Shown here: positions 1 to 12,292 of the stretch, piece by piece
Numbering within the stretch: the first letter of the stretch is position 1
How the letters are laid out: each line of letters begins with the position of its first letter
Virus genome (UHGV): UHGV-0198005
Length of the DNA: 12,292 nucleotides
Strand: one strand, 5' to 3'
From: a virus
The notes under the pieces: generated by a model
The model's input: the letters and a program-made list of their open reading frames with translations, nothing else
The model's database searches: none
What the model was told of the DNA's origin: nothing
Program-made: the position numbers and the translations under genes

Positions 1-1242
1 ATGGCGAGAAAAACACACCCATTAACCACAGTGCAGATCAAAGCAGCCAGACCAGCGCAAAAGGAGTACACCCTGCAGGACGGCGGAGGGCTTTTTCTCC
101 TGGTCAAACCGTCTGGATCAAAACTCTGGAGATTTTCCTACTACCGACCATCGGACAAAAAAAGAATATTGCTGAGTTTTGGATCGCTTGAAGATGTTTC
201 CCTGGCTGATGCCAGAAAACGCCGTAGCGAGTACAGGACGTTAATCAGTGCCGGAACTGACCCGCAGGACCACGAGAGGCAAAAAAGAGAGACAGAGGCC
301 CGAAGACAAGGGAACACGTTCGAAAATGTGGCGGCGGCATGGTACCAGGTGAAAATCAGCCAGAATCTGGCCCCCAACACGATTAAAGACATCTGGCGTT
401 CGCTGGATAAATATGTATTCCCGTTCATCGGCAACACGCCAATAGATACCCTCACCGCCCGAAGGTTCGTTGAAGTGCTTACACCCATCAAGGAGCGCGG
501 CAACCTGGAAACACTCAAGCGGGTTTTACAGCGCGTTAATGAGGTAATGGATTACGCCGCCAACAGTGGGCTGATTGATGCCAATCCGGCTATGAATGTG
601 CGTAAGGCGTTTCCCTCACCTGTAAAAAAACATATGCCAACAATCCGCCCCGAACAGCTGCCGGAGCTTATGCAGGCTTTATCAGTATCGGCAACAGAAC
701 GGCAGACCAGATTACTGATTGAATGGCAGTTACTGACCGTAACCCGTCCCGCCGAAGCGTCATCAACGCGGTGGGATGAAATCAACCTGGACGCGAAGCA
801 ATGGACGATACCTGCCGGACGCATGAAGATGCGCAGGGATCACGTTATCCCGCTTTCCGGTCAGGCTATGGCGGTGCTGGAGGCCATGAAACCAATCAGC
901 CACCACCGCAATTACGTTTTCCCAAGTCTGAAAGACCCACAGCAGCCGATGAACAGCCAGACAGCTAACGCAGCATTGCGGCGTATGGGATTCGCTGGCG
1001 TGCTGGTGTCTCATGGATTACGCGCCATATTCAGCACAGCAGCGAACGAGGAAGGATTCGAGCCGGACGTAATAGAGGCGGCACTTGCCCACGTCGACAC
1101 CAACGAAGTTAGACGGGCATACAACCGGAGCAACTACATAGAAAAACGCATCGTGCTGATGCGCTGGTGGGGCGAATTTGTCGAGGCTGCGGCGACGGGC
1201 GTAACCCTCGCCAGTGGTAAAAGGGGTATCCGAGCCGTGTAG
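1..1242 (+). CDS. int: Site-specific tyrosine recombinase, P4-type integrase
   Basis: 413-aa ORF. N-terminus MARKTHPLT...GSKLWRFSYYRP and C-terminal VSHGLR...AHVD...RRAYNRSNY align by eye with recalled E. coli CP4-57 IntA / P4 Int, including the R..H..R..Y catalytic region. Position at island edge. Confidence 0.93.
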   Translation: MARKTHPLTTVQIKAARPAQKEYTLQDGGGLFLLVKPSGSKLWRFSYYRPSDKKRILLSFGSLEDVSLADARKRRSEYRTLISAGTDPQDHERQKRETEARRQGNTFENVAAAWYQVKISQNLAPNTIKDIWRSLDKYVFPFIGNTPIDTLTARRFVEVLTPIKERGNLETLKRVLQRVNEVMDYAANSGLIDANPAMNVRKAFPSPVKKHMPTIRPEQLPELMQALSVSATERQTRLLIEWQLLTVTRPAEASSTRWDEINLDAKQWTIPAGRMKMRRDHVIPLSGQAMAVLEAMKPISHHRNYVFPSLKDPQQPMNSQTANAALRRMGFAGVLVSHGLRAIFSTAANEEGFEPDVIEAALAHVDTNEVRRAYNRSNYIEKRIVLMRWWGEFVEAAATGVTLASGKRGIRAV

Positions 1243-1319
1243 CTGTACAGAAAACCAGTAAAAACTACGAAAACCATGTAAAACCGTCGTATAATTGCAT
1301 CAAATTTAACGACAAGGCC

Positions 1320-1571
1320 GTGAAACATGAAACCGTTAAGATGCAAAAAAATATCAGATGCAATTGCGACGGGCTGCAACTGGCCCTGATGGTTCAGCAT
1401 GAATTTTGGTCAACCTACGATCCGGAGGACAGAACGACGGCCCCATCAAAAAAACAGGTAGTAGATTTTCTGGTATCCCGTGGCGCTTCCAGAAATCTGG
1501 CGGTAAGTATTGATAAGGTCGTACGTCCGGCATCTATGAAGATCGGAGGCAGGCCCAAAAAATGGCGGTAA
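1320..1571 (+). CDS. Hypothetical small protein (83 aa), possibly a DNA-binding or excision-accessory protein, or a gene remnant
   Basis: ORF with AAGG 9 nt upstream of the ATG and a strong intrinsic terminator directly after the stop codon. No recognisable homology. Confidence 0.35.
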   Translation: MKHETVKMQKNIRCNCDGLQLALMVQHEFWSTYDPEDRTTAPSKKQVVDFLVSRGASRNLAVSIDKVVRPASMKIGGRPKKWR

Positions 1572-1581
1572 CAATCCTGGA

Positions 1582-1606
1582 AGCGGCAGAAATGCCGCTT
1601 TTTTTA
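1582..1606 (+). terminator. Rho-independent terminator (AGCGGCA-GAAA-TGCCGCT + T7)
   Basis: Perfect 7-bp stem, 4-nt loop and TTTTTTT run immediately after the 1320-1571 ORF stop. Confidence 0.6.
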
Positions 1607-1630
1607 TAATTCCATTTCAAATCATCAATA

Positions 1631-1725
1631 TAAAAACGGTGTATACCGTTTAAAAACGGTGGGAACTGTTTTTACCCATATCCGATGATTTACCGTATTT
1701 GTCACCGGAATACACCGGATTCACA
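1631..1725 (+). promoter_or_regulatory. Operator/promoter region upstream of alpA: palindrome AAACGGT-GTAT-ACCGTTT, direct repeat TAAAAACGGTG x2, direct repeat CACCGGA x2
   Basis: Repeats read directly in the sequence (1631-1661 and 1703-1719), in the intergenic region ahead of the alpA start. Confidence 0.35.
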
Positions 1726-1737
1726 AGGTAAATCACG

Positions 1738-1944
1738 ATGGAAGCAATCAGAAAAATTATCTTTCGCCAGGAAGTAAAAAAAATTATCCACATCAAGGCA
1801 GACAGCACGCTGCAAAGCATGATCAACGCCGGAGAATTTCCGCAGGGTTTTCGCGTTGGTTTACGCCGTCGCGGATGGTATGAGGATGATGTGTTGGCCT
1901 GGCAGAAAGAACGCGAACAGGAAGCACGCGGAACGGCTGCTTAA
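1738..1944 (+). CDS. alpA: AlpA-family (phage CP4-57-type) transcriptional regulator / excision activator
   Basis: 68-aa ORF. STLQSMINAGEFPQGFRVGLRRRGWYEDDVLAWQ matches the AlpA-family HTH pattern (..ST.Y.LI.AGEFP....G.R..GW.E.E...W). AAGG Shine-Dalgarno-like motif upstream. Confidence 0.8.
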   Translation: MEAIRKIIFRQEVKKIIHIKADSTLQSMINAGEFPQGFRVGLRRRGWYEDDVLAWQKEREQEARGTAA

Positions 1945-1970
1945 CGGGTATCACAGATATGACAAACACG

Positions 1971-2003
1971 AAAAAAGCGGCCCCGATATGGAGCCGCCTT
2001 TCT
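1971..2003. terminator. Bidirectional intrinsic terminator (GCGGC-N11-GCCGC), strongest for minus-strand transcripts (A6 on the plus strand = T6 on minus)
   Basis: Hairpin 1977-1997 flanked by AAAAAA upstream and CTTTCT downstream, located between convergent alpA (+) and the minus-strand operon ending at 2093. Confidence 0.5.
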
Positions 2004-2092
2004 GAACAATTAACCCGCTGCGCCTTATGTGTATATGATCCCAAACATAAGCACGGGGATGATAGCCGCTATCAGGCTGGTGGGCAATGCAA

Positions 2093-2281
2093 TCAGTCTG
2101 GTTCAGTTCGTTGCCATACCTGCAATGAGCGCTTTTCCCTGTATTCTTTAAGGAATTGCTCAAGGGCAAAAGCACATGGCGCGAATCTTTCTGATTCATG
2201 CTCTATCTTTCTGCGCCGTCTTTTCCGTGCCGGTGATAATGTTTTGGTCAATTCTTTATCGGTCATTGTGTTGTCCTGCAT
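2093..2281 (-). CDS. Hypothetical small basic protein (62 aa), second gene of the minus-strand regulator operon
   Basis: ORF lies 42 bp downstream of the RHH-like gene on the same strand and is followed by the terminator at ~1971-1997. Arginine-rich stretch SPARKRRRRK. No clear ribosome-binding site. Confidence 0.35.
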   Translation of the reverse strand: MQDNTMTDKELTKTLSPARKRRRRKIEHESERFAPCAFALEQFLKEYREKRSLQVWQRTEPD

Positions 2282-2323
2282 AGCAATGCGCCGTAATACC
2301 TTACACCACGGCGCTGATGGTGA

Positions 2324-2629
2324 TTACTCTGGTTCTTTGGTCTTGCGGCGCTGGAGTTCTTCACGTGCGACAGTGACGAGCTGCCCGATCTCCTCGGCGG
2401 CTTTGATTCCGAGTTTTTCCACCTGCGCCAGTGCATCGTGCGAAGAAATCAGGGGGTTTTCTCCGCTTCCTTCTGCCTGGCGGCGGGCGATTTCACCGCG
2501 CATGGCGGTTACTATGAATCCGGCGTTGCTTTCACCGTCCAGTTTTACGGATTCCATGCCTTCAATAACATCATGCGGGATCCGAGCTGTCAGTGATTGT
2601 GATTTTGCGTTTTTTGAACCTGTAGCCAT
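2324..2629 (-). CDS. Ribbon-helix-helix-like DNA-binding protein, candidate island repressor/regulator
   Basis: ATG at 2629 preceded by GAGAGGA; the ORF track's upstream TTG at 2644 is less likely. N-terminal SQSLTARIPHDVIEGMESVKLDG fits the RHH beta-strand/helix pattern (inference from motif, not searched). Divergent from the rightward operon across an operator-rich region. Confidence 0.6.
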   Translation of the reverse strand: MATGSKNAKSQSLTARIPHDVIEGMESVKLDGESNAGFIVTAMRGEIARRQAEGSGENPLISSHDALAQVEKLGIKAAEEIGQLVTVAREELQRRKTKEPE

Positions 2630-2644
2630 CTGTAATCCTCTCAA

Positions 2645-2825
2645 TGAAAGTGTAAGACAATATACACATAAAAAGTCTTACATAAAAGCATTGACATGTA
2701 AGCCACCTATAAATAAAGTTACTTACACCTTGTTAATGCAAGGTGCAGAAACGACGAAACCCCGCACTGTAGGAGCAGTAACGGGGCTTCTAACCACCAA
2801 CGATAGCAAGATTATCGAGGCAGCT
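2645..2825. promoter_or_regulatory. Divergent control region: two similar operators built from TGTAAG half-sites (O1 2651-2682, O2 2697-2728), sigma70-like promoter (TTGACA 2691-2696, 17 bp, TAAAGT 2714-2719) reading rightward, plus IR CACCTTG-N6-CAAGGTG
   Basis: Half-sites and promoter hexamers read directly in the sequence; the arrangement is classic for a repressor-controlled lytic-type operon. Confidence 0.5.
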
Positions 2826-3026
2826 ATGAGAAATTATACCATACACCCGCAAGGGCGGGACTCGTACAACCTGAATAAATACATCTGGCGTTTTATCGCC
2901 CTGAGCACGGCACAACCGCGCGTGATTACCATCGAGGCCACCAGCGAACAGGAAGCGCGTCAGCAATCTCCGGCTGGCTGCGTGATGGTATTTGCTGCCC
3001 GTATTCGTCAGGGGGTAGGCTTATGA
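2826..3026 (+). CDS. Hypothetical protein (66 aa), first gene of the rightward operon
   Basis: GAGG 5 nt upstream of the ATG at 2826; stop overlaps the next start (ATGA). It is the only protein-like part of the otherwise spurious 355-aa ORF 1959-3026. Confidence 0.45.
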   Translation: MRNYTIHPQGRDSYNLNKYIWRFIALSTAQPRVITIEATSEQEARQQSPAGCVMVFAARIRQGVGL

Positions 3027-3253
3027 GCCAGGAAATCACACTACAACAGGCAGCAGAACGCGCCCACCAAATCGAAGTTATTTGCGCACTGGCAGAGGAT
3101 TACCCTGGCATGATGACCGACAGCGAATCAGGGGCAATCATCGGCTTACTTAAACGCCTTAGCGGTGAGGTCTGCGTATTCCTGAGCGATGAACAGGAAA
3201 GAAGAACGCTTATTTCTAACGAAAAAAAATGCGGAGGGGTACATGTGCAATAA
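3023..3253 (+). CDS. Hypothetical protein (76 aa)
   Basis: ORF translationally coupled to the preceding ORF (ATGA overlap); helical, acidic composition. Confidence 0.55.
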   Translation: MSQEITLQQAAERAHQIEVICALAEDYPGMMTDSESGAIIGLLKRLSGEVCVFLSDEQERRTLISNEKKCGGVHVQ

Positions 3254-3464
3254 AACCACACCGGACGCAGCAGCCGCCGCGCTCACTACGCTGATGCACG
3301 CGCTTATCGATATTGAATGCACTGCAGAGCTTGCGCAGGGAGAAGAACAGAAAGACCGGACACAGTTCGCCCTGGAATGTATCCGATACATCGCAACACG
3401 GTCGCTGAATGACGCTAAAAATATTCTTGTTGCTGATTGTGAAAATGGGGGGGGTTATGCGTGA
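3243..3464 (+). CDS. Hypothetical protein (73 aa; start chosen at the ATG with a GGAGGGG ribosome-binding site)
   Basis: GGAGGGG 5 nt upstream of ATG 3243. The ORF track's longer version (3189) starts inside the previous gene. Confidence 0.5.
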   Translation: MCNKTTPDAAAAALTTLMHALIDIECTAELAQGEEQKDRTQFALECIRYIATRSLNDAKNILVADCENGGGYA

Positions 3465-3678
3465 TGATCGTTTTAATTCCCTGAAACAGGAATTTTCCGG
3501 CGTTCCTGATGATGCGGCTGATGCGCTTTCGTCAATGCCAGAACTTATTAGAGCGGCTTTTTTCTTACTTTCCACGAGAGAATATAAATCAACGGGGCTT
3601 GATGTACTGAATATCGCCGCCGATTATGCTGATTTCGTGACAGAGGTTATTTTAAGAAAAACGACGGACGGGGATTAA
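3457..3678 (+). CDS. Hypothetical protein (73 aa)
   Basis: ATG 3457 overlaps the previous stop (ATGCGTGA) and is preceded by a G-rich Shine-Dalgarno-like run. The ORF track's upstream start (3409) lies inside the previous gene. Confidence 0.5.
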   Translation: MRDDRFNSLKQEFSGVPDDAADALSSMPELIRAAFFLLSTREYKSTGLDVLNIAADYADFVTEVILRKTTDGD

Positions 3679-3679
3679 T

Positions 3680-3913
3680 ATGCGTGATATTTACCACGAA
3701 ACAATAGACCGCGCATTTCTTGCACTTTCTCACAGTGAAAACATGCTGGAAATATTGCGCATATGGCTTGAAACACTTGGCGACAATGAACGCGACAAAC
3801 AAAAATCAAGAATTGCCACGGCATTAATAACGCTTCTTGAGCCTGTAATAATGGAACTGCAAGAAATAGATCTATTGCACGATAGATATAAAGAACAGCA
3901 CACCGGAGAATAA
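3680..3913 (+). CDS. Hypothetical protein (77 aa)
   Basis: ORF with GGGGA upstream, tightly packed in the operon; helical composition. Confidence 0.55.
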   Translation: MRDIYHETIDRAFLALSHSENMLEILRIWLETLGDNERDKQKSRIATALITLLEPVIMELQEIDLLHDRYKEQHTGE

Positions 3914-3918
3914 AAATA

Positions 3919-4218
3919 ATGAAACTTAAATATTCTGGCTTAACTGCCAGTGGCAACACTCACCCTAAATTTACGCGCGGCGATATTTACCGCGACCAGT
4001 ACGGCGGCACGGTAATGATTAAGGGCGTGGCGGGACGGTGCGTAACTTACCGCCGTGAAGGTTACGAATATGATTGCGTGATGCCTGTTTATCAGTTCCG
4101 GCGTGATTTTTCTCTGGTACAGACCGCGCCGCATAACGTGCCCACCAGCAACGCCAGGGCACGGGCAAACATCCAGAAGCTGAAAACCATGATTAACGGA
4201 TTCAGGGGTAAAAAATGA
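3919..4218 (+). CDS. Hypothetical protein (99 aa)
   Basis: ORF with GGAG upstream; stop overlaps the primase start (ATGA). Confidence 0.6.
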   Translation: MKLKYSGLTASGNTHPKFTRGDIYRDQYGGTVMIKGVAGRCVTYRREGYEYDCVMPVYQFRRDFSLVQTAPHNVPTSNARARANIQKLKTMINGFRGKK

Positions 4219-5969
4219 AACTGGCACCGAACGTAAAACAGCAGTCACGCGGCATAAAACACAAAGGAACAGAAGTCATTATTTTTGCGGGTAGTGATGC
4301 CTGGGCACACGCGAAACAATGGCAGGAACATGATGCGCGTATGGCCGGAGATAATGAGCCTCCTGTGTGGCTTGGGGAGCAGCAGTTATCAGAACTGGAT
4401 AAGCTGCAAATTGTGCCGGAAGGCAGAAAATCCGTGCGCATATTCAGGGCCGGATATCTTGCGCCAGTAATGATAAAGGCGATTGGTCAGAAGCTGGCGG
4501 CGGCAGGCGTACAGGATGCAAATTTTTACCCTGATGGTATGCACGGTCAGAAGGTGGAGAACTGGCGCGAATATCTGGCCCGTGAGCGCCAGAATCTTTC
4601 TGATGGTCTGGTCATTGAGCTTCCGGTAAAGCAAAAGGCGCAACTTTCGCAGATGGCGGACAGTGAGCGCGCGCAGCTGCTTGCCGATCGCTTTGATGGC
4701 GTTTGCGTACATCCTGAAAGTGAAATCGTTCACGTATGGCGCGGCGGGGTATGGTGTCCGGTCAGCACAATGGAACTTAGCCGCGAAATGGTGGCGATCT
4801 ATTCAGAGCACAGGGCCACTTTCAGCAAGCGCGTAATCAATAACGCCGTGGAAGCGTTAAAAGTTATTGCCGAACCAATGGGCGAGCCGTCCGGCGATTT
4901 GCTGCCGTTCGCCAATGGTGCGCTTGACCTGAAAACGGGGGAATTTTCCCCGCACACGCCGGAGAACTGGATCACCACGCACAACGGCATTGAGTACACG
5001 CCACCAGCACCAGGGGAGAACATCCGCGATAACGCGCCAAACTTTCATAAATGGCTTGAGCACGCAGCCGGAAAAGACCCGCGCAAGATGATGCGTATAT
5101 GTGCCGCGCTGTACATGATTATGGCGAACCGGTACGACTGGCAGATGTTTATTGAGGCCACCGGAGACGGCGGGAGCGGTAAAAGTACATTCACACACAT
5201 AGCCAGCCTTCTGGCAGGGAAACAAAACACGGTAAGCGCTGAAATGACATCGCTTGATGATGCTGGTGGGCGTGCGCAGGTTGTCGGGAGTCGTCTTATC
5301 GTCCTGGCAGACCAGCCGAAATATACAGGCGAAGGAACGGGCATCAAGAAAATCACGGGCGGCGACCCCGTGGAAATTAACCCGAAATATGAAAAGCGTT
5401 TTACGGCGGTAATCAGGGCGGTGGTGCTGGCAACCAATAACAATCCGATGATATTCACCGAACGGGCCGGAGGTGTGGCACGTCGTCGGGTGATATTCCG
5501 GTTCGATAACATCGTAAGCGAGGCAGAAAAAGACAGGGAGCTACCGGAAAAGATCGCGGCTGAAATCCCTGTCATTATCCGCCGCTTGCTGGCGAACTTT
5601 GCCGACCCTGAAAAGGCACGGGCTTTACTCATTGAACAGCGTGACGGTGATGAAGCACTGGCAATAAAGCAACAGACGGATCCGGTTATTGAGTTTTGCC
5701 AGTTCCTGAATTTTCTGGAGGAAGCACGCGGCCTGATGATGGGCGGCGGTGGCGATTCAGTGAAGTACACGACCAGAAACAGCCTTTACCGCGTCTATCT
5801 GGCGTTTATGGCGTACGCAGGCAGGAGCAAACCGCTAAACGTAAATGACTTTGGCAAGGCTATGAAGCCAGCCGCGAAAGTTTACGGACATGAATATATT
5901 ACGCGGAAAGTTAAAGGAGTAACGCAGACTAACGCAATAACAACAGACGATTGCGACGCGTTTTTATAA
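4215..5969 (+). CDS. Replication initiator: primase/helicase with phage-plasmid primase P4-family (D5_N-like) region and P-loop NTPase domain
   Basis: 584-aa ORF. Walker A GDGGSGKST (EATGDGGSGKSTFTHIASLLAG) and a putative Walker B LIVLAD; upstream NGALDLKTGEFSPHTPENWIT resembles the D5_N/primase-C motif. Immediately followed by an iteron array. Confidence 0.85.
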   Translation: MKLAPNVKQQSRGIKHKGTEVIIFAGSDAWAHAKQWQEHDARMAGDNEPPVWLGEQQLSELDKLQIVPEGRKSVRIFRAGYLAPVMIKAIGQKLAAAGVQDANFYPDGMHGQKVENWREYLARERQNLSDGLVIELPVKQKAQLSQMADSERAQLLADRFDGVCVHPESEIVHVWRGGVWCPVSTMELSREMVAIYSEHRATFSKRVINNAVEALKVIAEPMGEPSGDLLPFANGALDLKTGEFSPHTPENWITTHNGIEYTPPAPGENIRDNAPNFHKWLEHAAGKDPRKMMRICAALYMIMANRYDWQMFIEATGDGGSGKSTFTHIASLLAGKQNTVSAEMTSLDDAGGRAQVVGSRLIVLADQPKYTGEGTGIKKITGGDPVEINPKYEKRFTAVIRAVVLATNNNPMIFTERAGGVARRRVIFRFDNIVSEAEKDRELPEKIAAEIPVIIRRLLANFADPEKARALLIEQRDGDEALAIKQQTDPVIEFCQFLNFLEEARGLMMGGGGDSVKYTTRNSLYRVYLAFMAYAGRSKPLNVNDFGKAMKPAAKVYGHEYITRKVKGVTQTNAITTDDCDAFL

Positions 5970-5982
5970 TTTGTTGCAATGG

Positions 5983-6208
5983 CTGTCTACCCTGTCTACC
6001 TGAGTAAAGAAAAATACATTTAATTCAGTGCATTAAGTTAGGTAGATAGCCTTTTTTTACTGTCTACCCACTATCTACCCTCTCTACCTGATTTTACCTG
6101 AATCAGACAGGGAGGTAGACACGGGGTAGATAGTGGATAAAAGCACTCTACCCCGCTGAAAGCCGCGCCATTACTGGCATGAGGGCCACTAAGGTAGATA
6201 GGTAGACA
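5983..6208. repeat. Iteron-type replication origin: at least 11 copies of an 8-9 bp motif (C)TGTCTACC / GGTAGACA(G) and variants in both orientations around an AT-rich core
   Basis: Copies read directly at 5983-5991, 5992-6000, 6041-6049, 6060-6068, 6071-6079, 6081-6088, 6114-6121, 6125-6133, 6146-6155, 6193-6200, 6201-6208; AT-rich stretch 6001-6040. Placement directly 3' of the primase gene matches P4/PICI ori organisation. Confidence 0.7.
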
Positions 6209-6256
6209 AGGGGAGGCACAACTCAAAACTTTTTAAACGAGGGGGTAAAAATAAAT

Positions 6257-6535
6257 ATGCACACTTCAGGGAAATTTAATAAATCACTCAAAAAACGCAG
6301 AGACAGAACAGAACCGAAATATCGCGCGTTAGACATGACAGAGCACGCTTTAAAGGTGGCAATCAGAACGATAGACCGACACGTAGGGGAAGGATACGCG
6401 AAGGAACATCCCGACCTGATAAGCGCATTCATGACCACAGCAGCGGCAAACTTTGCCACGCTGACAGAACGGGAGATTGCCGAAGCGGAACAGGTAACAA
6501 CCATCAACGTTAAAACCGGAGAGGTGGAATCATGA
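6257..6535 (+). CDS. Hypothetical protein (92 aa), co-transcribed with ssb
   Basis: GAGGGGG ribosome-binding site ~11 nt upstream; stop overlaps the ssb start (ATGA). Confidence 0.6.
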   Translation: MHTSGKFNKSLKKRRDRTEPKYRALDMTEHALKVAIRTIDRHVGEGYAKEHPDLISAFMTTAAANFATLTEREIAEAEQVTTINVKTGEVES

Positions 6536-6954
6536 CAGCACAGATAGCCGCTTACGGGCGGCTGGTGGACGACCCGCAGGTAAAACAGACCAGCAAGGGC
6601 ACACCGATGACGCTGGCGCGTATGGCGGTCCCCCTTCCGTGCAGCCAGGCAGATGACGGAACGGCGACGATGTGGTTATCCGTCCTGGCATTTGGCAGAC
6701 AGGCCGAAGCACTGGAAAGGCACCGCAAGGGTGAACTCCTGAGCGTGGCGGGTAACATGCAGATCAGCCAGTGGACTGGGCAGAACGGAGAAACGCGGCA
6801 GGGCTGGCAGGTTATCGCAGACAGTGTAATCAGTGCGCGAACGGCGCGACTGGGCGGCAAAAAAGGTCAACAGGGCCAGGCTACTGACGCGCTGAACAGG
6901 GCAAAACAACAGGCGGGGAATGATGATCCGTACGGGGATAACATACCGTTTTAA
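6532..6954 (+). CDS. ssb: Single-stranded DNA-binding protein (SSB) homolog
   Basis: 140-aa ORF with an OB-fold-like N-terminal region, a Gly/Gln-rich linker and an acidic C-terminal tip DDPYGDNIPF, matching the conserved SSB tail (D-D-D-I-P-F in E. coli SSB, recalled). Confidence 0.8.
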   Translation: MTAQIAAYGRLVDDPQVKQTSKGTPMTLARMAVPLPCSQADDGTATMWLSVLAFGRQAEALERHRKGELLSVAGNMQISQWTGQNGETRQGWQVIADSVISARTARLGGKKGQQGQATDALNRAKQQAGNDDPYGDNIPF

Positions 6955-6968
6955 GCGACGAGTGACAG

Positions 6969-6992
6969 AAGCCGGAGCAATCCGGCTTTTTT
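6969..6992 (+). terminator. Rho-independent terminator (AAGCCGGA-GCAA-TCCGGCTT + T6)
   Basis: 8-bp stem, tetraloop and T-run 15 bp after the ssb stop. Confidence 0.65.
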
Positions 6993-7166
6993 ACGGGTCC
7001 TCCTGGCGGGGTGGGCCTGAACACGGGGCGGGAGGCGCGGAAAAAAGCGCATTTTTGTGATTTTATCGTCATCATCATCATGAGCGTAATTTATTGTTTT
7101 TAATTGTTTTGATGCAAAAAAGATGATGGTTGTGGTTAATTTTCGTTCGACATCTTTGCAGGCAGA

Positions 7167-7208
7167 TAAAAAAGCCCGATAAGGTCAGAGGTGGCTTATC
7201 GGGCTTTT
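7167..7208. terminator. Terminator-like hairpin (AGCCCGATAAG-N11-CTTATCGGGCT) flanked by an A-run and a T-run
   Basis: Perfect 11-bp stem; A6 upstream and T4 downstream make it potentially bidirectional. No adjacent CDS explains it. Confidence 0.45.
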
Positions 7209-7285
7209 GCATATGAGGCTTTTTGGTGCACTGACACACATGATCGGGATAATCATTTCATAATTTGCAACGCAACTCAACATCA

Positions 7286-7334
7286 TTGCACAAAATGCAA
7301 TCATGATTATAATCAGAGCTGGATGAACATCCAG
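7286..7334 (+). promoter_or_regulatory. Sigma70-like promoter (TTGCAC, 16 bp, TATAAT) with perfect palindrome CTGGATG-AA-CATCCAG at the predicted start site; candidate regulated head-operon promoter
   Basis: -35 at 7286-7291, -10 at 7308-7313, palindrome at 7319-7334, ribosome-binding site AAAGAGGAA at 7353-7361 before ATG 7370. Confidence 0.5.
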
Positions 7335-7369
7335 TTATGATTTTTTAAGTCAAAGAGGAATTTCTTACT

Positions 7370-7576
7370 ATGGCTGAAGAGAAAAAAGGCGGTGTTTCGG
7401 TGTACATAAGCCCCGACATCGTGAAGGCGCTCAAGGAACGCCACCAGCAGAACGTAAAAGCAGGCATTGCGGCAGGACTTGATCCGCTGGCGATGGTTGA
7501 GCCGTCAACAGGCTGGCAGGTACGCTCCTATTTACGCGCGGCGCTGGGCATAAATCAGACTCATGGGGGTGAATAA
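7370..7576 (+). CDS. Hypothetical protein (68 aa), first gene of the head operon; possibly a small RHH-like regulator or scaffold/size-determination factor
   Basis: Strong ribosome-binding site; stop overlaps the capsid gene start (TAATG). VSVYISPDIVKALKERH resembles an RHH strand-helix pattern (weak inference). Confidence 0.55.
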   Translation: MAEEKKGGVSVYISPDIVKALKERHQQNVKAGIAAGLDPLAMVEPSTGWQVRSYLRAALGINQTHGGE

Positions 7577-8631
7577 TGGCAGTCAAAGCAATGGCACTTA
7601 ACACACACCAGCTTTTCGCGTACCTGAATCGCGAGGATATTGCGGAATTTAAATTTAGTCCGCTGTTTACCGCGCTGTTTTTCCCGAACGTGGCGACATT
7701 CAACACGCAAAACATCATGCTGGATACCCTGGACATTGAAGAAGTCACCATGTCGGCGTTTTGTTCGCCTATGGTGGGTAGCCAGGTTCAGCGCGATAAA
7801 GGGTACGAAACCAGCACGATTAAACCTGGCTACATGAAGCCAAAGCACGAAATCGATCCAACGAAAACCATCATGCGCATGGCTGGAGAAGATCCGGCAC
7901 AGCTTAACGACCCTACCTATCGCCGTATGCGCCTGATTACTGGCAATATGCGCCGCCAGATAAACGCCATAAAAGCGCGCGTGGAATGGCTGGCGGTAAA
8001 TGCGGTAACGACCGGAAAAAACATCATTGAGGGCGAAGGCATAGAGCGCTATGAAATCGACTGGAAGATACCGGAAAAAAACATCATAGAGCAGGCCGAC
8101 GGGAAAAAATGGTCAGAGCAGGACAAAGAAACCCACGATCCAATCTATGATATCGAACTATACGCCGATCAGGCTGGTTGCCCCGCAAACGTCATGATTA
8201 TGGGCGTTGAGGTATGGCGAACGTTACGCAGCTTTAAAAAATTCCGTGAGCTGTACGATCTTTCCCGTGGTTCAGAGTCCGCCGCAGAGCTGGCCTGTAA
8301 AAACCTGGGCGAAGTGGTGAGCTTTAAAGGCTATCTGGGCGATATTGCCCTTATCGTCTATTCCGGCAAATACACTGACAGCGACGGCACAGAAAAATAT
8401 TTCCTTGATCCTGATTTGCTGGTCCTGGGCAACACCAACAACAAAGGGCTGGTGGCCTATGGTGCGATTATGGATCAGGAAGCGGTAAGAACAGGCGCAA
8501 CGCAAAACATGTACTACCCGAAAAACTGGATTGAGGACGGCGATCCGGCGATTGAGTACGTGCAGACGCACAGCGCACCGCAGCCGGTTCCGGCAGATAT
8601 TCGCAAATTTGTTACCGTCAAAATTGCTTAA
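7576..8631 (+). CDS. Major capsid protein, lambda gpE-like (HK97 fold)
   Basis: 351-aa ORF aligning along its length with recalled lambda gpE: FKFSPLFTALFF / FKFDPLFLRLFF; PGYMKPKHEIDP / PGYVKPKHEVNP; EDPAQLNDPTYRRMR / EDPQNLADPAYRRRR; RGSESAAELACKNLGEVVSFKGYLGDIALIVYSGKY / RGSNSELETAVKDLGKAVSYKGMYGDVAIVVYSGQY; YYPKNW..GDPA...SAP. Confidence 0.92.
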   Translation: MAVKAMALNTHQLFAYLNREDIAEFKFSPLFTALFFPNVATFNTQNIMLDTLDIEEVTMSAFCSPMVGSQVQRDKGYETSTIKPGYMKPKHEIDPTKTIMRMAGEDPAQLNDPTYRRMRLITGNMRRQINAIKARVEWLAVNAVTTGKNIIEGEGIERYEIDWKIPEKNIIEQADGKKWSEQDKETHDPIYDIELYADQAGCPANVMIMGVEVWRTLRSFKKFRELYDLSRGSESAAELACKNLGEVVSFKGYLGDIALIVYSGKYTDSDGTEKYFLDPDLLVLGNTNNKGLVAYGAIMDQEAVRTGATQNMYYPKNWIEDGDPAIEYVQTHSAPQPVPADIRKFVTVKIA

Positions 8632-8642
8632 CGGGGGATTCT

Positions 8643-8978
8643 ATGGACACTCCATACATTGAGTTATTTGCAGGCAGTCAGCAGGTATCCACGACGCTGG
8701 TACATTTTGCCGCTGATGCTGGCGTTATTCAGGAATTTACCCCGCTGATGCTGGCGGACAATGGCGAGTTTAAGCCGTGGGATGGTCAGGAATCTGGCAA
8801 GGCTGTTTATCTGACTTCGTACCTCGTGGACACGTCAAAGCAGAAATCAGCACAGTGTTACAAGACGGGGATATTCAATATTGCCGCCGTTAACTGGCCT
8901 GAGAGCGTCGACACCGATGCGAAAAAATGCGCCGCCTTTGCGGGTTCTGGCGTATCCGTTCAGCCGCTGGCCCGATAA
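8643..8978 (+). CDS. Head decoration protein, lambda gpD-like
   Basis: 111-aa ORF with TPLML, WDG, YKTGIFN...WPE and KKCAAFAGSGVSV matching recalled lambda gpD (TPLML..WDG..YKSGTF..WPE..KKRTAFAGTAISIV); similar length (~110 aa). Confidence 0.85.
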   Translation: MDTPYIELFAGSQQVSTTLVHFAADAGVIQEFTPLMLADNGEFKPWDGQESGKAVYLTSYLVDTSKQKSAQCYKTGIFNIAAVNWPESVDTDAKKCAAFAGSGVSVQPLAR

Positions 8979-8990
8979 GCAGGGGGAACG

Positions 8991-9404
8991 ATGGCAACGA
9001 ATGAAAGCATCATGGCGCTACCGCTGGCGAGTAAATTTAAAGCCGAAGCGCGGGCAATGGCTGACAGAGGTTTATCAACCTACGAGGCCGTATATCAACT
9101 CAACAAACTGGAAGAGCAGGACAAGCCGCGCGCTGATGCGATTATGGCGCTTCATGAGCATAAAGACTATCAGCCGCTGTTGCGTGCAATGGCAAACGTG
9201 CCTTGTATCGATGTTGATACGGCTAAAAACATCCTGAACATGACCATAGAGCAGGAACGCCCGAAGGTTGCACCAGAGCTTACCGCAGCCTTTGAAAACT
9301 TTATGGACATGCACAGCCCACAAACCGTATCAGCTGGCATGGCATACGATGGCAGAAACCCAGGCGATGACGGCGACATCGATCGCATACTGAAAACCAT
9401 CTGA
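8991..9404 (+). CDS. Hypothetical protein (137 aa), last gene of the head operon; lambda gpFI-like position and size but no visible similarity
   Basis: ORF with GGGGGA ribosome-binding site, followed by a terminator and the cos site. Functional guess is positional only. Confidence 0.6.
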   Translation: MATNESIMALPLASKFKAEARAMADRGLSTYEAVYQLNKLEEQDKPRADAIMALHEHKDYQPLLRAMANVPCIDVDTAKNILNMTIEQERPKVAPELTAAFENFMDMHSPQTVSAGMAYDGRNPGDDGDIDRILKTI

Positions 9405-9409
9405 GACAA

Positions 9410-9431
9410 GGCCGGAGAAATCCGGCTTTTT
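9410..9431 (+). terminator. Rho-independent terminator (GCCGGA-GAAA-TCCGGC + T6) abutting cosQ
   Basis: Stem-loop plus T-run directly after the 8991-9404 stop. Confidence 0.65.
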
Positions 9432-9432
9432 T

Positions 9433-9609
9433 GCGGGTCCTTCCTGGAATTATGGCCCGTTACGGGGCGGCGACCTCGCGGTTTTTCGCTATTTATGAGC
9501 TTTTTCAGGGGGGTGGTGGTGGTTTTGTTGTTTGCTCTATCTTTATGAATGAAAAGGGAAAGATGCAAACAATACACCAACCTGAAGCAGTAATTAAGTT
9601 GGTGTATTA
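9433..9609 (+). other. Lambda-type cohesive end site cos1 (cosQ-cosN-cosB); cosN 12-nt overhang GGGCGGCGACCT at 9465-9476; cosB diverged from lambda
   Basis: TTACGGGGCGGCGACCTCGCGGTTTTTCGCTATTTATGA matches the recalled lambda cos junction (ACGGGGCGGCGACCTCGCGGGTTTTCGCTATTTATGAAAA) almost base for base, then diverges. Lies directly upstream of the Nu1-like gene as in lambda. Confidence 0.8.
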
Positions 9610-10152
9610 ATGAAATCGCACCTGATGAACAAAAAAAACATGGCGAAAAGCTGCCGTGTAAGTGCGACAGCGTTCGACAAGTGGGGAGTGACTCCCGTTG
9701 AACGTAAAGGCCGTGAGGCGTTTTACGATGTTGCCAGCGTGATAGACAATAGGGTTAACAATGCAATTAGCCAGCTTACAAACGACAAAGGCGATATTGA
9801 TGATGATGAACTCTTACGAGTCAGGATCAGATTACTGACAGCACAGGCGGAGGCGCAGGAACTTAAAAACGAGCGCGATCGCGGTGACGTGATTGATACT
9901 GAGTTTTGCCTGTACGCGCTTTCAAAGCTGGCGAGTCAGATTTCATCAATCATGGACAGCCTCCCGCTTACTATGCAAAGGAGCTTCCCACAGATTACCC
10001 CCGCCATGCTGGATAGGCTTAAAAGGGAAGTGGTTAAAGCCTGTAATGCCAGTGCCAGAGTTGCCGACAACCTCCCACAGATACTGGCTGATTACTTGAA
10101 AGAAACAACCGGAAACGTACCGGAAAAGTTGCTACAGAAGAAAGGCGAGTAA
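9610..10152 (+). CDS. Terminase small subunit homolog, lambda Nu1-like (candidate Rpp-type packaging-redirection protein); true start may be the ATG at 9625
   Basis: LTAQAEAQELKNERDRGDVIDTEFCLYALSKLASQISSIMDSLPLTMQRSFPQ aligns with recalled lambda Nu1 LTRAQADAQELKNARDSAEVVETAFCTFVLSRIAGEIASILDGLPLSVQRRFPE; N-terminus MNKKNMAKS.. parallels Nu1 MEVNKKQLADIF. No large-terminase gene follows. Confidence 0.85.
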   Translation: MKSHLMNKKNMAKSCRVSATAFDKWGVTPVERKGREAFYDVASVIDNRVNNAISQLTNDKGDIDDDELLRVRIRLLTAQAEAQELKNERDRGDVIDTEFCLYALSKLASQISSIMDSLPLTMQRSFPQITPAMLDRLKREVVKACNASARVADNLPQILADYLKETTGNVPEKLLQKKGE

Positions 10153-10159
10153 CAGACGC

Positions 10160-10375
10160 GCAATTATTGAACAAAACTGAGAAACGACATGAAAGCGTCA
10201 TAAATCGCCATTTTAGATGATTACCGTGTCGTTTCTTTTTATTGTGTATCTATTTAAAAACAAATAGTTATGTTCGAGAAGTACCGACATGCTTTTTCCA
10301 GAAAAATTTTCATAAACAGATAAAAACCGCGAGGTCGCCGCCCCGTAACGGGTCCATAATTCCAGGAAGGACCCG
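10160..10375 (-). other. Second lambda-type cos site (cos2) in inverted orientation; cosN at 10332-10343 on the minus strand, with lambda-like cosB elements (R-site-like GAAACGACA / TGTCGTTTC, TTTATGAAAATTTT)
   Basis: Reverse complement of 10322-10375 is CGGGTCCTTCCTGGAATTATGGACCCGTTACGGGGCGGCGACCTCGCGGTTTTT, identical to cos1 apart from one indel. Continuing on the minus strand, TTTATGAAAATTTTTCTGG, CATAACTATTTGTTTTTAAATAGA and AAAGAAACGACAC...TGTCGTTTCTC parallel recalled lambda cosB (R3/I1/R2/R1 region). Confidence 0.7.
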
Positions 10376-10408
10376 ACGACACCAGACAATCAGAACGATG
10401 GGTGCACA

Positions 10409-10582
10409 ATGACAGAAGCCGAAATACTGGGATTAATCCGCCGTGCTGGTGGAATCAGCCAGCAGACTGACGAACAGGCCACGCAGCCGGACAGCGTGAC
10501 AGCCGAAAATTATGCGCGTGTTGTTGCTGAGGTGATGCGCCGTGATGGTATCCAGCTTAATGATGTGGATATGCGTTCTTGA
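10409..10582 (+). CDS. Hypothetical small ORF (57 aa), weakly supported
   Basis: ATG-initiated ORF below the ORF-track size cutoff with only a weak GGTG upstream; acidic, helical composition. May be a remnant. Confidence 0.25.
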   Translation: MTEAEILGLIRRAGGISQQTDEQATQPDSVTAENYARVVAEVMRRDGIQLNDVDMRS

Positions 10583-10664
10583 AATGCTGGCCTACAATCG
10601 CCGCGTGGCACTGTATCGGGAAACGGAGAAAATTACATACCACTGGAAGAAGCCGGAGCGGTTG

Positions 10665-10890
10665 CGGCGGTAACTGGTTGATATTTTCGAAATTCGCCAG
10701 CGGCGAACATCGGGGAAACCAGCCTAACCCGTTGATATTTTCGGGAACCTCAAATTGAGGAGGTCGGAAACATAACCCGTCATATTCTGGATGCTGATAA
10801 TTACCACGCAGCCCATTAAGGCCTAACCCGTTGATTCTTTCGGAAACAGCCATTGGCGTAATCCGGCGCGGTAACTTGCTGAACTTAAAG
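10665..10890. repeat. Degenerate ~50-bp tandem repeat array (about 5 units), each unit starting TAAC(C/T)(C/G)GTTGATATTTTCG-like
   Basis: Unit starts at ~10669 (TAACTGGTTGATATTTTCG), 10724 (TAACCCGTTGATATTTTCG), 10774 (TAACCCGTCATATTCTGG), 10825 (TAACCCGTTGATTCTTTCG), 10871 (TAACTTGCTGAACTTAAAG); spacing 46-55 bp. Confidence 0.5.
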
Positions 10891-11263
10891 CAAAGCGCAA
10901 AATTGCGCTGGCTGGTGGGCATGATGCCGATATGGTGATCCCCATAACGGAAATATCCACCAGCACGGCAACGGCAGAATAGCCACAACACAGAAAAACC
11001 ACGAATATGGGGTTTTTGTTATGGCATGGGCATGATGACCGCCCCTGCTCTGAATGGTGGAAATCACCACGCAGATCATCCACCAGCTTCGTTTTTATAA
11101 ATTAAACATCCGGGAAAATCCGACCCTGAATTGTGCATTTTTTCAGCAAATCATTTTAGTTATACGTTTGGTTATACGGTTTAAAAGTTGAATCATATAC
11201 ATTATTTTAAATCATGAAGTTACACGCTCAATTAAACTACTCTCGTGGACCAAAAATCCCAAG

Positions 11264-11292
11264 AAAACCAACCTATTGCGGTTGGTTTTTTT
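11264..11292. terminator. Intrinsic terminator hairpin (AAAACCAACC-TATTGC-GGTTGGTTTT + T-run), strongest on the plus strand, usable bidirectionally
   Basis: 10-bp perfect stem, 6-nt loop, T7 on the plus strand; located ~70 bp beyond the 3' end of the minus-strand pseudogene. Confidence 0.55.
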
Positions 11293-11360
11293 ATATCTGC
11301 ATTTAATTCGATAAACAGACAGCGACACATCACGGCCTGTTTATTTTCTGTTATCAGAAC

Positions 11361-12292
11361 GTCCAGACTACACCCGCCTGAGTTGTGCTGCTTTCTTCAC
11401 GGGAGAAACGGCTGTCGATACCAAGCGTTAGCCCCGTCAATGTTTGCTCAAAGCCAGCGCCTGCATCAGTGGTCACGTTGTTGCGGCTGTTAATTGCCGA
11501 ACTCCACATCGCCGCCCTTTACGCTACCAAGACGCTCACGCACGGTGTCCAGTTCTGCATCAAATACCAGCGGTTGTGCTGCCGCCATATTCAGCACATC
11601 CGTGGTTGAAGGGGGCATTTGTGCGCGATTCTCTGCGAGACTCCAGCTATGGTTGCCATTATCCAGCAAGGTATATTCATACGTACTGATATCAACAACG
11701 CCTCCGGCATTGCCCAACGTAAATGCCGCATCACCGCGCCCGTTGTTACCAGTGTAAGGTTATCTCCTGCTGCCGGCCTGGCACCGGTGTCCGTCACGAA
11801 TATTTTGAAATCACCTGTTGCTTTAACCTCCAGTAGCCCTCCCTTTTCTATAACGGCAAAGACGGCAATCCCATCTTTTTCAACAATTAAGCGCCCGCCT
11901 TTAATCGTGGGATCATTCGCCGCGCCATAAACCTGTAGCACTCCATTATTGATCGTAGTCTGGTTTACCGCGCCACCCATTTGAACAATTTGATAACCAT
12001 CATTTAATACTGAGTATTCTGCGGTGCCATTTATTTCAATGTACTGATATCCCCCGTTAATTTCAGTATTACTACTTACACCAAATTCTTATATATGCTG
12101 TTCTCCGCCAGGATTGATTTTCGTATTATTGGCGGCCCTACAAACCAGCTGGATATCTTTTTCCAGGACAACACCATCAACTGTCTCACCATACTCAACA
12201 GTTGATGCCAATGCTATGGGCGAATATAACGCTGTAGCCACCAGAACAGATATTGCGGAACGACAAAGAGAAACAGAACCAGATTGGTGCAT
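11361..12292 (-). pseudogene. Decayed autotransporter-type adhesin gene remnant (signal peptide + passenger fragment + linker + last ~44 aa of the beta-barrel), with an in-frame stop and at least two frameshifts; may continue beyond the window edge
   Basis: Minus-strand translation from 12292 gives a signal-peptide-like N-terminus (MHQSGSVSLCRSAISVLVATALYSPIALA), an in-frame TAA at 12089-12091, passenger-like repeats (NNGVLQVYGAANDPTIKGG...), a frame change near 11740-11760 into ...GGVVDISTYEYTLLDNGNHSWSL...TVRERLG..., a stop at 11490, then a third frame ending ...AGVVWTF* (aromatic C-terminus typical of outer-membrane barrels) at ~11361. Confidence 0.45.

Follow-up and report, generated by a model that had tools for sequence, protein, structure and literature searches.

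The 12,292-nt stretch analysed here (the window) very probably contains almost the whole of a phage-inducible chromosomal island (PICI) of the Gram-negative type and of the E. coli EcCI family, namely EcCIATCC25922, with a helper-dependent life cycle that we propose below. The window is 99.9% identical to DNA of E. coli ATCC 25922 (NZ_CP009072.1 106836-119144) and Nissle 1917. Fillol-Salom et al. (2018, ISME J; PMC6092414) place EcCIATCC25922 in their Table S1 at CP009072.1 106749-118031 (11.3 kb, yejM-luxR); it is the same element, with the yejM-side location and the 11.3-kb size class in common. The catalogue entry is limited to the coordinates, the att core and one accessory gene, 'rdgR' (PMC6092414), and AlpA of the island appears in Fig. 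S9 of the same paper. A preliminary description of this DNA as a PICI-type satellite using a cos-type lambdoid helper, and not a P4-type element or a decayed prophage, was right but not new, since the island had already been catalogued; its relative EcCICFT073 is mobile. That the element is the catalogued one was established directly, as were its genes, two cos sites, iterons and boundaries (Table 1). Less ordinary are its own small-terminase gene (terS) and the pair of lambda-type cos sites, inverted relative to each other, on either side of it.

By precise presence/absence comparison with the empty sites of CFT073, ABU 83972 and K-12, we delimited an 11.47-kb unit that is inserted at the 3' terminus of tRNA-Pro (proL), with yejM on one side and yejO/narP on the other, and is bounded by repeats of the tRNA-Pro 3' end. 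attL and tRNA-Pro are located outside the window, 215-294 nt upstream of it (tRNA-Pro at L001 7707-7783, int at L001 8001). The tRNA fragment at attR is damaged by a 2-nt deletion, and homology to K-12 restarts at 11240. The catalogue instead places the boundary at a TTTGTAGTTATACG repeat; the left copy of this published 'att core' is found 61-86 nt upstream of the window. Thousands of empty sites fit the tRNA-Pro-repeat type of boundary, whereas none among thousands matched a junction at the published repeat. The published repeats are probably Int arm-type sites. With either repeat, attR is inside the window and the element runs past 10375, the last position covered by the preliminary description, which had identified no island ends in the window. 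Large terminase (TerL), portal, protease and tail genes, described earlier as absent, were found neither in the window nor within 8 kb on either side of the island in Nissle 1917; there, the left flank contains yejM and tRNA-Pro, and the right flank a yejO pseudogene, narP and ccm.

The gene order is that of EcCICFT073, the prototype E. coli PICI (Fillol-Salom 2018, 2019; Murialdo and Feiss 2022): int, alpA, small genes, DUF4222, pri-rep, ori, ssb, capsid, decoration and 137-aa genes, followed in both islands by a cos site, a specificity gene, an inverted cos site and a 93-aa ORF. A 17-nt deletion near 10573-10576 truncates this last ORF in the window copy, whereas the Nissle 1917 copy is intact. 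Pri-Rep is 99% identical to that of EcCICFT073 (582 of 584 residues), and three products of the small-gene run are identical in the two islands (RefSeq WP_000076671.1, WP_001372127.1 and WP_001204077.1). The islands differ in the integration module (int 24% and AlpA 28% identical; ycfD-phoQ site in EcCICFT073, tRNA-Pro here), and perC is absent here. The P4-family integrase matched NF007246 over its full length (552 bits). The AlpA-like protein was under the Pfam cut-off (Phage_AlpA, E 3.5e-3) but matched 'excisionase and transcriptional regulator' PHROGs (phrog_66, 5.5e-7; phrog_2790, 3e-6). Just downstream of pri-rep, an iteron cluster holds all 11 copies of TCTACC of the 12.3-kb window (within 5986-6206; 2.7 expected), a number reached in 0 of 200 shuffles. 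The integrase, AlpA, primase-helicase, iteron ori, cos and Nu1-like gene of the preliminary description were all confirmed.

Table 1. Features of the island, in window coordinates.
Feature	Position	Strand	Evidence or sequence
int, P4-type tyrosine integrase, 413 aa	1..1242	+	Pfam Arm-DNA-bind_3, Phage_int_M, Phage_integrase
alpA-like HTH regulator/excisionase, 68 aa	1738..1944	+	phrog_66, phrog_2790
YlcI/YnfO-family gene	2324..2644	-	NF041551, 72 bits; phrog_6522
Icd-like host cell-division inhibitor gene	2826..3026	+	NF033153, 69.9 bits; RefSeq annotation
Run of small genes, DUF4222 last	3023..4218	+	DUF4222 2e-23
pri-rep, D5_N / P4-family primase C-terminal / helicase protein, 584 aa	4215..5969	+	Pfam D5_N, DUF5906, Pox_D5; TIGR01613
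ori, about 11 iterons CT(G/A)TCTACC, both orientations	5983..6213	.	TCTACC clustering
ssb	6532..6954	+	Pfam SSB 5e-15
Terminator hairpin and degenerate third cos relic	6971..7045	+	31-nt direct repeat, 94% identical to 9411-9441
Lambda gpE-like major capsid protein homologue (c1499 equivalent)	7576..8631	+	Phage_cap_E 3.4e-52
Lambda gpD-like head decoration protein homologue (c1500 equivalent)	8643..8978	+	Pfam HDPD 5.7e-17
137-aa protein, possibly Nu3/gpC C-terminus-related (scaffold-like)	8991..9404	+	phrog_1999 4e-65
Left cos (cos1 equivalent)	9434..9609	+	cosQ side 9434-9464; cosN GGGCGGCGACCT 9465-9476; island-specific cosB
Left cosB motifs	9512-9522; 9525-9534		GGTGGTGGTGG; TTGTTGTTTG
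Left cosB palindrome	9571-9581 / 9598-9608		AATACACCAAC / GTTGGTGTATT
terS, Nu1-family small terminase, 180 aa, N15-like DNA-binding end	9610..10152	+	Phage_Nu1 2.3e-23; phrog_57 3e-53
Right cos (cos2 equivalent), inverted	10153..10375	-	cosN 10343-10332; cosQ side 10375-10344; phage-type cosB
Right cosB R1-like	10191-10181		CATGTCGTTTC
Right cosB R2-like	10234-10226		AAACGACAC
Right cosB R3-like, then I1-like AT tract	10292-10281		GCATGTCGGTAC
Small ORF	10409..10582	+	93 aa in Nissle 1917; truncated in window copy
Right copy of published 'att core'	11154..11179	+	TTTTAGTTATACGTTTGGTTATACGG; 25/26 direct repeat; Table S1 of PMC6092414
attR, damaged tRNA-Pro 3'-end copy	11240..11254	+	CTCTCGTG--GACCAAA; alignment of CFT073 empty site, Nissle attL and window

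The 12-nt lambda-type cosN reported earlier is exact, but the site is not single: a second exact cosN is present on the minus strand. Both are within an inverted repeat of about 72 nt whose arms (9434-9505 / 10303-10375) lie on either side of the Nu1-like gene. Two exact lambda cosN in inverted orientation also flank the specificity gene of EcCICFT073, whereas two cos sites facing each other across terS are not seen in N15 or lambda. At the right cos, three R-like sites have the spacing and orientation of those in lambda, in the arrangement R3-I1-R2-R1; from cosQ to about +105, this site shares 83.6% identity with the corresponding cos in the lambdoid phage PhiR5_1 and 74% with lambda. For the left cosB, no phage match was found beyond about +30. 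It contains a GTTGTTGTTT motif near the N15 R3 position, which holds GGTTGTTGTTT in N15 (similar motif in the left cosB, TTGTTGTTT). An O157:H7 island carrying the same TerS shows conservation of this left cosB. Both cosB regions of EcCICFT073 differ from those of the window, and its cos2 is 93.3% identical to a PhiR12-phage cos through cosB. The full phage-type cosB of the right cos and an island-specific, N15-like left cosB co-conserved with TerS are possibly new. The third cos relic retains the cosQ core, with cosN mutated to GGGCGGGAGGCG.

TerS aligns over its full length, C-terminal region included, with N15 gp1 (46% identity) and lambda Nu1 (35%); it differs from them in a longer, divergent C-terminal tail, and the island encodes no partner TerL. 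In EcCICFT073, the same position is occupied by the 144-aa RppA, to which TerS showed no detectable similarity. Based on position, co-conservation and the short motif in common with N15, we infer that TerS binds the island-specific left cosB directly upstream of terS. It would recruit the helper TerL via its Nu1-like C-terminal part, and the inverted right cos would be a secondary, helper-specific entry point usable by the helper's own TerS.

Alternatively, TerS could act at the right cos, with TGTCG(G/T)T at 10181-10292 as its cognate cosB and the left cos helper-independent or vestigial, or it could be mainly an interference protein poisoning the helper terminase. In favour of this are the three well-spaced R sites of the right cos, as in a true phage cosB, the genuine membership of TerS in the Nu1 family, and the double role of Rpp in the sister island as an interference and packaging factor. 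We nevertheless regard this alternative as unlikely. The O157:H7 island has another att site and a TerS with 97% nucleotide identity; it keeps the left cosB, whereas its right cosB is entirely different (CAGATCC versus TGTCGNT in the window). The phage cos sites matched by the right cosB go with a TerS that shares only 41% identity with the island protein. In lambda, N15 and the cos1-rppA pair of EcCICFT073, cosB as a rule lies next to the terminase or specificity gene and in the same orientation.

The capsid homologue is 44% identical to lambda gpE and 97% identical to EcCICFT073 c1499; the decoration homologue is 36% identical to gpD. In EcCICFT073, deletion of c1499 or c1500 had no phenotype (PMC6092414). 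The 137-aa protein, 93% identical to its EcCICFT073 counterpart, matched positions 494-567 of 583 of the phrog_53 head maturation protease (2.7e-9), i.e., the C-terminal, Nu3-equivalent end, yet BLASTP to lambda gpC (349-437) was not significant (E 0.11), and a search for sequence relatives in the PDB found none. The PHROG match suggests that it is possibly a Nu3-like scaffold relative, so that the earlier statement 'scaffold absent' is doubtful. The gpE-like capsid, gpD-like decoration and possibly Nu3-like genes and the second, inverted cos had been overlooked in the preliminary description.

Homologues of lambda E, D and Nu1 together with lambda cos sequences might be leftovers of a full head-gene cluster in a decayed lambdoid prophage, immobile and not helper-exploiting; the degenerate third cos, the damaged attR and the truncated small ORF would be in keeping with such decay. 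This explanation is highly improbable. The island order is E-D-x-cos-Nu1, as opposed to Nu1-A-W-B-C-D-E in lambda; lysis, tail, portal, TerL, repressor and late-regulator genes are absent from the island and its flanks; P4-type int, alpA, pri-rep and iteron ori make up the defining Gram-negative PICI layout; and the module is 97-99% identical to that of the mobile EcCICFT073. The compact layout recurs at different att sites, with the TerS cassette present in 595 of 5426 genomes, which argues for a maintained element and not random decay. A P4-like satellite with a P2-type helper, as the P4-family integrase, AlpA/Vis-like regulator, P4-family primase C-terminal domain and Icd-like gene could suggest, is scarcely credible in view of the exact lambda cosN with lambda-like cosQ and cosB and of island ORFs among which none matched the Sid, Psu or Delta families (the 12-nt cosN and the lack of sid/psu/delta-like genes had already been pointed out in the preliminary description), of head-gene homologues of the lambda gpE/gpD type, and of the mobilisation of the sister EcCICFT073 by lambda, phi80 and a 21-like prophage.

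The cf-PICIs (EcCIEDL933 type; Alqurainy et al., bioRxiv 10.1101/2022.09.08.507074) have a same-family int-alpA-rep backbone and a satellite-encoded capsid and TerS in common with this PICI, but additionally carry genes for portal, protease, head-tail connectors, HNH and TerL, all absent here, and form small capsids of their own. Pairing of a TerS from the satellite with the TerL of the helper would be a trait shared with pac SaPIs, but packaging of the E. coli island is via cos, not headful. Among cos SaPIs, a capsid homologue (Ccm) occurs in SaPIbov5 and two putative cos sites in SaPIbov4. SaPIs and the E. coli islands belong to different phyla and are unrelated in sequence, and small-capsid production is not known for E. 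coli islands.

Lambda, phi80 and CFT073 prophage 4 induce EcCICFT073, package it via its cos sites and transfer it (PMC6092414, PMC6739421); its pri-ori module, equivalent to the pri-rep and ori at 4215-6213 here, and both of its cos sites are functional (PMC6092414). By analogy, a lambdoid helper phage would turn on alpA, AlpA and Int would excise the 11.47-kb element, and Pri-Rep would replicate it from the iteron origin. The helper lambda-type terminase would then cleave concatemers at the 12-nt cosN for packaging into helper-made heads and tails. EcCICFT073 DNA inside particles is phage-sized (PMC6092414; PMC10111431), and the packaged form here would probably be multimers of about four units (45,872 bp, or 45.9 kb; 94.6% of lambda length).

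Packaging of EcCICFT073 is determined by RppA and the cosB of cos1 (PMC6739421). It is the packaging-specificity cassette that sets the present island apart from EcCICFT073, with a full-length Nu1/N15-like TerS replacing RppA. In the 2018 tests, two TerS-encoding EcCIs, IHE3034 and 18098, were transferred poorly from their native strains (0-110 transductants/ml); TerS-type islands may therefore need helpers other than the known ones, or may be less mobile.

The window matched Escherichia coli Nissle 1917, ATCC 25922 and their relatives with 99.9% identity over its full length. In the ATCC 25922 record (CP009072.1) it occupies 106836-119144, and the phage-inducible chromosomal island (PICI) "EcCIATCC25922" is listed in Table S1 of Fillol-Salom et al. 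2018 at 106749-118031 of the same record (11.3 kb, yejM-luxR; PMC6092414). Because both map to the same stretch, the element in the window is, by its sequence, one and the same island as the catalogued one. The preliminary description had proposed a PICI-type satellite of a cos-type lambdoid helper, and the catalogue entry for the same island bears this out; the literature already contains this island, its family has been experimentally dissected, and the island call itself is therefore already known. The sole departure of the window from Nissle 1917 is the loss of 17 nt at about 10573-10576 (Nissle: CAACATACGGATCCGCG or an equivalent register); as a result, a conserved ORF beyond the right cos site is truncated from 93 to 57 aa.

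Gene content was determined from six-frame ORFs and family scans (see table). The backbone is that of Gram-negative PICIs: int, alpA, pri-rep and ori are co-oriented, all on the plus strand, and the element, bounded by att repeats at the tRNA-Pro 3' end, measures 11.47 kb, within the usual range of about 8-15 kb. For packaging, it carries two exact lambda cosN sequences, each accompanied by cosQ and cosB, and a terS of the Nu1 family. These scans detected no gene for TerL, portal, protease, tail or lysis functions among the window ORFs, and in the island flanks, too, no lysis, tail, portal or TerL gene was found. A capsid homologue is carried by 21 of 29 reference Gram-negative PICIs (PMC10111431), and the yejM site is given for several E. 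coli islands (EcCIs) in Table S1 (PMC6092414). The preliminary description had recognized the integrase, AlpA, primase-helicase, iterons, cos and Nu1-like gene but overlooked the second cos and the capsid, decoration and possibly Nu3-like genes.

Features of the island in window coordinates
Feature	Position	Strand	Evidence
int, P4-type tyrosine integrase	1-1242	+	family scans
AlpA-like HTH protein	1738-1944	+	PHROG excisionase/regulator family, 5.5e-7; below Pfam cut-off
YlcI/YnfO gene	2324-2644	-	family scans
Icd-like gene, intact, 66 aa	2826-3026	+	family scans
DUF4222 gene, after several small genes	3919-4218	+	family scans
pri-rep, D5_N / P4-family primase-helicase	4215-5969	+	family scans
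Iteron field (ori), directly 3' of primase gene	5983-6213		TCTACC count
SSB	6532-6954	+	family scans
Lambda gpE-like major capsid protein	7576-8631	+	Phage_cap_E, 3e-52; 44% identity to gpE
gpD-like decoration protein	8643-8978	+	comparison with gpD
137-aa protein	8991-9404	+	PHROG match to Nu3-equivalent C-terminus, head maturation proteases, 2.7e-9
Nu1-family small terminase terS, 180 aa	9610-10152	+	family scans

All 11 copies of TCTACC in the 12.3-kb window lie within 5986-6206 (2.7 expected), and a count of 11 was reached in 0 of 200 shuffles. The match of the 137-aa protein to lambda gpC was not significant in BLASTP. A second Icd-like segment (1959-2438) is annotated as a truncated pseudogene and overlaps the antisense YlcI/YnfO gene; for Icd-like genes in a PICI, arrest of host division during induction is one possible role. 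PADLOC found no defence genes among the small and accessory ORFs, a Pfam search of ten small ORFs gave no matches, and no tRNA genes were found inside the window. A promoter and terminator scan yielded counts no higher than expected from shuffles.

In Nissle 1917, the island is flanked by yejM and tRNA-Pro on the left and by a yejO autotransporter pseudogene, narP and ccm on the right. The preliminary description held that TerL, portal and tail genes just outside the window would mark a degraded prophage; given these neighbours, no structural genes lie there. A decayed prophage is further argued against by a gene order that is not lambda's, by the PICI backbone, by near-identity to a mobile island and by recurrence of the compact layout, the TerS cassette being found at a query coverage of at least 80% in 595 of 5426 complete genomes (about 11% of complete E. 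coli genomes, O157:H7 included). A P4-like satellite fits poorly as well: cosN is the lambda 12-mer, and no Pfam or PHROG matches to the sid, psu or delta families were obtained. A cf-PICI, expected to encode its own portal, protease, head-tail connectors, TerL and HNH protein, is excluded by the lack of such domains in any window ORF.

Using the Nissle 1917 locus, we located the tRNA-Pro target 217 nt upstream of the window. At empty sites, in K-12 and in CFT073, ABU 83972 and clone D i14 (close ST73 relatives, 99.5% flank identity), tRNA-Pro is directly followed by AAAATCCCAAG, which corresponds to the window from 11252 onward. CFT073 itself was considered as the origin of the window and rejected, its proL site being empty. 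attL is CTCTCGTGCCGACCAAA, the tRNA 3' end (7769-7785 of the Nissle 1917 locus, L001). Searching the tRNA 3' end as an exact repeat, and then approximately with up to 6 substitutions allowed, gave no attR. Homology to the empty sites placed it at 11240-11254, as a damaged tRNA copy, CTCTCGTG--GACCAAA, with a 2-nt deletion, so that one of the ends reported earlier as not identified in the window does lie within it. The unit present or absent between the tRNA-Pro repeats is 11,468 bp. Damage to the tRNA fragment at attR has precedents in PICIs (PMC10111431). Beyond the island, 11380-12292 (minus strand) corresponds to the N-terminal portion of autotransporter gene yejO and is chromosomal backbone. 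The yejO pseudogene in the window, Nissle 1917 and CFT073 has an internal deletion relative to K-12 (positions 3506-4511 of the K-12 locus are absent between 11821 and 11821 of the window).

The published att core, TTTTAGTTATACGTTT(A/G)GTTATACGG (TTTTAGTTATACG repeat), forms a 25/26 direct repeat with copies at 11154-11179 and 61-86 nt upstream of the window (L001 7914-7939); the two candidate att repeats are nested. As the crossover core this repeat is disfavoured: the synthetic junction expected from it had no contiguous match in the 5426 complete genomes, and the empty sites back the tRNA repeat. The unmatched junction makes the published repeat more likely to represent Int arm sites. Two direct and two inverted copies of AGTTATACG lie beside int and two more near attR; the AGTTATACG repeats are more likely arm-type sites for Int, and crossover would take place in the tRNA segment.

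The experimentally tested sister island EcCICFT073 (NC_004431.1, 1377749-1389210) has the gene order of the window island. Pri-Rep is identical at 582 of 584 residues, the capsid homologue is 97% and the 137-aa protein 93% identical, and three small proteins are identical, whereas int and AlpA share only 24% and 28% identity with their counterparts. In the position of TerS, EcCICFT073 has the 144-aa specificity protein RppA, which shows no similarity to TerS (BLASTP E 1.4). As in the window island, two inverted exact cosN copies surround the specificity gene, and they correspond to cos1 and cos2 of the publications. Induction of EcCICFT073 is alpA-dependent, its pri-ori module is functional, it is transferred by lambda, phi80 and CFT073 prophage 4, and its packaged DNA is phage-sized (PMC6092414). 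Transfer is lowered by deletion of cos1, raised by deletion of cos2 and abolished by deletion of both; it needs helper TerS, and deletion of the c1499 (capsid) or c1500 (decoration) homologue has no phenotype (PMC6092414). RppA binds the TerS of the helper, which is thereby redirected to the cosB of cos1 (PMC6739421; review PMC9026076). Rpp-type EcCIs encode an Rpp protein of 139-154 aa downstream of cos1, where the window island instead encodes the 180-aa Nu1-family protein. The 137-aa protein and the Nu1-like protein were each considered as an Rpp and rejected: among solved structures neither had a relative by sequence, and no Rpp chain came up in the matches. Some EcCIs are known to have terS instead, and both of those tested, IHE3034 and 18098, were transferred poorly from their native strains (PMC6092414).

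The window has two exact copies of the lambda cosN, GGGCGGCGACCT, at 9465-9476 (+) and 10332-10343 (-); no exact match arose in shuffles of the EcCICFT073 locus. Both copies are within an inverted repeat of about 72 nt (9434-9505 / 10303-10375) that includes the cosQ side and surrounds terS; therefore, two cos sites face each other across this gene. Their cosB regions differ. On the minus strand, the right cos shows the lambda architecture and the lambda spacing of cosB elements. At +52 lies an R3-like GCATGTCGGTAC, followed by an I1-like CATAACTATTTGTTTTT tract; AAACGACAC at +110 resembles R2 in inverted orientation, and CATGTCGTTTC at +153 resembles R1. Between cosQ and about +105 this site shares 83.6% identity with the cos of the lambdoid phage PhiR5_1; for lambda the value is 74%. 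In the left cos, similarity to phages is confined to cosQ, cosN and up to about +30, past which it has elements of its own, GGTGGTGGTGG, TTGTTGTTTG (+61) and the palindrome AATACACCAAC / GTTGGTGTATT, the last ending 1 nt short of the terS ATG.

Three R-like sites at lambda spacing were found in the inverted cos2 of the window island (10153-10375, minus strand), of EcCICFT073 (11110-11355 of its locus, L005) and of an island in O157:H7 Balcarce_14.2 (6640-6885 of its locus, L008). The R sequence varies among these islands: TGTCG(G/T)T in the window, ATGTCCGGTT in EcCICFT073 and CAGATCC in the O157:H7 island. The EcCICFT073 cos2 is 93.3% identical to the PhiR12 phage cos through cosB. Published work on EcCICFT073, in which lambda, phi80 and phi4 were compared, reported no identifiable phage cosB there, so the phage-type character of the cos2 cosB, and its possibly helper-tracking variability, may not have been described before.

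Directly after ssb, at 6971-7045, the window contains the degenerate relic of a third cos, with cosN mutated to GGGCGGGAGGCG; it shares the same terminator hairpin and cosQ core with the left cos (31 nt, 94% identity). Hairpin-plus-T-run sequences sit upstream of both. The capsid, decoration and 137-aa module is bracketed by these direct cos-like repeats, an arrangement that hints at acquisition of the module by recombination at cos.

The island TerS scored 83 bits against Phage_Nu1 (PF07471; Pfam cut-off 30) and aligned over its full length with N15 gp1, the closest relative (46% identity), and with lambda Nu1 (35%). It has a short N15-type N-terminal DNA-binding region, and the alignment runs through the C-terminal part, which in lambda Nu1 binds TerL. 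The left cosB is just upstream of terS in the same orientation; cosB is likewise gene-proximal and co-oriented in lambda, in N15 and in the cos1-rppA pair of EcCICFT073. N15 has GGTTGTTGTTT at its R3 position, comparable with TTGTTGTTTG at +61 in the left cos. The Balcarce_14.2 sibling island (3132784-3145465) is at a different att site, roxA(ycfD)-phoQ. It has the same TerS cassette and capsid module plus a PerC gene, and a RepA-family helicase replaces the P4-type Pri-Rep; this combination indicates that integration, replication and packaging cassettes are shuffled among EcCIs. There, terS and the left cosB are conserved (cassette 97%), whereas the right cosB has been exchanged for one with the CAGATCC R-sites.

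Based on the full-length Nu1-family protein, the adjoining co-oriented left cosB, the co-conservation of the two and the N15-like motif, we propose that the island's own TerS would take the place of helper TerS in packaging. That TerS reads the right cosB instead is quite improbable, as it poorly fits the pattern of co-conservation with the left one. The right cos, apparently a copy of a phage cos, could be used by the helper's own TerS, in agreement with the residual transfer from cos2 in the published cos1 deletion. With confidence falling just short of even, we suggest that the EcCI packaging region is a swappable two-cos cassette, in which cos1 with a satellite-private cosB faces an inverted, phage-derived cos2 with a full R3-I1-R2-R1 cosB. 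The cos1 specificity protein may be Rpp or, here, an N15-like TerS supplanting helper TerS outright, and the cos2 R sequence may follow different helper lineages from island to island. The TerS-replacement route, as opposed to redirection by Rpp, may be undescribed for cos PICIs.

By homology with EcCICFT073, a lambdoid helper would induce alpA, Int would excise the island, Pri-Rep would replicate it from the iterons, and the helper terminase would cut at cosN and package it into helper virions. Four island units amount to 45.9 kb, or 94.6% of lambda, which fits the phage-sized DNA reported for EcCICFT073 (PMC10111431). For the window island, helper-induced excision, replication, packaging and high-frequency transfer, along with interference against the helper, are thus predicted by analogy with EcCICFT073, the island in which they were demonstrated.

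Three details may merit the attention of specialists: the exchange of Rpp for TerS in the cassette, a cos2 cosB that is phage-type and varies between islands, and the att-core reassignment; the comparison points to corrections of published details on the att-core position and on the phage-type cosB in cos2. The island represents the TerS-type branch of E. coli PICIs, for which the proposed packaging logic would be an own TerS with the helper's TerL. Two strains in wide use carry it, Nissle 1917 as a probiotic and ATCC 25922 as a reference strain, and its predicted mobilisation by a lambdoid helper would bear on the biosafety of engineered derivatives of both.

Follow-up and report, generated by a model that had tools for sequence, protein, structure and literature searches.

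A candidate ribbon-helix-helix repressor switch lying antisense to a conserved stop-free frame in the Escherichia coli Nissle 1917 island of the EcCICFT073 type

The immI region of phage P22 encodes a small ribbon-helix-helix (RHH) repressor (Mnt/Arc) with a C-terminal helical extension, divergent from the promoter that it represses (Pmnt/Pant). The operator overlaps the repressed promoter, and the repressed operon begins with small regulatory or toxic genes. Phage-inducible chromosomal islands (PICIs) of the EcCICFT073 type, and the strain Escherichia coli Nissle 1917 itself, are under engineering as delivery vehicles. The activator of EcCICFT073 is AlpA, which activates a fusion to the downstream ORF3 and is sufficient for induction; the global repressor of this island was termed 'unclear' (PMC6092414). 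In P4, eta is coupled to an alpA homologue and holds an internal promoter and the immunity RNA; translation of eta prevents termination (PMC10111431).

The stretch of DNA analysed here (12.3 kb; hereafter the window) is 100% identical to the island adjoining tRNA-Pro in E. coli Nissle 1917. It is a PICI of the EcCICFT073 type, with the gene order int, alpA, primase, ssb, capsid, decoration protein, and terS. The features of its control region are listed in Table 1; those named in the original prediction were all recovered at the positions given there. We consider it rather probable that this region serves a Gram-negative PICI as its switch for immunity and induction, with both DNA strands in use. 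Of 5,426 complete E. coli genomes, about 1,700 carry the repressor-operator module in some form. The alpA-type gene next to it matches phrog_66 and phrog_2790 (excisionase/regulator) and shows a weak match to the Pfam family Phage_AlpA (E=0.0035), which is under the Pfam cut-off.

Table 1. Coordinates of features in the control region of the island (positions in the window)
Feature	Position	Strand	Basis or sequence
alpA-type activator/excisionase gene	1738..1944	+	RefSeq: helix-turn-helix transcriptional regulator
Long stop-free frame, 355 codons	1959..3026	+	ORF list; positional counterpart of P4 eta
Intrinsic terminator, leftward operon	2003..1971	-	Terminator scan: 14 pairs, T6 run
Small Arg/Lys-rich protein, second gene of leftward operon	2093..2266	-	57 aa from conserved start; 62 aa from 2281
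RHH repressor (candidate), YlcI/YnfO family, 101 aa	2324..2629	-	RefSeq name; NF041551 match; ATG at 2629
Proximal operator (predicted)	2650..2683		GTGTAAGAC, 16 nt, GTCTTACAT; inverted repeat
Rightward promoter (predicted; Icd-like gene and replication operon)	2691..2719	+	TTGACA (2691-2696), 17 nt, TAAAGT (2714-2719)
Distal operator (predicted)	2696..2729		ATGTAAG, 19 nt, CTTACAC; inverted repeat
Structured leader RNA of rightward transcript	2726..2820	+	Predicted fold, covariation
Leader 5' hairpin	2726-2745	+	Predicted fold
Leader bipartite hairpin	2756-2790	+	Predicted fold
Leader conserved single-stranded TTCTAACCACC	2788-2798	+	Conservation
Leader hairpin abutting Shine-Dalgarno of Icd-like gene	2801-2817	+	Predicted fold
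Icd-like gene, first after rightward promoter, C-terminal part of long frame	2826..3026	+	NF033153

The leftward RHH-like protein proposed in the original prediction was recovered as a member of the NCBIfam family NF041551. The match (E=1.9e-20; 72.6 bits against a cut-off of 30) covers profile positions 1-42 of 42, and the gene carries a GAGAGGA Shine-Dalgarno sequence before its ATG. In the predicted structure (monomer model), an N-terminal RHH part at about residues 9-53 is followed by a long C-terminal helix (59-98); the N-terminal domain, some 45 residues in length, has the strand-helix-helix fold in this model. Its best structural matches are the RHH antitoxins MazE, TacA, Rv0298, and CopA, with none of the Foldseek matches at E<=0.001. 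No Pfam family was matched at E<=1, and DUF3950 was not reached; profile searches of PDB sequences returned no RHH chain, and tblastn against GenBank phages gave no match for the regulator. Some relatives of the repressor carry the database names 'Arc-like' or 'CopG family'. The C-terminal region shows a weak helix-hairpin-helix-like match (Hef, E=0.022); the model there is a single long helix.

Since the third codon positions of both strands coincide, three-base periodicity cannot tell the strands apart, and mutation classes and BLOSUM scores were used instead. Substitutions in the repressor gene follow the order 2<1<3 by codon position. The sequences tolerate changes silent in the RHH frame alone about twice as well as changes silent in the plus frame alone, and replacements in the RHH frame are conservative (mean BLOSUM62 +0.33 vs -1.03 in the plus frame). 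This comparison of related loci shows that protein-level selection acts on the RHH frame. The possibility that the RHH ORF is a mere shadow of a real plus-strand protein was ruled out by these mutation classes together with the NF041551 match, the structural matches, and the operator co-variation described below.

Two similarly built TGTAAG operators over a sigma70-like rightward promoter had been proposed, and both are present. The proximal one consists of half-sites TGTAAGAC (2651-2658) and GTCTTACA (2675-2682), which form a perfect inverted repeat of 8 bp around a 16-nt spacer; between them lies TATATT (minus strand, 2664..2659), the conserved -10 element of the leftward promoter. That promoter has no recognisable -35 element and was not called by the promoter scan. 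The distal operator, with half-sites TGTAAG (2697-2702) and CTTACA (2722-2727) and a 19-nt spacer, covers the rightward promoter between the end of its -35 element and about +1. This promoter, located inside and next to the operator, scored 10/12 and is the best promoter-like site in positions 1600-3100. Counting both strands, the window contains 10 copies of TGTAAG; four of these lie within 77 bp at the operators, in the order +,-,+,-, and the paired arrangement is found only there. The half-site centres are 25-26 bp, or about 2.5 helical turns, apart, which is unusual for a simple dimer-of-dimers.

The comparison across related loci, whose islands encode RHH proteins of 59-110 aa, revealed 13 variants of the repressor beta-strand (residues 9-19), each with its own half-site. 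Across all 13 specificity types, the half-sites keep fixed positions with respect to TTGAC and the leftward -10 element, itself conserved, and nearly all related loci show TTGAC with an unchanged offset. In every type, the overlap of the distal operator with the rightward promoter reaches from -35 to +1; most types combine type-specific half-sites with a conserved CAGTATACA(C)-like element at the proximal position. The operator repeats of EcCICFT073 and strain 167 are arranged differently, and E. coli O157:H7 carries a different RHH protein (57-aa, Arc-like) with its own TGGTAATTACC operators in the same slot. The pairing of beta-strands with half-sites is strong comparative evidence for a repressor-operator immunity module. 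It is also the pattern that is found where residues of the N-terminal strand set half-site specificity, as in the RHH superfamily.

Strand and operator thus co-vary, with a fixed geometry over divergent promoters, and a repressor switch is therefore the best reading. The view of this locus as the master repressor switch of the island stands on the same ground, and the module is shared by the prototype island EcCICFT073. That island has no reported repressor; the RHH protein is a candidate for this role in such islands. The module sits in the very island of the published AlpA work and offers it a candidate repressor, predicted operators, and predicted immunity types.

The second leftward ORF exists where it had been placed (2093-2281, minus strand), beginning 42 nt past the repressor stop. 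However, its conserved start is the second ATG (2266), which among relatives is always located 57 nt after the regulator stop and yields a protein of 57 rather than 62 aa. The terminator expected after the leftward unit was confirmed as well. Its hairpin, kept in locus L002, coincides with codons 5-15 of the long ORF and has only CTTTCT after it when the plus strand is read. The small protein matches phrog_21027 (E=1.6e-15, from residue 6), to which PHROG assigns no function, and is annotated as a hypothetical protein in loci L003, L097, and L100. It is modelled as two helices (pLDDT 71), for which the structural search gave no match. Replacements are more conservative than in the plus frame (mean BLOSUM62 -0.24 vs -1.14); this difference and the conserved start are the two observations in favour of the ORF. 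Mutation-class rates are 0.4-0.85 in all classes, as read from mosaic, saturated alignments. The small protein was found in E. coli and Shigella only (36 clusters). Its ORF is missing from 11 of 11 other-species loci recovered from the genome collection, all of them from Enterobacterales except for a single contig with the label Pseudomonas; many loci of E. coli lack it as well. Where present, the protein is 97-100% identical beside four different repressors: the 101-aa protein with TGTAAG operators, the 101-aa protein with GTGTTTCA operators (L004), the 59-aa protein of EcCICFT073, and the 57-aa Arc-like protein of O157:H7.

The Icd-like protein matches the NCBIfam model NF033153 (E=1.4e-19), as does P4 Kil (E=1.6e-21). 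The homology between the two rests on this family model, because pairwise BLASTP found nothing. The tblastn search of the Icd-like protein against GenBank phages gave one match, in a 16.5-kb induced element. The transcript leader preceding the gene is predicted to be structured, with a minimum free energy of -32.1 kcal/mol (z = -3.1). Compensatory changes occur at 8 of 13 pairs, and 93% of cells are paired; the covariation of 0.306 compares with 0.097 in shuffled alignments (0/500) and 0.02-0.095 in slid ones. An RNA of the P1 c4 or P4 CI type was expected upstream of an Icd-like gene. Rfam searches of the whole window and of positions 2600-2900 at E<=10 gave no match to C4, isrK, c4-a1b1, or any other leader family, and the same search recovers C4, isrK, and c4-a1b1 in P4 and in strain 167. 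A site complementary to the conserved TTCTAACCACC was not found in the window.

An ATG 14 nt past the alpA stop opens the long plus-strand frame, which the Icd-like gene shares. Antisense first to the small ORF and next to the gene of the repressor, the frame continues across the operators, the promoter, and the leader RNA to its Icd/Kil-like end. Relatives have a Shine-Dalgarno sequence and an ATG 8-14 nt after, or overlapping, the alpA stop; the Shine-Dalgarno sequence is weak in the window itself. Of 73 distinct loci, all but 2 keep the frame open over the regulator. It is interrupted in L009 and L010, and in a large group of loci it ends about 20 nt before the Icd start. Strain 167 has a single 429-aa frame spanning both the RHH cassette and P4-type isrK/C4 immunity RNAs. 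The encoded amino-acid sequence evolves almost freely, as judged by mutation classes and BLOSUM62, and outside the Icd end no Pfam or NCBIfam domain was detected. A function of the frame, if any, must reside in its translation and not in the product.

It could be argued that only the minus-strand unit matters and that the 355-aa ORF is a chance or 'shadow' ORF without a role. The freely evolving, domainless product agrees with this, and antisense frames with coinciding third codon positions can be open by chance (P = 0.05-0.38 per gene in the resampling). The ylcI gene of E. coli K-12 is also open in the corresponding antisense frame, for 91 codons within the gene. Outside ylcI, however, the K-12 frame closes within 50 nt. 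In other-species loci without the small ORF, the long frame remains open over 380-690 nt upstream of the regulator. It is open in 16 of 17 diverged regulator representatives, a higher share than expected from synonymous-codon resampling. Openness also persists in non-coding DNA: over the 170 nt of intergenic operator and promoter sequence, 34 of 38 distinct sequences have no stop in the long frame and the other four carry a stop, while the other two frames contain a mean of 4.4-4.6 stops and are never open. A Shine-Dalgarno sequence and an ATG directly after alpA, and a frame shared with the Icd/Kil-like gene across unrelated cassettes, also speak against a chance ORF, which we regard as unlikely. 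Across the loci compared, the long frame is shown to be under selection for openness, not for protein sequence. The original prediction took this ORF for an artefact whose reality would refute the model of a leftward repressor unit. This opposition did not survive the comparison, because the frame is kept open, has a ribosome-binding site after alpA, and is nested with the Icd/Kil gene. The plus and minus strands appear not to be alternatives; both seem to be used. The frame is an unusually clear natural example for the debate on overlapping genes, in which openness rather than the product is conserved, in a frame that crosses antisense two genes, predicted protein-binding sites, and a structured RNA.

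Two further explanations concern the role of the RHH protein. As also suggested originally, the protein and the small ORF might form a type II antitoxin-toxin pair that stabilises the island, with operators that only autoregulate the pair. Gene order and the operators upstream agree with this pattern, as do the best structural matches, which share the layout of an RHH domain plus C-terminal helix. Against it, the small protein has no toxin, Pfam, NCBIfam, or PADLOC match, and it accompanies four repressors, of which those of 57 and 59 aa are devoid of the C-terminal helix expected to neutralise a toxin. In many elements, the RHH protein and operators occur without the small ORF, and one operator lies over the divergent promoter that serves the replication operon, a position for which an antitoxin-toxin autoregulator has no need. 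An antitoxin-toxin pair is, in our opinion, highly improbable. Somewhat less improbable, yet still unlikely, is an RHH protein whose main targets are in the helper phage or elsewhere, for example to interfere with helper late genes or packaging; it would then not be the master repressor of the island, and its local sites would be only autoregulatory. Interference of PICIs with their helpers is known (PMC6092414). YlcI and YnfO, after which the family is named, are located in lambdoid prophages, and ylcI is divergent from nohD (terminase small subunit) and the cos region. However, both operators are local and not repeated as pairs elsewhere in the window, the distal one overlaps the rightward promoter in every specificity type, and the 13 specificities diversify along with the local sites, as is typical of self-immunity.

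Under the preferred reading of a local repressor switch, the following sequence of events may be envisaged. In the quiescent state, the weak leftward promoter would produce the RHH protein, which would bind the two operators matching its beta-strand. Occupancy of the distal operator over the near-consensus rightward promoter would keep the Icd/Kil-like gene and the primase operon off, and the proximal operator, covering the repressor's own -10 element, would mediate autoregulation. The leftward transcript would also carry the 57-aa accessory protein and end at the terminator. During induction, as suggested by analogy with P4 and by the published data on EcCICFT073, a helper phage would turn on alpA. 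The alpA transcript would run on into the long ORF with its own ribosome-binding site. Ribosomes on the stop-free frame would trail RNA polymerase through the terminator hairpin, both leftward genes, and the operators into the Icd-like gene. Such translation would shield the transcript from termination, like that of eta in P4, a role to which selection for an open frame without constraint on the protein lends indirect support. The read-through would both bypass the repressed promoter and hinder repressor synthesis by convergent transcription.

Judging by the analogy with P4, an activator-driven transcript can probably pass over the repressor gene by virtue of the long frame, although published induction of EcCICFT073 is explained with AlpA alone (PMC6092414). 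A broader proposal is that Gram-negative PICIs, EcCICFT073 included, have a diversifying RHH master repressor with heteroimmune operator types, encoded antisense in a translated read-through frame, and that AlpA-driven, translation-coupled transcription bypasses the repressed promoter and silences the repressor gene by convergent transcription. This is a tentative view, and the odds are slightly against it. If true, it would describe a switch made from a conserved antisense-overlapping gene pair, one partner of which is selected only for translatability. Engineering edits in the control region would affect functions on both strands.

Several described systems resemble parts of this locus. The P22 region of Mnt and Arc shares with it an RHH repressor with a C-terminal helix, the divergent promoter layout, an operator that overlaps the promoter under control, and an operon headed by small regulatory or toxic genes. 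The window repressor has no detectable sequence match to solved RHH proteins, and its two 32-bp operators with widely spaced half-sites differ from the single 17-21-bp operator of P22, where the antisense read-through frame also has no known counterpart. The master repressors Stl/Rpr of SaPIs and Gram-positive PICIs occupy the same island position, between int/alpA and the replication module, and follow the same logic, in which divergent regulatory genes hold the island quiescent (PMC6092414). Stl proteins, however, are larger helix-turn-helix proteins that are co-transcribed with int and inactivated by helper proteins, in contrast to the RHH proteins of 59-110 aa found here. Induction in EcCICFT073 is known to occur via AlpA activation and not via anti-repression (PMC6092414).

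The uncharacterised K-12 proteins YlcI (DLP12) and YnfO (Qin) belong to the same family, NF041551, as the N-terminal domain of the window repressor. YlcI also matches DUF3950, which the window protein does not reach, and the latter has an extra C-terminal helix. The K-12 genes lie in lambdoid prophages, by a terminase gene and cos, whereas the window gene would form part of a satellite switch. The antitoxins MazE, TacA, CopA, and Rv0298 share the overall layout of the window repressor, which, unlike them, appears to have no cognate toxin and to be followed by an interchangeable and dispensable gene.

The most extensive likeness is to P4. Both elements share the order of an alpA/vis homologue, a long ORF with a constitutive-looking promoter inside it, an ORF of about 65 aa of the Kil/Icd family, and the primase operon. 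In both, the long ORF starts at or just after the end of vis/alpA, and the Kil/Icd-family ORF is nested within it in frame. The predicted promoter inside the long ORF of the window, conserved in position, would correspond to PLE in P4, and P4 Kil and the Icd-like protein are recognised by the same NCBIfam model. Strain 167 has P4-type isrK and C4 RNAs within the same kind of frame. The eta-containing ORF of P4 (214 aa as listed, 8168-8812) contains the Bro-network domain Phage_ASH (PF10554, E=4.5e-23), which is absent from the long ORF of the window; that of EcCICFT073 shows only a sub-threshold Bro-N trace (E=0.069). P4 immunity is exerted by RNA (CI/C4 with seqA) through transcription termination, whereas the long frame of the window, without such RNAs, encloses three opposite-strand elements: a protein repressor gene, a further gene, and a terminator. 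By this analogy, we read the region as a nested read-through frame of the P4 eta/kil type, where an opposite-strand gene for a protein repressor would take the place that RNA immunity has in P4.

Window positions 1950-2900 match the chromosome of E. coli Nissle 1917, and of strains related to it, at 100% identity. Segments of this region are present in 1,680 of 5,426 complete E. coli genomes, 371 of which cover at least 80% of it. The Nissle 1917 copy is located in an island adjoining tRNA-Pro with the following annotated gene order: integrase, alpA-type regulator, the region studied here, Icd-like protein, small ORFs, DUF4222, primase, SSB, major capsid protein, decoration protein, and small terminase. 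This is the layout of Gram-negative phage-inducible chromosomal islands (PICIs), a class defined on EcCICFT073 (PMC6092414). The EcCICFT073 record contains the same module as the window, including an alpA-like gene, a minus-strand YlcI/YnfO protein of 59 aa, a plus-strand Icd-like gene, and a small-ORF protein identical to that of the window.

The leftward protein matched the NCBIfam model YlcI_YnfO_N (E=1.9e-20). Structural matches were obtained to Rv0298 (47/50 residues, 2.0 Å) and the RHH domain of PutA (43/44 residues, 2.0 Å), and also to TacA1, CopA, and MazE6. A minimum spanning tree was built from 28 distinct 101-codon alleles; substitutions counted on it numbered 30, 78, and 215 at RHH codon positions 2, 1, and 3, respectively. 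Third-position changes synonymous for the RHH protein only occurred at 0.52 per opportunity, those synonymous for the opposite frame only at 0.24, and those synonymous in both frames at 0.69. Amino-acid replacements had a mean BLOSUM62 of +0.33 in the RHH frame, a conservative pattern, against -1.03 in the plus frame, where they looked random. The family match, the structural matches, and the substitution pattern support the RHH-like regulator of the original prediction; on sequence grounds, this is a real RHH protein of repressor type. Residues 60-85 (LISSHDALAQVEKLGIKAAEEIGQLV) weakly resemble a helix-hairpin-helix motif (Hef nuclease, E=0.022); the structure model of the C-terminal region is a single long helix, and short family members of 59-61 aa lack residues 60-85 entirely.

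Features of the window, and residue/half-site combinations (part of the 13 found)
Feature	Position	Strand	Description
alpA-type gene	1738-1944	+	
Long ORF	1959-3026	+	355 codons
Terminator	2003..1971	-	strong; terminator scan
Small ORF	2093-2281	-	62 aa, or 57 aa from second ATG (2266)
Stem-loop	2288-2314		7-bp stem (GCGCCGT / ACGGCGC), 13-nt loop
RHH gene	2324-2629	-	101 aa
Proximal operator	2650-2683		TGTAAGAC/GTCTTACA, arms 16 nt apart; repeat search
Rightward promoter	2691-2719	+	TTGACA-17-TAAAGT; top promoter-like site of neighbourhood (promoter scan)
Distal operator	2696-2729		TGTAAG/CTTACA, arms 19 nt apart; repeat search
Leader RNA	2726-2820	+	
Icd-like gene	2826-3026	+	
Repeat cluster	5983-6213		between primase gene and next ORF
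Inverted copies	9434-9505, 10303-10375		~75 nt each, 88-96% complementary
Small-terminase-like gene	9610-10152		
Residues SLTARI, SVTARI			half-site GTGTAAGAC
Residues LTTVRV, LFTVRV			half-site GTGTTTCA
Residues KQISIRI			half-site TGTGATTCA
Residues MTTIRV			half-site TGTATATCAC
Residues IKNVR			half-sites GTGTGCAT, GTGTGTAT
Residues QLNARF			half-site GTGCGATTCA
Residues ALKARV (EcCICFT073)			half-site GTGGGCCAC
Residues TVAARV			half-site GTGTTCAACAC

Both inverted repeats were recovered as originally described, and scans located the sigma70-like rightward promoter and the leftward terminator. TGTAAG occurs at 10 sites in the window, four of them inside 77 bp at the operators in alternating orientation. 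The operator comparison covered 80 IMG/VR loci, several E. coli genomes, and 11 loci of other species from the genome collection, all Enterobacterales save one contig labelled Pseudomonas lundensis. One intergenic geometry was kept across these loci. The proximal half-site pair surrounds a leftward -10 element that is itself conserved (TATACT or TATATT); TTGAC follows, and the distal half-site pair comes next and extends to the rightward transcription start. Half-site sequence varies together with protein residues 9-19 in 13 combinations (reading-strand residues in the table). In O157:H7, a 57-aa Arc-like RHH protein takes this slot; it looks unrelated and is accompanied by TGGTAATTACC repeats of its own. 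An immunity repressor and its operators would be expected to vary in this way. Since the near-consensus rightward promoter drives a Kil-family gene and primase, a repressor over it would make functional sense. The stem between the repressor stop and the small-ORF start carries a fifth GTGTAAG in its loop. It is also present in EcCICFT073 and O157:H7, with GTGTGAG in the loop despite their differing operators; it is therefore part of the small-ORF module rather than an operator.

The small ORF matches phrog_21027, and relatives of the protein are restricted to E. coli and Shigella. The second ATG is the conserved start codon, preceded by AGGA at a distance of 7 nt; in relatives, 57 nt always separate the start from the regulator stop. 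The ORF is mosaic with a conserved core, EHESERFAPCAFALEQFLKEY, and the protein is predicted to form two helices. Replacements were more conservative in its frame (mean BLOSUM62 -0.24) than in the plus frame (-1.14), although counts by mutation class did not tell the two frames apart; the ORF is probably real. The two-gene layout had been likened to an antitoxin-toxin pair. One and the same small protein, however, was found beside four different RHH proteins, and the ORF is absent from all other-species loci and many E. coli loci of the comparison set, which argues against a cognate pair; nor did searches of family, defence-system, and structure databases give a match. We tentatively regard the product as an accessory protein co-expressed with the repressor in the quiescent state. 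In two loci of other enterobacteria (L005 and L013), the plus-frame translation of the ~400 nt from alpA to the regulator has repeated similar segments (GCTALQHT..KSRS..Y.DIG), which suggests repeated DNA elements where E. coli has the small ORF.

The long ORF begins 14 nt past alpA, and the Icd-like gene lies in its frame. Third codon positions of the long ORF fall on those of both minus-strand genes. It is stop-free across the entire regulator in all but 2 of 73 distinct related sequences. Synonymous-codon resampling, with each regulator's amino-acid sequence fixed, predicted an open antisense frame with a probability of 0.05-0.38 under E. coli codon usage, or 0.12-0.65 when codons were drawn from the gene itself; the frame was open in 16 of 17 regulator representatives sharing <88% nucleotide identity. 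Operator, promoter, and leader together span 170 nt, and over this stretch the long frame has zero stops in 34 of 38 distinct sequences; neither of the other two frames is ever open (averages of 4.6 and 4.4 stops). Control genes of the window contain 1.3-6 stops per 100 codons when read in the corresponding antisense phase, and one 93-codon ORF has none. In relatives, the ATG of the long ORF lies 8-14 nt past the alpA stop with a good Shine-Dalgarno sequence (e.g. TAAAGGGGAGCATATG), or overlaps the stop codon. At other-species loci without the small ORF, the frame nevertheless stays open over 380-690 nt on the upstream side of the regulator. Substitution counts and BLOSUM62 scores indicate that its amino-acid sequence is barely constrained. 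What is conserved, on this comparative evidence, is the translatability of the frame rather than its product sequence. The earlier dismissal of this ORF does not hold, given a frame kept open across regulator and non-coding DNA and start signals after alpA. RefSeq lists 1959-2438 as an incomplete 'Icd-like' pseudogene overlapping the opposite-strand YlcI gene; annotation pipelines thus already stumble on the two-strand arrangement.

The fold of the rightward 5' leader comprises three hairpins (z = -3.1), the third abutting the Shine-Dalgarno sequence of the Icd-like gene. Hairpins 2 and 3 show compensatory changes at 8 of 13 pairs. In the leader alignment, 93% of cells were paired and the covariation score was 0.306, compared with 0.097 for shuffles (0/500 reached the observed value) and 0.02-0.095 for slid controls. 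The RNA-family search matched no recognised family, and the window contains no target for the conserved leader sequence TTCTAACCACC.

Elsewhere in the window, two inverted copies flank the small-terminase-like gene and contain GGGCGGCGACCTCGCGG, which we take to be the cohesive-end (cos) sequence of phage lambda; it also occurs upstream of nohD in K-12 DLP12. For packaging, a pair of cos-like sites facing opposite ways would be unusual. In the repeat cluster, CTGTCTACC-type repeats, both direct and inverted, form 21-nt and 14-nt families, with a 16-nt inverted repeat at 6065-6139; these are probably iterons of the island replication origin. An Rfam mir-135 match there was spurious, being caused by the repeats.

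We propose that, in the quiescent state, the RHH protein would sit on both predicted operators, keeping the rightward promoter off and controlling its own promoter, with the leftward transcript stopping at the terminator. On induction, a helper phage would turn on alpA, as published for EcCICFT073 (PMC6092414). The alpA transcript, with ribosomes translating the long frame, would get past the terminator hairpin, cross the repressor operon in antisense and the operators, and enter the Icd-like gene and primase operon. Such read-through would sidestep repression and counter repressor synthesis. The mechanism agrees with the report that AlpA alone activates an ORF3 fusion and induces replication in EcCICFT073 (PMC6092414); we infer that ORF3 is the long ORF. 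A global repressor in these islands was termed 'unclear' in 2018 (PMC6092414), and a 2023 survey described the zone as Bro-network genes and immunity RNAs (PMC10111431). The literature searched yielded no account of a PICI repressor of RHH or YlcI type.

The window shares the architecture of P4 eta/kil: an alpA homologue, a long ORF, and a nested Kil-family end. One NCBIfam model is matched by both P4 Kil (65 aa, E=1.6e-21) and the Icd-like protein (E=1.4e-19). In the P4 record, kil forms the C-terminal portion of a longer ORF, eta, which starts where vis (the alpA homologue) ends and holds a constitutive promoter, the seqA/isrK element, and the CI (C4) immunity RNA. Translation of P4 eta takes place only from the upstream late promoter; it is coupled to the alpA homologue and keeps termination from occurring (PMC10111431). 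Unlike P4, the window has a protein-repressor cassette on the other strand instead of immunity RNAs and Phage_ASH: C4, isrK, and c4-a1b1 gave no match in the window (RNA-family search), nor did Phage_ASH in the long ORF (Pfam search). PHROG labels the Icd-like families phrog_6196 and phrog_1743 'transcriptional repressor'; this label is likely misleading and probably derives from an old annotation of P4, in which the ORF overlapping the CI RNA was called 'cI gene product'. What appears to be new is a putative P4-type nested read-through control containing an antisense-encoded protein RHH immunity cassette. In E. coli strain 167 (NZ_CM132952.1), a single 429-aa frame starting after alpA (1852-3141 of locus L100) holds, in order, a small-ORF variant and a 59-aa RHH gene (both antisense), operators, a window-type leader, isrK and C4 RNAs, and an Icd-like end. 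One element thereby carries the RHH cassette with operators in tandem with P4-type isrK and C4 immunity RNAs, the junction lying ~20 codons into a window-type Icd-like gene. As read from its sequence, strain 167 makes the relationship between the window and P4 explicit.

Follow-up and report, generated by a model that had tools for sequence, protein, structure and literature searches.

Relation to described satellites

Helper-driven induction and mobilisation have been published for the PICI EcCICFT073 and the related cf-PICI EcCIEDL933. Both carry a module in which the genes follow the order integrase, AlpA-type HTH gene, YlcI/YnfO gene, Icd-like gene, small ORFs, rgdR and replicase (PMC6092414; 10.1101/2022.09.08.507074), and every E. 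coli PICI analysed encodes RgdR (PMC3378721, PMC6092414). The published work on RgdR concerns effects on host genes under plasmid expression: in experiments, ECs1581 (RgdR) and C1493, prophage regulators of the DUF4222 family, activated type III secretion and repressed motility, the activation of LEE1 was promoter-specific, and the DNA binding of RgdR was weak and non-specific (PMC3378721). No experiments on the genes called O1 to O5 below were found in the literature for any PICI. Two further systems invite comparison. The left operon of P4 consists of leader RNAs (IsrK/seqA, CI/C4), kil, epsilon, orf151, orf106 and alpha, while the immI operon of P1 (c4, icd, ant1/ant2) has an Icd-family gene at its head that shares an ATGA overlap with the next gene.

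The window, i.e., the whole stretch of 12,292 nucleotides that was analysed, is 100% identical to the island at tRNA-Pro of E. coli Nissle 1917, for which RefSeq lists an integrase, an AlpA-like HTH gene, a replicase, an SSB, a major capsid protein and a small terminase subunit. Gram-negative PICIs are elements of about 10-15 kb beside a tRNA or another specific site, in which the integrase, the AlpA-type regulator and the replicase share one orientation and a complete complement of phage structural or lysis genes is absent; the island fits this description by its RefSeq annotation and by the near-identity of its operon to that of EcCICFT073. The gene order is the same as in EcCICFT073 and EcCIEDL933. 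The operon region shows about 96% nucleotide identity to that of EcCICFT073, the model satellite, and the protein accessions of O2-O4 are the same in both. The two islands differ in their chromosomal site (tRNA-Pro/yejM in the window, beside phoQ in CFT073 for EcCICFT073), in their integrase and in the allele of the leader hairpin, whereas the O157-type islands differ from the window in their Icd allele, in their cassettes and in the fusion of O3 with O4. The six small genes are therefore probably the early, replication-proximal operon of an EcCICFT073-type PICI of E. coli; the operon is an ordinary representative of a known type.

The likeness to P4 lies in the run of small ORFs with 8-nt overlaps that leads into a replicase, in a first ORF belonging to the PHROG of O1 (phrog_1743) and in a long structured leader upstream. 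Unlike P4, the window has no C4, c4-a1b1 or IsrK RNA and no homologues of epsilon and DUF5375. No similarity to epsilon, orf151 or orf106 survived profile comparison, and the RefSeq annotation of the island lists no sid, delta or psu.

Gene organisation and selection

The genes and associated features between the control region and the replicase are as follows:

2826-3026, plus strand, O1, 66 aa
3023-3253, plus strand, O2, 76 aa
3243-3464, plus strand, O3, 73 aa
3447..3454, plus strand, G8 homopolymer at the O3/O4 junction
3457-3678, plus strand, O4, 73 aa
3680-3913, plus strand, O5, 77 aa
3919-4218, plus strand, O6, 99 aa
4215, plus strand, start of the replicase
4215..4589, plus strand, N-terminal domain of the replicase, about 125 aa, no Pfam family

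An earlier note, made from the letters of the window, had reported six small consecutive ORFs at 2826-4218; they exist on the plus strand, and RefSeq annotates the same six genes in Nissle 1917. They overlap or abut and carry Shine-Dalgarno-like motifs, as it had described. O1 and O2 overlap by 4 nt (ATGA), O2 and O3 by 11 nt, and O3 and O4 by 8 nt (ATGCGTGA); gaps of 1 nt and 5 nt separate O4 from O5 and O5 from O6, and a further ATGA overlap joins O6 to the replicase. A motif of the GGAG/GAGG/GGGG type lies upstream of every start, inside the 3' end of the preceding gene. In the mechanical list of ORFs, O3 and O4 are longer and begin at 3189 and 3409, whereas conservation and the RefSeq annotation support 3243 and 3457 as the true starts. 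The arrangement agrees with the proposal of a single coupled operon lying in a satellite between its control region and its replicase, in which the coupling is read from the geometry of the junctions: translation would be coupled along the operon, with O4/O5 and O5/O6 following one another without overlap.

Estimates of dN/dS were about 0.2-0.5 at dS of 0.4-2 for all six ORFs (Nei-Gojobori method, homologues in related islands), and every ORF matched a PHROG family with E between 1e-12 and 1e-42. Because of these homologues in related islands, their dN/dS and the PHROG matches, the ORFs are beyond chance; the conservation and purifying selection by which the earlier note wished its proposal to be judged were thus both found. 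Its remark that none of the products was recognisable is true of O2-O5, whose function is not known, but not of O1 (Icd-like) and O6 (DUF4222/RgdR). The profile-HMM searches which it had recommended matched O1 to NF033153 and O6 to DUF4222 and gave no known function for O2-O5. A search by sequence of solved structures (with O1, O2, O5, O6 and the fused O3-O4) returned none below E=0.01.

As a search of genome contigs with a profile from the DUF4222 alignment found only Shigella and E. albertii loci, operon layouts were compared on IMG/VR contigs. The 127 loci of this survey were gathered with a 17-mer of the leader and are biased to one leader type. In nearly all of them O1 is the first gene and O6 the last before a replicase of 450-900 aa. 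The middle is variable, with 1-6 cassettes in more than 40 architectures that keep the collinear order F, O2, O3, E, O4, O5/E. All-against-all profile comparison found no homology among the small-ORF families, and a tandem array of paralogues was rejected for O2-O5 (hhalign probabilities below 3% among eight families). At least eight unrelated families of small proteins supply this middle part; they are gained and lost between islands.

The Icd-like first gene

O1 encodes a small basic protein (66 aa, pI 10.0) that matched the Icd-like family NF033153 of NCBIfam at residues 19-62 with 69.9 bits (cut-off 25, E=1.4e-19). Its identity to P1 Icd is 35% over 43 aa (pairwise E=1e-6), and among the PHROGs it matched phrog_6196 and phrog_1743. 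The second of these families is also matched by the C-terminal half of P4 ORF137 (E=7e-21), which we take to be the kil region. BLASTP gave no alignment of O1 with P4 Kil, so a direct kinship between the two was rejected, the shared phrog_1743 being the sole link. By sequence, O1 is Icd-like, a relative of P1 Icd and, via the shared profile, of P4 Kil.

Like the Icd-family gene of P1 immI, O1 stands at the head of its operon and shares an ATGA overlap with the gene that follows. In the P1 sequence record icd overlaps ant and is apparently required for the expression of ant. In contrast to immI, the operon in the window lacks the C4 antisense RNA, the genes downstream of O1 are not Ant-family antirepressors, and the operon terminates in a replicase.

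Promoter and leader RNA

The following features precede O1:

2324..2629, minus strand, YlcI/YnfO-family gene, 101 aa (NCBIfam NF041551, 72.6 bits, cut-off 30; RefSeq)
2691..2719, plus strand, predicted sigma-70-like promoter, TTGACA, 17 nt, TAAAGT (10 of 12 consensus positions matched)
2726..2745, plus strand, first leader hairpin or inverted repeat, CACCTTG, 6 nt, CAAGGTG (sequence, minimum-free-energy fold)
2757..2789, plus strand, leader hairpin HP1, an 8-bp outer helix and a 3-4-bp inner helix, conserved
2790..2820, plus strand, C-rich tail CUAACCACCAAC and predicted hairpin HP2 (minimum-free-energy fold)

The YlcI/YnfO gene is divergent from the operon and occupies the same place in most related islands. 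The N-terminus of its protein resembles a ribbon-helix-helix on inspection, and the protein may act as the repressor of the operon promoter. The promoter itself is predicted from its match to the consensus, and its control by AlpA or YlcI/YnfO is putative. A -35 element TTGAC(A/G) and an A/T-rich -10 element are retained in related islands with differing flanks. The promoter scan overall showed no enrichment over shuffles, so support for the promoter comes from this conservation rather than from the scan.

The leader upstream of O1 is structured and about 100 nt long. Its first inverted repeat sits at the predicted transcript start, and AAGGTG/CACCTT inverted repeats are found at the same position in many related loci, in either order. 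For HP1, 8 of the 11 pairs were changed on both sides among 30 diverse loci. Pairing was kept in 91.9% of cells compared with 84.0% in shuffles, a value that 0 of 500 shuffles reached, and it dropped to 31-42% when the partners were slid (30 loci). A covariance model of HP1 matched, at 32-50 bits, four islands that lack the 17-mer used to gather the set (L005, L010, L015 and L016), and gave no match in P4, P1, Fels-1 or a Klebsiella phage; Rfam had no match for the HP1 leader. HP2 (CC-AA-CGAUA, a 7-nt loop, UAUCG-A-GG) would pair with the Shine-Dalgarno sequence of O1, GAGG at 2817-2820. The C-rich tail and HP2 are invariant across the 30 loci, covariation is absent there, and the 5' arm of HP2 was fixed by the search pattern.

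An antisense RNA of the C4/IsrK type was rejected for this leader. Rfam models of C4, c4-a1b1 and isrK found none in the leader alone even at E up to 10, while the C4-type controls were positive for P4 (75 bits) and P1 (69 bits). The leader is a conserved RNA outside every curated family and a concrete candidate for how helpers switch on Gram-negative PICIs.

RgdR and the replicase

O6 (99 aa, pI 10.2) contains TRGD at residues 19-22, with RGD at 20-22, and matched Pfam DUF4222 (PF13973) with 82.1 bits (cut-off 27). Its identity is 91% to C1493 of EcCICFT073, from which it differs by nine substitutions, and 78% to the ECs1581-type protein (RgdR), and it shares with both the position just upstream of the replicase. 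On this evidence O6 is an RgdR orthologue of the DUF4222 family. Within the family, Arg20 of the RGD is variable (H, S, N or P) and Gly-Asp is invariant. Activity as a regulator, shown for ECs1581 and C1493, is putative for O6.

In its structural model, O6 is a small basic protein with an SH3/KOW-like barrel; a BFVD search with this model returned only uncharacterised and DUF1653 proteins. A relation to the N-terminus of P4 orf151 was not accepted at a probability of 9.7% and is kept as a lead only. In almost all loci O6 adjoins the replicase with an ATGA overlap. The N-terminal domain of the replicase is 63-83% identical across replicases with unrelated remainders, which are of the D5_N/DUF5906 SF3 helicase, AAA_25 RepA-like and DUF927 kinds. 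The cassette array, with the Icd-like gene and RgdR as its invariant ends, is tied to this shared domain, and it follows from such a layout that RgdR is perhaps chiefly a factor of the satellite life cycle, not a virulence regulator.

Small acidic genes of the middle

Unlike O1 and O6, the four products O2-O5 have no known role. All are small and acidic (pI 4.4-5.0), scarce in true phages and essentially satellite-specific. O2 (76 aa, pI 4.8; phrog_1478, E=3e-28) is an optional cassette, whose relatives (38-41% identity) follow the repressor gene in the early-left operons of Fels-1 and of temperate phages of Klebsiella. O5 (77 aa, acidic; phrog_2196, E=8e-42) represents the commonest family in the slot immediately upstream of O6, with 44 of 76 distinct slot proteins. 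Its family is lineage-restricted, as tblastn of 50,697 phage records gave no match and only 9 clusters were found among 1.84 billion representative proteins. The slot proteins (O5, the 106-aa and the short E families) were not accepted as one superfamily because their profiles are dissimilar; only the shared junction tail is similar between families. Three homologue searches returned almost solely near-identical E. coli proteins among the matches listed and added no annotation.

O3 (phrog_5146 and the N-terminal half of phrog_2512) and O4 (phrog_24341 and the C-terminal half of phrog_2512, with its own ATG) are acidic helical proteins of 73 aa each, and correspond to the N-terminal and C-terminal halves of a protein of about 154 aa in most related islands. 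The fused form is present in O157:H7 and in all 120 of the matches listed, which were the best 120 of 495 homologues. AlphaFold2 modelled it as a helical hairpin at low confidence (pLDDT 57). The G8 run at the junction codes for the Gly run ending O3 and is also the Shine-Dalgarno-like element of O4. G7 and G10 give a fused ORF, and G8 (the window and EcCICFT073) and G9 give split ORFs; whether O3 and O4 make one ORF or two depends on the length of the G-run. The full junction is present in 655 E. coli genomes, of which about 324-399 have G7, 105-180 have G8 and no more than 75 have G9. In two loci (L006 and L011) a different cassette precedes a solitary O4, and a G6/G7 run again lies in front of this gene. 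A relation of O3 to P4 epsilon was rejected. BLAST gave E=0.001 in a database of five proteins, but hhalign put the probability at 11% across a motif of 23 residues, and no Pfam family matched.

Alternative interpretations

The earlier note had seen this early-operon position as typical of helper-sensing, helper-interference or anti-defence functions. A possible but rather unlikely reading along these lines is that O2-O5 are helper-specific or anti-defence effectors that set the helper or host range. They would be small acidic inhibitors, like P4 epsilon or anti-restriction proteins, directed against helper repressors, other helper proteins or host defences. The acidity, size and satellite-specificity of all four are as expected, cassette content varies widely among otherwise similar islands, P4 has its helper derepressor epsilon at the equivalent position, and the relatives of O2 lie among the early-left accessory genes of temperate phages. 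However, none of O1-O6 matched the PADLOC defence-system models at E up to 0.1, and the similarity to epsilon fails in profile comparison, with no match to the Pfam Derepression family. The dN/dS values indicate purifying rather than diversifying selection and O2-O4 are identical in two islands at different chromosomal sites, both unlike an arms race, and EcCIEDL933 leaves helper titres unreduced. A less probable suggestion is that O3 and O4 are the halves of a gene broken by a frameshift, in an operon that is partly decaying. This would agree with the fused form being the majority and with the G9 allele being marked as frameshifted in RefSeq. Against it, the split G8 allele, estimated in 105-180 complete genomes, recurs in several independent assemblies of Nissle and ATCC 25922 and in the mobilisable EcCICFT073. 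O4 retains its start and its G-rich element, each half also occurs as a stand-alone gene beside other cassettes, and dN/dS is 0.2-0.4 for both halves in comparison with distant homologues.

The other end of the operon allows a tentative reading, about as doubtful as that of the effectors, in which RgdR and perhaps O5 are replication accessory factors that work with the N-terminal domain of the replicase, e.g., in origin recognition or helicase loading, and the effects on host transcription are secondary, as side effects of a basic DNA-binding protein. It draws on the ATGA-coupled position of O6, on the same N-terminal domain adjoining it in four types of replicase with unrelated catalytic parts, and on the weak and non-specific DNA binding of RgdR (PMC3378721). 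On the other hand, promoter-specific activation of LEE1 and repression of motility have been published for ECs1581 and C1493, and the adjacency may stem from recombination boundaries rather than from function.

Proposed mechanism and distribution

For the early, replication-proximal operon of an EcCICFT073-type PICI, we propose that transcription runs rightward from the sigma-70-like promoter facing the divergent YlcI/YnfO gene. Ribosomes would read the gene chain as a unit, so that synthesis of the replicase would track translation of the small genes. O1 would start the coupled translation and, to judge from the 35% identity over 43 residues, may transiently arrest host division as P1 Icd does. 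The acidic middle proteins may bind host or helper proteins, and RgdR may modulate transcription or replication initiation at the island; if so, its effects on the LEE and on motility would be spill-over.

A bolder version, improbable with all its three parts taken together, would make the operon the switchboard of the satellite, combining a new class of leader RNA, acidic neutralisers and a G-run switch. The leader (HP1, the ACCACC tail and the helix hiding the Shine-Dalgarno sequence) would then stand in for the C4/CI antisense system of P1 and P4 and gate translation of the Icd/Kil gene and, via coupling, of the whole replication operon. Each variable acidic cassette would neutralise a different helper or host protein, and the slippery G-run would be a contingency locus flipping O3-O4 between the fused and the split form.

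The operon genes are present in 1,791 of 5,426 complete E. coli genomes, and four of the six products are without a known role despite their presence in about one-third of these. The carriers include the probiotic Nissle 1917, the reference strain ATCC 25922 and the satellite EcCICFT073. Since the O2-O4 proteins are identical in EcCICFT073, the genetic tools already exist.

Identity of the island and its six small genes

E. coli Nissle 1917, ATCC 25922 and B2 strains related to them carry the region 2600–4300 with 100% identity, and parts of it are present in 1,791 of the 5,426 complete genomes of E. coli. The Nissle copy of the window is an island adjoining tRNA-Pro and yejM, with genes for an integrase and an AlpA-like HTH protein, a YlcI/YnfO gene in divergent orientation, the six small genes, and genes for a 'DNA primase family' replicase, SSB, a major capsid protein, a head decoration protein and a small terminase subunit. 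The island is a phage-inducible chromosomal island (PICI) of the E. coli kind described in PMC6092414 and the preprint 10.1101/2022.09.08.507074. Across the operon region the window and the model element EcCICFT073 share about 96% identity, and the O2, O3 and O4 proteins of the two have the same accessions. The operon is real but ordinary: its satellite family is known, it has been annotated before and part of it is published. What makes it interesting is a set of four uncharacterised, very widespread proteins, together with the cassette organisation, the fusion/split polymorphism at a G-run and a leader RNA motif not described before.

The six ORFs lie at the positions reported in the earlier note, and RefSeq calls the same genes, including the replicase:

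2826–3026, + strand, O1
3023–3253, + strand, O2 (overlaps O1 by 4 nt)
3243–3464, + strand, O3 (overlaps O2 by 11 nt)
3447–3454, G8 run at the O3/O4 junction, length-polymorphic in E. coli
3457–3678, + strand, O4 (overlaps O3 by 8 nt)
3680–3913, + strand, O5 (1-nt gap after O4)
3919–4218, + strand, O6 (5-nt gap after O5)
from 4215, + strand, replicase (overlaps O6 by 4 nt)

Every start has the Shine-Dalgarno-like motif described there; the motifs are G-rich and lie inside the preceding gene. O1–O6 are genes and not chance ORFs, since homologues of all six are present in related islands, dN/dS is about 0.2–0.5 at dS 0.4–2 (Nei-Gojobori) and 6/6 match PHROG families. They form a single compact chain with fixed ends, under purifying selection, in which O1 and O6 can be placed in families.

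The terminal genes O1 and O6

The view that none of the six products is recognisable did not survive for O1, which passed the NCBIfam Icd-like model, or for O6, which passed Pfam DUF4222. O1 is 35% identical to P1 Icd over 43 aligned residues. The family phrog_1743 is matched by O1 and by the C-terminal half of P4 ORF137 (the old 'cI'), which in the P4 literature is the kil gene; direct BLASTP of O1 against P4 Kil found nothing. O6 has 99 aa, with an RGD motif at residues 20–22, and is 91% identical to C1493, the DUF4222 protein of CFT073, and 78% to the ECs1581-type protein. ECs1581 (RgdR) and C1493 activate LEE1 and type III secretion and repress motility, and their DNA binding is weak and non-specific (PMC3378721). 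O1 and O6 had matches in only two small 'phage' records: vB_KppS-Ant (16.5 kb), whose gene set is satellite-like, and KpnBHU6 (8.6 kb), which is unannotated and has the size of a satellite.

In loci L003 (2798–3259), L086, L093 and L126, a second, longer Icd-like gene (~153 aa) directly follows the first. A 355-codon + strand open frame (1959–3026), in frame with O1, extends across the YlcI/YnfO gene and the promoter in antisense; its start (1959–2438) is a partial 'Icd-like' pseudogene in RefSeq, and annotations of other genomes place long 'Icd-like' or 'ash family' proteins across the leader. The frame and these calls look like annotation artefacts. The N-terminal half of P4 ORF137 (residues 21–84) is matched by Pfam Phage_ASH, and the matching part overlaps the CI/C4 RNA locus (8420–8507).

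Cassette organisation

Ten E. coli islands and about 120 IMG/VR contigs, the latter picked by a leader 17-mer, were surveyed ORF by ORF. In nearly all loci an Icd-like gene comes first and a DUF4222 gene last, directly preceding a replicase of 450–900 aa. The middle consists of 1–6 cassettes in more than 40 combinations, in collinear order: family F, O2, O3, family E, O4, then O5 or E. The commonest middle is a lone 106-aa protein (phrog_15327), and the window's arrangement is among the rarer ones. Cassette junctions are stereotyped, each cassette ending with a short tail for the next Shine-Dalgarno motif (e.g., CAGGrGGTG or GAGGATGTA) and then ATG, which fits both coupling and boundary recombination.

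Four replicase types with unrelated catalytic parts lie downstream, among them a D5_N/DUF5906 SF3 helicase, an AAA_25 RepA-like type and DUF927. Because they share an N-terminal domain of about 125 aa (window 4215–4589; 63–83% identity), covered by no Pfam family, RgdR and this domain are the constant block. The window's 'primase' matched only D5_N, DUF5906 and Pox_D5, with no recognisable primase domain.

The O3/O4 junction varies with its G-run. In O157:H7 islands one 154-aa ORF spans O3 and O4, and of the 495 homologues found, all 120 listed are fused, with lengths of 144–161 aa. G7 and G10 fuse the two, G8 (window, EcCICFT073) gives two ORFs with the 8-nt overlap, and G9 gives split ORFs, a frameshift in RefSeq terms. 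Among 655 genomes, BLAST with the G7, G8 and G9 versions of the junction gave counts that are bounds: about 324–399 for G7, about 105–180 for G8 and at most 75 for G9. Where the upstream cassette differs, there is likewise a G6/G7 run in front of the O4 homologue. Since O4 has its own ATG after the run in every case, and each half is also seen as a cassette by itself, the split is read as a tolerated, possibly switchable state and not as decay.

Leader RNA

The leader (2726–2825) is part of the operon, although it lies outside the interval of the earlier note. A conserved promoter, TTGAC(A/G)-17-TAnnnT, stands upstream of this ~100-nt leader, which contains:

2726–2745, hairpin at the predicted start
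2757–2789, HP1, second hairpin, with strong covariation
after HP1, C-rich tail CUAACCACCAAC, with ACCACC
2797–2820, HP2, putative helix pairing with the O1 Shine-Dalgarno motif

Across 30 loci, 8 of 11 HP1 pairs are changed on both sides; none of 500 shuffles reached the observed HP1 values, and slid partners were 31–42% paired. HP2 is without variation. A covariance model from these loci found the motif at 32–50 bits in islands whose Icd allele differs and in which the 17-mer is absent, and had no match in P4, P1, Fels-1 and a Klebsiella phage. The leader had no match in Rfam, in a search that does detect C4, c4-a1b1 and IsrK in P1 and P4. Locus L009 has two copies of the motif (1775–1861 and 2523–2591).

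Possible functions of the chain

O2–O5 remain unrecognisable, as first proposed, with no match in Pfam, NCBIfam or PADLOC and no relative among solved structures searched by sequence. All four are acidic (pI 4.4–5.0). O2 has relatives (38–41%) in early-left operons of Fels-1 and Klebsiella temperate phages. For O5, tblastn against 50,697 phage records gave no match, and only nine 50%-identity clusters exist among 1.84 billion representative proteins. The small-ORF families were also considered as paralogues of one another, which was rejected for lack of mutual homology.

Judging from P1 and P4, the chain would be translated as a coupled unit, so that replicase production would follow translation of the small genes, and O1 may act on the host cell as Icd and Kil do. 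RgdR may influence transcription, or may work with the replicase N-terminal domain in initiating replication, and the acidic cassettes could bind host or helper proteins. It is possible that O2–O5 have helper-interference or anti-defence functions, the idea of the earlier note, but this gained no positive support: no defence model was matched, selection on the genes is purifying, and in the related EcCIEDL933 there is no interference with its helpers.

Other elements in the window

Downstream of the YlcI/YnfO gene there is an unannotated 61-aa ORF (2093–2278, − strand; phrog_21027, E=1.5e-15), and L002, L009 and CFT073 have annotated small minus-strand genes in the equivalent place. Downstream of the replicase gene, a near-perfect palindrome of about 82 nt (6056–6137) may be part of the island replication origin; a mir-135 hit there (Rfam scan, both strands) was spurious. 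Upstream of the AlpA-like gene, 1631–1717 holds tandem 20-nt repeats, TAAAAACGGTGTATACCGTT and TAAAAACGGTGGGAACTGTT, with a matching inverted copy at 1698–1717, which are candidate operator sites. A strong hairpin (1971–2003), GC-rich and with T-runs on both strands, separates the AlpA-like gene from the convergent minus-strand genes and resembles a bidirectional terminator; if it is one, alpA read-through into the six-gene operon is unlikely in the window island.

Follow-up and report, generated by a model that had tools for sequence, protein, structure and literature searches.

Along its entire length, the window analysed here (12,292 nucleotides) shares 99.9% identity with an island found in the chromosomes of E. 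coli Nissle 1917, ATCC 25922 and related strains. It maps to CP009072.1 106836-119144, and the island has been catalogued in Table S1 of Fillol-Salom et al. 2018 (PMC6092414) as the PICI EcCIATCC25922, at CP009072.1 106749-118031 with its att in yejM-luxR. The island lies between yejM and narP, with the integrase gene starting 217 nt past a tRNA-Pro gene, and an att-like repeat, resembling the listed att sequence, places attR at window positions 11159-11178. Gram-negative PICIs were recognized by their gene order (int, alpA, pri-rep, ori, then morphogenesis and packaging), a length of about 11-12 kb, a dedicated att site and unidirectional transcription. This layout was recovered in the window with all genes on the plus strand, the principal ones being as follows:

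1-1242, plus strand: integrase
1738-1944, plus strand: AlpA/excisionase-like protein
4215-5969, plus strand: Pri-Rep initiator/helicase (584 aa), identified by Pfam matches
6257-6954, plus strand: a 92-aa protein (phrog_1231) and an SSB (140 aa), the downstream part of the replication module
9610-10152, plus strand: TerS, the small terminase subunit (phrog_57)

Other plus-strand genes of the island encode a capsid-E-like protein, a head-decoration protein and small proteins, among them a DUF4222 protein. At 1959-3026 the window contains a 355-aa ORF without a Pfam match, a stretch for which the RefSeq annotation of Nissle 1917 gives Icd-like fragments (one of them a pseudogene) and an antisense YlcI/YnfO gene rather than a single gene. 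A 17-bp deletion near window position 10575 is the only difference from Nissle 1917 and ATCC 25922 in 12.3 kb, and shortens a 93-aa protein (phrog_1561) to 57 aa (ORF 10409-10582). The corresponding stretches of the 41 best-matching genomes listed measured 12,303-12,311 bases, 11-19 more than the window, as would be expected if they lack this deletion. In the sibling island EcCICFT073, the place of TerS is taken by an unrelated 144-aa protein; the two islands share their replicon and differ in the packaging module.

The Rep protein matched the Pfam families D5_N and DUF5906 (the P-loop core of an SF3 helicase), with a Pox_D5/winged-helix match at its C-terminus. Residues 141-573 are 41% identical to residues 324-756 of P4 alpha, whilst residues 194-432 match the SaPI5 PriRep helicase (PDB 7OLA, E 4e-15 over 240 aa). 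Towards the C-terminus, residues 488-576 match PDB 1KA8 (E 1e-6; entry label 'putative P4-specific DNA primase'), which we take to be the winged-helix origin-binding domain of alpha of Yeo et al. 2002. Rep lacks the ~320-aa primase region of P4 alpha, and its residues 1-140 were newly assigned here to a Toprim-like fold without the canonical acidic motifs, a module that in other islands is fused to AAA_25 (RepA-like) helicases. The label 'primase-helicase', under which the gene product was first described, is best read as a name only. The 'primase' part of Pri-Rep looks like a Toprim remnant devoid of catalytic acidic residues, raising the question of who primes the replication of E. coli PICIs.

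Layout and conservation of the iteron cluster

Downstream of pri-rep lies a cluster of short repeats (iterons), the first of which begins 14 nt 3' of the stop codon of the replication gene (5967-5969). Together with an AT-rich stretch and conserved sequences outside the repeats, the segment comprises:

5983-6000, plus strand: iterons 1 and 2, CTGTCTACC twice at a 9-bp spacing, facing the AT-rich stretch
6001-6040, no strand: AT-rich spacer of low GC, a local stability minimum and probable DNA unwinding element
6041-6049, minus strand: iteron 3, CTATCTACC, facing iterons 1-2 from the other side of the AT-rich stretch
6060-6088, plus strand: iterons 4-6, CTGTCTACC, CTATCTACC and CTCTCTACC, spaced by 11 and 9 bp
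6114-6133, minus strand: iterons 7-8, GTGTCTACC and CTATCTACC
6144-6152, plus strand: iteron 9, CACTCTACC
6154-6178, plus strand: conserved non-iteron G+C-rich block, CGCTGAAAGCCGCGCCATTACTGGC
6193-6209, minus strand: iterons 10-11, CTATCTACC and TTGTCTACC, with a spacing of 8 bp (9 bp in EcCICFT073)
6225-6238, plus strand: conserved AAAACTTTTTAAAC, just 5' of the ribosome-binding site of the next gene

Across both strands of the window the hexamer TCTACC occurs 11 times, and all 11 copies fall within 5986-6206, six on the plus strand (starting at 5986, 5995, 6063, 6074, 6083 and 6147) and five on the minus strand (at 6041, 6114, 6125, 6193 and 6201). The expectation for the whole window was 2.7 copies, and none of 200 shuffles reached 11 or more, making the iteron cluster statistically unambiguous. 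The longer pattern CTRTCTACC, allowing at most one mismatch, matched the window 14 times, with 10 of these matches inside the cluster; the eleventh TCTACC copy is CACTCTACC (6144-6152). Read from left to right, the orientations are + +, AT-rich stretch, - + + + - - + - -, an asymmetric arrangement with two iterons to the left of the AT-rich stretch and nine to its right, a single inverted copy directly abutting the stretch on that side. The layout reads better as three convergent units, namely 5983-6049 (+ + / AT / -), 6060-6133 (+ + + / 25 nt / - -) and 6144-6209 (+ / 40 nt / - -). The preliminary description had reported at least eleven copies of an 8-9-bp motif, in both orientations, flanking an AT-rich stretch 3' of the replication gene; the number, orientations and position were reproduced, whereas the repeat unit proved to be a hexamer and the flanking arrangement to be 2 + 9.

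The AT-rich stretch at 6001-6040 (38-40 bp, GC 23-25%) is the local minimum of duplex stability in the region, at -33 kcal/mol vs a window mean of -42.6 (sd 3.7). Iterons 5-6 and 7-8 together form an imperfect palindrome with 16-nt arms (6065-6080 and 6124-6139, 94% complementary), and the single-strand folding of 6055-6140 was stronger than that of shuffled sequences on both strands (z = -4.8). Searches against Rfam returned nothing meaningful, either for the whole window at gathering scores or for 6100-6260 at relaxed E-values. A candidate DnaA box, AGTGGATAA, in the gap between iterons 8 and 9 (6132-6140; an 8/9 match to the complement), was rejected as a conserved element, being present in the lineage of the window and CFT073 only and not in the other relatives.

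To assess conservation, intergenic regions were aligned for nine relatives with DNA identities of 81-100% across the origin and the final 570 nt of rep. Invariant columns made up 80% of the 66 iteron-core columns, vs 14% of the intergenic columns outside the cores and the G+C-rich block. The TCTACC cores were intact in at least eight of the nine relatives for 7 of the 11 iterons. The cores of iterons 1, 9, 10 and 11 were kept in all nine and that of iteron 2 in eight, whilst iteron 3 was found in every relative, displaced by 1 nt in some. A new observation of this study is how much better the hexamer cores are preserved than the DNA around them; the conserved unit is TCTACC, and the three bases 5' of it vary. 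In the same nine relatives the sequence of the AT-rich spacer drifts, but the spacer remains 38-39 bp long and poor in GC (13-29%). Outside the iterons, 78% of the columns at 6157-6183 were invariant, vs 14% of the other non-iteron columns, as were 93% of the columns of AAAACTTTTTAAAC (6225-6238).

The 5' flanks of the iterons differ by lineage, taking the forms CTRTCTACC, CCCTCTACC and TTRTCTACC. The C-terminal 100 residues of Rep are 84-100% identical in the nine relatives and 60% identical in a tenth, more distant one. A specificity in which iteron flank and Rep covary was considered and set aside, the link being too loose (Rep C-terminal identities of 100-92%, 84% and 60% for the three flank variants, respectively). 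A further observation concerns the more distant E. coli PapRG-04-4, in which the origin halves are swapped, the half resembling 6114-6240 preceding that resembling 5983-6090, and are followed by a RepA-family helicase pseudogene without its N-terminus. The swapped halves, together with the truncated helicase pseudogene on their 3' side, suggest recombination between two satellite replicons within the origin.

Origin function and relation to P4 and SaPI origins

The Rep of EcCICFT073 is identical to that of the window at 582 of 584 residues, and its origin region shares 98% DNA identity with all 11 cores in register, differing by approximately nine substitutions and one 1-bp indel between iterons 10 and 11. 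The two islands belong to the same family and have gene order, Rep and origin cores in common, but EcCICFT073 is integrated at roxA-phoQ and the island of the window at yejM-narP. As presented in Fig. 2b of PMC6092414, a thermosensitive plasmid carrying the EcCICFT073 pri-rep and ori gave colonies at the restrictive temperature, the rep mutant plasmid gave zero colonies, and colony numbers of the delta-ori plasmid were 'significantly reduced', not abolished. From the supplementary primer table, we mapped the end of the delta-ori construct to GCGACGCGTTTTTATAATTTG (window 5953-5973) and that of the pri-ori construct to ~20 nt into the next gene, near window position 6280. The tested 'ori' therefore corresponds to window 5974-6280, which includes the whole iteron cluster; AAAACTTTTTAAAC also falls inside this fragment. 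The same source describes four Pri-Rep alleles among E. coli PICIs and a distant homology of Pri-Rep to alpha (PMC6092414).

A segment 98% identical to that of the window, together with pri-rep, is thus needed for plasmid replication in E. coli, which supports the earlier proposal of a satellite ori that would be bound by its own initiator. The cloning experiment suggested with that proposal had in essence already been performed in EcCICFT073 in 2018, with the initiator supplied in cis, and the pri-ori plasmid replicated. Taken as a whole, the best explanation is that 5983-6209 is the vegetative replication origin of the PICI EcCIATCC25922, sibling of EcCICFT073, and we hold this to be very probable. 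The origin reading, right as we consider it, was already known rather than new, because the segment is 98% identical to an origin shown by experiment in 2018 and the island itself had been catalogued.

The arrangement is that of the PICI/SaPI type, with the origin 3' of rep, a number of hexamer-core iterons within the range of 6-12, an AT-rich region that has at least two opposed iterons on each side and, at the level of sequence, an SF3 helicase with a C-terminal winged-helix domain. In SaPIs, Rep proteins use a winged helix to bind penta- or hexanucleotide iterons, of which 6-12 lie directly downstream of rep (PMC9371898). The SaPI origin has an AT-rich centre with iterons opposed on either side; binding and melting are ATP-independent and the helicase is self-loading (PMC9371898). 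A classical iteron plasmid origin of the Rep_3/RepA kind, defined by direct iterons of 17-22 bp that lie 5' of rep beside DnaA boxes and an AT-rich DUE, was rejected, as the iterons here are 6-9 bp long, occur in both orientations and lie downstream of rep.

Because P4 crr (4291-4590) sits directly downstream of alpha (4636-6969), with P4 ori 4.5 kb away, and Rep is homologous to P4 alpha, the cluster could in principle be a crr-like, cis-acting replication enhancer rather than an initiation site, with a P4-like true ori elsewhere. However, all 11 copies of TCTACC lie in a single cluster of a window that spans the island from int to attR, leaving no second iteron cluster there to serve as ori, and EcCICFT073 pri-rep plus this segment alone are described as enough for plasmid replication (PMC6092414). 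We regard an enhancer without initiation as very improbable. The repeats might also act mainly as operators that let Rep, or some other protein of the island, control the operon downstream or the copy number (e.g. by handcuffing), with replication being secondary; the last two iterons and AAAACTTTTTAAAC lie within 65 nt of the start of the next gene, and plasmid iterons commonly have dual replication and regulatory roles. Little credence can be given to a mainly regulatory function, since the scan of 5800-6400 found no sigma-70-like promoter or intrinsic terminator, transcription of Gram-negative PICIs is described as one rightward unit (PMC6092414), and deletion of the segment in EcCICFT073 impairs replication itself (PMC6092414). 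A regulatory role additional to origin function is possible. Finally, the shortness of the motif would be compatible with a chance or low-complexity feature without function, but the outcome of the shuffles, and hexamers that stay fixed in position in diverged relatives whilst their flanks drift, reduce this to a negligible probability.

With the cluster read as a replication origin, its nearest points of comparison are P4 and the SaPIs. In its GenBank record, P4 carries sixteen annotated type 1 repeats, whose consensus TGTTCACC agrees with the sequence given in the preliminary description. The island motif TGTCTACC differs from it at the two central bases and shares 6 of 8 positions, in line with the difference claimed there. 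Neither TGTTCACC nor GGTGAACA occurs in the window and TCTACC does not occur in P4, so that neither element carries the motif of the other, as anticipated for distinct specificity groups; judged by these motifs, the island is not a member of the P4 group. The iterons of both elements, in both orientations, flank AT-rich spacers of 35-40 bp, and the island cluster lies directly 3' of rep, as P4 crr lies 3' of alpha. P4, however, needs two iteron-bearing sites (ori and crr), whereas the island has one cluster in a crr-like position, and its Rep lacks the alpha-type primase region. PICIs also differ from P4 in having no known plasmid state (PMC6092414).

The origins of SaPIbov1, SaPI1 and SaPI5 resemble that of the window in their position 3' of rep, short iterons, AT-rich region and initiator combining an SF3 helicase with a winged helix, and the fit of the window module to each of the sequence features of SaPI origins supports the origin reading. 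The iteron sequences, in contrast, are unrelated, the AT-rich region of the island is off-centre (2 + 9) and the helicase cores are only distantly related; SaPI hosts are Gram-positive, and in SaPIs Pri is encoded by its own gene or is a genuine primase domain. The Rep homology and the layout together argue that the island shares ancestry with the helicase and origin-binding module of P4 alpha, and that its origin works like those of P4 and the SaPIs. With the hexamer TCTACC pinned by conservation, its relation to the P4 octamer points to a possible two-base specificity switch in homologous winged-helix domains.

Replication would begin upon helper-phage induction and excision, with Pri-Rep made from the gene directly upstream of the origin. 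The C-terminal winged-helix domain of Rep, as the homologue of the origin-binding domain of P4 alpha, would bind the eleven TCTACC iterons, and the convergent iteron sets would place Rep oligomers to the left and right of the AT-rich stretch at 6001-6040 (38-40 bp), which is predicted to melt. Judging by homology, Rep would itself serve as the replicative helicase (SF3 type), a property demonstrated for SaPI Reps, and the island SSB, encoded just downstream, may coat the opened strands. Because the N-terminus of Rep is only a Toprim-like remnant, priming is probably left to the host DnaG, a suggestion that we make with low confidence.

A G+C-rich block shared with other replicons

The G+C-rich block CGCTGAAAGCCGCGCCATTACTGGC (6154-6178) recurs in phages with other initiators. 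It is 25/25 identical, on the opposite strand, within gene O of phages JEP4 and Stx2a-981509, and matches at 24-25 of 25 positions in gene O of HK75, HK633, mEpX2, IME10 and many Stx2a phages. Most of the 105 phage records matched have 24/25 (74 records fall in the 95-99% identity band), and among the phage rows listed, annotated sites are usually labelled O or 'replication protein', with many rows carrying no annotation. In JEP4 the 12-nt repeats form two groups of four with the block exactly in the middle, and an AT-rich stretch and a palindrome adjoin it, as is usual for a lambdoid origin. In P1-like phage-plasmids of the SJ46 group, the block (26/29) is located between a GATC-rich region and a direct-repeat array just upstream of repA, the array occupying the place that the RepA iterons have in P7 oriR, and the annotated P7 oriR contains a diverged form, GCAGGCCGCGCCACGTCTGGCC, in its G+C-rich spacer. 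In P1, Brendler and colleagues reportedly described the G+C-rich stretch in 1991 as a length-critical spacer that is tolerant of sequence change. The lambdoid O and P1/P7 oriR origins have the block in common with the PICI origin, but their initiators (O and RepA) and iterons are completely different.

The block also adjoins rep genes in small plasmids, and was detected in 889 of 5426 complete E. coli genomes, at 996 places, of which 87 are on plasmids. Forty rows sampled from these comprised unannotated chromosomal sites, including PICI origins, together with prophage replication genes and ~100-kb plasmids. A scan of IMG/VR with the 16-mer GCCGCGCCATTNCTGG yielded, among the matches listed, at least 120 matches in 63 flank families, ten of which also match at least four of the five bases of a CTGNAA lying upstream and outside the query (~1 expected under uniform base frequencies). 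In the families inspected, the motif lies mostly amid family-specific repeats, and the genes overlapping or adjoining it encode Phage_rep_O, AAA_25 helicase, Prim-Pol/PriCT_2, DUF5906/Pox_D5 helicase and DUF3987 proteins. When one genome per species was scanned with the 22-mer CTGNAAGCCGCGCCATTNCTGG, 24 stretches were found vs a rough chance estimate of 1-2, in Pseudomonas, Stutzerimonas, Burkholderiales, Thauera, Zoogloea and others. Several of these are flanked by local repeats and adjoin VapE-like, DUF927 or integrase genes, and others adjoin ordinary genes (ribBA, lon and an MCP gene). The block is found near AAA_25, Prim-Pol, DUF3987, VapE and DUF927 genes in Enterobacteria and apparently in other Proteobacteria.

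The search patterns bias the core positions of the block, and part of the evidence for it comes from inspection rather than statistics. When exact k-mers common to both flanks were counted, a shared k-mer of at least 10 was present in 0.40 of the extended-motif IMG/VR matches vs 0.26 of presumed chance matches; because this crude test separated the groups poorly, the repeat-array context rests on the inspection of individual families. Two IMG/VR contigs contain the 16-mer core ~40 nt from a 3' fragment of tRNA-Pro, in one case 95 nt from an integrase-like ORF; these are att regions without a visible repeat array and do not fit an origin-only picture. The block is absent from the O gene and origin of phage lambda itself. 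A 15/18 look-alike near the cos of P4 forms one arm of an 8-bp G+C hairpin and is probably unrelated.

Compared by eye, the block fits none of the consensus sequences for sigma-54, sigma-32, IHF, LexA, KorB, dif, Ter and gyrase sites. A literature search on the block sequence returned only unrelated primers, and keywords for P1 oriR and G+C-rich sequences retrieved no description of it; according to a 2016 review, what G+C-rich flanks do in origins 'has remained unclear'. In recognizable origins the block lies within or beside the repeat array, and in the three replicons compared the AT-rich stretch is on its 5' side. We tentatively put forward the block, with the consensus of about GCTGNAAGCCGCGCCATTNCTGG, as an undescribed functional origin module used across unrelated initiators (Pri-Rep, O and RepA), a proposal about which our doubts outweigh our confidence. 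Candidate roles are the binding of a conserved host factor, preferred priming and torsional clamping; alternatively, the block could be left over from module exchange. The block holds two CTG trinucleotides, CTG being the template triplet of DnaG.

The shared block is the only part of these results that might be new. If real, it may reflect a host requirement common to many mobile-element origins and would be useful for origin prediction. Ultimately, it would also bear on how satellites and helper phages compete for replication.

Follow-up and report, generated by a model that had tools for sequence, protein, structure and literature searches.

A phage-type cos cassette downstream of ssb in an Escherichia coli phage-satellite island: a putative packaging site for a second class of helper phage

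The island and its genes

The window (the whole stretch of 12,292 nt analysed here, virus genome UHGV-0198005) is a phage-inducible chromosomal island (PICI), a phage-satellite island of E. coli. Its plus strand carries genes for an integrase (nt 1-1242), a D5-type primase (4215-5969) and a single-stranded DNA-binding protein (ssb, 6532-6954; Pfam SSB, E = 4.9e-15, named as such in the Nissle 1917 annotation), followed by those for a gpE-like capsid protein (7576-8631), a gpD-like decoration protein (8643-8978) and a 180-aa Nu1-like small-terminase homologue (9610-10152). The stop codon of ssb lies just 5′ of a slot that holds the site described here, cos3.

The window matches an island of E. 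coli Nissle 1917 that adjoins tRNA-Pro and yejM. Over 12.3 kb, the sole difference from the Nissle 1917 sequence (CP022686) is a 17-nt deletion at 10572, which frameshifts a 93-aa ORF 3′ of cos2. A 16-mer (TTTTAGTTATACGTTT) at 11154-11169 has a second copy in locus L006, 87 nt before the point where the window begins, a spacing of 11,257 bp. It is probably the att core, and suggests an island unit of about 11.26 kb ending near 11169; the window beyond this point is a degraded autotransporter gene. Identity with the known island EcCICFT073 was considered and rejected, as EcCICFT073 adjoins phoQ in strain CFT073, has no cos3 cassette, and encodes RppA instead of the Nu1-like protein. The window island is a relative of EcCICFT073, not EcCICFT073 itself.

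The island also carries two lambda-type cos sites. The cos1 module (9411-9505, plus strand) consists of a hairpin (9411-9432), a cosQ (9435-9441), a 20-nt spacer, ACG, the lambda-type core GGGCGGCGACCT (9465-9476) followed by CG, and then an island-specific cosB of a type ('lam-islB1') that always lies 5′ of the island's Nu1-like gene. The second, cos2 (10303-10375, core 10332-10343), is inverted. The two sites (9434-9505 and 10303-10375, each with core GGGCGGCGACCT) form an inverted repeat flanking the Nu1-like gene. The product of that gene belongs to Pfam Phage_Nu1 (E = 2.3e-23) and shows 33% identity to Nu1 of a CFT073 prophage. An assignment as Rpp was rejected because the protein had no PDB match, showed no similarity to EcCICFT073 RppA (144 aa), and is instead a Nu1 homologue. 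The island may thus supply its own small terminase instead of redirecting that of the phage. The 180-aa protein is not a member of the DUF1441 family, and no DUF1441 TerS was found among the proteins encoded in the window, so a cognate TerS for cos3, if of that family, would need to come from a helper phage.

Anatomy of the cos3 cassette

The cos3 cassette occupies 175 bp (6993-7167, plus strand) between two hairpins, its limits being evident from comparison of the window with CFT073 (L008). The first hairpin, a terminator-like module-boundary element (6962-6994; fold -18.6 kcal/mol, z = -4.7), lies 17 nt 3′ of the ssb stop. Its sequence, GCCGGAGCAATCCGGC followed by T6 (6971-6992), gives a stem-loop at 6971-6986 with the stem GCCGGA/TCCGGC extended by AAG/CUU, and a T-run at 6987-6992. 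Rho-independent terminators have this arrangement, with a GC-rich stem-loop and then a T-run where a gene ends, and termination after ssb is predicted here; the hairpin was absent from the list produced by a simple consensus-based terminator scan. It is equal to the cos1 hairpin (9411-9432) at 21 of 22 bases, and the pattern occurs twice in the window against none expected from shuffled sequences.

Immediately downstream is the cosQ heptamer GGGTCCT (6995-7001), read directly, identical to cosQ of lambda and invariant in 13 relatives of the same cos type (type A, see below); one island copy (L122) has GGGGCCT. A spacer of 21 nt separates cosQ from the ACG that begins cosN, compared with 20 nt in both lambda and cos1, so that cosQ stands about 20 bp upstream of the nick region, as in lambda-like cos sites generally. 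The cosN (7023-7040) comprises ACG (7023-7025), the core GGGCGGGAGGCG (7026-7037) and CG (7038-7039) within a following CGG, and continues with GAAAAAAGCGC to 7050. The left half of the core (GGGCGG) and both flanking CG pairs are as in lambda, and the right half is GAGGCG; the segment 7023-7039 thus has the form of a lambda-like cosN, in which the right half is free to vary (PMC4669245). Nicks are predicted between 7025 and 7026 on the top strand and between 7037 and 7038 on the bottom strand; the resulting 5′ overhang would be 12 nt long.

Downstream of cosN lies a region (7041-7158) that is 90% identical to the interval between Rz and terS in the Stx2d phage Stx2_112808 (L001) and its relatives. 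It is designated type A cosB, the presumed binding region of a DUF1441-family TerS, and it keeps the blocks that are invariant in 13 relatives. A motif search identified R-like 9-mers at 7067 (plus), 7128 (minus) and 7148 (plus) around an invariant AT-rich core. The first lies in a proposed R3-like element, TCGTCATCATCATCAT (7067-7082), which begins with the 9-mer CGTCATCAT and falls in a block invariant across type-A sites. The AT-rich core, TTGTTTTTAA (7094-7103), is invariant in the type-A alignment, resembles ATGTTTTTAT of lambda, and lies at a similar distance from the nick; by analogy with I1 of lambda it is proposed to be an IHF bend site between inverted R-like elements. The R2-like element (7117-7135) is on the minus strand, with CATCATCTT at 7128-7120; its AAAAAGATGATG part is invariant in the 13 relatives and the remainder partly conserved. 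The R1-like element, TTTTCGTTCGACATCTTT (7140-7158), includes CGACATCTT from 7148 and ends where the phage homology ends. The plus-minus-plus arrangement recalls the R3-I1-R2-R1 order of lambda, and these elements are putative TerS sites.

The right border of the slot is a second hairpin (7163-7215; inverted repeat I6, fold -25.1 kcal/mol, z = -4.8), which is terminator-like on both strands and is found in all related islands examined. The next gene, beyond this terminator, is a 68-aa ORF; neither rpp nor terS is present there. An Rfam search of the window returned no family matches.

Relationship of cos3 to cos1

A preliminary description of this locus placed a degenerate, cos1-like module at 6957-7040, with a terminator, a cosQ-like block and a mutated cosN, and took it to be a possible decayed duplicate. 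The order of parts and the sequence strings it quoted are present in the window as described, and a terminase site remains a plausible reading of them. The extent was too short: the quoted text itself runs about 10 nt beyond 7040, and the module reaches approximately 7158, some 120 bp further, with a complete cosB.

The likeness to cos1 is confined to particular blocks. Besides the hairpin, cos3 and cos1 share CGGGTCC(T)TCCTGG, which includes the cosQ block, and an exact 9-mer (ACGGGGCGG) at near-equal spacing (21 versus 20 nt), so the resemblance does extend past the hairpin. These features would be expected of an internal duplicate of cos1 whose core had mutated, but they are also the blocks conserved in all lambda-like cos sites, the cohesive-end bp 7-12 of which vary naturally (Feiss and colleagues, PMC4669245). 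Over the remainder the two sites are unlike; past the hairpin, a generic local alignment gives z ~2 and global identity is 55%, compared with 90% over 165 bp (z ~94) to the cos of another lambdoid lineage. The hairpin in turn serves as a general module boundary, as the preliminary description had also suggested: in related islands it closes ssb, perC and c1501-like cassettes, and it occurs without any cos. The cohesive-end core does differ from that of cos1, but the change is confined to its right half (bp 7-12); no alteration is seen in cosQ, in the left half or in the CG pair at either nick position (PMC4669245). Natural variants of the core are many, and the 'mutated' one is among them. Conserved positions show no excess of changes (2 of 126 invariant columns, see below), and the closest relative of cos3 is not cos1. 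Descent of cos3 from cos1 by duplication and decay is therefore highly improbable.

Homologous sites in lambdoid phages

A search of phage genomes with nt 6940-7130 matched 143 of 191 bases, at 87-90% identity, to a stretch without annotation in Stx1- and Stx2-converting phages, including Stx2_112808, Stx2_95 and VT1-Sakai. Weaker matches (74-78%) fell in the cos region at the genome end of mEp460, mEp213 and mEp043. Direct alignment of 6994-7158 with the phage site gave 151 of 168 positions identical (z ~94), i.e., 90% identity over 165 bp with Stx-converting and related lambdoid phages. In Stx2_112808 the match sits between the endopeptidase (Rz) gene and terS, the position of cos in lambda, and the sequence directly 5′ of cosQ in this phage is also homologous to that of lambda. 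The gene order Rz, cos, DUF1441 terS, terL is found in L001, L002, L013 and L135; the phage TerL proteins carry GpA_ATPase and GpA_nuclease domains (lambda gpA-type) and the TerS proteins belong to Pfam DUF1441. Phages cdtI and Tritos have a sister cos type, and their sequence records end in ...CCACG and begin with GGGCGGGAGCGTCG; judged by their sequence, these records are linearised at the position equivalent to the lambda nick (...ACG|GGGCGGG...). Taken together, nt 6994-7158 probably represent a complete cos (cosQ, cosN and multi-element cosB) of the lambdoid lineage with DUF1441 TerS and gpA-type TerL that includes Stx2_112808 and VT1-Sakai.

Among phages with DUF1441 TerS (L001, L002, L013, L022, L023, L135 and others), the predicted core between ACG and CGGAAAAA is 12, 13 or 14 nt long, so the overhang length would differ between close relatives if the nicks are placed as above. 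The middle of the core also varies in sequence from phage to phage.

A P2/P4-type cos was dropped once the 165-bp phage match appeared; the cohesive end of P2/P4 is GGCGAGGCGGGGAAAGCAC, and the core plus A-run of cos3 is slightly similar to it. Record ON470578 (16 kb) was rejected as a satellite sequenced from virions, being only a partial phage genome, and the start of record mEp460_4F5 was rejected as evidence of the nick since it is not at the nick. Among species-representative genomes, a scan for the hairpin-plus-cos pattern gave no matches, and 85 were obtained with the core pattern; most of these are in unrelated taxa and due to chance, and plausible ones were seen only in Escherichia and perhaps Pectobacterium.

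Conservation of the type-A cassette

IMG/VR was scanned for the core pattern, and the 120 stretches obtained were pooled with annotated records for comparison of type-A sites. The type-A cassette was found in three contexts: in phages; in an island slot directly 5′ of terS, after a different hairpin; and in the island slot after the ssb hairpin. The boundaries are the same in all three, running from a T-run plus CGGGTCCT through GTTCGACATCTTT, and phage flanking sequence is absent on both sides of cos3.

With the 13 type-A copies outside the ssb slot as reference, changes in cos3 affect two of the 126 invariant columns (7105 and 7144) and 12 of the 39 variable ones (Fisher p = 4e-7). Position 7144 is C in the window copy and T in every other copy, and 7105 has T in place of G. 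In a leave-one-out comparison, cos3 differs from the consensus at 14 of 166 positions (range 3-18) and has two private changes (range 0-5). Its conservation equals that of the copies in phages, it is an ordinary member of the type-A set, and the preliminary description of the site as degenerate is not supported. The exact core GGGCGGGAGGCG, with A at bp 8, was seen in island copies only, the nearest phage core being GGGCGGGCGGCG. A test for selection on the island copies was uninformative, as the whole ssb-cos3 block is near-identical among islands and divergence is mosaic; the little divergence that cos3 shows among islands is shared by this wider block and is silent on selection on cos3 itself.

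The cassette is identical in 60 genomes, among them the probiotic strain Nissle 1917 and the reference strain ATCC 25922. No second type-A site was found in 59 of the 60, many of which are duplicate assemblies of a small number of strains (Nissle 1917, ATCC 25922), or strains derived from them, and so are not independent; these 59 therefore have no resident cognate prophage.

The ssb slot and cos types across islands

Comparison with CFT073 (L008) shows homology to the window stopping at 6860 and resuming at 7168. EcCICFT073 lacks the cos3 cassette, and its order is the ssb region, perC, the same hairpin, six bases (GCGCCC) and the second hairpin. In L008, L010 and L011, copies of the first hairpin are found after ssb, after perC and after another cassette. 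The ssb slot is empty in L011, and in L008 and L010 it holds perC and other small genes, each ended by the same hairpin. Because each cassette ends in a copy of this hairpin, the slot behaves as a cassette array. The PerC-family regulator genes and small ORFs lie at 24960-25208 of L008 (EcCICFT073) and at 4454-5077 of L010 (O103/O157 islands).

Other islands carry other cos types in the same position: the cdtI/Tritos type in L009, L113, L054 and L019, the mEp460 type in L033, L037 and L064, and type C in L036, L056, L063, L100 and L127. At least four cos types are therefore found in the ssb slot across island lineages, each trimmed to cosQ through cosB. The order seen in the window, with a type-A site, a lambda-type cos1 and an inverted cos2, recurs in L006, L012, L024 and L122, so the triplication noted in the preliminary description is present in relatives. 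The inverted position holds an mEp460-type cos in L026, L092 and L118, showing that this third slot is also exchangeable. L019 was considered as a circular island contig, but no terminal redundancy was found.

Neighbouring cos sites within one element differ in cosB type in 20 of the 20 loci with two or more cos, and there is a one-to-one correspondence between cosB type and the first 60 residues of the downstream TerS (type A 7/7, type C 7/7, cdtI type 21/21, island Nu1-like 8/8, RppA 2/2), the sampled sequences being related by descent, so that counts among copies or loci are not independent. This pairing fits distinct packaging specificities.

In the sister island L009, a fused ClpP-protease/capsid gene and a DUF1441 terS (7086-9742) replace the genes for gpE, gpD and Nu1. 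This island parallels the head genes of mEp460/Gifsy-like phages, and the cos types it carries are those of the same phages.

Comparison with known packaging sites

The cos of lambda, which is recognised by the gpNu1/gpA terminase, has the same cosQ (GGGTCCT) as cos3, CG pairs at both nicks (inferred in cos3) 12 nt apart, and a downstream multi-block region that the proposed inverted R-like repeats round an AT-rich core in cos3 recall. As in the phage homologues of cos3, it lies between the lysis genes and terS and is used by a gpA-type TerL. It differs from cos3 at five of six positions of the core's right half, in its 20-nt rather than 21-nt spacer, and in its small terminase (Nu1 versus DUF1441 for cos3), and the cosB of cos3 has no sequence similarity to the lambda R sites.

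According to the accessible text of the reports on EcCICFT073 (Fillol-Salom 2018, PMC6092414; 2019, PMC6739421) and of a review (Murialdo and Feiss 2022, PMC9026076), the cosN of cos1 and cos2 in that island is identical to that of lambda, and their cosB is specific to the island, lacks phage R sites and is read by Rpp bound to the phage TerS. The window island belongs to the same Gram-negative PICI family (int, primase, ssb, gpE-like, gpD-like), likewise has more than one cos site, and carries the same hairpin 5′ of cos1. A site of the Rpp-dependent class has a lambda-identical cosN, an island-specific cosB and rpp directly 3′; cos3, in contrast, has a different right half of cosN, a phage-identical cosB, no adjacent rpp or terS, and a location in the slot after ssb. 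On sequence grounds, cos3 belongs to the lambda-like cos family but lies outside the class of PICI cos sites of the Rpp type. The accessible text of PMC6092414, PMC6739421 and PMC9026076 makes no mention of a cos that follows ssb and is identical to that of a phage.

In SaPIbov5-type islands the helper's cos is copied, so that the unmodified helper terminase packages the island (summarised in PMC6092414), a strategy that cos3 would share. Those islands differ in being Gram-positive, in depending on HNH-dependent cos phages and in having unrelated sequences; the window, unlike them, has a second packaging system (cos1 plus its own Nu1-like protein) for another phage group.

The direct sequence homologues of cos3 are the cos sites of phages with DUF1441 TerS (Stx2_112808, VT1-Sakai/Sp15, mEp460, cdtI, Tritos, mEp213/LLS). 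Those of type A show about 90% identity across the whole cassette, with the same boundaries; the differences are the A at bp 8, unseen in the sampled phages, and the absence of a downstream terS in the island copy. No experimental work on cos sites of DUF1441-TerS phages was found in the searchable literature, in which the mEp213/LLS cos is described as putative (PMC12315714). Literature searches on the cos3 core sequences, the DUF1441 terminase and the Nissle PICI returned nothing relevant.

A putative role for cos3 in packaging by a second class of helper phage

The favoured reading is that cos3 is a functional cos serving a second helper-phage class (probability about 0.6). What was observed is the homology to phage cos, the completeness of the cassette, its pattern of conservation, the architecture of the slot and the pairing of cosB with TerS; from these we infer that cos3 could support cleavage, packaging and transfer. 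When a type-A phage grows in a cell carrying the island, its unmodified TerS would bind the phage-identical cosB of cos3, and TerL would nick at ACG|GGGCGGGAGGCG|CG. Island concatemers (units of ~11.3 kb) would then be packaged rightwards into phage heads, at about four units per 45-46-kb head, and the next cos3, with its cosQ, would end the packaging run. The other two sites, cos1 and cos2, with their lambda-type cosN and island-specific cosB, would serve lambda-type helpers by way of the island's own Nu1-like protein. The island thus appears to be equipped for packaging by terminases of two or more specificities.

Several observations sit less easily with a working cos. The exact core is known only from island copies, there are private changes at 7144 and 7105, no cognate prophage is present in the 59 genomes noted above, and EcCICFT073 transfers well with lambda and phi80 although it has no such cassette (PMC6092414). 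All of these would also be explained if the cassette were a passive relic, gained by recombination with a type-A phage or another island and intact only because it is recent, and the near-identity of the ssb-cos3 block among otherwise diverged islands fits a recent exchange. A relic without a role is nevertheless unlikely: repeated neutral gain at one position would hardly deliver at least four cos types to the same slot, each trimmed to cosQ through cosB; the cassette has no phage flanks on either side; and the substitutions in cos3 follow the constraint seen in phages.

It is also conceivable that the site acts on terminase without starting packaging. As a sink, a multicopy island cosB would soak up type-A terminase and hamper the helper, and a phage-identical cosB should indeed compete for TerS. 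As an extra stop site, its cosQ and left cosN half would halt a lambda-type terminase that had begun at cos1, altering the packaged length; the orientation of cos3, the same as that of cos1 and 2.44 kb upstream of it, is compatible with this. A packaging run starting at cos1 and ending at cos3, however, would have cohesive ends mismatched at 5 of 12 positions, and a site that is bound and cut by terminase would also start packaging, making interference largely an added effect rather than an alternative. A role as sink or stop site instead of initiation site is rated somewhat less probable even than the relic, and below the working cos for a second helper class.

More generally, islands of this family may have as many as three fixed slots for exchangeable cos cassettes (after ssb; before terS or rpp; and, inverted, after terS or rpp), each cassette within one island matching a different terminase specificity, so that several unrelated lambdoid helpers could package one island. 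This wider proposal is put forward tentatively, its odds being a little under even.

The present account of cos-packaged Gram-negative islands involves a single mechanism, in which an island-specific cosB is recognised by a complex of Rpp and phage TerS. A second, helper-identical cos of another terminase specificity would mean that islands broaden their helper range by collecting cos cassettes. Why some islands carry two different cos sites is a question raised in the accessible text of the EcCICFT073 papers and the Murialdo and Feiss review, and if the reading is correct it could be addressed directly by plasmid transduction, an assay that has already been applied to EcCICFT073. The closest relatives of the cassette are cos sites of Shiga-toxin-converting phages, which bears on whether such phages move the island or are hindered by it; the island of Nissle 1917 and ATCC 25922 could, if cos3 works as proposed, be mobilised by Stx-type phages and compete with them.

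Other features of the island

Between the primase gene and the next ORF (5975-6215) are several direct and inverted copies of CTGTCTACC / GGTAGATAG, which look like replication-origin iterons. The region 5′ of the capsid operon (7225-7346) contains a perfect TATAAT with a weak -35 and repeated TTGCAA/ATGCAA motifs, and a hairpin with a T-run (7317-7346) directly follows the TATAAT promoter, a layout kept in related islands. This promoter-then-terminator arrangement recalls pR′-tR′ of lambda, and a helper antiterminator might act on it.

Follow-up and report, generated by a model that had tools for sequence, protein, structure and literature searches.

The four head genes of an EcCICFT073-type phage-inducible chromosomal island (PICI) are probably transcribed from a sigma-70 promoter of their own, whose downstream palindrome would serve as an operator for host LexA. 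We computed the sequence features of this region, how rare they are statistically, how they are conserved and which terminators flank the unit, and it is from these that we infer the transcription start, the binding of LexA and the SOS inducibility of the head genes.

The head genes form a separate unit within an EcCICFT073-type island

The window, that is, the whole stretch of 12,292 nucleotides analysed here, is an EcCICFT073-type PICI (Table 1). Islands of this type are recognised by int, alpA, a D5-type primase gene, capsid and decoration homologues and a terS-like rpp gene, together with a cos site, a length of ~10-12 kb and integration at a tRNA gene, and we found each of these here, the cos site in the form of cos-like sequences. 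The 626 bp that we queried (6955-7580) are 100% identical to E. coli Nissle 1917, where the island adjoins a tRNA-Pro gene and lies between yejM and narP, and pieces of this region were found in 932 of 5426 complete E. coli genomes. Small ORFs lie between the YlcI/YnfO-type gene and the primase gene, and a 415-bp intergenic gap separates ssb from a 68-aa ORF whose homologues always have the capsid gene directly downstream. The capsid and decoration genes bear the names c1499 and c1500 in the published element, where deletion of either did not relieve interference with lambda (PMC6092414). The 137-aa c1501-type protein is similar to the scaffold-like C-terminal portion of head maturation proteases, as judged from a weak phrog_53 match. 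Searching GTDB species genomes with the capsid protein returned pattern matches but no confirmed relative, and Rfam at gathering thresholds gave no RNA family match across the whole window. Blastn against a phage collection returned no match for the region of the promoter and small ORF, suggesting that both are specific to these islands.

Table 1. Positions of genes and regulatory features in the window
Feature	Position	Strand	Details
Integrase (int)	1-1242
AlpA-type regulator	1738-1944
Divergent YlcI/YnfO-family (RHH-like) protein	2324-2644	-
D5-type primase	4215-5969
SSB (ssb)	6532-6954
Terminator after ssb, GC-rich hairpin	6967-6993	+	-18.6 kcal/mol, z = -4.8; six T follow the stem
Second terminator, bidirectional-looking	7163-7215	.	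A-run, 10-14 bp stem, T-run; -25.1 kcal/mol, z = -4.8
Upstream dyad-like site TTTCATAATTTGCAA	7256-7270	+	one mismatch from TTGCA-N5-TGCAA; 30 bp upstream of the -35 dyad
Dyad TTGCACAAAATGCAA (TTGCA-N5-TGCAA)	7286-7300	+	spans the -35 and the start of the spacer
-35 hexamer TTGCAC	7286-7291	+
-10 hexamer TATAAT	7308-7313	+	inside a 12-bp palindrome, TGATTATAATCA (7304-7315)
Predicted LexA (SOS) box AGCTGGATGAACATCCAGTT	7317-7336	.	core CTG-N10-CAG at 7319-7334; ~-4 to +17 of the predicted promoter
T-run, 5' leader	7341-7346	+	6 nt after the palindrome; conserved, including where the palindrome is absent
Shine-Dalgarno AGAGGA	7354-7359	+	10 nt before the ATG at 7370; kept in all lineages
Small ORF, c1498-type, 68 aa	7370-7576	+	phrog_3255; ATG at 7370; function not assigned
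Major capsid protein homologue, lambda gpE-type, c1499	7576-8631	+	PF03864, E = 3e-52
Head decoration protein homologue, lambda gpD-type, c1500	8643-8978	+	PF02924
c1501-type protein, 137 aa, scaffold-like	8991-9404	+	phrog_1999; weak match to phrog_53 positions 494-567
Terminator-like hairpin and TTTTTT after the fourth gene	9408-9432	+	-14.5 kcal/mol, z only -1.5
terS-like gene (rpp)	9610-10152

Two strong terminators stand between ssb and the head promoter. For both hairpins (6967-6993 and 7163-7215), none of 200 shuffles folded as well, and the second, which adjoins the promoter region on its upstream side, is kept in related E. coli islands. The hairpin that follows the fourth gene is the weakest of the three and lies just before the cos-like repeat. 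These flanking terminators delimit a unit of four genes, c1498-c1501, and leave the terS-like rpp outside it. In a CFT073 transcriptome, c1498-c1501 were singled out as notably increased upon a shift from 23 to 37 C (PMC12890032), which supports a separately regulated unit and is silent on any response to SOS. An earlier note on this DNA had proposed that the head module is an independent transcription unit, and the terminators on both sides, together with the transcriptome, bear this out.

A predicted promoter for the head unit

Upstream of the small ORF, TTGCAC and TATAAT are separated by a 16-bp spacer (AAAATGCAATCATGAT). The -10 hexamer matches the consensus at six of six positions, and a transcription start is predicted ~7 nt downstream of it, near 7320. 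The -35 hexamer shares only the TTG of TTGACA (three of six positions), and the spacer is 16 bp and not 17. When the earlier note called this promoter near-consensus, it was right about the perfect -10 and about where the elements lie; the phrase overstates the -35 and the spacer. These same two departures account for the absence of the promoter from a consensus promoter scan of the window. Among 60 distinct sequences of relatives TATAAT is almost invariant, and TTGC and TATAAT are both kept across genera.

Dinucleotide shuffling of the window produced the pattern TTGnnn-N16-18-TATAAT one or more times in 34% of cases, and so the pattern alone is not beyond chance. This frequency, together with a -35 that matches at three positions and goes unlisted by the promoter scan, would suit a reading in which promoter and palindrome are chance occurrences in an AT-rich spacer and the head genes are expressed by read-through from the AlpA-driven operon upstream. 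We consider this extremely unlikely, as the two strong terminators separate ssb from the promoter, and as the -35, the -10, the box described below and the Shine-Dalgarno sequence persist from genus to genus amid neighbouring bases that vary. The box is also rare in shuffled sequence, and it was c1498-c1501, not the whole island, that was singled out as increased in the transcriptome (PMC12890032).

A palindrome over the predicted start site resembles a LexA box

Downstream of the -10, after five base pairs (CAGAG), is the palindrome CTGGATGAACATCCAG (7319-7334; reverse complement CTGGATGTTCATCCAG). It is made up of 7-bp arms around a non-symmetric AA, with 14 of its 16 positions symmetric, and some relatives carry a perfect 16-mer, CTGGATGTACATCCAG, at this site. 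The earlier note had described a perfect 16-bp palindrome placed directly after the promoter; in fact the AA at the centre is not self-complementary and the CAGAG intervenes. What stands from that description is the notion of a promoter with a dimer-type operator across the predicted start site. It is plausible that the palindrome lies over the start itself, whose position is a prediction.

LexA boxes of gamma-proteobacteria have the form CTG-N10-CAG with an A/T-rich centre, and their consensus is TACTG(TA)5CAGTA (PMC6590174). The CTG-N10-CAG core of the palindrome fits this frame. Moreover, its arms CTGGAT and ATCCAG (core CTGGAT-N4-ATCCAG) are identical to the arms of the ruvA box, and the cho box likewise starts with CTGGAT. 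The ruvAB operon is experimentally established as LexA-regulated. It appears in a table of SOS genes (PMC6590174), and the ruvA box (CGCTGGATATCTATCCAGCA) and the cho box (CACTGGATAGATAACCAGCA) are both listed in the LexA-box motif of PMC3009722 (Table 4).

To score the site we built a heterology-index matrix of our own from the 18 E. coli boxes of PMC3009722 Table 4, so that our values are not identical to published indices. By this matrix the index of AGCTGGATGAACATCCAGTT is 8.1-8.7. Leave-one-out indices of the 18 known boxes range from 0.6 to 12.6 (polB 16.98 with a symmetrised matrix), with ruvA at 8.5, cho at 7.9, uvrD at 7.8 and dinB at 11.8. An index of ~8 falls in the weaker half of known LexA boxes, and both half-sites have G in place of the consensus T at position 4 (CTGG). 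When the window was dinucleotide-shuffled 2000 times, 0.15% of the shuffles contained a site scoring 8.5 or lower, and for the 415-bp intergenic region shuffled by itself the figure was 0.005%. Other sites in the actual window score 13.6 or worse, save one candidate at 1241-1260. LexA boxes that overlap the start site, as this one is predicted to, are typical of tightly LexA-dependent genes (PMC8072944). Taking frame, arms, score and predicted position together, we conclude that the palindrome is most likely a binding site for host LexA, an SOS box.

The candidate LexA-like box at 1241-1260 is situated just downstream of int and is conserved; islands with other integrases have a different LexA-like sequence at the equivalent place.

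The box is conserved across genera

We sampled relatives of this region in two ways, neither of which relied on the box, using either the downstream 68-aa protein or the -35/-10 pattern as the anchor. Sampling by the protein returned 131 loci, whose 160-bp upstream regions comprise 75 distinct sequences. A LexA-like box with an index of 6.4-10.2 is present in 68 of these 75, which come from islands of E. coli, Salmonella and Pluralibacter. The Salmonella island boxes read GACTGGATGAAAATCCAGTA or GACTGGATAAATATCCAGAT, and that of the Pluralibacter gergoviae island reads AACTGGATGTTTGTCCAGTT; the latter is intact and lies 12 nt further downstream of the -10. The small proteins of the Salmonella and Pluralibacter islands are only 58-68% identical to that of the window. 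Sampling by pattern (TTGC-N3-AA-N-TGCAA-N6-TTATAATCA) gave 82 PICI-type matches in IMG/VR, all but one with the box at the same offset, and the lone exception has a 1-nt insertion inside the box. Seven further matches to the pattern were unrelated (six in GTDB species genomes, one in IMG/VR) and had an index above 20; the six from GTDB, all from unrelated organisms and all lacking the box, serve as negative controls. The arrangement of promoter plus box is conserved across genera. As the relatives are mostly close kin, these counts do not represent independent events, and it is the cross-genus cases that weigh most.

Variation within the site is informative as to what is being conserved. In 60 distinct sequences in the same register, CTG, GAT and CAG are invariant, and variation from the proximal promoter to the ATG is greatest in the five bases that separate the -10 from the box. 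The four bases at the centre of the box vary (GAAC, AAAC, GTAC or GTTC, with AAAT, GAAA and GTTT in other genera). One variant changes ATCCAG to ATACAG (...CATACAG), which breaks the dyad, brings the half-site closer to the ACAG of the LexA consensus and gives an index of 6.4, and a flank variant, AG to AA before the CTG, also has a better LexA score. This substitution pattern fits a LexA site better than it fits self-complementarity as the sole constraint. One lineage (loci L014, L126 and L139-L142) keeps the promoter architecture and lacks the box, of which only the left CTG remains; TAAAAT as the -10 occurs in this lineage alone. The existence of a box-less lineage suggests that LexA control of the head operon would be common and not obligatory or universal.

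The dyad may instead be the operator of a dimeric regulator from the island or its helper, such as the RHH-like YlcI/YnfO protein, AlpA or a helper product, which would hold the promoter until helper infection, as the earlier note had envisaged. A dyad across a start site is generic repressor architecture, AlpA, itself switched on by the helper, is the known activator of Gram-negative PICIs (PMC6092414; PMC11773190), and invariant CTGGAT and ATCCAG arms would be found equally with any dimer that has sequence specificity for CTGGAT. We nonetheless find such a regulator improbable, given that a LexA score this good arises in so few shuffles of the window and that the dyad-breaking variants improve the LexA match. 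In addition, the island has no other copy of CTGGAT-N4-ATCCAG, for example near a regulator gene, even with up to two mismatches allowed, and the YlcI/YnfO-type gene has a repeat of its own, CTTACAY, in four copies at 2650-2728. Comparing the head promoter with the regions upstream of alpA, the main operon, orf1341 and rpp, we found only weak, one-mismatch 9-mers in common, those shared with alpA lying outside the palindrome, a result that speaks neither for nor against AlpA sites at this promoter. A match to the LexA box with the arms of ruvA, the single copy of the palindrome and the separate CTTACAY repeat all point away from the regulators that the earlier note had named, and whatever speaks for an island or helper regulator seems better explained by LexA. 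We know of no Cra, PurR, TyrR or TrpR site that fits CTGGAT-N4-ATCCAG.

We also considered that the palindrome acts as RNA, either as an attenuator or terminator hairpin with the T-run downstream, or as a 5' stem-loop that stabilises the mRNA. A terminator scan does list AGCTGGATGAACATCCAGTT followed by ATGATTTTTT, the full hairpin has a folding energy of -9.4 kcal/mol (z = -3.2), and the T-run is conserved. A role as RNA is very unlikely all the same, for the stem has just three G-C pairs, and the T-run begins 4 nt past even the extended stem, at a distance that depends on the lineage, unlike in intrinsic terminators. A transcript beginning at the predicted +1 would lose most of the left arm, and what is left folds at -3.2 kcal/mol, no better than shuffles. 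There is no covariation, the core pairs being invariant and the score being reached by 181-206 of 500 shuffles; natural variants (CATACAG) break pairs; and the T-run is retained in the lineage that lacks the hairpin. The T-run of the leader is not convincing as a terminator tail. The palindrome was accordingly rejected as a member of the intrinsic terminator or attenuator class, which calls for a G+C-rich stem and an immediate U-tract.

A second dyad over the -35

The conserved architecture extends upstream of the LexA-like box. The sequence TTGC-N3-AA-N-TGCAA, which spans the -35 and runs into the spacer, is kept in Salmonella, in Pluralibacter and in the box-less lineage. At the related site 30 bp upstream, ATTTCAT is invariant in the cross-genus alignment and there are few variants among the 60 distinct sequences, so that conservation across genera, the box-less lineage included, holds for both dyads (7256-7270 and 7286-7300). 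The TGCAA in the spacer is not required by sigma-70, which makes a second DNA-binding protein likely, and the TTGCA-N5-TGCAA dyads probably bind another regulator besides LexA. This leaves room for the idea of activator gating at the -35 dyad, not at the palindrome. A sigma-54 reading of TTGCAC-N4-TGCAA was rejected by eye, as GG is absent at -24 and the spacing between the elements is 2 nt shorter than in the consensus TGGCAC-N5-TTGCA.

A model for SOS gating of the head genes

Under the LexA reading, the head promoter would be moderately strong and LexA-repressed. In an undamaged cell, a LexA dimer lying across the predicted start (~-4 to +17) would block initiation, and upon DNA damage, activated RecA would bring about the self-cleavage of LexA, allowing the promoter to fire. 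The index of ~8, which is 6-7 in many relatives, predicts a moderate affinity for LexA and some basal leak. DNA damage also induces lambdoid helper prophages, and mitomycin C was used to induce those that serve this island (PMC6092414). The head proteins would therefore be made in step with the lytic cycle of the helper, and their synthesis would not depend on the AlpA pathway, which controls excision and replication. The earlier note had taken helper infection as the trigger; a match to the host LexA box implies DNA damage instead, a signal that coincides with the induction of a helper prophage. If helper infection without SOS must also activate the operon, a second input is needed.

An extended form of this model, which we regard as an outside possibility, is that Gram-negative PICIs read SOS at two places, the head-unit box and the box at 1241-1260, with another regulator acting on the TTGCA-N5-TGCAA dyads. 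The capsid, decoration and scaffold homologues would then be made on damage without a helper and could have a helper-independent role, one that is made possible by the finding that their loss had no effect on lambda interference or transfer. If the two-site reading is true, the head homologues could be decoys that sabotage any induced lambdoid prophage.

Significance and comparison with known systems

In the published view, induction of Gram-negative PICIs proceeds entirely via helper-activated AlpA, and the regulation and purpose of their capsid and decoration genes have had no explanation so far. A conserved LexA box, if true, would give these islands a direct and helper-independent input from DNA damage. 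It would also make testable the timing with which the head homologues are synthesised, as well as the priming of islands by SOS-inducing antibiotics before a helper arrives. EcCICFT073 derivatives are being developed as delivery and diagnostic vehicles in which payloads replace c1498-c1501 (PMC10460865), and an SOS-regulated promoter ahead of these genes, if true, matters for such designs. Within the searchable literature, which does not extend to subscription-only papers, we found no report of LexA control in Gram-negative PICIs and no occurrence of the exact box sequences; the accessible E. coli PICI papers cite Ubeda et al. 2007 but report no LexA control in Gram-negative islands. We see the LexA box as a regulatory link that is plausible and cheap to test, and not as a new mechanism.

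With regard to the site itself, the predicted box shares with the ruvAB and cho boxes the CTG-N10-CAG frame, the unusual G at position 4 and a similar heterology index. It differs from the ruvA box in its centre, which is GAAC here and ATCT there, and in its flanks. The ruvAB and cho boxes, moreover, stand ahead of DNA-repair genes, whereas the LexA site predicted here stands ahead of head-protein genes on a mobile element. Mobile elements that use host LexA directly are known from prophages and colicins (the dinI homologues of Gifsy, PMC8072944, and the colicin operons), and there too the box overlaps or just follows the -10 or the start site. What sets the present case apart from these is that a satellite would be controlling structural homologues of head proteins.

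The closest functional counterpart is operon I of the S. aureus SaPIs, a LexA-controlled operon for packaging and capsid morphogenesis (Ubeda et al. 2007, as cited in PMC6092414 and PMC6739421). In both, a morphogenesis or packaging module of a satellite has its own promoter under host LexA, which for the present island is a prediction from sequence, and in both this control is apart from the helper-responsive master switch, Stl in the SaPIs and AlpA here. The two differ in the LexA motif, which is that of the Firmicutes in SaPIs and of gamma-proteobacteria in this Gram-negative host, and in the genes, which are cpm, ptiA or terS in SaPI operon I and unrelated homologues of lambda gpE, gpD and a scaffold-like protein here. 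A further difference is that the terS-like rpp lies outside the unit, beyond a terminator and the cos site. If the LexA reading is true, these islands have arrived at the logic of SaPI operon I by way of another LexA motif and of genes unrelated to those of the SaPIs.

A second LexA-like box downstream of int

Besides the predicted LexA box at the head promoter, the island carries a second LexA-like box, which overlaps the stop codon of int (TAG, 1240-1242) (see the table for its score on the heterology index, which compares a site with a matrix built from 18 published Escherichia coli LexA boxes and falls as the match improves). Only 0.05% of dinucleotide shuffles of the window hold two sites together with an index of 10 or less. 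About 30 bp downstream of this box is a TATAAT (1290-1295), and also downstream is an ORF of 76 aa (1341-1571) whose function is unannotated and for which a family search returned no match. The box is retained in relatives as AACTGTACAAAAAACCAGTA and AACTGTACAAAAAGCCAGTA. Islands with other integrases have a different LexA-like sequence, TACTGGTTTTTTATACACTA and its variants, at the equivalent spot downstream of int, with CAC or CAT replacing CAG.

Placed between the second box and the TATAAT at 1290 are four phased repeats. Upstream of alpA are two copies of AAAAACGGTG, at 1633-1642 and at 1652-1661; the former overlaps a palindrome, AACGGTGTATACCGTT (1636-1651). Together, the phased repeats and those upstream of alpA could reflect bent DNA or sites for a regulator, perhaps AlpA.

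Coordinates of sequence features in the window
Feature	Sequence	Position	Strand	Details
Second LexA-like box	AGCTGTACAGAAAACCAGTA	1241-1260		heterology index 7.7-9.6
Four phased repeats	GAAAACCAGT / AAAAACTACG / AAAACCATGT / AAAACCGTCG	1250-1289		10-bp period
Icd-like cell-division-inhibitor pseudogene and, farther along, intact Icd-like gene		1959-3026		RefSeq annotation; pseudogene lacks C-terminus; intact gene 66 aa
CTTACA-type repeats	(T/G/A)CTTACA(T/C)	2650-2728		four copies as two inverted pairs
Perfect 12-bp palindrome enclosing the -10 hexamer of the head promoter	TGATTATAATCA	7304-7315
Inverted duplication, ~72 bp		9434-9505 and 10303-10375		either side of the terS-like rpp gene
Degraded autotransporter gene		11591-12292	minus	past the island's right end

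The head promoter and its upstream neighbours

Because the -10 hexamer of the head promoter lies inside a palindrome, TATAAT can be read on both strands. In many relatives this palindrome is lengthened to ATGATTATAATCAT, and ATGATT is found again at 7338-7343. The palindrome could be bound by an additional protein, or could serve as a weak -10 on the antisense strand. Several related islands (L002-L005 and L010) carry a gene for a PerC-family transcriptional regulator between ssb or primase and the head-operon promoter; this gene is absent there from the window, which has only a 415-bp spacer with two terminators.

Possibly rearranged and split genes

The CTTACA-type repeats lie around TTGACA-17-TAAAGT (2691-2719), which fits the promoter consensus better than any other site in the window, and separate the divergent YlcI/YnfO-family gene from the main rightward genes; they are likely operators of the YlcI/YnfO-family protein. 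This minus-strand gene sits between the Icd-like pseudogene and the intact Icd-like gene, as though a divergent regulatory cassette had inserted into the icd-like region or duplicated it. A 355-aa ORF listed in the same region is not a real gene. Farther along, the ORFs at 3189-3464 and 3409-3678 overlap, and both match a single PHROG family, phrog_2512: the first its N-terminal half (positions 1-76), the second its C-terminal half (positions 63-145). This points to a gene that a frameshift has broken in two, or to programmed frameshifting.

The right end of the island and its cos-like sites

In the Nissle 1917 annotation the autotransporter gene has a frameshift and an internal stop, and the island thus adjoins a pseudogenised adhesin locus. 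Within the island, a lambda-type cos core, ACGGGGCGGCGACCTCGCGG, is present in both copies of the inverted duplication, giving the island two cos-like sites in opposite orientation.

Follow-up and report, generated by a model that had tools for sequence, protein, structure and literature searches.

Positions 7370–9404 of the window analysed here (the whole 12,292-nt stretch of UHGV virus genome UHGV-0198005) raise the question of what a phage satellite does with a major capsid protein and a decoration protein of the phage lambda type when it encodes no portal, protease or large terminase (TerL). The preliminary description of this DNA held that the arrangement implies chimeric particles, in which a satellite shell, possibly of smaller T number, is combined with the portal, protease, scaffold and tails of a helper. 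We identify the region as a conserved ‘shell cassette’ of EcCICFT073-type phage-inducible chromosomal islands (PICIs), comprising the shell parts of a lambda head without its unique-vertex and motor parts (portal, protease, gpW/FII and TerL). A capsid-gene cassette in a PICI is an already published feature: the arrangement is no new departure but is on record as the gene set of EcCICFT073, with c1499 encoding the capsid protein and c1500 the decoration protein (PMC6092414), and 21 of 29 reference Gram-negative PICIs are reported to have a capsid gene (PMC10111431). New here are a scaffold remnant within the cassette, the satellite-only clade of its capsid genes and the selection acting on them, and its control region and cos sites.

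An EcCICFT073-type island at tRNA-Pro/yejO

The island in the window is the copy carried by E. coli Nissle 1917, from which it differs by 0 mismatches and one 17-bp deletion, and is a Gram-negative PICI of the EcCICFT073 type inserted at tRNA-Pro/yejO, a sister of EcCICFT073 itself, the model island of E. coli CFT073. It lies between tRNA-Pro/yejM (left) and yejO (right), with a 26-nt direct repeat, spaced 11,257 bp apart in Nissle 1917, flanked by tRNA-Pro and yejO. The right att-like copy (11154–11179, + strand) marks the end of the island, beyond which lies chromosomal yejO; from ~11240 onward the flank has homology in all E. coli genomes, and island-free genomes have the flanking sequence alone. 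An integrase gene (1–1242, +; Pfam Phage_integrase, Phage_int_M and Arm-DNA-bind_3) occupies one end, 218 bp downstream of tRNA-Pro in Nissle 1917, and is followed in the same direction by an AlpA-type regulator/excisionase (1738–1944, +; PHROG excisionase and transcriptional regulator, 5.5e-7), whose positional counterpart in a related island (L009) matches Pfam Phage_AlpA, by a primase/replicase (4215–5969, +; D5_N, DUF5906 and Pox_D5 in Pfam and PHROG) and by an SSB (6532–6954, +; Pfam SSB, 4.9e-15). Together with the att repeats, site-specific insertion, a size in the ~10–15 kb class and a packaging-redirection device of two lambda-type cosN sites and a Nu1-type small terminase (TerS), these features are those of a Gram-negative PICI and bear out the earlier view of the locus as a satellite island.

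Scans of 24 island ORFs against Pfam and PHROG found no lysis genes, tail genes or complete head module; portal, protease, TerL and connector families had no match among the island ORFs tested, gpW, FI and FII were absent by the same two resources, and a Pfam scan found no S49 protease domain. The reported lack of portal, protease and TerL thus stands, and the missing head genes do not lie just outside the window, because the island stops at yejO and tRNA-Pro.

Gene order is that of EcCICFT073: int, alpA, pri, SSB, the 68-aa gene, capsid, decoration and the 137-aa gene, then a packaging-specificity gene between two cos sites and a 93-aa gene, which in the window (10409–10673, +; phrog_1561) is frameshifted by the 17-bp deletion. 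The two islands are ~100% identical in primase (amino acids; dN 0.001), 97% in both capsid and decoration protein, 94% in the 68-aa and 93% in the 137-aa protein, but EcCICFT073 has a different integrase and sits at pepT/phoQ. DNA related in whole or in part to the island is present in 1909 of 5426 complete E. coli genomes (about one third); most of the cassette region occurs in 493 complete E. coli genomes.

The genes of the shell cassette

All four ORFs of the cassette lie exactly where they were originally placed. The largest (7576–8631, +) encodes a 351-aa major capsid protein of the lambda gpE family, as judged by an essentially full-length match to Pfam Phage_cap_E (PF03864; 3.4e-52, residues 27–349), by the PHROG major head protein family (7.7e-110) and by solved structures, namely PDB 3BQW from CFT073 (E=3e-234), which is the crystal structure of c1499, and lambda gpE chain 7VI9 (E=2.3e-83). 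BLASTP identity is 44% over 328 aa to lambda gpE and 45% to phage 21 gp7; the first estimate, that about half of the residues match gpE, was right as to family and fair, if slightly generous, as to the figure. The closest phage capsid, best of 50,697 phage records, is only ~48% identical. A search of genome contigs gave no match, which is uninformative since that collection has a single genome for each species.

The satellite capsid genes form an ancient clade of their own. In a neighbour-joining tree, all PICI capsid copies fall in one clade, and every genomic context examined for capsids at 54–97% identity is a PICI in which the capsid gene precedes the decoration gene, the opposite of the order in phages, lambda and phage 21 included. 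No cassette ORF is disrupted in any PICI examined, and the satellite capsid genes are under purifying selection as strong as that on primase (dN/dS 0.13–0.17 across PICI lineages vs 0.10–0.19), with the decoration gene at ~0.3. Most of the PICIs examined in the clade occupy chromosomal sites (L006, L007, L009, L010, EcCICFT073 and the island in the window); of two others, one (L008) lies within a lambda-like E gene and one (L011) adjoins the truncated sheath gene of a P2-like prophage. P2-type phages are not known to use gpE-type capsids.

The decoration gene (8643–8978, +) starts 11 nt 3' of the capsid gene, a gene that it immediately follows in every PICI examined. Its 111-aa product matches Pfam HDPD (PF02924, 5.7e-17) and is 36% identical to gpD and 43% to phage 21 SHP, whose structure (1TD0) is the nearest solved one, with 1C5E matching too. 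A profile match, together with a position next to a capsid gene of the gpE type, places it in the gpD/SHP family, in agreement with its first designation as gpD-like.

Upstream, a 68-aa ORF (7370–7576, +; phrog_3255, 1e-36) has a stop codon that overlaps the start of the capsid gene by 1 nt. Its homologues come from enterobacterial genomes and metagenomes only, and all genomic contexts examined are PICIs; tblastn against all phage records gave no match at database-wide thresholds. AlphaFold2 modelled two helices (pLDDT 74) and nothing further that would make a ribbon-helix-helix regulator, for which Foldseek-PDB and PDB-sequence profile searches were likewise non-significant. Neither family, fold nor phage-record searches detected a function that would favour this ORF as the size-determination or docking factor it had been proposed to be.

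The other small ORF (8991–9404, +; 137 aa) can be assigned more specifically. It matches phrog_1999 (4.4e-65), a family matched in turn by phage 21 gp6 (1.8e-69) and lambda Nu3 (2.7e-26), as well as positions 494–567 of the 583 in phrog_53, and BLASTP aligns it with the C-terminus of phage 21 gp5/gp6 (36% identity over 83 aa, E=6e-10). The similarity thus covers the C-terminal scaffold region common to gpC and Nu3. The alignment is confined to residues 64–200 of phage 21 gp6, so that the protein corresponds to the C-terminal two-thirds of a lambdoid scaffold, with ~27–36% identity to Nu3/gp6 and without a protease domain. In lambda and phage 21 the scaffold has a full N-terminal region and is nested in frame in the 3' part of the protease gene, whereas the island gene stands alone and lacks both the N-terminal third and the overlapping protease; a Lelliottia PICI (L010) has a full gpC protease-scaffold homologue in the same slot. 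The AlphaFold2 model is all-helical and of low confidence (pLDDT 47), and a HMMER search of 1.84 billion representatives returned nine matches. Since tblastn against all phage records gave no match at database-wide thresholds, the case for scaffold homology is made by the pairwise alignment, the profile matches and synteny, which together identify the protein as a truncated, stand-alone homologue of the Nu3/gp6-type scaffold.

This assignment changes the picture of the locus. The 137-aa ORF had been offered as a terminase-docking candidate in a gpFI-like position, but it shows no similarity to FI (BLASTP E = 0.83), FII (0.23) or phage 21 ORF1 (24). NCBI names its family ‘phage head-tail connector protein’, a label for which NCBIfam, Pfam and PHROGs gave no support. 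Nor is the island without any further head-assembly gene and dependent on a helper for its scaffold, as first thought: it encodes a scaffold homologue of its own, so that scaffold would not come from the helper alone, and 7370–9404 forms a coherent shell cassette.

Control region and packaging sites

Conserved non-coding DNA lies ahead of the cassette (7246–7358, +), with TTGCA-containing repeats, a TATAAT at 7305–7310, an AAAGAGG ribosome-binding site and the palindrome CTGGATGAACATCCAG at 7319–7334, a hairpin followed by a T-run and listed as terminator-like. The region has an RNA-fold z-score of −3.4 and is near-invariant between E. coli and Salmonella PICIs, although their capsid proteins are only 69% identical with a dS of ~1.7; its conservation thus exceeds that of the coding DNA. 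From these features we infer that it is the cassette's own promoter and control region. That a late promoter of the helper Q type drives the cassette from upstream was considered and is unsupported, as the region has no detectable similarity to any phage DNA.

Further upstream, a terminator-like hairpin with a T-run is followed by a third cos-like site, ‘cosA’ (6971–7160, +), which aligns with lambda/21 cos and has a cosN-like GGGCGGGAGGCG at ~7026–7037. Over 158 nt the cosA region is 90% identical to the DNA between Rz and terS in Stx phages; in EcCICFT073, a PerC-like gene precedes the cassette instead. An inverted repeat (7163–7215; 21-nt arms, 86% complementary) forms a potential hairpin between cosA and the promoter region, and a 31-nt direct repeat (6971–7001 and 9411–9441) brackets the cassette.

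Immediately downstream, cos1 (9411–9609, +) comprises a hairpin with a T-run, a cosQ-like stretch and a lambda-type cosN, GGGCGGCGACCT, at 9465–9476; an island-specific cosB is presumed to lie within it, directly upstream of terS. TerS (9610–10152, +; 180 aa) matches Pfam Phage_Nu1 (2.3e-23) and, aligned along its full length, shares 35% of residues with lambda Nu1 and 33% with phage 21 gp1; the same slot in EcCICFT073 holds the 144-aa RppA, which hijacks the helper TerS (PMC6739421). On its far side lies cos2 (10256–10375, − strand; cosN at 10332–10343), inverted with respect to cos1, to which an inverted repeat (9434–9505 and 10303–10375) relates it. A 94-nt stretch of it shares 90% identity with phage 21 cos, and its flank resembles phage 21 cosB (I2/R3/I1). 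TerS is therefore flanked by two lambda-type cosN sites, and the island cosN is that of lambda and phage 21. As read from the DNA, the cassette would thus have its own conserved promoter region and flanking cos sites.

What the cassette may do

Experimental evidence comes from EcCICFT073, whose counterparts of the four window genes (93–97% identical) are probably c1498–c1501. Helper-driven induction, excision and high-frequency transfer of that island have been demonstrated, and islands with c1499 or c1500 deleted, or carrying c1499::cat or c1501::tetA, all transfer, c1499::cat better than c1501::tetA, a difference that the authors attribute to island size (PMC6092414). Neither the c1499 nor the c1500 deletion had an effect on interference or on transfer by the prophages resident in CFT073, and interference with lambda likewise persisted. 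With lambda as helper, the one helper for which packaged-DNA size was reported, all packaged DNA was phage-sized, and the authors describe the island as packaged in capsids of full size (PMC6092414). Lysates of an island with melA in place of c1498–c1501 were still transducing (PMC10460865). Helper proteins alone are therefore sufficient for EcCICFT073, and a dispensable cassette with phage-sized packaged DNA does not support obligatory satellite-built or small capsids; chimeric particles, possibly of smaller T, are not implied, as had been claimed.

Other satellites frame the range of possibilities. Capsid-forming PICIs such as EcCIEDL933 share with this island a PICI-type int, alpA and rep backbone and a satellite-encoded capsid, but they carry a full set of capsid, protease, portal, connectors, HNH, TerS and TerL (bioRxiv 10.1101/2022.09.08.507074), whereas the island in the window has shell parts and TerS only, with no portal, protease, head-tail connector, TerL or HNH gene within or beside it. 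It was rightly set apart from that group, and the Pfam Phage_Nu1 match confirms that a TerS accompanies its gpE-like and gpD-like genes. The Lelliottia PICI, with its gpC protease and an added head-closure gene, stands between the two. The helper-embedded PICI 11capE, represented here by L008, is related, with capsid–decoration–TerS late genes and a capsid 56% identical, but it lies inside the helper E gene, has an AlpA-like gene in place of the scaffold remnant and lacks the 68-aa gene (PMC10111431). Ccm of SaPIbov5 is likewise a capsid homologue in a cos-type satellite without portal or protease; it turns prolate heads into small T=4 ones and blocks the helper, neither of which the EcCICFT073 orthologues do with lambda, and as described it has no decoration protein or scaffold homologue beside it (PMC8569155).

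We tentatively favour, at somewhat less than an even chance, an auxiliary shell cassette whose products assemble on helper portals into lambda-sized heads. Upon helper induction, the cassette's own promoter would drive its transcription. On helper portals, the capsid protein and scaffold of the satellite would next build heads of lambda size, either by themselves or together with helper gpE; helper protease and TerL would process and fill these heads, and the island TerS would guide TerL to cos1. One head would take about four copies of the island (4 × 11.2 kb = 45 kb) and be stabilised by the satellite decoration protein. Such a cassette would be an auxiliary supply of shell, redundant whenever the helper gives plenty of compatible capsid protein, and this redundancy would account for the lack of a laboratory phenotype upon its deletion in EcCICFT073, just as phage-sized packaging and dispensability fit an auxiliary role in full-size heads. 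Since the satellite capsid protein is only 44% identical to a helper-type gpE, it may or may not work productively with the helper's portal, protease and terminase.

The evidence can be read in other ways. Satellite capsid and short scaffold might, with the right natural helper, use helper portals to build small heads, of T=3 or T=4, with room for one or two island genomes but not for the genome of the helper, in the manner of SaPIbov5 Ccm. Ccm occupies the pentamers in T=4 procapsids (PMC8569155); small capsids are also made by PmCI172, a Gram-negative PICI that has a capsid gene (PMC6092414), and the 137-aa scaffold is truncated relative to Nu3. Packaged-DNA size in EcCICFT073 being reported with lambda helper only leaves room for this idea, yet with lambda the DNA was phage-sized and the capsids full-size (PMC6092414), loss of c1499 or c1500 altered neither interference nor transfer by resident prophages, four genomes of 11.2 kb fit a lambda head as 45 kb, and packaging into small heads would still require a cassette without which the island transfers; we therefore consider it improbable. 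An unlikely role, although slightly less so, is interference or defence, in which cassette proteins (capsid, decoration or scaffold) join the assembly of a lambdoid phage or titrate its parts, whether that phage is a helper or a competing non-helper, and spoil its heads to the gain of the island or the host cell. PICIs commonly disturb phage assembly, subunits of the same family as the helper's but 44% identical are typical of dominant-negative ones, and selection on a cassette unneeded for transfer would be explained. Against this, when the EcCICFT073 genes downstream of ori were expressed one at a time from pBAD18, only c1503 (RppA) reduced lambda plaques (PMC6739421), c1499 and c1500 deletions left interference unrelieved (PMC6092414), and PADLOC defence models match none of the proteins. 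A poison subunit would moreover need no matching decoration protein and scaffold, and a capsid always found with its own decoration gene, and often with its own scaffold, fits a self-consistent lattice better.

Relatives that insert in helper late genes, often E, suggest instead a back-up copy, in which the satellite capsid covers the function broken by insertion and the cassette of the present island is simply inherited. The position of the L008 island inside a lambda-like E gene, as for 11capE (PMC10111431), and of L011 beside a truncated sheath gene is in keeping with this. But most PICIs examined in the clade are chromosomal and nonetheless show dN/dS of 0.13–0.17, the L011 host prophage is P2-like, so that the capsid gene there does not duplicate the gene that was interrupted, and redundancy is not essential according to the authors of the 11capE study (PMC10111431), which makes this reading more doubtful still. 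That the cassette is a non-functional relic of a captured head operon is by far the least probable account: the absence of a phenotype upon gene deletion in EcCICFT073 and the frameshifted 93-aa neighbour in the window would suit it, but intact ORFs in each PICI examined, the presence of most of the cassette in 493 complete E. coli genomes, a conserved upstream control region and an orthologue that folds and crystallises (3BQW) speak against decay, and purifying selection on a par with that on primase largely refutes it already.

The auxiliary reading need not hold for every helper. There is a small chance that with natural helpers the cassette is non-redundant, its capsid protein, decoration protein and mini-scaffold making a satellite shell, possibly of smaller T, on a stolen helper portal; two relatives, the one embedded in a helper E gene and the other in a P2-like prophage, point in this direction. 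If so, islands of this kind would stand functionally between PICIs of the classical sort, which take over entire heads, and the capsid-forming ones, which take tails only, and helpers whose capsid protein is unavailable or unrelated would become exploitable. The cassette genes are kept by strong purifying selection, yet no function for them has been found in EcCICFT073, the sole system tested. Should their proteins prove to build or alter particles, this would change the view of satellite transfer, of helper range and of PICI-based delivery vehicles.

Island organisation and head genes

An ORF scan combined with Pfam and PHROG searches resolved the window as a co-directional mobile element, with a tyrosine integrase (1–1242), an AlpA-type regulator (1738–1944), several small genes leading to a D5-type primase (4215–5969), an SSB (6532–6954), the head-gene cassette (7370–9404), a 180-aa Nu1-type small terminase (TerS; 9610–10152), a 93-aa gene matching phrog_1561 (10409–10673) and the chromosomal gene yejO from ~11240 onward. 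A 26-nt direct repeat marks both island ends at a spacing of 11,257 bp, its right copy at 11154–11179 and its left copy just upstream of the window start, so that the window contains essentially the whole island. The sequence is identical to the island of E. coli Nissle 1917 at tRNA-Pro/yejM except that the window lacks 17 bp at position 10572/10573, a deletion which frameshifts the conserved 93-aa gene. Within 1959–3026, a YlcI/YnfO-family gene on the minus strand (2324–2629) overlaps reading frames that resemble Icd, a cell-division inhibitor; the Nissle 1917 annotation lists one of these frames as a pseudogene.

The preliminary description of a satellite carrying its own gpE-like capsid and gpD-like decoration genes was confirmed, with all four cassette ORFs at exactly the coordinates it gave and the protein families correctly read. 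The 351-aa protein matches Pfam Phage_cap_E (3.4e-52), shares 44% identity with lambda gpE over 328 aa and 45% with phage 21 gp7, and is matched end to end by PDB 3BQW, a 'putative capsid protein of prophage' (E=3e-234). The 111-aa protein matches Pfam HDPD (5.7e-17) and belongs to the gpD/SHP family (36% identity to gpD, 43% to SHP). As also proposed, no tested island ORF matched portal, protease, large terminase or connector families in Pfam or PHROG, and nothing phage-like lies beside the island, removing the possibility, named beforehand as one that would refute the description, that portal or protease genes sit just outside the window.

A probable scaffold remnant and a satellite-only capsid clade

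The 137-aa ORF that closes the cassette had been placed in a gpFI-like position, but comparisons with FI, FII and phage 21 ORF1 gave no similarity. Instead, it matches phrog_1999 (4.4e-65), as do residues 64–200 of the phage 21 scaffold gp6, across the whole profile (1.8e-69), and lambda Nu3 (2.7e-26). A weaker match is to phrog_53, the 'head maturation protease' family, at its C-terminal end (positions 494–567 of 583), and by BLASTP residues 49–131 of the ORF align to the extreme C-terminus of phage 21 gp5/gp6 (36% identity, E=6e-10). A multiple alignment revealed motifs common to this ORF and the scaffolds as far as the C-terminal tail; the homology was invisible in database-wide tblastn, and the AF2 model is helical only, at low confidence. 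In a Lelliottia PICI (L010) whose capsid is 59% identical, the slot after capsid and decoration is occupied by a full 447-aa gpC homolog (50% identity to lambda gpC), the C-terminal region of which matches both phrog_1999 and the 137-aa protein. The 137-aa ORF is thus very probably a free-standing remnant of a Nu3-type scaffold, which would mean that the island encodes capsid, decoration and scaffold without a protease. Together, these three make up the portion of a lambda head that is specific to its shell.

Across the relatives compared, only the capsid–decoration pair is constant. A Salmonella PICI (L006, 9777–12235) carries a small ORF, capsid and decoration without the scaffold remnant, and in another E. 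coli lineage (L007, 10001–12490) a 114-aa AlpA-like gene takes the place of the scaffold and the 68-aa gene is missing. Besides capsid, decoration and its full-length gpC-type S49 protease-scaffold, the Lelliottia PICI (L010, 8774–12337) encodes a head-closure protein (Hc1) close to alpA and a 142-aa Rpp-like protein; in its set of head genes it falls between classical and capsid-forming PICIs. Two further islands lie within phage genes or prophages. In an E. coli metagenome contig (L008, 2511–14073), a lambda-like E gene is interrupted by a related PICI, leaving fragments of 91 and 254 aa, the helper-embedded configuration of 11capE (PMC10111431). In Salmonella enterica (L011, 3292–14165), a P2-like prophage harbours a PICI with genes of the gpE and gpD types, immediately upstream of a tail sheath gene truncated at its 5′ end. 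The PICI looks like a satellite embedded in a myovirus helper, whose own capsid would be of a different family.

No capsid among 50,697 phage records exceeded ~48% identity to the 351-aa protein. Homologs at 54–97% identity occur in Escherichia, Salmonella, Edwardsiella, Lelliottia, Serratia, Cedecea and Scandinavium, and all genomic contexts examined within this range were PICIs in which the capsid gene precedes the decoration gene. A more distant homolog, at 37% identity, belongs to an ordinary lambda-like head operon (TerL, gpW, portal, protease, decoration, capsid). In a neighbour-joining tree without support values, all PICI-context capsids group in a single clade that has lambda and phage 21 as its sister. 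Pairwise dN/dS between PICI lineages was 0.13–0.17 for capsid, 0.10–0.19 for primase and ~0.3 for decoration. Given this satellite-only clade and these ratios, the capsid and decoration genes are old satellite residents kept by selection, and not decaying relics.

Putative control region of the cassette and cos sites

Two hairpins lie between the replication genes and the cassette. The ~110 bp of non-coding DNA ahead of the 68-aa gene (7246–7358) are almost invariant between E. coli and Salmonella islands whose capsid genes are saturated at synonymous sites, and are thus much better conserved than coding DNA. The region contains a perfect TATAAT, the 16-nt palindrome CTGGATGAACATCCAG followed by a T-run, and a ribosome-binding site; no resembling phage DNA was found for it. 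The palindrome and T-run sit at the predicted transcript start, and could serve as an operator, as a hairpin that stabilises the 5′ end or as a terminator to be relieved by antitermination.

Two lambda-type cosN sites flank terS in inverted orientation: cos1 upstream (9465–9476, plus strand; cos region 9434–9609), with an island-specific flank, and cos2 downstream (10332–10343, minus strand; cos region 10256–10375), with a phage 21-like cosB flank and followed by the 93-aa gene. Upstream of the cassette, a further cos-like site (~6990–7160) shares 90% identity with the region between Rz and terS in Stx phages, and a 31-nt direct repeat (6971–7001 and 9411–9441) brackets the cassette. The three sites apparently differ in specificity, and their multiplicity hints at a possible adaptation to several helper types. 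Taken with the bracketing repeat, they may reflect either the use of several helpers or a recombination event at cos that brought in the cassette.

What the cassette may do

The observation of this cassette repeats what the literature already describes, and has in part tested, for a model satellite family. According to a later survey, a capsid gene is present in 21 of the 29 reference Gram-negative PICIs and is their commonest late gene (PMC10111431). At pepT/phoQ, CFT073 has an island of matching arrangement, the model Gram-negative PICI EcCICFT073, which the capsid-forming-PICI paper presents as an example of a classical PICI; it encodes capsid as c1499 and decoration as c1500 (PMC6092414). 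Both are 97% identical to those of the window, with 94% for the 68-aa and 93% for the 137-aa protein, whereas integrase and integration site differ, and the packaging gene is a 144-aa RppA (c1503) in place of a full 180-aa TerS (35% identical to lambda Nu1 over its whole length). New here are the scaffold-remnant assignment, the satellite-only clade under selection, and the cassette's own putative control region and cos-site layout.

Gene content had been taken to imply chimeric, possibly small, particles, and for this nearest relative the published experiments contradict that view. Loss of c1499 or c1500 neither restored lambda plaques nor changed transfer by resident prophages, islands marked c1499::cat or c1501::tetA were both transferred, and all DNA packaged with a lambda helper was phage-sized (PMC6092414). 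With melA replacing c1498–c1501 (c1498 presumably being the 68-aa gene, since it directly precedes c1499), lysates still transduced recipients, with phi80 lacking cosN as helper (PMC10460865). Transfer thus does not depend on a shell made by the satellite, and no small capsids were observed. The satellite capsid genes are widespread and conserved.

Redirection of capsid size with natural helpers is rather improbable beside the phage-sized DNA packaged with lambda. Interference with other lambdoid phages is unlikely; when EcCICFT073 genes downstream of ori were expressed singly, c1503 alone inhibited lambda (PMC6739421). That the genes are a back-up copy tied to the helper-embedded lifestyle of relatives is quite improbable, and that they are a relic, given the selection on them, extremely so. 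We tentatively favour an auxiliary shell cassette, because the unit is coherent and holds shell parts only, the capsid gene always comes with a decoration gene of its own and often with a scaffold of its own as well, selection is strong, and the cassette has its own predicted promoter region. Against this, helper proteins alone suffice in every experiment so far. As an auxiliary shell cassette, it would supply capsid and matched scaffold to form lambda-sized heads on helper portals, stabilised by the matched decoration protein; island TerS would direct helper TerL at cos1 to fill them, four island copies (45 kb) occupying one head.

Follow-up and report, generated by a model that had tools for sequence, protein, structure and literature searches.

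Convergent lambda-type cos sites around a Nu1-type small terminase gene in a predicted chromosomal island of the EcCICFT073 family

A pair of convergent cos sites around a packaging-specificity gene, rppA, has been published as cos1 and cos2 of the phage-inducible chromosomal island (PICI) EcCICFT073 (PMC6092414; PMC6739421; PMC9026076). In that island, either cos site permits plasmid transfer by phages lambda and phi80 when cloned, and in deletion experiments with the same phages the loss of cos1 lowers transfer of the island, the loss of cos2 raises it, and the loss of both abolishes it (PMC6092414; PMC6739421; PMC9026076). RppA stimulates cos1 only, a property that is carried along when the cosB parts are swapped, and cos1 is read by a complex of Rpp with TerS; interference by the island was mapped to rppA alone, and according to these papers EcCICFT073 has no identifiable phage cosB (PMC6092414; PMC6739421; PMC9026076).

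Judged from its gene content and order, the stretch of DNA analysed here (12,292 nt, UHGV virus genome UHGV-0198005; hereafter the window) represents a PICI of about 11 kb of the EcCICFT073 family, of the cos-type and more specifically of the EcCIATCC25922 type. Pfam matches, annotation and gene order agree with the layout of EcCICFT073-type islands, with int as the leftmost gene, unidirectional regulator, primase and capsid-homologue genes, and flanking att repeats, and the convergent cos1/cos2 pair around the packaging-specificity gene was also found. The island is located at yejM/tRNA-Pro, and its right boundary, attR, could be read at 11153-11180 (TTTTAGTTATACGTTTGGTTATACGG); it shares a 16-bp direct repeat with attL, which in Nissle lies upstream of int. 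EcCIATCC25922 is already present in the 2018 catalogue, and the att given there in Table S1 agrees with the window attR (PMC6092414). A literature search revealed no study of an island of this TerS-type (EcCIATCC25922, Nissle). The only head genes in the window encode a gpE-like capsid protein, a gpD-like decoration protein and an ORF resembling Nu3 or the C-terminus of gpC. No portal or large terminase was detected among the ten window ORFs scanned against Pfam, and neither is listed in the annotation of the near-identical Nissle island. As the portal, protease, TerL and head-tail connector genes of a capsid-forming PICI (cf-PICI) are absent as a set, assignment to that class was rejected.

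The window contains two exact copies of the lambda cosN 12-mer GGGCGGCGACCT, one on the plus strand (9465-9476) and one on the minus strand (10332-10343), both within the flanks ACG...CGCGG. When up to one mismatch was allowed, three matches were found where 0.07 were expected, and three were reached in none of 200 shuffled sequences; the third match is a site with one mismatch at 5357-5368. The two exact sites lie inside an inverted repeat of about 72 nt with about 90% identity between its arms, which consists of a 25-nt part (9434-9458/10351-10375, 96%) and a 50-nt part (9456-9505/10303-10352, 88%) with one indel between them. The sites are convergent, i.e. their packaging directions face each other. 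Both have a cosQ upstream of cosN and an I2 between cosN and cosB, as in lambda, and the alignment of both with the CFT073 prophages, PhiR5_1 and lambda takes in GGGTCCTT... and continues to about +34 to +46. The first-pass annotation of this DNA had described two facing lambda-type cos sites around a Nu1-like gene, with an inverted cosQ-cosN copy at 10322-10375 that differs by one indel; the sites are real, the copy coincides with the computed arms of the repeat, and all coordinates hold. The facing arrangement itself is already known from the papers on EcCICFT073, of which that annotation was unaware. Gene conversion between the arms may have occurred, as a cos2-type cosQ is found on cos1 in the window and in five related loci (L007, L009, L011, L015 and L021).

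The part of cos1 that is shared with phages extends over 9430-9505 on the plus strand and comprises cosQ1 (approximately 9430-9444), cosN1 (9465-9476) and I2 (9477 to approximately 9505). It aligns with the cos regions of lambda, PhiR5_1 and a CFT073 prophage, and is homologous to the published cos1 of EcCICFT073. Phage similarity does not extend beyond about 34-46 nt from the start of cosN, in accordance with the earlier description of a site upstream of the terS homologue with a cosB that diverges from lambda after about 35 bp. The adjoining region (9506-9609, plus strand) represents an island-specific cosB, cosB1, which is conserved across related islands; among the 49 distinct cos1 sequences that 80 of these yielded it hardly varies. 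One conserved block (TGGTGGTGGTTTTGTTGTT, 9514-9532) contains TTGTTGTTT, similar to R3 of phage N15, and the N15-like sequence GTTGTTGTT is present in cosB1; the left end of N15 has GTTGTTGTTT at +51 to +60. A second conserved block, AATACACCAACCTGAA (9571-9586), has a weaker inverted partner, GTTGGTGT (9598-9605). Neither alignment nor BLAST detected similarity of cosB1 to the cosB of lambda, 21 or PhiR12, and no R sequence of the lambda, 21 or PhiR12 type could be identified in it. The cohesive-end sequence of cos1 differs among islands. At least one variant, GGGCGGAAGGCG, was found in about 69 prophage contexts, there followed by a phage Nu1-type terS (67 lambda-Nu1-like and two like that of the CFT073 icd prophage), which fits cutting of cos1 by a helper TerL.

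A terminator-like hairpin on the plus strand (GGCCGGAGAAATCCGGC plus a T-run, 9410-9432) follows the 137-aa ORF and directly precedes cosQ1, as a hairpin also does in EcCICFT073. Folding of 9400-9445 gives a stem of 9 bp with a minimum free energy of -17.5 kcal/mol; the hairpin was not listed by a consensus terminator scan. The 137-aa ORF itself, used as query, gave no relatives in the contigs of a one-genome-per-species collection, a sampling too sparse to show any.

The gene between the two sites (9610-10152, plus strand; ATG 134 bp downstream of cos1) holds the position of rpp in EcCICFT073 and, according to Pfam, PHROG and BLASTP comparisons, encodes a full-length small terminase of the Nu1 family with 180 residues that is most like gp1 of N15. 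It matches the Pfam family Phage_Nu1 (PF07471) with 83 bits, at a cut-off of 30, and phrog_57 over residues 1-174 (E 3e-53), and the alignment with lambda Nu1 covers residues 3-180 (BLASTP, E 2e-34), including the C-terminal region. Identity is highest with N15 gp1 (46% over residues 5-166, with a single gap of one residue, and about 55% in the N-terminal DNA-binding region, residues 5-64), followed by the Nu1 proteins of PhiR5_1 (41%) and lambda (35%). In the alignment with PhiR5_1 Nu1, conservation is stronger in the C-terminal half than at the N-terminus; for TerS, binding of TerL has been proposed to involve the last 40 residues (Murialdo and Feiss, PMC9026076). No TerL gene adjoins terS in the window or in any of the 80 related loci.

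That the protein is an Rpp can be dismissed, as Rpp proteins (139-154 aa) lack the C-terminal region of TerS, whereas this one has 180 residues and its alignments with Nu1 and N15 gp1 run from end to end. BLASTP detected no similarity to RppA (E 1.4). In PDB sequence searches the lambda Nu1 domain was not retrieved, and neither was RppC with E values of up to 10; the absence of RppC helps to show that the island protein is not an Rpp. A recent capture of this terS from a phage is not supported either, since the best INPHARED phage protein has at most 46% identity and the 80 IMG/VR loci closest to the island include no phage.

By all its recognizable elements, from cosQ to R1, cos2 is a complete phage-type cos. 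On the minus strand, cosQ2 (approximately 10364-10381) and cosN2 (10332-10343), delineated by the exact cosN and the inverted-repeat arms (10332-10381), are followed by I2 (10303-10331) and a phage-type cosB2 (10160-10331 including I2, supported by the inverted repeat, alignments and BLAST). The latter consists of an R3-like element at a lambda-like position (TGTCGGTACTTCTCGAA, TGTCGGTAC..., 10273-10289), an AT-rich spacer equivalent to I1, and an inverted pair formed by an R2-like (10227-10245, GAAACGACA) and an R1-like element (10171-10189, TGTCGTTTC), the last of which ends 19 bp past the terS stop codon. This full set of R3, inverted R2, R1 and I1 spacer occurs at cos2 only. In agreement with the earlier claim that the minus-strand cosB of cos2 resembles that of lambda more closely than the cosB of cos1 does, cos2 aligns with the lambda cos region through cosB (153 nt at 73.9%), with R3, R2 and R1 at lambda-like positions, whereas the alignment of cos1 breaks off some 34-46 nt after cosN begins. 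Similarity to the PhiR5_1 cos region is higher (152 nt at 83.6%, also through cosB), and BLAST detected 94 nt at 90.4% identity with the CFT073 icd prophage.

No phage with a cos identical to the cos2 of the window was found in the collections searched. The R3 17-mer of cos2 matched at least 120 IMG/VR stretches, 119 of which could be aligned with cos2; among the matches listed, 114 of these 119 are in a non-island context, where the R3 match is mostly followed at once by a phage terS of the Nu1 type that reads the same way. The R2 and R1 elements of the prophages in these listed matches differ from those of the window: its R3 resembles that of 21-type prophages, and its R2 and R1 resemble those of lambda and PhiR5_1. 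Phage-like DNA is confined to about 220 bp, from cosQ to R1, between terS on one side and, on the other, an island ORF (10409-10665, plus strand; phrog_1561) that has 93 codons in relatives, as confirmed by alignment with Nissle and EcCICFT073. In the window a 17-bp deletion has shortened this ORF to 57 aa (10409-10582). It is island-specific, without any match in the phage DNA search, and is found in related islands both with and without cos2, which indicates that cos2 is embedded in island DNA.

The status of cos2 could be scored in 75 of the 80 closest IMG/VR loci. A full inverted cos2 is present in 41, a stump (cosQ2 plus half of cosN2 within a 73-bp spacer) in 10 and none in 22, the last group having an 11-bp spacer instead; cos1 is always present. 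Thus cos2 is either absent or reduced to a stump in 32 of 75 relatives, which argues against a strong general benefit, and this includes islands (L028 and L030) whose TerS is identical to that of the window over 174 residues. At least four phage-type versions of cos2 share one position and orientation in different islands. These match phage cos regions just upstream of the phage terS, namely those of phi458 (88%), mEp460 (86%), SerU-LTIIb (75%) and PhiR5_1 (84%). The presence of at least four versions in one place suggests repeated replacement rather than simple decay. The phi458 TerS is unrelated to Nu1, so that a cos2 of this type would open a class of helpers unlikely to be hijacked by a Nu1-type island protein. 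The module as found in the window, cos2 included, was detected in 479 of 5426 complete genomes of E. coli, among them those of Nissle 1917 and ATCC 25922.

The cos2 of EcCICFT073 appears to be of the same nature. The cosN sites of this island are located at 25559 (plus) and 26298 (minus) of its locus (L006), around rppA, and the cos2 printed in the Mol Cell supplement (PMC6739421) is the reverse complement of about 26110-26369 of that locus. It is 93% identical to the cos of PhiR12_1, again just upstream of the phage terS, and in CFT073, the one genome in which cos2 was compared with a co-resident prophage, it shares R elements with the neighbouring potB prophage (87% over 153 nt). As judged by these alignments, the published statement on the absence of a phage cosB no longer holds for EcCICFT073 cos2. 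Both islands have the same order of int, alpA-like, Icd-like, D5-type primase and SSB genes at the left, then gpE-like capsid and gpD-like decoration genes, the 137-aa ORF, cos1, the specificity gene, the inverted cos2, the 93-aa ORF and att, with homologous flanks on both sides; both also have a cos1 with phage-like cosQ, cosN and I2 but a non-phage cosB. They differ in that Rpp (144-153 aa) shares only a winged-helix domain with TerS, whereas the window encodes a TerS of 180 aa; in the distance from cosN to the start codon (about 90 bp versus 134 bp) and the N15-like R3 in cosB1 of the window; and in the R sites of cos2, which are of the PhiR12 type in EcCICFT073 and lambda/21-like in the window. 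The different cosB flavours of the two sites, already pointed out in the first-pass annotation together with a possible recognition of cos2 by helper TerS alone, are borne out, with cosB1 island-specific and conserved and cosB2 phage-type, and match the EcCICFT073 experiments. Packaging in either direction, also raised there, is hypothetical for any island. The accompanying idea of a complex of island TerS with helper TerS at cos1 becomes only one option, since the window protein is a full-length TerS and not an Rpp; direct binding of helper TerL by the island TerS is at least as likely.

The anatomy of both sites, their homology to the published sites, the function of both in the sister island and their conservation are grounded in the present data or in the literature. 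We consider it probable that cos1 is a private site for the island TerS together with a helper TerL, and cos2 an optional site for unmodified helper terminase. The region would then be the DNA-packaging module of the island. As cos1 shares cosQ, cosN and I2 with lambdoid helpers, the helper large terminase can be expected to cut it. The island TerS would bind the private, N15-like cosB1 through its N15-type winged-helix domain and recruit helper TerL through its conserved C-terminal half, either alone or in mixed oligomers with helper TerS, so that packaging may be diverted from the phage to the island and proceed rightwards through terS. In this scheme, cos2 is probably an optional second initiation site for unmodified helper terminase, in the opposite direction, that would switch between the specificity types of phages and is frequently lost. 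Two sites can probably be tolerated because they are inverted. In lambda-type packaging, whether a cos terminates a run is a matter of its orientation; a run from either site should therefore pass over the other one and stop only when the site of its start recurs in the next concatemer unit, leaving the genome whole, while with both sites in direct orientation terS would be missing from runs between cos2 and cos1. What this scheme says of the window TerS, of a cos2 served by unaided helper terminase and of the rationale for the inversion is inferred.

In a bolder and more tentative version of this proposal, packaging would work with two keys: cos1 and the N15-type TerS would be a private lock, cos2 a swappable public site acquired from whatever lambdoid phages are met, and the inversion would have been selected. 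If so, cos2 could come from phages with a TerS unrelated to Nu1 (phi458/mEp460 type), allowing packaging by helpers beyond the reach of the island protein, and would be inverted against the stop codon of the specificity gene since direct layouts would package genomes without that gene. It seems rather unlikely that cos2 is a functionless, neutral or mildly harmful relic of recombination between an island and a lambdoid phage, decaying while only cos1 matters. The rise in EcCICFT073 transfer upon deletion of cos2, which shows that the site can be a cost, would fit such a relic, as would the stumps and the cos2-free islands, some with a TerS identical to that of the window (PMC6092414; PMC6739421; PMC9026076 for the deletion). 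However, in the islands that carry a cos2 it has the whole series of sub-sites from cosQ through to R1, its different phage-type versions keep one position and orientation, the window-type module that includes it was counted in 479 genomes, and in EcCICFT073 the cloned site works and transfer is not abolished when cos1 alone is deleted (PMC6092414; PMC6739421; PMC9026076).

A role of cos2 as a high-copy interference decoy, which titrates unmodified helper terminase off the phage DNA or provokes unproductive cuts and thereby lowers helper yield instead of packaging the island, is considered improbable. It would be in line with the helper-type R sites of cos2, some of which are shared with a prophage of the same genome, with replication of the island upon induction, which is general PICI biology, and with the geometry of the sites, since cuts at both inverted cosN sites should yield fragment ends unable to anneal with each other, which could explain the transfer cost of cos2. 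A decoy needs neither cosQ nor an exact orientation, yet both are always kept, and the mapping of EcCICFT073 interference to rppA alone also speaks against it (PMC6092414; PMC6739421; PMC9026076). The long and similar arms of the inverted repeat, and the signs of gene conversion between them in this lineage, raised the question of an invertible cassette that swaps the cosB flanks or switches terS on and off; this was dropped as very improbable, because in 80 of 80 related loci and in EcCICFT073 terS or rpp has one and the same orientation with respect to the capsid genes and to the ORF downstream. Scarcely credible is a fusion of an unrelated lambdoid prophage remnant, spanning 10160-10600, to the island. 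Such a scar had been the alternative offered in the first-pass annotation, and the cosB2 segment does resemble phage cos regions, but cos2 lies within the attR boundary and between the island genes terS and the phrog_1561 ORF, the phage DNA search was empty beyond the cos segment, and EcCICFT073, at another chromosomal site, has an equal arrangement with the att repeats outside.

Both pathogenic and probiotic E. coli commonly carry PICIs of the EcCICFT073 family, whose sole worked-out packaging mechanism is the hijacking of helper TerS by Rpp. The full-length N15-like TerS and the matching private cosB suggest a second route, i.e. TerS replacement in a cos system, which would have a different helper range and different interference rules. 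The full-length TerS, the phage-type nature of cos2 and its dispensability are the less well known aspects of these islands. The view of cos2 as an exchangeable phage cos offers a testable rationale for a puzzling second site, which in CFT073 matches the adjoining prophage, and it is of relevance for the engineering of these islands or of Nissle as delivery vehicles.

A phage parallel to cos1 and its terS is found in N15. No phage protein is closer to the island TerS than gp1 of N15, whose cosB is reduced to R3, and the GTTGTTGTT element lies downstream of cosN in both. Unlike in N15, this element is about 9-10 bp farther from cosN in the island, where cosN is of the lambda type, terS lacks an adjoining TerL and there is more than the single cos of N15. 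The parallel with lambda concerns both sites, since cos1 precedes a Nu1 homologue and cos2 has R3 (+55 to +71), R2 (+109 to +117) and R1 (+155 to +163) at lambda-like distances; unlike in lambda, which has one cos per genome, cos2 (74% identity) runs into the antisense 3' end of terS rather than into the start of Nu1. Two putative cos sites have also been described in the satellite SaPIbov4 (PMC6092414; PMC6739421; PMC9026076), and lateral transduction has been treated for staphylococci, without coverage of cos PICIs (PMC12829572). The redirection of helper TerL by a satellite TerS, as proposed here, would resemble that by the pac SaPIs. The SaPIs, including the cos SaPI SaPIbov5, differ in being Gram-positive and of unrelated sequence, and those that bear a TerS use pac and not cos; the window island, unlike them, combines a cos system with a satellite TerS.

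Exact copies of the lambda cohesive-end sequence GGGCGGCGACCT are present at 9465-9476 (+) and 10332-10343 (-), bearing out the two facing cosN sites proposed in the first-pass annotation. With up to one mismatch this 12-mer has three matches in the window against 0.07 expected, a number reached in none of 200 shuffles. The third match is a one-mismatch cosN-like site at 5357-5368 (GGGCGGCGACCC), which has partly cos-like flanks, falls within the primase gene and is probably a coding coincidence; comparable one-mismatch matches occur upstream of capsid genes in two related IMG/VR loci (L042, L053). Both exact cosN are enclosed in inverted arms (9434-9505 and 10303-10375), which a repeat search resolved into a 25-nt segment at 96% and a 50-nt segment at 88%, offset by one indel. 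The Nu1-like gene between the sites also stands, as a 180-aa ORF (9610-10152) scoring 83 bits with Pfam Phage_Nu1 (cut-off 30 bits). Alignment with lambda and PhiR5_1 agrees with the earlier description of the upstream site, cos1, as phage-like over cosQ, cosN and I2 and then divergent; the phage similarity stops 34-46 nt past the first base of cosN (BLAST). As also claimed for lambda, the minus strand of the downstream site, cos2 (10160-10381), can be aligned with both phages through cosB, unlike cos1. Its similarity extends to about +117 (counted from cosN), with identities of 83.6% over 152 nt to PhiR5_1 and 73.9% over 153 nt to lambda (BLAST). R3-, R2- and R1-like elements are located at 10273-10289, 10227-10245 and 10171-10189 (all -), of which R2 and R1 are inverted relative to each other (GAAACGACA/TGTCGTTTC), like their lambda counterparts.

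The window opens with the start codon (ATG) of a tyrosine integrase gene. Downstream of it are genes for a D5-type primase, SSB, a gpE-like major capsid protein and a gpD-like decoration protein, then a 137-aa ORF; next in order are cos1, the Nu1-like gene, cos2 and one more small ORF. The right end of the island is marked by TTTTAGTTATACGTTTGGTTATACGG at 11153-11180, a repeat of the attL sequence located 5' of int. The window DNA is found at 98.8% identity in E. coli Nissle 1917, ATCC 25922 and many other strains, between tRNA-Pro/yejM and narP, and at least 80% of 9300-10700 is present in 479 of 5426 complete genomes. The island is the EcCIATCC25922 element (CP009072 106749-118031, yejM-luxR) of the PICI catalogue of Fillol-Salom et al. 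2018 (PMC6092414). Given the island boundary and this catalogue entry, both cos sites are internal to a catalogued PICI; the boundaries and flanks contradict the alternative put forward earlier, that cos2 is the scar of a lambdoid prophage.

Several other features of the island were observed. The 137-aa ORF (8991-9404), just 5' of cos1, matches the C-terminal, gpC/Nu3-like part of a head maturation protease PHROG (E 2.7e-9), so lambda E and D, and possibly the scaffold, have homologues in the island; in the sister island EcCICFT073, deleting the capsid homologue gave no phenotype (PMC6092414 / PMC6739421 / PMC9026076). Immediately 5' of cosQ of cos1, at 9410-9432, is a strong hairpin of terminator type, including a T-run, that is kept in EcCICFT073; it is absent from the output of a consensus terminator scan of the window. 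Owing to this hairpin, expression of terS may need read-through or its own promoter. A 17-bp deletion at 10575/10576 relative to Nissle 1917 and EcCICFT073, within ORF 10409-10582, leaves 57 aa of a conserved 93-aa island ORF (phrog_1561, of unknown function). Three or four direct repeats, each some 27 nt long (GCCTAACCCGTTGATATTTTCGGGAAC, 10668-10847), are located in the interval from the small ORF to attR; EcCICFT073 has them as well, and they may be arm-type sites for the integrase or an excisionase. Past attR, 11245-12292 (-) contains autotransporter gene remnants, which the Nissle 1917 annotation gives as a truncated pseudogene with a frameshift, and is host DNA outside the island.

The island TerS aligns from end to end with lambda Nu1 (35%), PhiR5_1 Nu1 (41%) and N15 gp1 (46%), the last being the closest among the phages of the collection searched and aligning with only one 1-residue gap. 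In the DNA-binding region (residues 5-64), which includes AFDKWGV.PVE..GRE, identity with N15 gp1 is about 55%. Compared with PhiR5_1, the C-terminal half is far more conserved than the N-terminus; the C-terminal 40 residues of TerS have been proposed to bind TerL (Murialdo and Feiss, PMC9026076). The protein matches the terminase-small-subunit PHROG over residues 1-174; RppA, a redirecting phage packaging protein (Rpp) of EcCICFT073, matches this PHROG over residues 7-47 only. Rpps are 139-154 aa long, without the TerS C-terminal part (PMC6739421 / PMC9026076). An Rpp identity was rejected, as BLASTP against RppA gave only E 1.4; a PDB sequence search returned neither RppC nor any other match. 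The 80 closest IMG/VR loci, all of the same island family, encode this TerS at 81-100% identity, and a large terminase was found beside terS in none of them.

Among 49 distinct cos1 sequences from related IMG/VR loci, two blocks of cosB1 are almost invariant, namely TGGTGGTGGTTTTGTTGTT (9514-9532) and AATACACCAACCTGAA (9571-9586). The left end of N15 has GTTGTTGTTT at +51 to +60, and island cos1 has TTGTTGTTT at +61 to +69. The predicted cosB of cos1 is private to the islands, conserved and N15-like. The cohesive-end 12-mer of cos1 differs among islands (GGGCGGCGACCT, GGGCGGAAGGCG, GGGCGTCAGGCG, GGGCGGCAGACG, GGGCGGCTGACG), and cosB1 is unchanged in the five loci with the GGGCGGAAGGCG-GGGCGGCTGACG variants (L050, L053, L071, L081 and L086; cos1 about 145 bp 5' of terS). 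About 69 IMG/VR prophage contexts also contain GGGCGGAAGGCG, followed by a phage Nu1-type terS; among the matches listed, those whose TerS shares 90-100% identity with lambda Nu1 have a lambda-type cosB, and the rest have an R3 of the TGTCGGTAC type. The cohesive-end variation and the presence of GGGCGGAAGGCG in prophages indicate that the TerL-cut part of cos1 tracks helper phages; the predicted TerS-read part stays tied to the island TerS.

A (GGT)4 run is present in cosB1 of TerS-type islands (9512-9523, about +48 to +59), and a reverse-complement (ACC) run in cos1 of the Rpp-type EcCICFT073 (25612-25623 of L006, the CFT073 stretch holding this island; about +54 to +65); despite these runs, no similarity between the TerS and Rpp island proteins was detectable. 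In the window, and likewise in L007, L009, L011, L015 and L021, cosQ of cos1 (9434-9458) is of the cos2 type (CCTTCCTGGAATTATGG); in most relatives it is PhiR5_1-like or lambda-like. The cos2-type cosQ accounts for the unusually long inverted repeat in the window, and suggests gene conversion between the inverted arms in this lineage.

Each version of cos2 found matches a real phage cos, just upstream of a phage terS. The cos2 of EcCICFT073 is 93.3% identical over 179 nt to PhiR12_1 cos, and 87% over 153 nt to the potB prophage of CFT073, a neighbour of the island at a distance of a few kb that has the same R elements (CCATGTCCGGTTTCTC, GAACCGGACATGC, AACCGGACAT). A second group of islands has an inverted cos2 with cosN GGGCGGGAGCAT, 86-88% identical to the cos of phi458, whose TerS is unrelated to Nu1, and mEp460, and a SerU-LTIIb/Gifsy-1-type cos2, with CAGATCCTTTC as R elements, is present in a single island. 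In the window, the R3 of cos2 is the one found, with no mismatch, in the icd prophage of CFT073 and many other prophages, and R2 and R1 resemble those of lambda and PhiR5_1. The R3 17-mer occurs in at least 120 IMG/VR stretches; among the matches listed, 119 could be aligned with cos2, and 114 of these are outside an island context. In every cos2 the phage-like stretch runs from cosQ to just beyond R1 and stops approximately at the expected phage Nu1 start codon, adjoining the stop codon of the island gene. Judged by sequence, cos2 is a genuine phage cos, exchangeable between specificity types, and in CFT073, the single genome compared in this respect, it matches a co-resident prophage.

The status of cos2 could be scored in 75 of the 80 loci. 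It is complete and inverted in 41 (30 with lambda-type cosN, 10 of the phi458 type, one of the SerU type), reduced to cosQ2 and half of cosN2 within a 73-bp spacer in 10, absent with an 11-bp spacer in 22, and rearranged in 2. All related loci contain cos1, and in some islands lacking cos2, TerS and its window counterpart are identical over 174 residues; cos2 is dispensable. Members of the lambda-type class have almost the same cosQ2, cosN2 and I2, and differ at core positions of the R elements. In L050-L062 (IMG/VR contigs of 14-60 kb), the TerS-type islands have no cos2, and roughly 1.6 kb beyond them lies a second gpE-like capsid gene fragment, a helper-embedded PICI configuration described in PMC10111431.

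EcCICFT073 has the gene order of the window, with cosN at 25559 (+), rppA at 25660-26094 and cosN at 26298 (-) of L006; the cos2 in the Mol Cell supplement (PMC6739421) is the reverse complement of this downstream site. By this match, the window pair is the homologue of a published, experimentally dissected feature. Cloned singly on a plasmid, both EcCICFT073 sites were transferred by lambda and phi80, and island transfer was lowered by cos1 deletion, raised by cos2 deletion and abolished by double deletion (PMC6092414 / PMC6739421 / PMC9026076). RppA (c1503) binds helper TerS, and the heterocomplex recognises the cosB of cos1 and ignores phage cos; RppA boosts only cos1 plasmids, a property that moves with swapped cosB (PMC6739421 / PMC9026076). 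Packaging of EcCICFT073 can be supported by both sites, and only cos1 answers the island protein. The EcCICFT073 papers state that phage cosB is not identifiable in the island; from our alignments, this is valid for cos1, not for cos2. The phage genomes matching cos2 are recent PV-series accessions, a possible reason for their absence from earlier comparisons. We found no discussion of the inverted orientation in the main texts of the EcCICFT073 literature searched.

The anatomy of the pair and its homology to tested sites are established here or in these papers. For the window island, we propose that cosB1 would be read by the island TerS, with helper TerL recruited via its conserved C-terminal half; the island TerS would either replace helper TerS or form mixed oligomers with it, and this diversion would both package the island and starve the phage. 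An unmodified helper terminase whose TerS matches the R sites of cos2 could use cos2, packaging leftwards. The inverted orientation would matter here. Lambda packaging is polar, and cosQ upstream of cosN is needed for termination. By this polarity, a run from either site should pass the other and stop at its own copy at least one unit downstream. If both sites had the same orientation, terS would be lost from any run that began at cos2 and terminated at cos1. Cutting of both sites in one unit would leave ends unable to anneal, which may explain both the transfer cost of cos2 with non-cognate helpers and its frequent loss.

Alternatively, cos2 may be a non-adaptive relic, as its losses among relatives and the increased transfer of EcCICFT073 upon its deletion would suggest; yet cos2 is complete where present, fixed in position and repeatedly replaced by other phage types. 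A role as a decoy or interference device is a less likely possibility. An invertible cassette was also considered in view of the signs of gene conversion in the arms, but was rejected, as the orientation is fixed in 80 of 80 loci.

In comparison with known systems, the island already had a catalogue entry, and the two-cos architecture had been described and tested for function in EcCICFT073; the finding is thus not new at its core. No dedicated study of the TerS-type island, with its full-length N15-like TerS and cosB1, was found in the searchable literature. Three points go beyond the literature consulted: this TerS variant with its matching private cosB; the recognition that cos2 is a real phage cos and is swapped among specificity types; and how cos2 loss is distributed among the relatives.

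Follow-up and report, generated by a model that had tools for sequence, protein, structure and literature searches.

Lambda-type cosB sites follow a rule in which the elements are ordered R3-I1-R2-R1 and R2 is oriented opposite to the others (reviewed by Murialdo and Feiss, PMC9026076). In lambda, R3 lies at bp 53-65 on the plus strand, R2 at bp 108-120 on the minus strand, and R1 at bp 155-166 on the plus strand, with R2 and R1 forming an inverted repeat. Phage N15 has a single R3 and a remote rR2, and its R elements are rich in G and T around a GTTGTT core; N15 R3 is GAGGTTGTTGTT at bp 48-59, and scrambling the GTTGTT core cut the yield about 100-fold (PMC4669245). Established features include the tripartite cosB, the inverted repeat of R2 and R1, and G/T-rich R elements of the N15 type (PMC9026076, PMC4669245).

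Phage satellites are known to select their own DNA for packaging in more than one way. In the pac-type SaPIs, a satellite TerS pairs with the large terminase of the helper (PMC6092414). The model satellite EcCICFT073 combines two cos sites with genes for a capsid and a decoration protein (PMC6092414, PMC6739421), and it carries an island-specific cosB beside an island-encoded winged-helix protein, Rpp, that redirects helper packaging (PMC6739421, PMC6092414). The Rpp-type cosB is reported to have no repeated R sequences and one proposed R3 at bp 48-65 (PMC9026076). Rpp is the sole worked-out packaging mechanism for the cos-type PICIs of Gram-negative bacteria. TerS-encoding PICIs of E. coli have been mentioned but not characterised, and for IHE3034 and 18098 the resident prophages failed to mobilise the islands (PMC6092414).

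The stretch of DNA analysed here (UHGV virus genome UHGV-0198005, 12,292 nucleotides; hereafter the window) is a phage satellite of the PICI type and carries two cos sites. Up to position 10575, it is identical to the island of E. coli Nissle 1917 that adjoins tRNA-Pro and yejM, and the stretch 9400-10200, as searched, is also 100% identical in ATCC 25922. The window encodes an integrase (1-1242), a D5-type primase (4215-5969), an SSB (6532-6954), a gpE-like capsid protein (7576-8631), a gpD-like decoration protein (8643-8978), and a 137-aa ORF (8991-9404). The latter is followed, just 5' of cos1, by an intrinsic-terminator-like hairpin on the plus strand (9408-9434; GGCCGGA-GAAA-TCCGGC, then T6), which was seen as an inverted repeat, was unlisted by a simple terminator scan, and is missing from those relatives with an AlpA-like gene upstream. 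The gene for the satellite TerS (9610-10152, plus strand) follows cos1, and an inverted cosN2 lies at 10332-10343. The window shares its gene order with EcCICFT073, along with the island architecture and the pair of cos sites with cos2 inverted, and in the fetched CFT073 region RppA occupies the equivalent position; this 144-aa protein hits the RppC structure 6HLK at 5e-31, which confirms its identity. In the window, no terL gene was found downstream of the TerS-like ORF, where cos2 and a 93-aa gene come next. This is a difference from lambda, and it is expected of a satellite that borrows TerL and depends on a helper.

The product of 9610-10152 is a full-length small terminase of the Nu1/N15 family, 180 aa long. 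It matches Pfam PF07471 (Phage_Nu1) over residues 33-148 with 83 bits, against a cut-off of 30, and PHROG 57 over residues 1-174 (E = 3e-53). Residues 6-166 align with lambda Nu1 at 35% identity (E = 2e-34), a span that takes in the C-terminal part absent from the Rpp proteins. The possibility that this Nu1-like gene is itself an Rpp was ruled out (BLASTP against RppA, E = 1.4; no match to the RppC structure 6HLK), and sequence comparison with the solved Nu1 domain gave no match. The closest phage relative is N15 gp1, at 46% identity, and no phage record exceeds 60%. The satellite TerS and N15 gp1 have AFDKWGVxPVExxGRE in common in the recognition-helix/wing region, and the recognition helices are similar, not identical (VSATAFDKW here, ISVQAFDKW in N15). 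The predicted structure, a low-confidence model with pLDDT 61, runs helix 8-14, helix 21-25, beta-hairpin 31-40, and helix 41-54, the succession expected of a winged helix; its best fold matches are MerR-type winged-helix DNA-binding domains, at non-significant scores (E >= 0.1). The ATG at 9610 had been annotated as the start of the gene, and this assignment is backed by the N-terminal motif MxxHL[LM]NKK, which is kept in homologues down to 57% identity.

Directly upstream of this start codon lies a perfect 11-bp inverted repeat with a left arm, AATACACCAAC, at 9571-9581 and a right arm, GTTGGTGTATT, at 9598-9608. The initial annotation had described it as such, with a 16-nt spacer between the arms and close to the terS-like ATG, and the arms and coordinates proved exact when re-read. 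The arms are 100% complementary over 11 nt, and the 16-nt spacer or loop between them (9582-9597) is a variable block in the alignment described below. Neither end of the stem can be lengthened, as 9570 (C) faces 9609 (A) and 9582 (C) faces 9597 (A). It ends at 9608 and is separated by the single base 9609 from the ATG (9610-9612) of the 180-codon ORF. By a window-wide count, the repeat is only mildly unusual, because 9.5% of the whole-window dinucleotide shuffles contain at least one perfect inverted repeat of at least 11 bp with a loop of 3-40 nt; such repeats number 0.126 in dinucleotide shuffles of the 12.3-kb window. Two more of them occur in the window, at 7170-7208 and 7778-7833. Within the local segment, an inverted copy matching 11/12 positions downstream of the left arm has P ~0.001. 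The centres of the two arms are 27 bp apart, or about 2.6 helical turns, a spacing that misfits one dimer on a simple palindrome.

The repeat is part of a larger arrangement that begins at cosN1 (9465-9476, plus strand), the 12-nt lambda-type cohesive-end sequence GGGCGGCGACCT, an exact match that is identical to lambda bp 1-12. In our numbering of cosB1, position 9465, the start of cosN1, is bp 1. A cosN-proximal block, CGCTATTTATGAG (9487-9499, plus strand), is followed by an R3-like element, GGTGGTGGTGGTTTTGTTGTTTGC (9512-9535, bp 48-71, plus strand), containing GTTGTT, the core of the experimentally defined N15 R3, although the distance of this core from cosN exceeds that in N15 by about 9 bp. 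A spacer with 72% A+T (9536-9564) occupies the position of lambda I1. Next comes an R2-like element on the minus strand (9565-9586, bp 101-122; CAGGTTGGTGTATTGTTTGC on the minus strand at 9567-9586) with the left arm as its core, and the right arm is the R1-like element (bp 134-144, plus strand), a copy of the left-arm element. The right arm also overlaps the ribosome-binding region, with an SD-like GGTG at 9601-9604. The R3-like and R2-like elements match at 14/18 positions (9518-9535 on the plus strand against 9565-9582 on the minus strand; P ~0.001-0.008 in local shuffles), and the R2-like and R1-like elements at 11/11; as in lambda, the latter pair are more alike than either is to the R3-like element. 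The three G/T-rich elements of cosB1 are related, and the middle one is inverted, an arrangement that is complete only in the clade of the window. Being G/T-rich and partly 3-nt periodic, the elements can be aligned with one another and with N15 R3 in registers that differ by a few bases.

The likeness to lambda is one of plan. An identical 12-nt cosN lies directly to the left, there are three elements with the middle one inverted, a gene of the Nu1 family comes after them, and the R3 and R2 positions are nearly equal (bp 48-71 and 101-122 here; bp 53-65 and 108-120 in lambda). The differences are in the parts. The element sequences of cosB1 are unrelated to the lambda CGTTTCC core, the arms are 11 bp long rather than 16 bp, with a centre spacing of 27 bp rather than 47 bp, and R1 abuts the start codon here but lies ~25 bp upstream of it in lambda. 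A scan of cosB1 found no IHF consensus, and the spacer 9536-9564 does not match WATCAANNNNTTR at up to two mismatches, whereas lambda I1 matches it at one or two; given its A+T content, the spacer could be bent by means other than IHF. In its closest phage TerS and its G/T-rich elements with a GTTGTT core, the locus resembles N15, although not in having three elements. A 'Monarch' group with an N15-type recognition helix and a tripartite cosB has reportedly been distinguished by the Feiss group. Our locus might belong to that group; the recognition helix here differs from that of N15. Unlike the Rpp-type islands, the satellite encodes a full-length TerS and has three related elements in cosB1; unlike the SaPIs, which package by the headful (pac) mechanism with a TerS of an unrelated family, it has a cos site with lambda-type cohesive ends.

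We aligned the region with 12 E. coli relatives (80-100% identical here) and five islands of other genera, namely Enterobacter, Citrobacter, Kosakonia, and Superficieibacter, in which the TerS is 54-59% identical. A scan of representative genomes with the single TerS protein returned no loci, and only six were found when the scan was repeated with the alignment. All 13 columns of the cosN-proximal block are invariant in the 17 aligned relatives. Beyond it, the conserved islands of the intergenic region are the R3-like block, with 16/22 columns invariant across five genera, and the left arm, with 7/11 columns invariant across Escherichia and the four other genera and 10/11 within E. coli. The alignment from cosN to the left arm is ungapped apart from a 3-nt deletion in two loci. 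The left arm keeps its register with cosN rather than with the start codon: it begins at bp 106 from cosN in every genus while the distance from cosN to the ATG shifts between 145, 148, and 150. Conserved, fixed relative to cosN, inverted with respect to the R3-like element, and adjoining a matching TerS gene, the left arm behaves as a cos-recognition element.

The right arm is different. None of its 11 columns is invariant, and its entropy is the highest of any block, also within E. coli. Besides the perfect form GTTGGTGTATT, the haplotypes are GTGGGGATATT, GTTGTGGTATC, GTGGGTATATT, GTGGGGGTATT, and GTTGGGATATT. Compared with the reverse complement of the left arm, the right arm matches at 11/12 positions in the window, at 7-9/12 in other E. 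coli, and at 5-6/12 in the other genera; the last value is at chance level, and the third copy is absent there, its place being taken by a canonical Shine-Dalgarno sequence, AGAGGTG or AGAGGA. Among complete E. coli genomes, 655 of 5,426 (~12%) have the region, including Nissle 1917, ATCC 25922, and O157:H7. The perfect repeat is found in 472 of these 655, a count inflated by clonal sampling of O157, and broken forms in the remaining 183; in IMG/VR, 31 of 96 loci have the perfect repeat. Within the perfect-repeat clade there was no covariation in the arms, as the 472 genomes differ at one position, outside the repeat. Across these right-arm haplotypes, the first 55 residues of TerS hardly change among the E. 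coli relatives. Because the right arm varies under a constant DNA-binding domain and other genera lack the third copy, a perfect R1-like copy is not required, and the relatives show that it is dispensable.

The similarity to the cos1 of EcCICFT073 runs through the cosN-proximal block, CGCTATTTATGA, and stops directly after it, so a cosB and the adjacent reader gene are swapped as one cassette. The cos2 of the window, on the minus strand, has a phage-type cosB with lambda-like cores, AGAAACGACA at 10227-10236 and TGTCGTTTCT at 10180-10189, and an IHF-like site at 10258-10270, and it closely resembles phage PhiR5_1. The plan of cos2 is that of cosB1, so the window contains two copies of one plan whose element sequences differ. 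The best explanation is that cosB1 belongs to the satellite and not to the helper phage. Among IMG/VR contigs, we found no informative one ending at cos1, which would be a sign of packaging; most of them are prophage predictions from isolate genomes.

On these grounds, we propose that the inverted repeat is an R2/R1-type pair of candidate TerS-binding elements in a lambda-style cosB, a reading to which we would give about an even chance. The initial annotation had suggested an R-site equivalent of a diverged cosB, and this proposal gains from the R2 and R1 positions and orientations, the third copy at the R3 position, the adjacent TerS gene, and the constraint on the left arm over five genera. 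It loses in its other half, since the right arm is free to vary and the palindrome is not conserved as a unit. Also against the R-site reading are the status of the right arm as the most variable block, with five or six haplotypes, the spacer without an IHF consensus, and the low confidence of the TerS structural model.

The repeat might instead matter as RNA. Folded as RNA, it reaches -14.5 kcal/mol (z = -4.3), none of 200 shuffles folds as well, and the fold persists in longer contexts. The stem takes in the SD-like GGUG as well as the base that precedes the AUG, and the region from -14 to +3 is 28% unpaired, against 40-70% in relatives. A hairpin of this kind could be a selected translational attenuator that buries the initiation signals and keeps the satellite TerS low, and the block might be relieved by ribosomes on an upstream ORF of 21 codons (9545-9610) whose stop overlaps the terS start as UAAUG. 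This ORF is open in 12/12 E. coli rows, with TAATG, TGATG, or ATGA at the overlap with the start codon; however, it has no SD and is missing outside E. coli. As the cause of left-arm conservation, it was ruled out, the left arm being conserved in the genera that lack it. We consider selected attenuation unlikely, since the relatives do not preserve the stem. Across the alignment there are no compensatory (covarying) pairs, and 9 of the 11 pairs depart only by breaking; pairing is present in 65% of the cells, which is the shuffle level (393/500 shuffles are as high). The strong fold is confined to the clade of the window, as the folds of other E. coli haplotypes are worth -3 to -8 kcal/mol, their z being near 0, and in the other genera there is no hairpin and a canonical SD is exposed. 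The anchoring of the left arm to cosN rather than to the ATG also argues against attenuation, as do a sequence scan that found no sigma-70 promoter between the terminator-like hairpin and terS and an Rfam scan that matched no family (a chance miRNA-shaped match was far below threshold). The suggestion that an mRNA hairpin occludes initiation is thus physically plausible for this clade, with GGUG in the stem, but it finds no counterpart in conservation or compensatory change. Because only the left half is conserved in relatives, the hairpin is better seen, on the aligned sequences, as a lineage-specific extra than as a conserved regulator.

A serious rival, although we think it fairly unlikely, is that selection has had no part in making the complementarity perfect. 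The left arm would be conserved independently, and the right arm would be a G/T-rich ribosome-binding region that is inherently complementary to the CACC of the left arm and was perfected by drift or by one template switch. Quasi-palindrome template switching is a known mutational mechanism in E. coli. Consistent with such an origin, the right-arm variation is clustered in four or five adjacent central bases, and the perfect haplotype is at least two to three clustered changes away from every other sampled haplotype, while the others are linked by single steps. The Shine-Dalgarno sequences of the other genera (GAGGTG, AAGGTGGG) have a short, shifting complementarity to CACC(C)AC, and the high entropy of the right arm points the same way. 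Against neutrality, all E. coli haplotypes match the inverted left arm at 7-9/12 positions in the same place (P 0.003-0.06), so their common ancestor already had an inverted copy, and not merely an SD. The perfect form is moreover widespread, in the E. coli genomes (with the O157 caveat given above) and in IMG/VR alike, and if TerS reads the left arm, the identical copy 27 bp away will also be bound in this clade. Perfect palindromes beside start codons are typical of operators, and an AlpA-family protein is encoded directly upstream of cos1 in some relatives. The repeat could accordingly serve a dimeric regulator other than TerS, whether the upstream AlpA-like or 137-aa protein or a host factor. 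This is very improbable, as the right-arm haplotypes are independent of the upstream gene type, helix-turn-helix dimers do not typically bind half-sites whose centres are 27 bp apart, conservation is limited to one of the two half-sites, and there is no promoter found to regulate.

Under the R-site reading, the winged-helix N-terminal domain of TerS would read the elements through a recognition region (...SATAFDKWGVTPVERKGREAFYDV) close to that of N15 TerS, and the R3-like and R2-like elements would be held by a TerS dimer that bridges the A+T-rich spacer. The conserved C-terminal half of TerS would then recruit the TerL of the helper, leading to nicking of cosN1 and packaging of satellite DNA. 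The left arm would be the constrained, essential site and the right arm an accessory third copy, perfect only in this E. coli clade. Owing to the overlap between the right arm and the ribosome-binding site, a transcript crossing cos1 will fold the hairpin and so should yield less terS translation, which would be a clade-specific consequence rather than the raison d'être of the sequence. A bolder version would have the same 11 nucleotides act twice in this clade, as a new R1-type TerS site in the DNA and as an anti-SD partner gating terS translation in the mRNA. We regard this as quite unlikely, but were it true, the hairpin would possibly be opened by the upstream ORF ending in UAAUG, and the element would have a one-step origin in the copying of the R2-like element into the ribosome-binding site by template switching. 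The series from two elements in other genera to a degenerate third in other E. coli and a perfect third here would then illustrate the assembly of a tripartite cosB, which the lambda packaging literature has not settled.

What is new here is a satellite whose own TerS is served by a cosB of lambda style and N15 flavour. The locus represents a second solution at the same place of the same island backbone, an N15-like TerS with its own three-element cosB where EcCICFT073 has Rpp, and a helper-type cos2 adjoins the TerS/cosB1 pair. The coordinates of the elements are direct targets for cos-plasmid transfer and gel-shift work, and the natural right-arm haplotypes form a ready allelic series on the contribution of the third R element. 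Because the region is present in ~12% of complete E. coli genomes, its packaging specificity bears on gene transfer in strains that are in use or of concern.

The window and EcCICFT073, the model satellite of CFT073 (locus L010), share one island backbone that carries at the same position either a full-length Nu1/N15-type TerS (window 9610-10152) or RppA (EcCICFT073, L010:2660-3094), each version having its own cosB. The breakpoint between the two lies directly past the cosN-proximal block CGCTATTTATGA. EcCICFT073 cos1 has an (ACC)n stretch at L010:2611-2623, whereas the window, similarly far from cosN, reads (GGT)n on the top strand (9512-9522), its reverse complement; this may be a shared feature or a coincidence. 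The (ACC)n stretch is included in the R3-PICI segment proposed by Murialdo and Feiss.

Upstream of cosN1, a terminator-like hairpin followed by a T6 run (9408-9434) separates it from a 137-aa ORF, and relatives with an AlpA-like 127-aa gene at this place are without the hairpin. We found no promoter-like site for terS between the hairpin and the gene. The terS start codon is overlapped by the TAATG end of a 21-codon upstream ORF (MNEKGKMQTIHQPEAVIKLVY and a stop codon; 9545-9610), which is open in all 12 of the E. coli relatives, the overlap reading TAATG, TGATG or ATGA. This ORF has no Shine-Dalgarno sequence, and it is missing from the other genera compared. Besides the repeat in cosB1, the window holds a perfect 14-bp inverted repeat, terminator-like, lying between the SSB gene and the capsid operon (7170-7208), and a perfect 11-bp one within the capsid gene (7778-7833).

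The window's copy of the island is inserted at tRNA-Pro, and many relatives (loci L012-L018, L002 and L006) are integrated into a lambdoid prophage, inside either its portal gene or its major capsid (E) gene. Such prophage-inserted relatives are helper-embedded satellites of the type described in bioRxiv 10.1101/2022.07.18.500453. Up to 10575 the window is identical to Nissle 1917; past that point, in the region 10409-10690, an indel leaves the phrog_1561 gene, 93 aa in full, with 57 codons. The window thus comes from a variant strain or bears a frameshift.

The second cos site is inverted and has a phage-type cosB on the minus strand (10150-10343), with an IHF-like AAACAAATAGTTA at 10258-10270. 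Its minus-strand R2 and R1 cores, AGAAACGACA (10227-10236) and TGTCGTTTCT (10180-10189), resemble the lambda CGTTTC core, and the entire stretch 10150-10343 is similar to the cosB of phage PhiR5_1. Published work on EcCICFT073 cos2 reported no phage cosB there. In that site (L010:3150-3300, minus strand), ATGTCCGGTT/AACCGGACAT occurs three times downstream of cosN, and these copies look like R elements. With a phage-type cosB at cos2, the window's island has one satellite-specific and one helper-type cos site.

What the first reader, a model, noticed from the sequence alone, without database searches (positions are those of the whole stretch)
10665..10890. Degenerate ~50-bp tandem repeat array near the island's right end
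Five units sharing a TAACCCGTTGATATTTTCG-like head recur every 46-55 bp in a region with no convincing ORF. Candidates are integrase arm-type sites flanking attR, binding sites for a packaging or replication protein, or the relic of a repetitive coding sequence. It is not CRISPR-like (units are degenerate and the intervening sequence is itself related).
Basis: seen in the sequence. Interest (0 to 1): 0.5.

Follow-up and report, generated by a model that had tools for sequence, protein, structure and literature searches.

The report
Satellite-island array of IHF-site hairpin repeats
The repeat is real: it is a non-coding array, found at the right end of many E. coli phage-satellite islands, in which each ~50-bp unit joins a textbook binding site for the host DNA-bending protein IHF to a short hairpin-forming palindrome; it is not an integrase, packaging or coding element, and its function has not been tested.

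Summary
Heads lie at 10671, 10725, 10773, 10824 and 10872 (spacing 54/48/51/48): three full units and two degenerate or variant ones.

The window is an EcCICFT073-type PICI at tRNA-Pro, 98% identical to E. coli Nissle 1917.

- cos sites at 9465-9476 and 10332-10343
- probable origin iterons at 5983-6130
- integrase arm-type 12-mers at 11155-11178
- attR core at 11240-11254

Each head is an exact match to the IHF consensus (YAANNNNYTGATW). A palindrome is centred 29 bp downstream. Its arms differ between units but stay complementary through compensatory changes.

The array starts at the stop codon of a conserved 93-aa gene of unknown function, which is frameshifted in this window. It recurs, with 1-7 shuffled units, in islands with different integrases, primases and packaging modules. 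Array-like DNA is in 981 of 5,426 complete E. coli genomes and in no phage record.

Best reading (confidence 0.4): a satellite-private analogue of BIME/RIB extragenic repeats, bound by IHF, acting as a structural or 3'-end boundary element. IHF binding and function are inferred, not shown. It matches no Rfam family or the one degenerate REP pattern tried, and I found no description of it.

The parts
10409..10673 (+). Small conserved gene (93 aa when intact, phrog_1561, function unknown). Its stop codon TAA (10671-10673) is the first three bases of head 1. In this window a 17-bp deletion after 10572 shifts the frame and gives a 57-aa ORF ending at 10582.
   Evidence: in a gene-anchored sample a head sits on the stop codon in 29 of 35 loci
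10671..10724 (+). Unit 1 (54 bp): head 10671-10689, which is the IHF consensus on the minus strand (TATCAACCAGTTA); palindrome TTCGCCAGCGGCGAA at 10693-10707, centred at +29
10725..10772 (+). Unit 2 (48 bp): head 10725-10743 (TATCAACGGGTTA on the minus strand); palindrome CCTCAAATTGAGG at 10748-10760, centred at +29; outer helix CGG/TCG around a 3x3 purine-rich internal loop
10773..10823 (+). Unit 3 (51 bp), degenerate: head-like TAACCCGTCATATTCTGG, followed by a copy of a second repeat family (10786-10816, repeated at 11049-11079)
   Evidence: family D2; E about 2 only
10824..10871 (+). Unit 4 (48 bp): head 10824-10842 (AATCAACGGGTTA on the minus strand); short palindrome GCCATTGGC at 10849-10857, centred at +29; outer helix CGGA/TCCG
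10872..10910 (+). Unit 5: variant head TAACTTGCTGAACTTAAAG, which does not match the IHF consensus, with palindrome AGCGCAAAATTGCGCT at 10894-10909, centred at +29.5. This unit subtype recurs in other islands.
   Evidence: (D4)
10948..10963 (-). Inverted head-like sequence (CTGGTGGATATTTCCG on the minus strand, 88% complementary to head 1). It overlaps a minus-strand Chi site.
   Evidence: (I2)
10994..11017 (.). A/T-stemmed hairpin AAAAACC..GGTTTTT flanked by A and T runs; candidate two-way terminator after the array. Related islands carry compensated versions (AAAAACAAC..GTTGTTTTT).
   Evidence: read from the sequence, not called by the terminator scan
11155..11178 (+). Context, not part of the array: two tandem 12-mers TTTAGTTATACG/TTTGGTTATACG, the probable integrase arm-type sites. 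Four more copies lie between attL and int in the Nissle copy.
11210..11222 (+). Context: IHF-like site AATCATGAAGTTA (one mismatch) after an A/T-rich run, between the arm-type sites and the attR core. Exact-consensus counterparts sit at the same place in related islands.
11240..11254 (+). Context: attR core CTCTCGTGGACCAAA, a copy of the 3' end of tRNA-Pro; right boundary of the island
9465..9476 (+). Context: cosN GGGCGGCGACCT of the plus-oriented lambda-type cos, upstream of the Nu1-like (Rpp-type) gene 9610-10152
   Evidence: PMC9026076
10332..10343 (-). Context: cosN of a second, inverted lambda-type cos, 328 bp left of the array
   Evidence: PMC6092414

Best explanation
The array is a non-coding, satellite-specific repeat element. 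Each unit of about 48-54 bp has a conserved frame. This is a full IHF-type site (YAANNNNYTGATW, then a T-rich run, then an AAA tract), a dyad element centred 29 bp from the unit start, and a purine-rich tail (AGGYCGG). I propose that host IHF binds the heads and bends the DNA sharply at about 50-bp intervals. I also propose that the dyads form hairpins, in the transcript of the island's rightward operon and/or as cruciforms in supercoiled DNA. Together they would make a structural boundary at the 3' end of the island's single long transcription unit. That could stabilise or delimit the transcript and insulate the att region and the neighbouring host genes from transcription and supercoiling. 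This is the role proposed for chromosomal BIME-1/RIB elements. Units are gained, lost and swapped between islands by recombination at the conserved heads.

Shown here: the anatomy, the consensus match, the compensatory changes, the distribution, and the independence from integrase, cos and ori. Inferred: IHF binding, hairpin formation in the cell, and the boundary function.
For: IHF consensus:
- Three of the four exact WATCARNNNNTTR matches in the 12.3-kb window are the three good heads, all in one orientation, against 1.06 expected for the whole window. The consensus is as given in PMC10380432.
- Across related islands 32 of 39 distinct heads keep the strict consensus.
- Position by position, all nine specified consensus positions are invariant or vary only as the consensus allows (T/C at Y, A/T at W). 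Three of the four N positions vary freely.
- A conserved AAA lies 8-10 bp from the W, roughly where the lambda H' site has its A-tract (the H' position is from my own knowledge).

Dyad element:
- Its centre is at +28 to +30 in 70 of 74 distinct units, despite unrelated arm sequences.
- Eight of 12 symmetric pairs show changes on both sides. 73% of cells are paired, against 43% or less when the partner is slid, and no shuffle out of 500 reaches the observed values.
- Differences between islands are concentrated in the palindrome arms inside an otherwise identical frame.

Position and distribution:
- The array sits directly after the last gene of the plus-strand gene series. It is anchored on that gene's stop codon in 29 of 35 gene-anchored loci.
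- Copy number is 1-7.
- It recurs with three packaging modules, diverged primases and integrases of 21-100% identity. That points to a host factor or a general structural role, not an island-specific protein.
- Unit 1 is 100% identical in an island whose adjacent gene is only 79% identical at the DNA level.

Precedent: BIME-1 linkers carry an IHF site between palindromic units. RIBs lie at the 3' ends of transcription units, vary in copy number between strains, and are credited with terminator, mRNA-stabilising and supercoil-insulating roles (PMC3333891).
Against: - No binding or expression data exist. A consensus match alone predicts IHF occupancy only moderately.
- Several positions outside the IHF consensus are also invariant (C at +3, T at +14/+15, C at +17), so another factor or an RNA-level constraint may act on the head.
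- The unit spacing (48, 51, 54 bp) is not a constant number of helical turns.
- The strong link to the 93-aa gene hints at a dedicated partner protein.
- In a few islands a terminator-like hairpin separates the gene from the array (L015, L030). The array is therefore not always in the operon's 3' UTR.
- One head subtype, including unit 5 here, does not fit the IHF consensus.
- RNA folding of the array is only modestly better than shuffled sequence (z = -2.3 plus strand, -1.7 minus strand).
Confidence: 0.4

Rival explanations
1. RNA-level element. The array is the structured 3' UTR of the island's late operon. Each unit is a hairpin (3-bp helix, 3x3 purine internal loop, 5-6-bp helix, small loop) preceded by a U-rich linker. 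It would protect the mRNA from 3' exonucleases, or be cut at the AU-rich heads into small RNAs that bind a protein or act as regulators. This can coexist with IHF binding at the DNA level.
For: Compensatory changes in both helices, with a conserved non-complementary purine-rich internal loop (AAA/ARG), are typical of RNA hairpins. The array has the same orientation as the upstream operon in every locus, directly after the last stop codon. G-T pairs slightly outnumber A-C mismatches on the plus strand (36 vs 26; 15 vs 6). The plus-strand fold z-score is -2.3. About 80% of chromosomal REP clusters are transcribed and one yields a functional RNA (PMC4550694).
Against: This does not explain why the heads match the IHF consensus, including its degenerate positions. 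About 45% of the palindromes in these regions are perfect to the centre with 1-2-nt 'loops', which RNA hairpins do not need. The G-T excess is weak and the units are not independent. There is no Rfam match. In some islands a terminator-like hairpin precedes the array. No expression data.
Confidence: 0.2
2. Binding array for the adjacent 93-aa protein. The small three-helix basic protein encoded immediately upstream binds the conserved heads and builds a nucleoprotein complex, as sopC follows sopB in F or parS follows parB in P1.
For: There is tight physical linkage. The first head overlaps the gene's stop codon in 29 of 35 gene-anchored loci, and 53 of 57 arrays found by pattern have the gene directly upstream. 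The protein's C-terminal half is rich in Arg/Lys and highly conserved. Gene and array travel together between islands that otherwise differ.
Against: The protein has no recognisable DNA-binding domain and no family annotation (Pfam, NCBIfam, PADLOC none; PHROG of unknown function). The AlphaFold model is of low confidence (pLDDT 66) and has no significant PDB match. Arrays persist intact where the gene is frameshifted (this window) or deleted (L034, L065). The island has no partition ATPase.
Confidence: 0.12
3. No function of its own. The units are by-products of slippage, unequal crossing-over and palindrome-correcting template switching in a recombination-prone spacer between the packaging module and the att/cargo region. 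They persist by hitch-hiking.
For: The arrangement is mosaic, with copy number 1-7 and shuffled order. Degenerate units occur, such as units 3 and 5 here. The whole 600-bp right-end region is about 8-fold enriched in short palindromes of many kinds (325 observed vs 40 expected), which could reflect a mutational process.
Against: The heads are far better conserved than the neighbouring protein-coding gene: 100% against 79% DNA identity. Conservation follows the IHF consensus position by position. The dyad centre is fixed to within about 1 bp across unrelated arm sequences. The element is kept in islands at many chromosomal sites, in 981 of 5,426 complete genomes.
Confidence: 0.15
4. Integrase arm-type sites of the attP P arm.
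For: The array is on the attR side of the island, and tyrosine integrases do use repeated arm sites together with IHF.
Against: A different repeat fills that role. TTTAGTTATACG occurs twice at 11155-11178 and four times beside int, with an IHF-like site and the core within the next 100 bp. The heads are shared by islands with integrases of 21-38% identity and with different arm repeats (GGTGTAGTTAAT, GTGTGGTCAGTT). The array-to-arm distance ranges from 240 to 766 bp. No head copy lies on the int side.
Confidence: 0.03
5. Packaging signal (cosB-like binding sites for small terminase or Rpp) or replication iterons.
For: The array is 328 bp from the inverted cos site and lies downstream of the Nu1-like gene.
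Against: Both cos sites are complete lambda-type sites elsewhere (9465-9476, 10332-10343). The published PICI cosB lies within about 65 bp of cosN on the rpp side (PMC9026076). The array lies on the cosQ side of the inverted cos. The same array follows P27-type TerS plus TerL modules and a third TerS/capsid module, neither of which has the Nu1-like (Rpp) gene. Iterons of a different sequence follow the primase gene, and primases of array-bearing islands differ by up to 50%.
Confidence: 0.03
6. Relic of a repetitive protein-coding sequence.
For: All four spacings in this window are multiples of three, and a 144-aa minus-strand ORF spans the array.
Against: The ORF has no family match. An open frame across the array is found in only 2 of 44 related arrays. 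Every head carries TAA and TGA in two plus-strand frames. Many unit lengths elsewhere are not multiples of three. The units are not significantly similar to the upstream gene's 3' end.
Confidence: 0.02

Closest known systems
BIME-1 / RIB (RIP) elements of the E. coli chromosome: REP palindromic units flanking an IHF-binding linker
   Same: Extragenic and placed at the 3' end of a transcription unit. They combine palindromic, hairpin-capable units with an IHF consensus site. They are tandem and mosaic, with copy number varying between strains (PMC3333891).
   Different: No match to the one degenerate REP pattern tried. Here one IHF site is followed by one small dyad of variable sequence, not two conserved inverted REPs around the site. 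The element is seen here only at the right ends of phage-satellite islands, not dispersed in hundreds of chromosomal copies. No RAYT transposase is present.
IHF sites of lambda-type attP arms and cosB (H1/H2/H', I1)
   Same: The same consensus. The element sits in a mobile element that uses a tyrosine integrase and lambda-type cos sites.
   Different: Those sites are single and lie at fixed short distances from the core or from cosN. This island has its own att-proximal IHF-like site (11210-11222). The array lies 350-580 bp from the attR core and 328 bp from the nearer cosN, at variable distance from att in other islands. Published PICI cosB regions lack an IHF site (PMC9026076).
Plasmid centromere arrays directly after the partition gene (F sopC: twelve 43-bp repeats, each with a short inverted repeat; P1 parS with an IHF site) - from my own knowledge
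   Same: Tandem repeats of about 45-50 bp, each containing a short inverted repeat, starting right after the stop of a small upstream gene. IHF is involved in the P1 case.
   Different: In centromeres the inverted repeat is the same in every unit because one protein reads it. Here the dyad arms differ from unit to unit. There is no ParA-type ATPase. The 93-aa protein has no ParB/SopB, RHH or other recognisable DNA-binding fold.
REP325 cluster and its nucleoid-associated RNA naRNA4 (PMC4550694)
   Same: A cluster of repeats with cruciform-capable palindromes that is transcribed and works with a nucleoid protein of the HU/IHF family.
   Different: Different sequence and a chromosomal location. 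The partner there is HU, which binds structure, not a consensus. No evidence here for an RNA product.
CRISPR leader-repeat junction of type I-E (IHF site next to a palindromic repeat) - from my own knowledge
   Same: An IHF site at a fixed distance from a short palindrome. The unit 1 palindrome shares 11 of 12 bases (CGCCAGCGGxGA) with the E. coli type I-E repeat.
   Different: The repeats are not identical, there are no unique spacers of constant length, and there are no cas genes. The similarity is confined to one unit type and is weak (12 of 2000 shuffles do as well). Treated as coincidence.

Membership tests
IHF binding site | Match to the consensus WATCAANNNNTTR (WATCAR variant), with variation confined to the degenerate positions | tested here: met
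   Exact matches at 10671, 10725 and 10824. 32 of 39 distinct heads in related islands match. Per-position conservation follows the consensus.
IHF binding site | A/T-rich element on the WATCAA side of the site | tested here: inconclusive
   A T-run lies directly next to TTGATW, and a conserved AAA lies 8-10 bp away. The position is similar but not identical to the lambda H' A-tract (my recollection of H').
IHF binding site | Specific binding and bending by IHF protein | not testable with these tools
   Needs a gel shift, footprint or ChIP.
REP / BIME (BIME-1, RIB/RIP) | Palindromic units with the REP consensus | tested here: not met
   The one degenerate REP pattern tried, written from memory, has no match within 3 mismatches anywhere in the window. 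The dyad arms here are variable and unrelated to REP.
REP / BIME (BIME-1, RIB/RIP) | IHF site placed between two inverted REP copies | tested here: not met
   Each unit has one IHF-type head followed by one dyad. No flanking inverted pair of conserved palindromes is present.
REP / BIME (BIME-1, RIB/RIP) | Extragenic position at the 3' end of a transcription unit, with copy number variable between strains | tested here: met
   The array starts at the last stop codon of the plus-strand gene series. There are 1-7 units per island.
REP / BIME (BIME-1, RIB/RIP) | Hundreds of copies dispersed over the chromosome | tested here: not met
   1-4 places per genome. All 57 pattern-found arrays lie at island right ends, 53 of them next to the satellite-island small gene and 4 without it.
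Tyrosine-integrase arm-type sites | The same short repeat on both arms of attP, close to the core and to int | tested here: not met
   No head copy lies on the int side. TTTAGTTATACG has that distribution instead.
Tyrosine-integrase arm-type sites | The repeat sequence changes with the integrase type, and its distance to the core is fixed | tested here: not met
   The same heads occur with integrases of 21-100% identity. The distance to the arm repeats is 240-766 bp.
Lambda-type cosB / terminase-binding R sites | Within about 50-150 bp of cosN on the terminase-gene side, and co-occurring with a Nu1/Rpp-type protein | tested here: not met
   The array is 328 bp from the nearer cosN and on its cosQ side. 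It is present in islands with P27-type TerS/TerL that lack the Nu1-like (Rpp) gene.
Replication-origin iterons | Next to the initiator gene, and co-varying with the initiator | tested here: not met
   Other iterons lie at 5983-6130 beside the primase gene. The array is shared by islands whose primases are 48-100% identical.
CRISPR array | Near-identical repeats, unique spacers of constant length, cas genes or a leader | tested here: not met
   The repeats are degenerate, the intervening sequence is itself a variable dyad, and no cas genes are present.
Type III toxin-antitoxin RNA repeats (ToxI-like) | Tandem repeat array next to a ToxN/AbiQ-type endoribonuclease gene | tested here: not met
   The neighbouring gene is a 93-aa helical protein with no PADLOC, Pfam or NCBIfam match. 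No gene follows the array before attR.
Known RNA families (Rfam 15) | Covariance-model match | tested here: not met
   Only chance-level hits (E of 0.35 or more) in 9500-12292, none overlapping the array.

The most novel reading that the evidence does not exclude
The array is an active weapon or tool of the satellite, not passive architecture. The version I find most attractive is a high-affinity IHF sink. After induction the island replicates, and each copy brings 3-7 consensus IHF sites. Lambda-type helper phages need IHF at site I1 of cosB for efficient terminase assembly. Published PICI cosB regions lack an IHF site and use Rpp-TerS instead (PMC9026076). Draining free IHF would then hurt helper packaging, and helper integration or excision, more than the satellite's own.

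A second version is that the units (IHF site plus a core-like dyad with variable arms) are recombination or decoy sites. They might drive modular exchange of the right-end cargo region, or soak up dimeric helper regulators of different specificities.
Probability: 0.08. Interest if true: 0.75.

Novelty: new variant of a known kind. Interest (0 to 1): 0.45.

Why it matters
EcCICFT073-type PICIs are the model phage satellites of Gram-negative bacteria. Their cos sites, Rpp protein and regulators have been dissected. I found no description of the conserved non-coding module between the packaging genes and attR: full-text searches for four 15-base substrings of the commonest heads (both strands) returned nothing. 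The module is common, with array-like DNA in 18% of complete E. coli genomes, including the probiotic Nissle 1917 and O157:H7 strains. It moves between islands independently of integrase, replication and packaging modules. It also carries an unusually clean signature of a host factor (IHF) coupled to structure-conserving, sequence-diverging dyads. If IHF binds it, it is a new cis-acting part of satellite biology. It would matter for engineering PICIs as delivery vehicles and for understanding insulation of islands from host genes. It would also be a second, independently evolved case of the IHF-plus-palindrome design known from BIMEs, whose function is itself still debated. If it does nothing, it is still a useful marker of PICI right ends.

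Tried and rejected
- Tandem Repeats Finder did not detect the array.
- Rfam at a permissive E-value gave nothing relevant.
- The promoter/terminator scan found nothing convincing inside the array, only weak terminator-like hairpins at its two edges (10659-10676 plus strand, 10894-10909 minus strand).
- The 93-aa protein has no Pfam, NCBIfam or PADLOC family and only a PHROG of unknown function. AlphaFold gave a three-helix model of low confidence with no significant PDB neighbour. A large protein search returned only unnamed E. coli homologues of 86% identity or more in the listed top 120.
- The genome-contig scan with the single protein returned one locus. The profile scan of viral contigs kept only close relatives. 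I therefore could not test conservation of the heads outside Escherichia/Shigella.
- No match in the phage collection by DNA or protein, and only four partial matches in plasmids.
- I first placed attR at the 16-bp repeat TTTTAGTTATACGTTT. The empty site in CFT073 showed the true core is the tRNA-Pro 3' end, and that the 12-mers are arm sites.
- The idea that the upstream gene's 3' end is a 'unit 0' was not supported. The best alignment was reached by 15 of 500 shuffles.
- The unit 1 palindrome resembles the type I-E CRISPR repeat only weakly.
- G-T versus A-C mismatch counts and RNA fold z-scores did not separate an RNA hairpin from a DNA palindrome.
- Literature searches for PICI with IHF, PICI with sRNA, and the head sequence found no description of the array.
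- I compared the dyads from memory with lambda/434/P22 operators, LexA, FNR, matS, dif, boxB and integron attC sites. None fitted, and none of these comparisons was a formal test.
Full report
**What the window is.** The 12,292-bp window is 98% identical to a chromosomal island of E. coli Nissle 1917, ATCC 25922 and relatives. The island lies between tRNA-Pro/yejM and the yejO-narP region. All its genes read left to right:
- integrase, 1-1242
- a small helix-turn-helix regulator
- a D5/P4-type primase, 4215-5969, followed by short iterons at 5983-6130
- SSB
- a lambda E-type capsid protein, 7576-8631
- a gpD-type decoration protein
- a Nu1-like small-terminase/Rpp-type protein, 9610-10152

This is the gene set of the EcCICFT073 family of phage-inducible chromosomal islands (PICIs) (PMC6092414, PMC6739421). 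Two perfect lambda cosN sequences flank the Nu1-like gene in inverted orientation, at 9465-9476 (+) and 10332-10343 (-). They have lambda-like flanks and correspond to the published cos1/cos2 pair.

**The island's right end.** CFT073 has an empty site at this tRNA-Pro locus. Comparing it with the occupied site shows that the att core is the 3' end of the tRNA. The attR core is CTCTCGTGGACCAAA at 11240-11254. Just inside it lie an IHF-like site (11210-11222) and two tandem 12-mers, TTTAGTTATACG/TTTGGTTATACG (11155-11178). The same 12-mer occurs four more times between attL and int in the Nissle copy and nowhere else. These are the expected arm-type integrase sites. My first placement of attR at that 12-mer repeat was wrong, and I corrected it.

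**The observation.** Heads start at 10671, 10725, 10773, 10824 and 10872, with spacing 54/48/51/48. Three are near-identical and exceed chance clearly (5 hits against 0.35 expected, three with no mismatch). The third is degenerate. The fifth is a recurrent variant head. An inverted head-like copy lies at 10948-10963. Tandem Repeats Finder misses the array. The region is not coding. Each head puts TAA and TGA in two plus-strand frames. The 144-aa minus-strand ORF has no family match, and an open frame across the array is seen in only 2 of 44 related arrays.

**Anatomy of a unit.** The head is an exact match to the IHF consensus when read on the minus strand: TATCAACCAGTTA, TATCAACGGGTTA and AATCAACGGGTTA fit WATCAR-NNNN-TTR. 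These are three of only four exact matches in the whole window (consensus as in PMC10380432).

I collected related arrays in several ways. A pattern scan of IMG/VR gave 65 loci. Of these, 57 are true arrays and 8 are isolated chance hits. I also fetched six loci from complete E. coli and Shigella genomes and a gene-anchored set. Among 39 distinct heads, 32 keep the strict consensus. The per-position profile follows it. The nine specified positions are invariant or vary only T/C at the Y position and A/T at the W position. Three of the four N positions vary freely. A conserved AAA follows 8-10 bp away.

After the head comes a dyad. In 70 of 74 distinct units that have one, its centre lies 28-30 bp from the unit start. 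The arm sequences, however, are unrelated: CCTCA/TGAGG, TCGCC/GGCGA, CCCCC/GGGGG, CAGCC/GGCTG, GCGCA/TGCGC, CCACAG/CTGTGG and others. On an ungapped alignment of 16 distinct 48-nt units, 8 of 12 symmetric pairs show changes on both sides. 73% of cells are paired, against 43% or less when the partner column is slid, and no shuffle out of 500 reaches the observed values. The pattern is a 3-bp outer helix (CGG/YCG), a conserved non-complementary 3x3 purine-rich loop, and a 5-6-bp inner helix.

Between islands, the differences are concentrated in the dyad arms inside an otherwise identical frame. In this window the dyads are at 10693-10707, 10748-10760, 10849-10857 and 10894-10909.

**Context and distribution.** The array always begins at the stop codon of a 93-aa gene (phrog_1561), and the TAA of head 1 is that stop. 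This holds in 29 of 35 loci collected through the gene and not through the head, so it is not a sampling artefact. In this window the gene is broken by a 17-bp deletion after 10572, while the array is 100% identical to that of Nissle. In a few islands the gene is missing and the array remains.

The protein has no family annotation. Its model is a low-confidence three-helix fold with no structural neighbour.

The gene-plus-array module sits at the right end of islands that differ in several ways:
- three different packaging modules: lambda-type capsid/decoration with or without the Nu1-like gene, P27-type TerS plus TerL, and another TerS plus capsid
- primases of 48-100% identity
- integrases of 21-25%, 38% or 98-100% identity to this one
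- different chromosomal sites: phoQ, clpS, thiM, tRNA-Pro

Copy number is 1-7. The distance from the last head to the integrase-specific arm repeats ranges from 240 to 766 bp. Units are shuffled. One island has a gene only 79% identical in DNA but a 100% identical unit 1. Another has a 99% identical gene but a different unit 1.

Array-like DNA is in 981 of 5,426 complete E. coli genomes, and 138 have this exact arrangement. There are four partial matches in plasmids and none in 50,697 phage records. The whole 600 bp downstream of the gene is about eight-fold enriched in short palindromes in these islands (325 against 40 expected). In this window alone the enrichment is modest (3 against 0.8).

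**What it is not.**
- *Arm-type integrase sites.* Another repeat has that distribution. The heads ignore integrase type, and the distance to the core is not fixed.
- *cosB.* Both cos sites lie elsewhere. The published PICI cosB lies within about 65 bp of cosN on the rpp side (PMC9026076). The array also follows non-lambda terminase modules.
- *Origin iterons.* A different set follows the primase gene, and the array ignores primase type.
- *A coding relic.* No frame is conserved.
- *CRISPR, a type III antitoxin array, a known RNA family or a REP/BIME member*.

**Most likely mechanism.** The only feature that accounts for the head's conservation pattern position by position is IHF. A host factor also explains why the module works in islands with unrelated integrases, primases and terminases.

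The dyads are kept by compensatory change, so what is selected is the ability to pair, not a sequence. Different arms in neighbouring units would also prevent mis-pairing between units. I could not decide whether the pairing acts in RNA or as DNA cruciforms. The conserved asymmetric purine loop and a slight G-T excess favour RNA. The many palindromes that are perfect to the centre, and the similar fold scores of the two strands, favour DNA.

The closest known design is the BIME-1/RIB element. It has palindromic units plus an IHF site, lies at the 3' ends of transcription units, and varies in copy number. It is credited with terminator, mRNA-stabilising and supercoil-insulating roles (PMC3333891). 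A REP cluster that works with HU through an RNA is also known (PMC4550694).

I therefore propose an IHF-bound, hairpin-bearing boundary element at the end of the island's single long operon, evolving by recombination at the heads. Shown: anatomy, consensus, covariation, distribution and exclusions. Inferred: IHF occupancy, hairpin formation in the cell and the boundary role. Confidence is about 0.4. The RNA-level and DNA-level versions are not mutually exclusive.

**Alternatives still open.** These are a purely RNA-level 3' UTR element (0.2), a binding array for the adjacent 93-aa protein in the manner of sopC or parS (0.12), and a functionless recombination by-product (0.15).

The boldest reading not excluded is that the array acts against the helper phage, for example as an IHF sink. 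Lambda-type helper cosB needs IHF, while published PICI cosB regions have no IHF site (PMC9026076). I give that about 0.08.

**Novelty.** The island family is well known. I found no description of this array in the PICI papers read or by sequence search of the literature. It fails the membership tests for REP/BIME while working on the same design. I rate it a new variant of a known kind and of moderate interest.

Noticed in passing
window, 13 sites: 1163, 2076, 2938(-), 4142(-), 5001(-), 5262, 6561, 7441(-), 8448, 10445, 10911, 10957(-), 11080(-): The recombination hotspot Chi (GCTGGTGG) occurs 13 times in 12.3 kb on both strands, against 0.34 expected from shuffles. That is about one per 950 bp, well above what I recall as the E. 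coli average of about one per 4.5-5 kb. CCACCAGC is present in nearly every related island's right-end region. This suggests selection for protection of the linear or concatemeric satellite DNA from RecBCD.
   Followed up: partly
window 9465-9476 (+) and 10332-10343 (-): Two complete lambda-type cos sites in inverted orientation flank the Nu1-like gene. About 55 bp around each cosN form an inverted repeat. The minus-oriented site retains lambda-like R-site relics (GTCGTTTC motifs near 10185-10230). These match the published cos1/cos2 of EcCICFT073.
   Followed up: partly
window 10572/10573: A 17-bp deletion (GCGCAACATACGGATCC in Nissle 1917) frameshifts the conserved 93-aa gene in this window. 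The ORF ends at 10582 after 57 codons. The downstream array is unchanged.
   Followed up: yes
window 11155-11178; L001 1516-1571: TTTAGTTATACG 12-mers lie on both sides of att: two on the attR side, and two direct plus two inverted beside int. They are probable integrase arm-type sites. Other islands carry different 12-mers at the same place (GGTGTAGTTAAT, GTGTGGTCAGTT).
   Followed up: yes
window 10786-10816 and 11049-11079: A second repeat family (CTGRATGSTSATAATKACCACGCAG) has a short dyad (GGTGATAATCACC or GGTCATAATGACC in relatives). In some islands a version reads CTGAATAATCATTATGATTACGCAG, which resembles a Fur box. That is my reading and is untested.
   Followed up: no
related loci, e.g. 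L002 2570-3300, L003 2570-3200, L008 and L011 right ends: In related islands the whole 600-800 bp between the small gene and attR is a mosaic of many different short palindromes (about 8-fold over chance), plus GTGAC repeats at about 10-bp spacing in some. The head array is only the most regular part of a larger structured non-coding region.
   Followed up: partly
window 5983-6130: Three pairs of short tandem repeats (CTGTCTACC, ACTATCTACCC, AGACACGGAGGT) lie immediately 3' of the primase gene, where PICI replication origins are reported to lie (PMC6092414).
   Followed up: no
window 10693-10707 (unit 1 dyad): The unit 1 palindrome shares CGCCAGCGGxGA (11 of 12 bases) with the E. coli type I-E CRISPR repeat, and GGGGAAACC follows a few bases later (compare GGGGATAAACC). 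12 of 2000 shuffles align as well, so this is probably chance.
   Followed up: partly
window 1631-1671: Two tandem 20-bp copies of TAAAAACGGTGGAAACCGTT lie upstream of the small helix-turn-helix regulator gene (1738-1944). This is possibly an operator. Not examined.
   Followed up: no
L070 12072-12359 and neighbouring array: In one viral contig a head array without the 93-aa gene lies next to a 95-aa ORF (MIRDRKAEDLESKGLYRRAAARWAEIMM...). I recall this motif as PerC/Pch-like, but I ran no family scan on it. Arrays can therefore border regulatory cargo genes.
   Followed up: no
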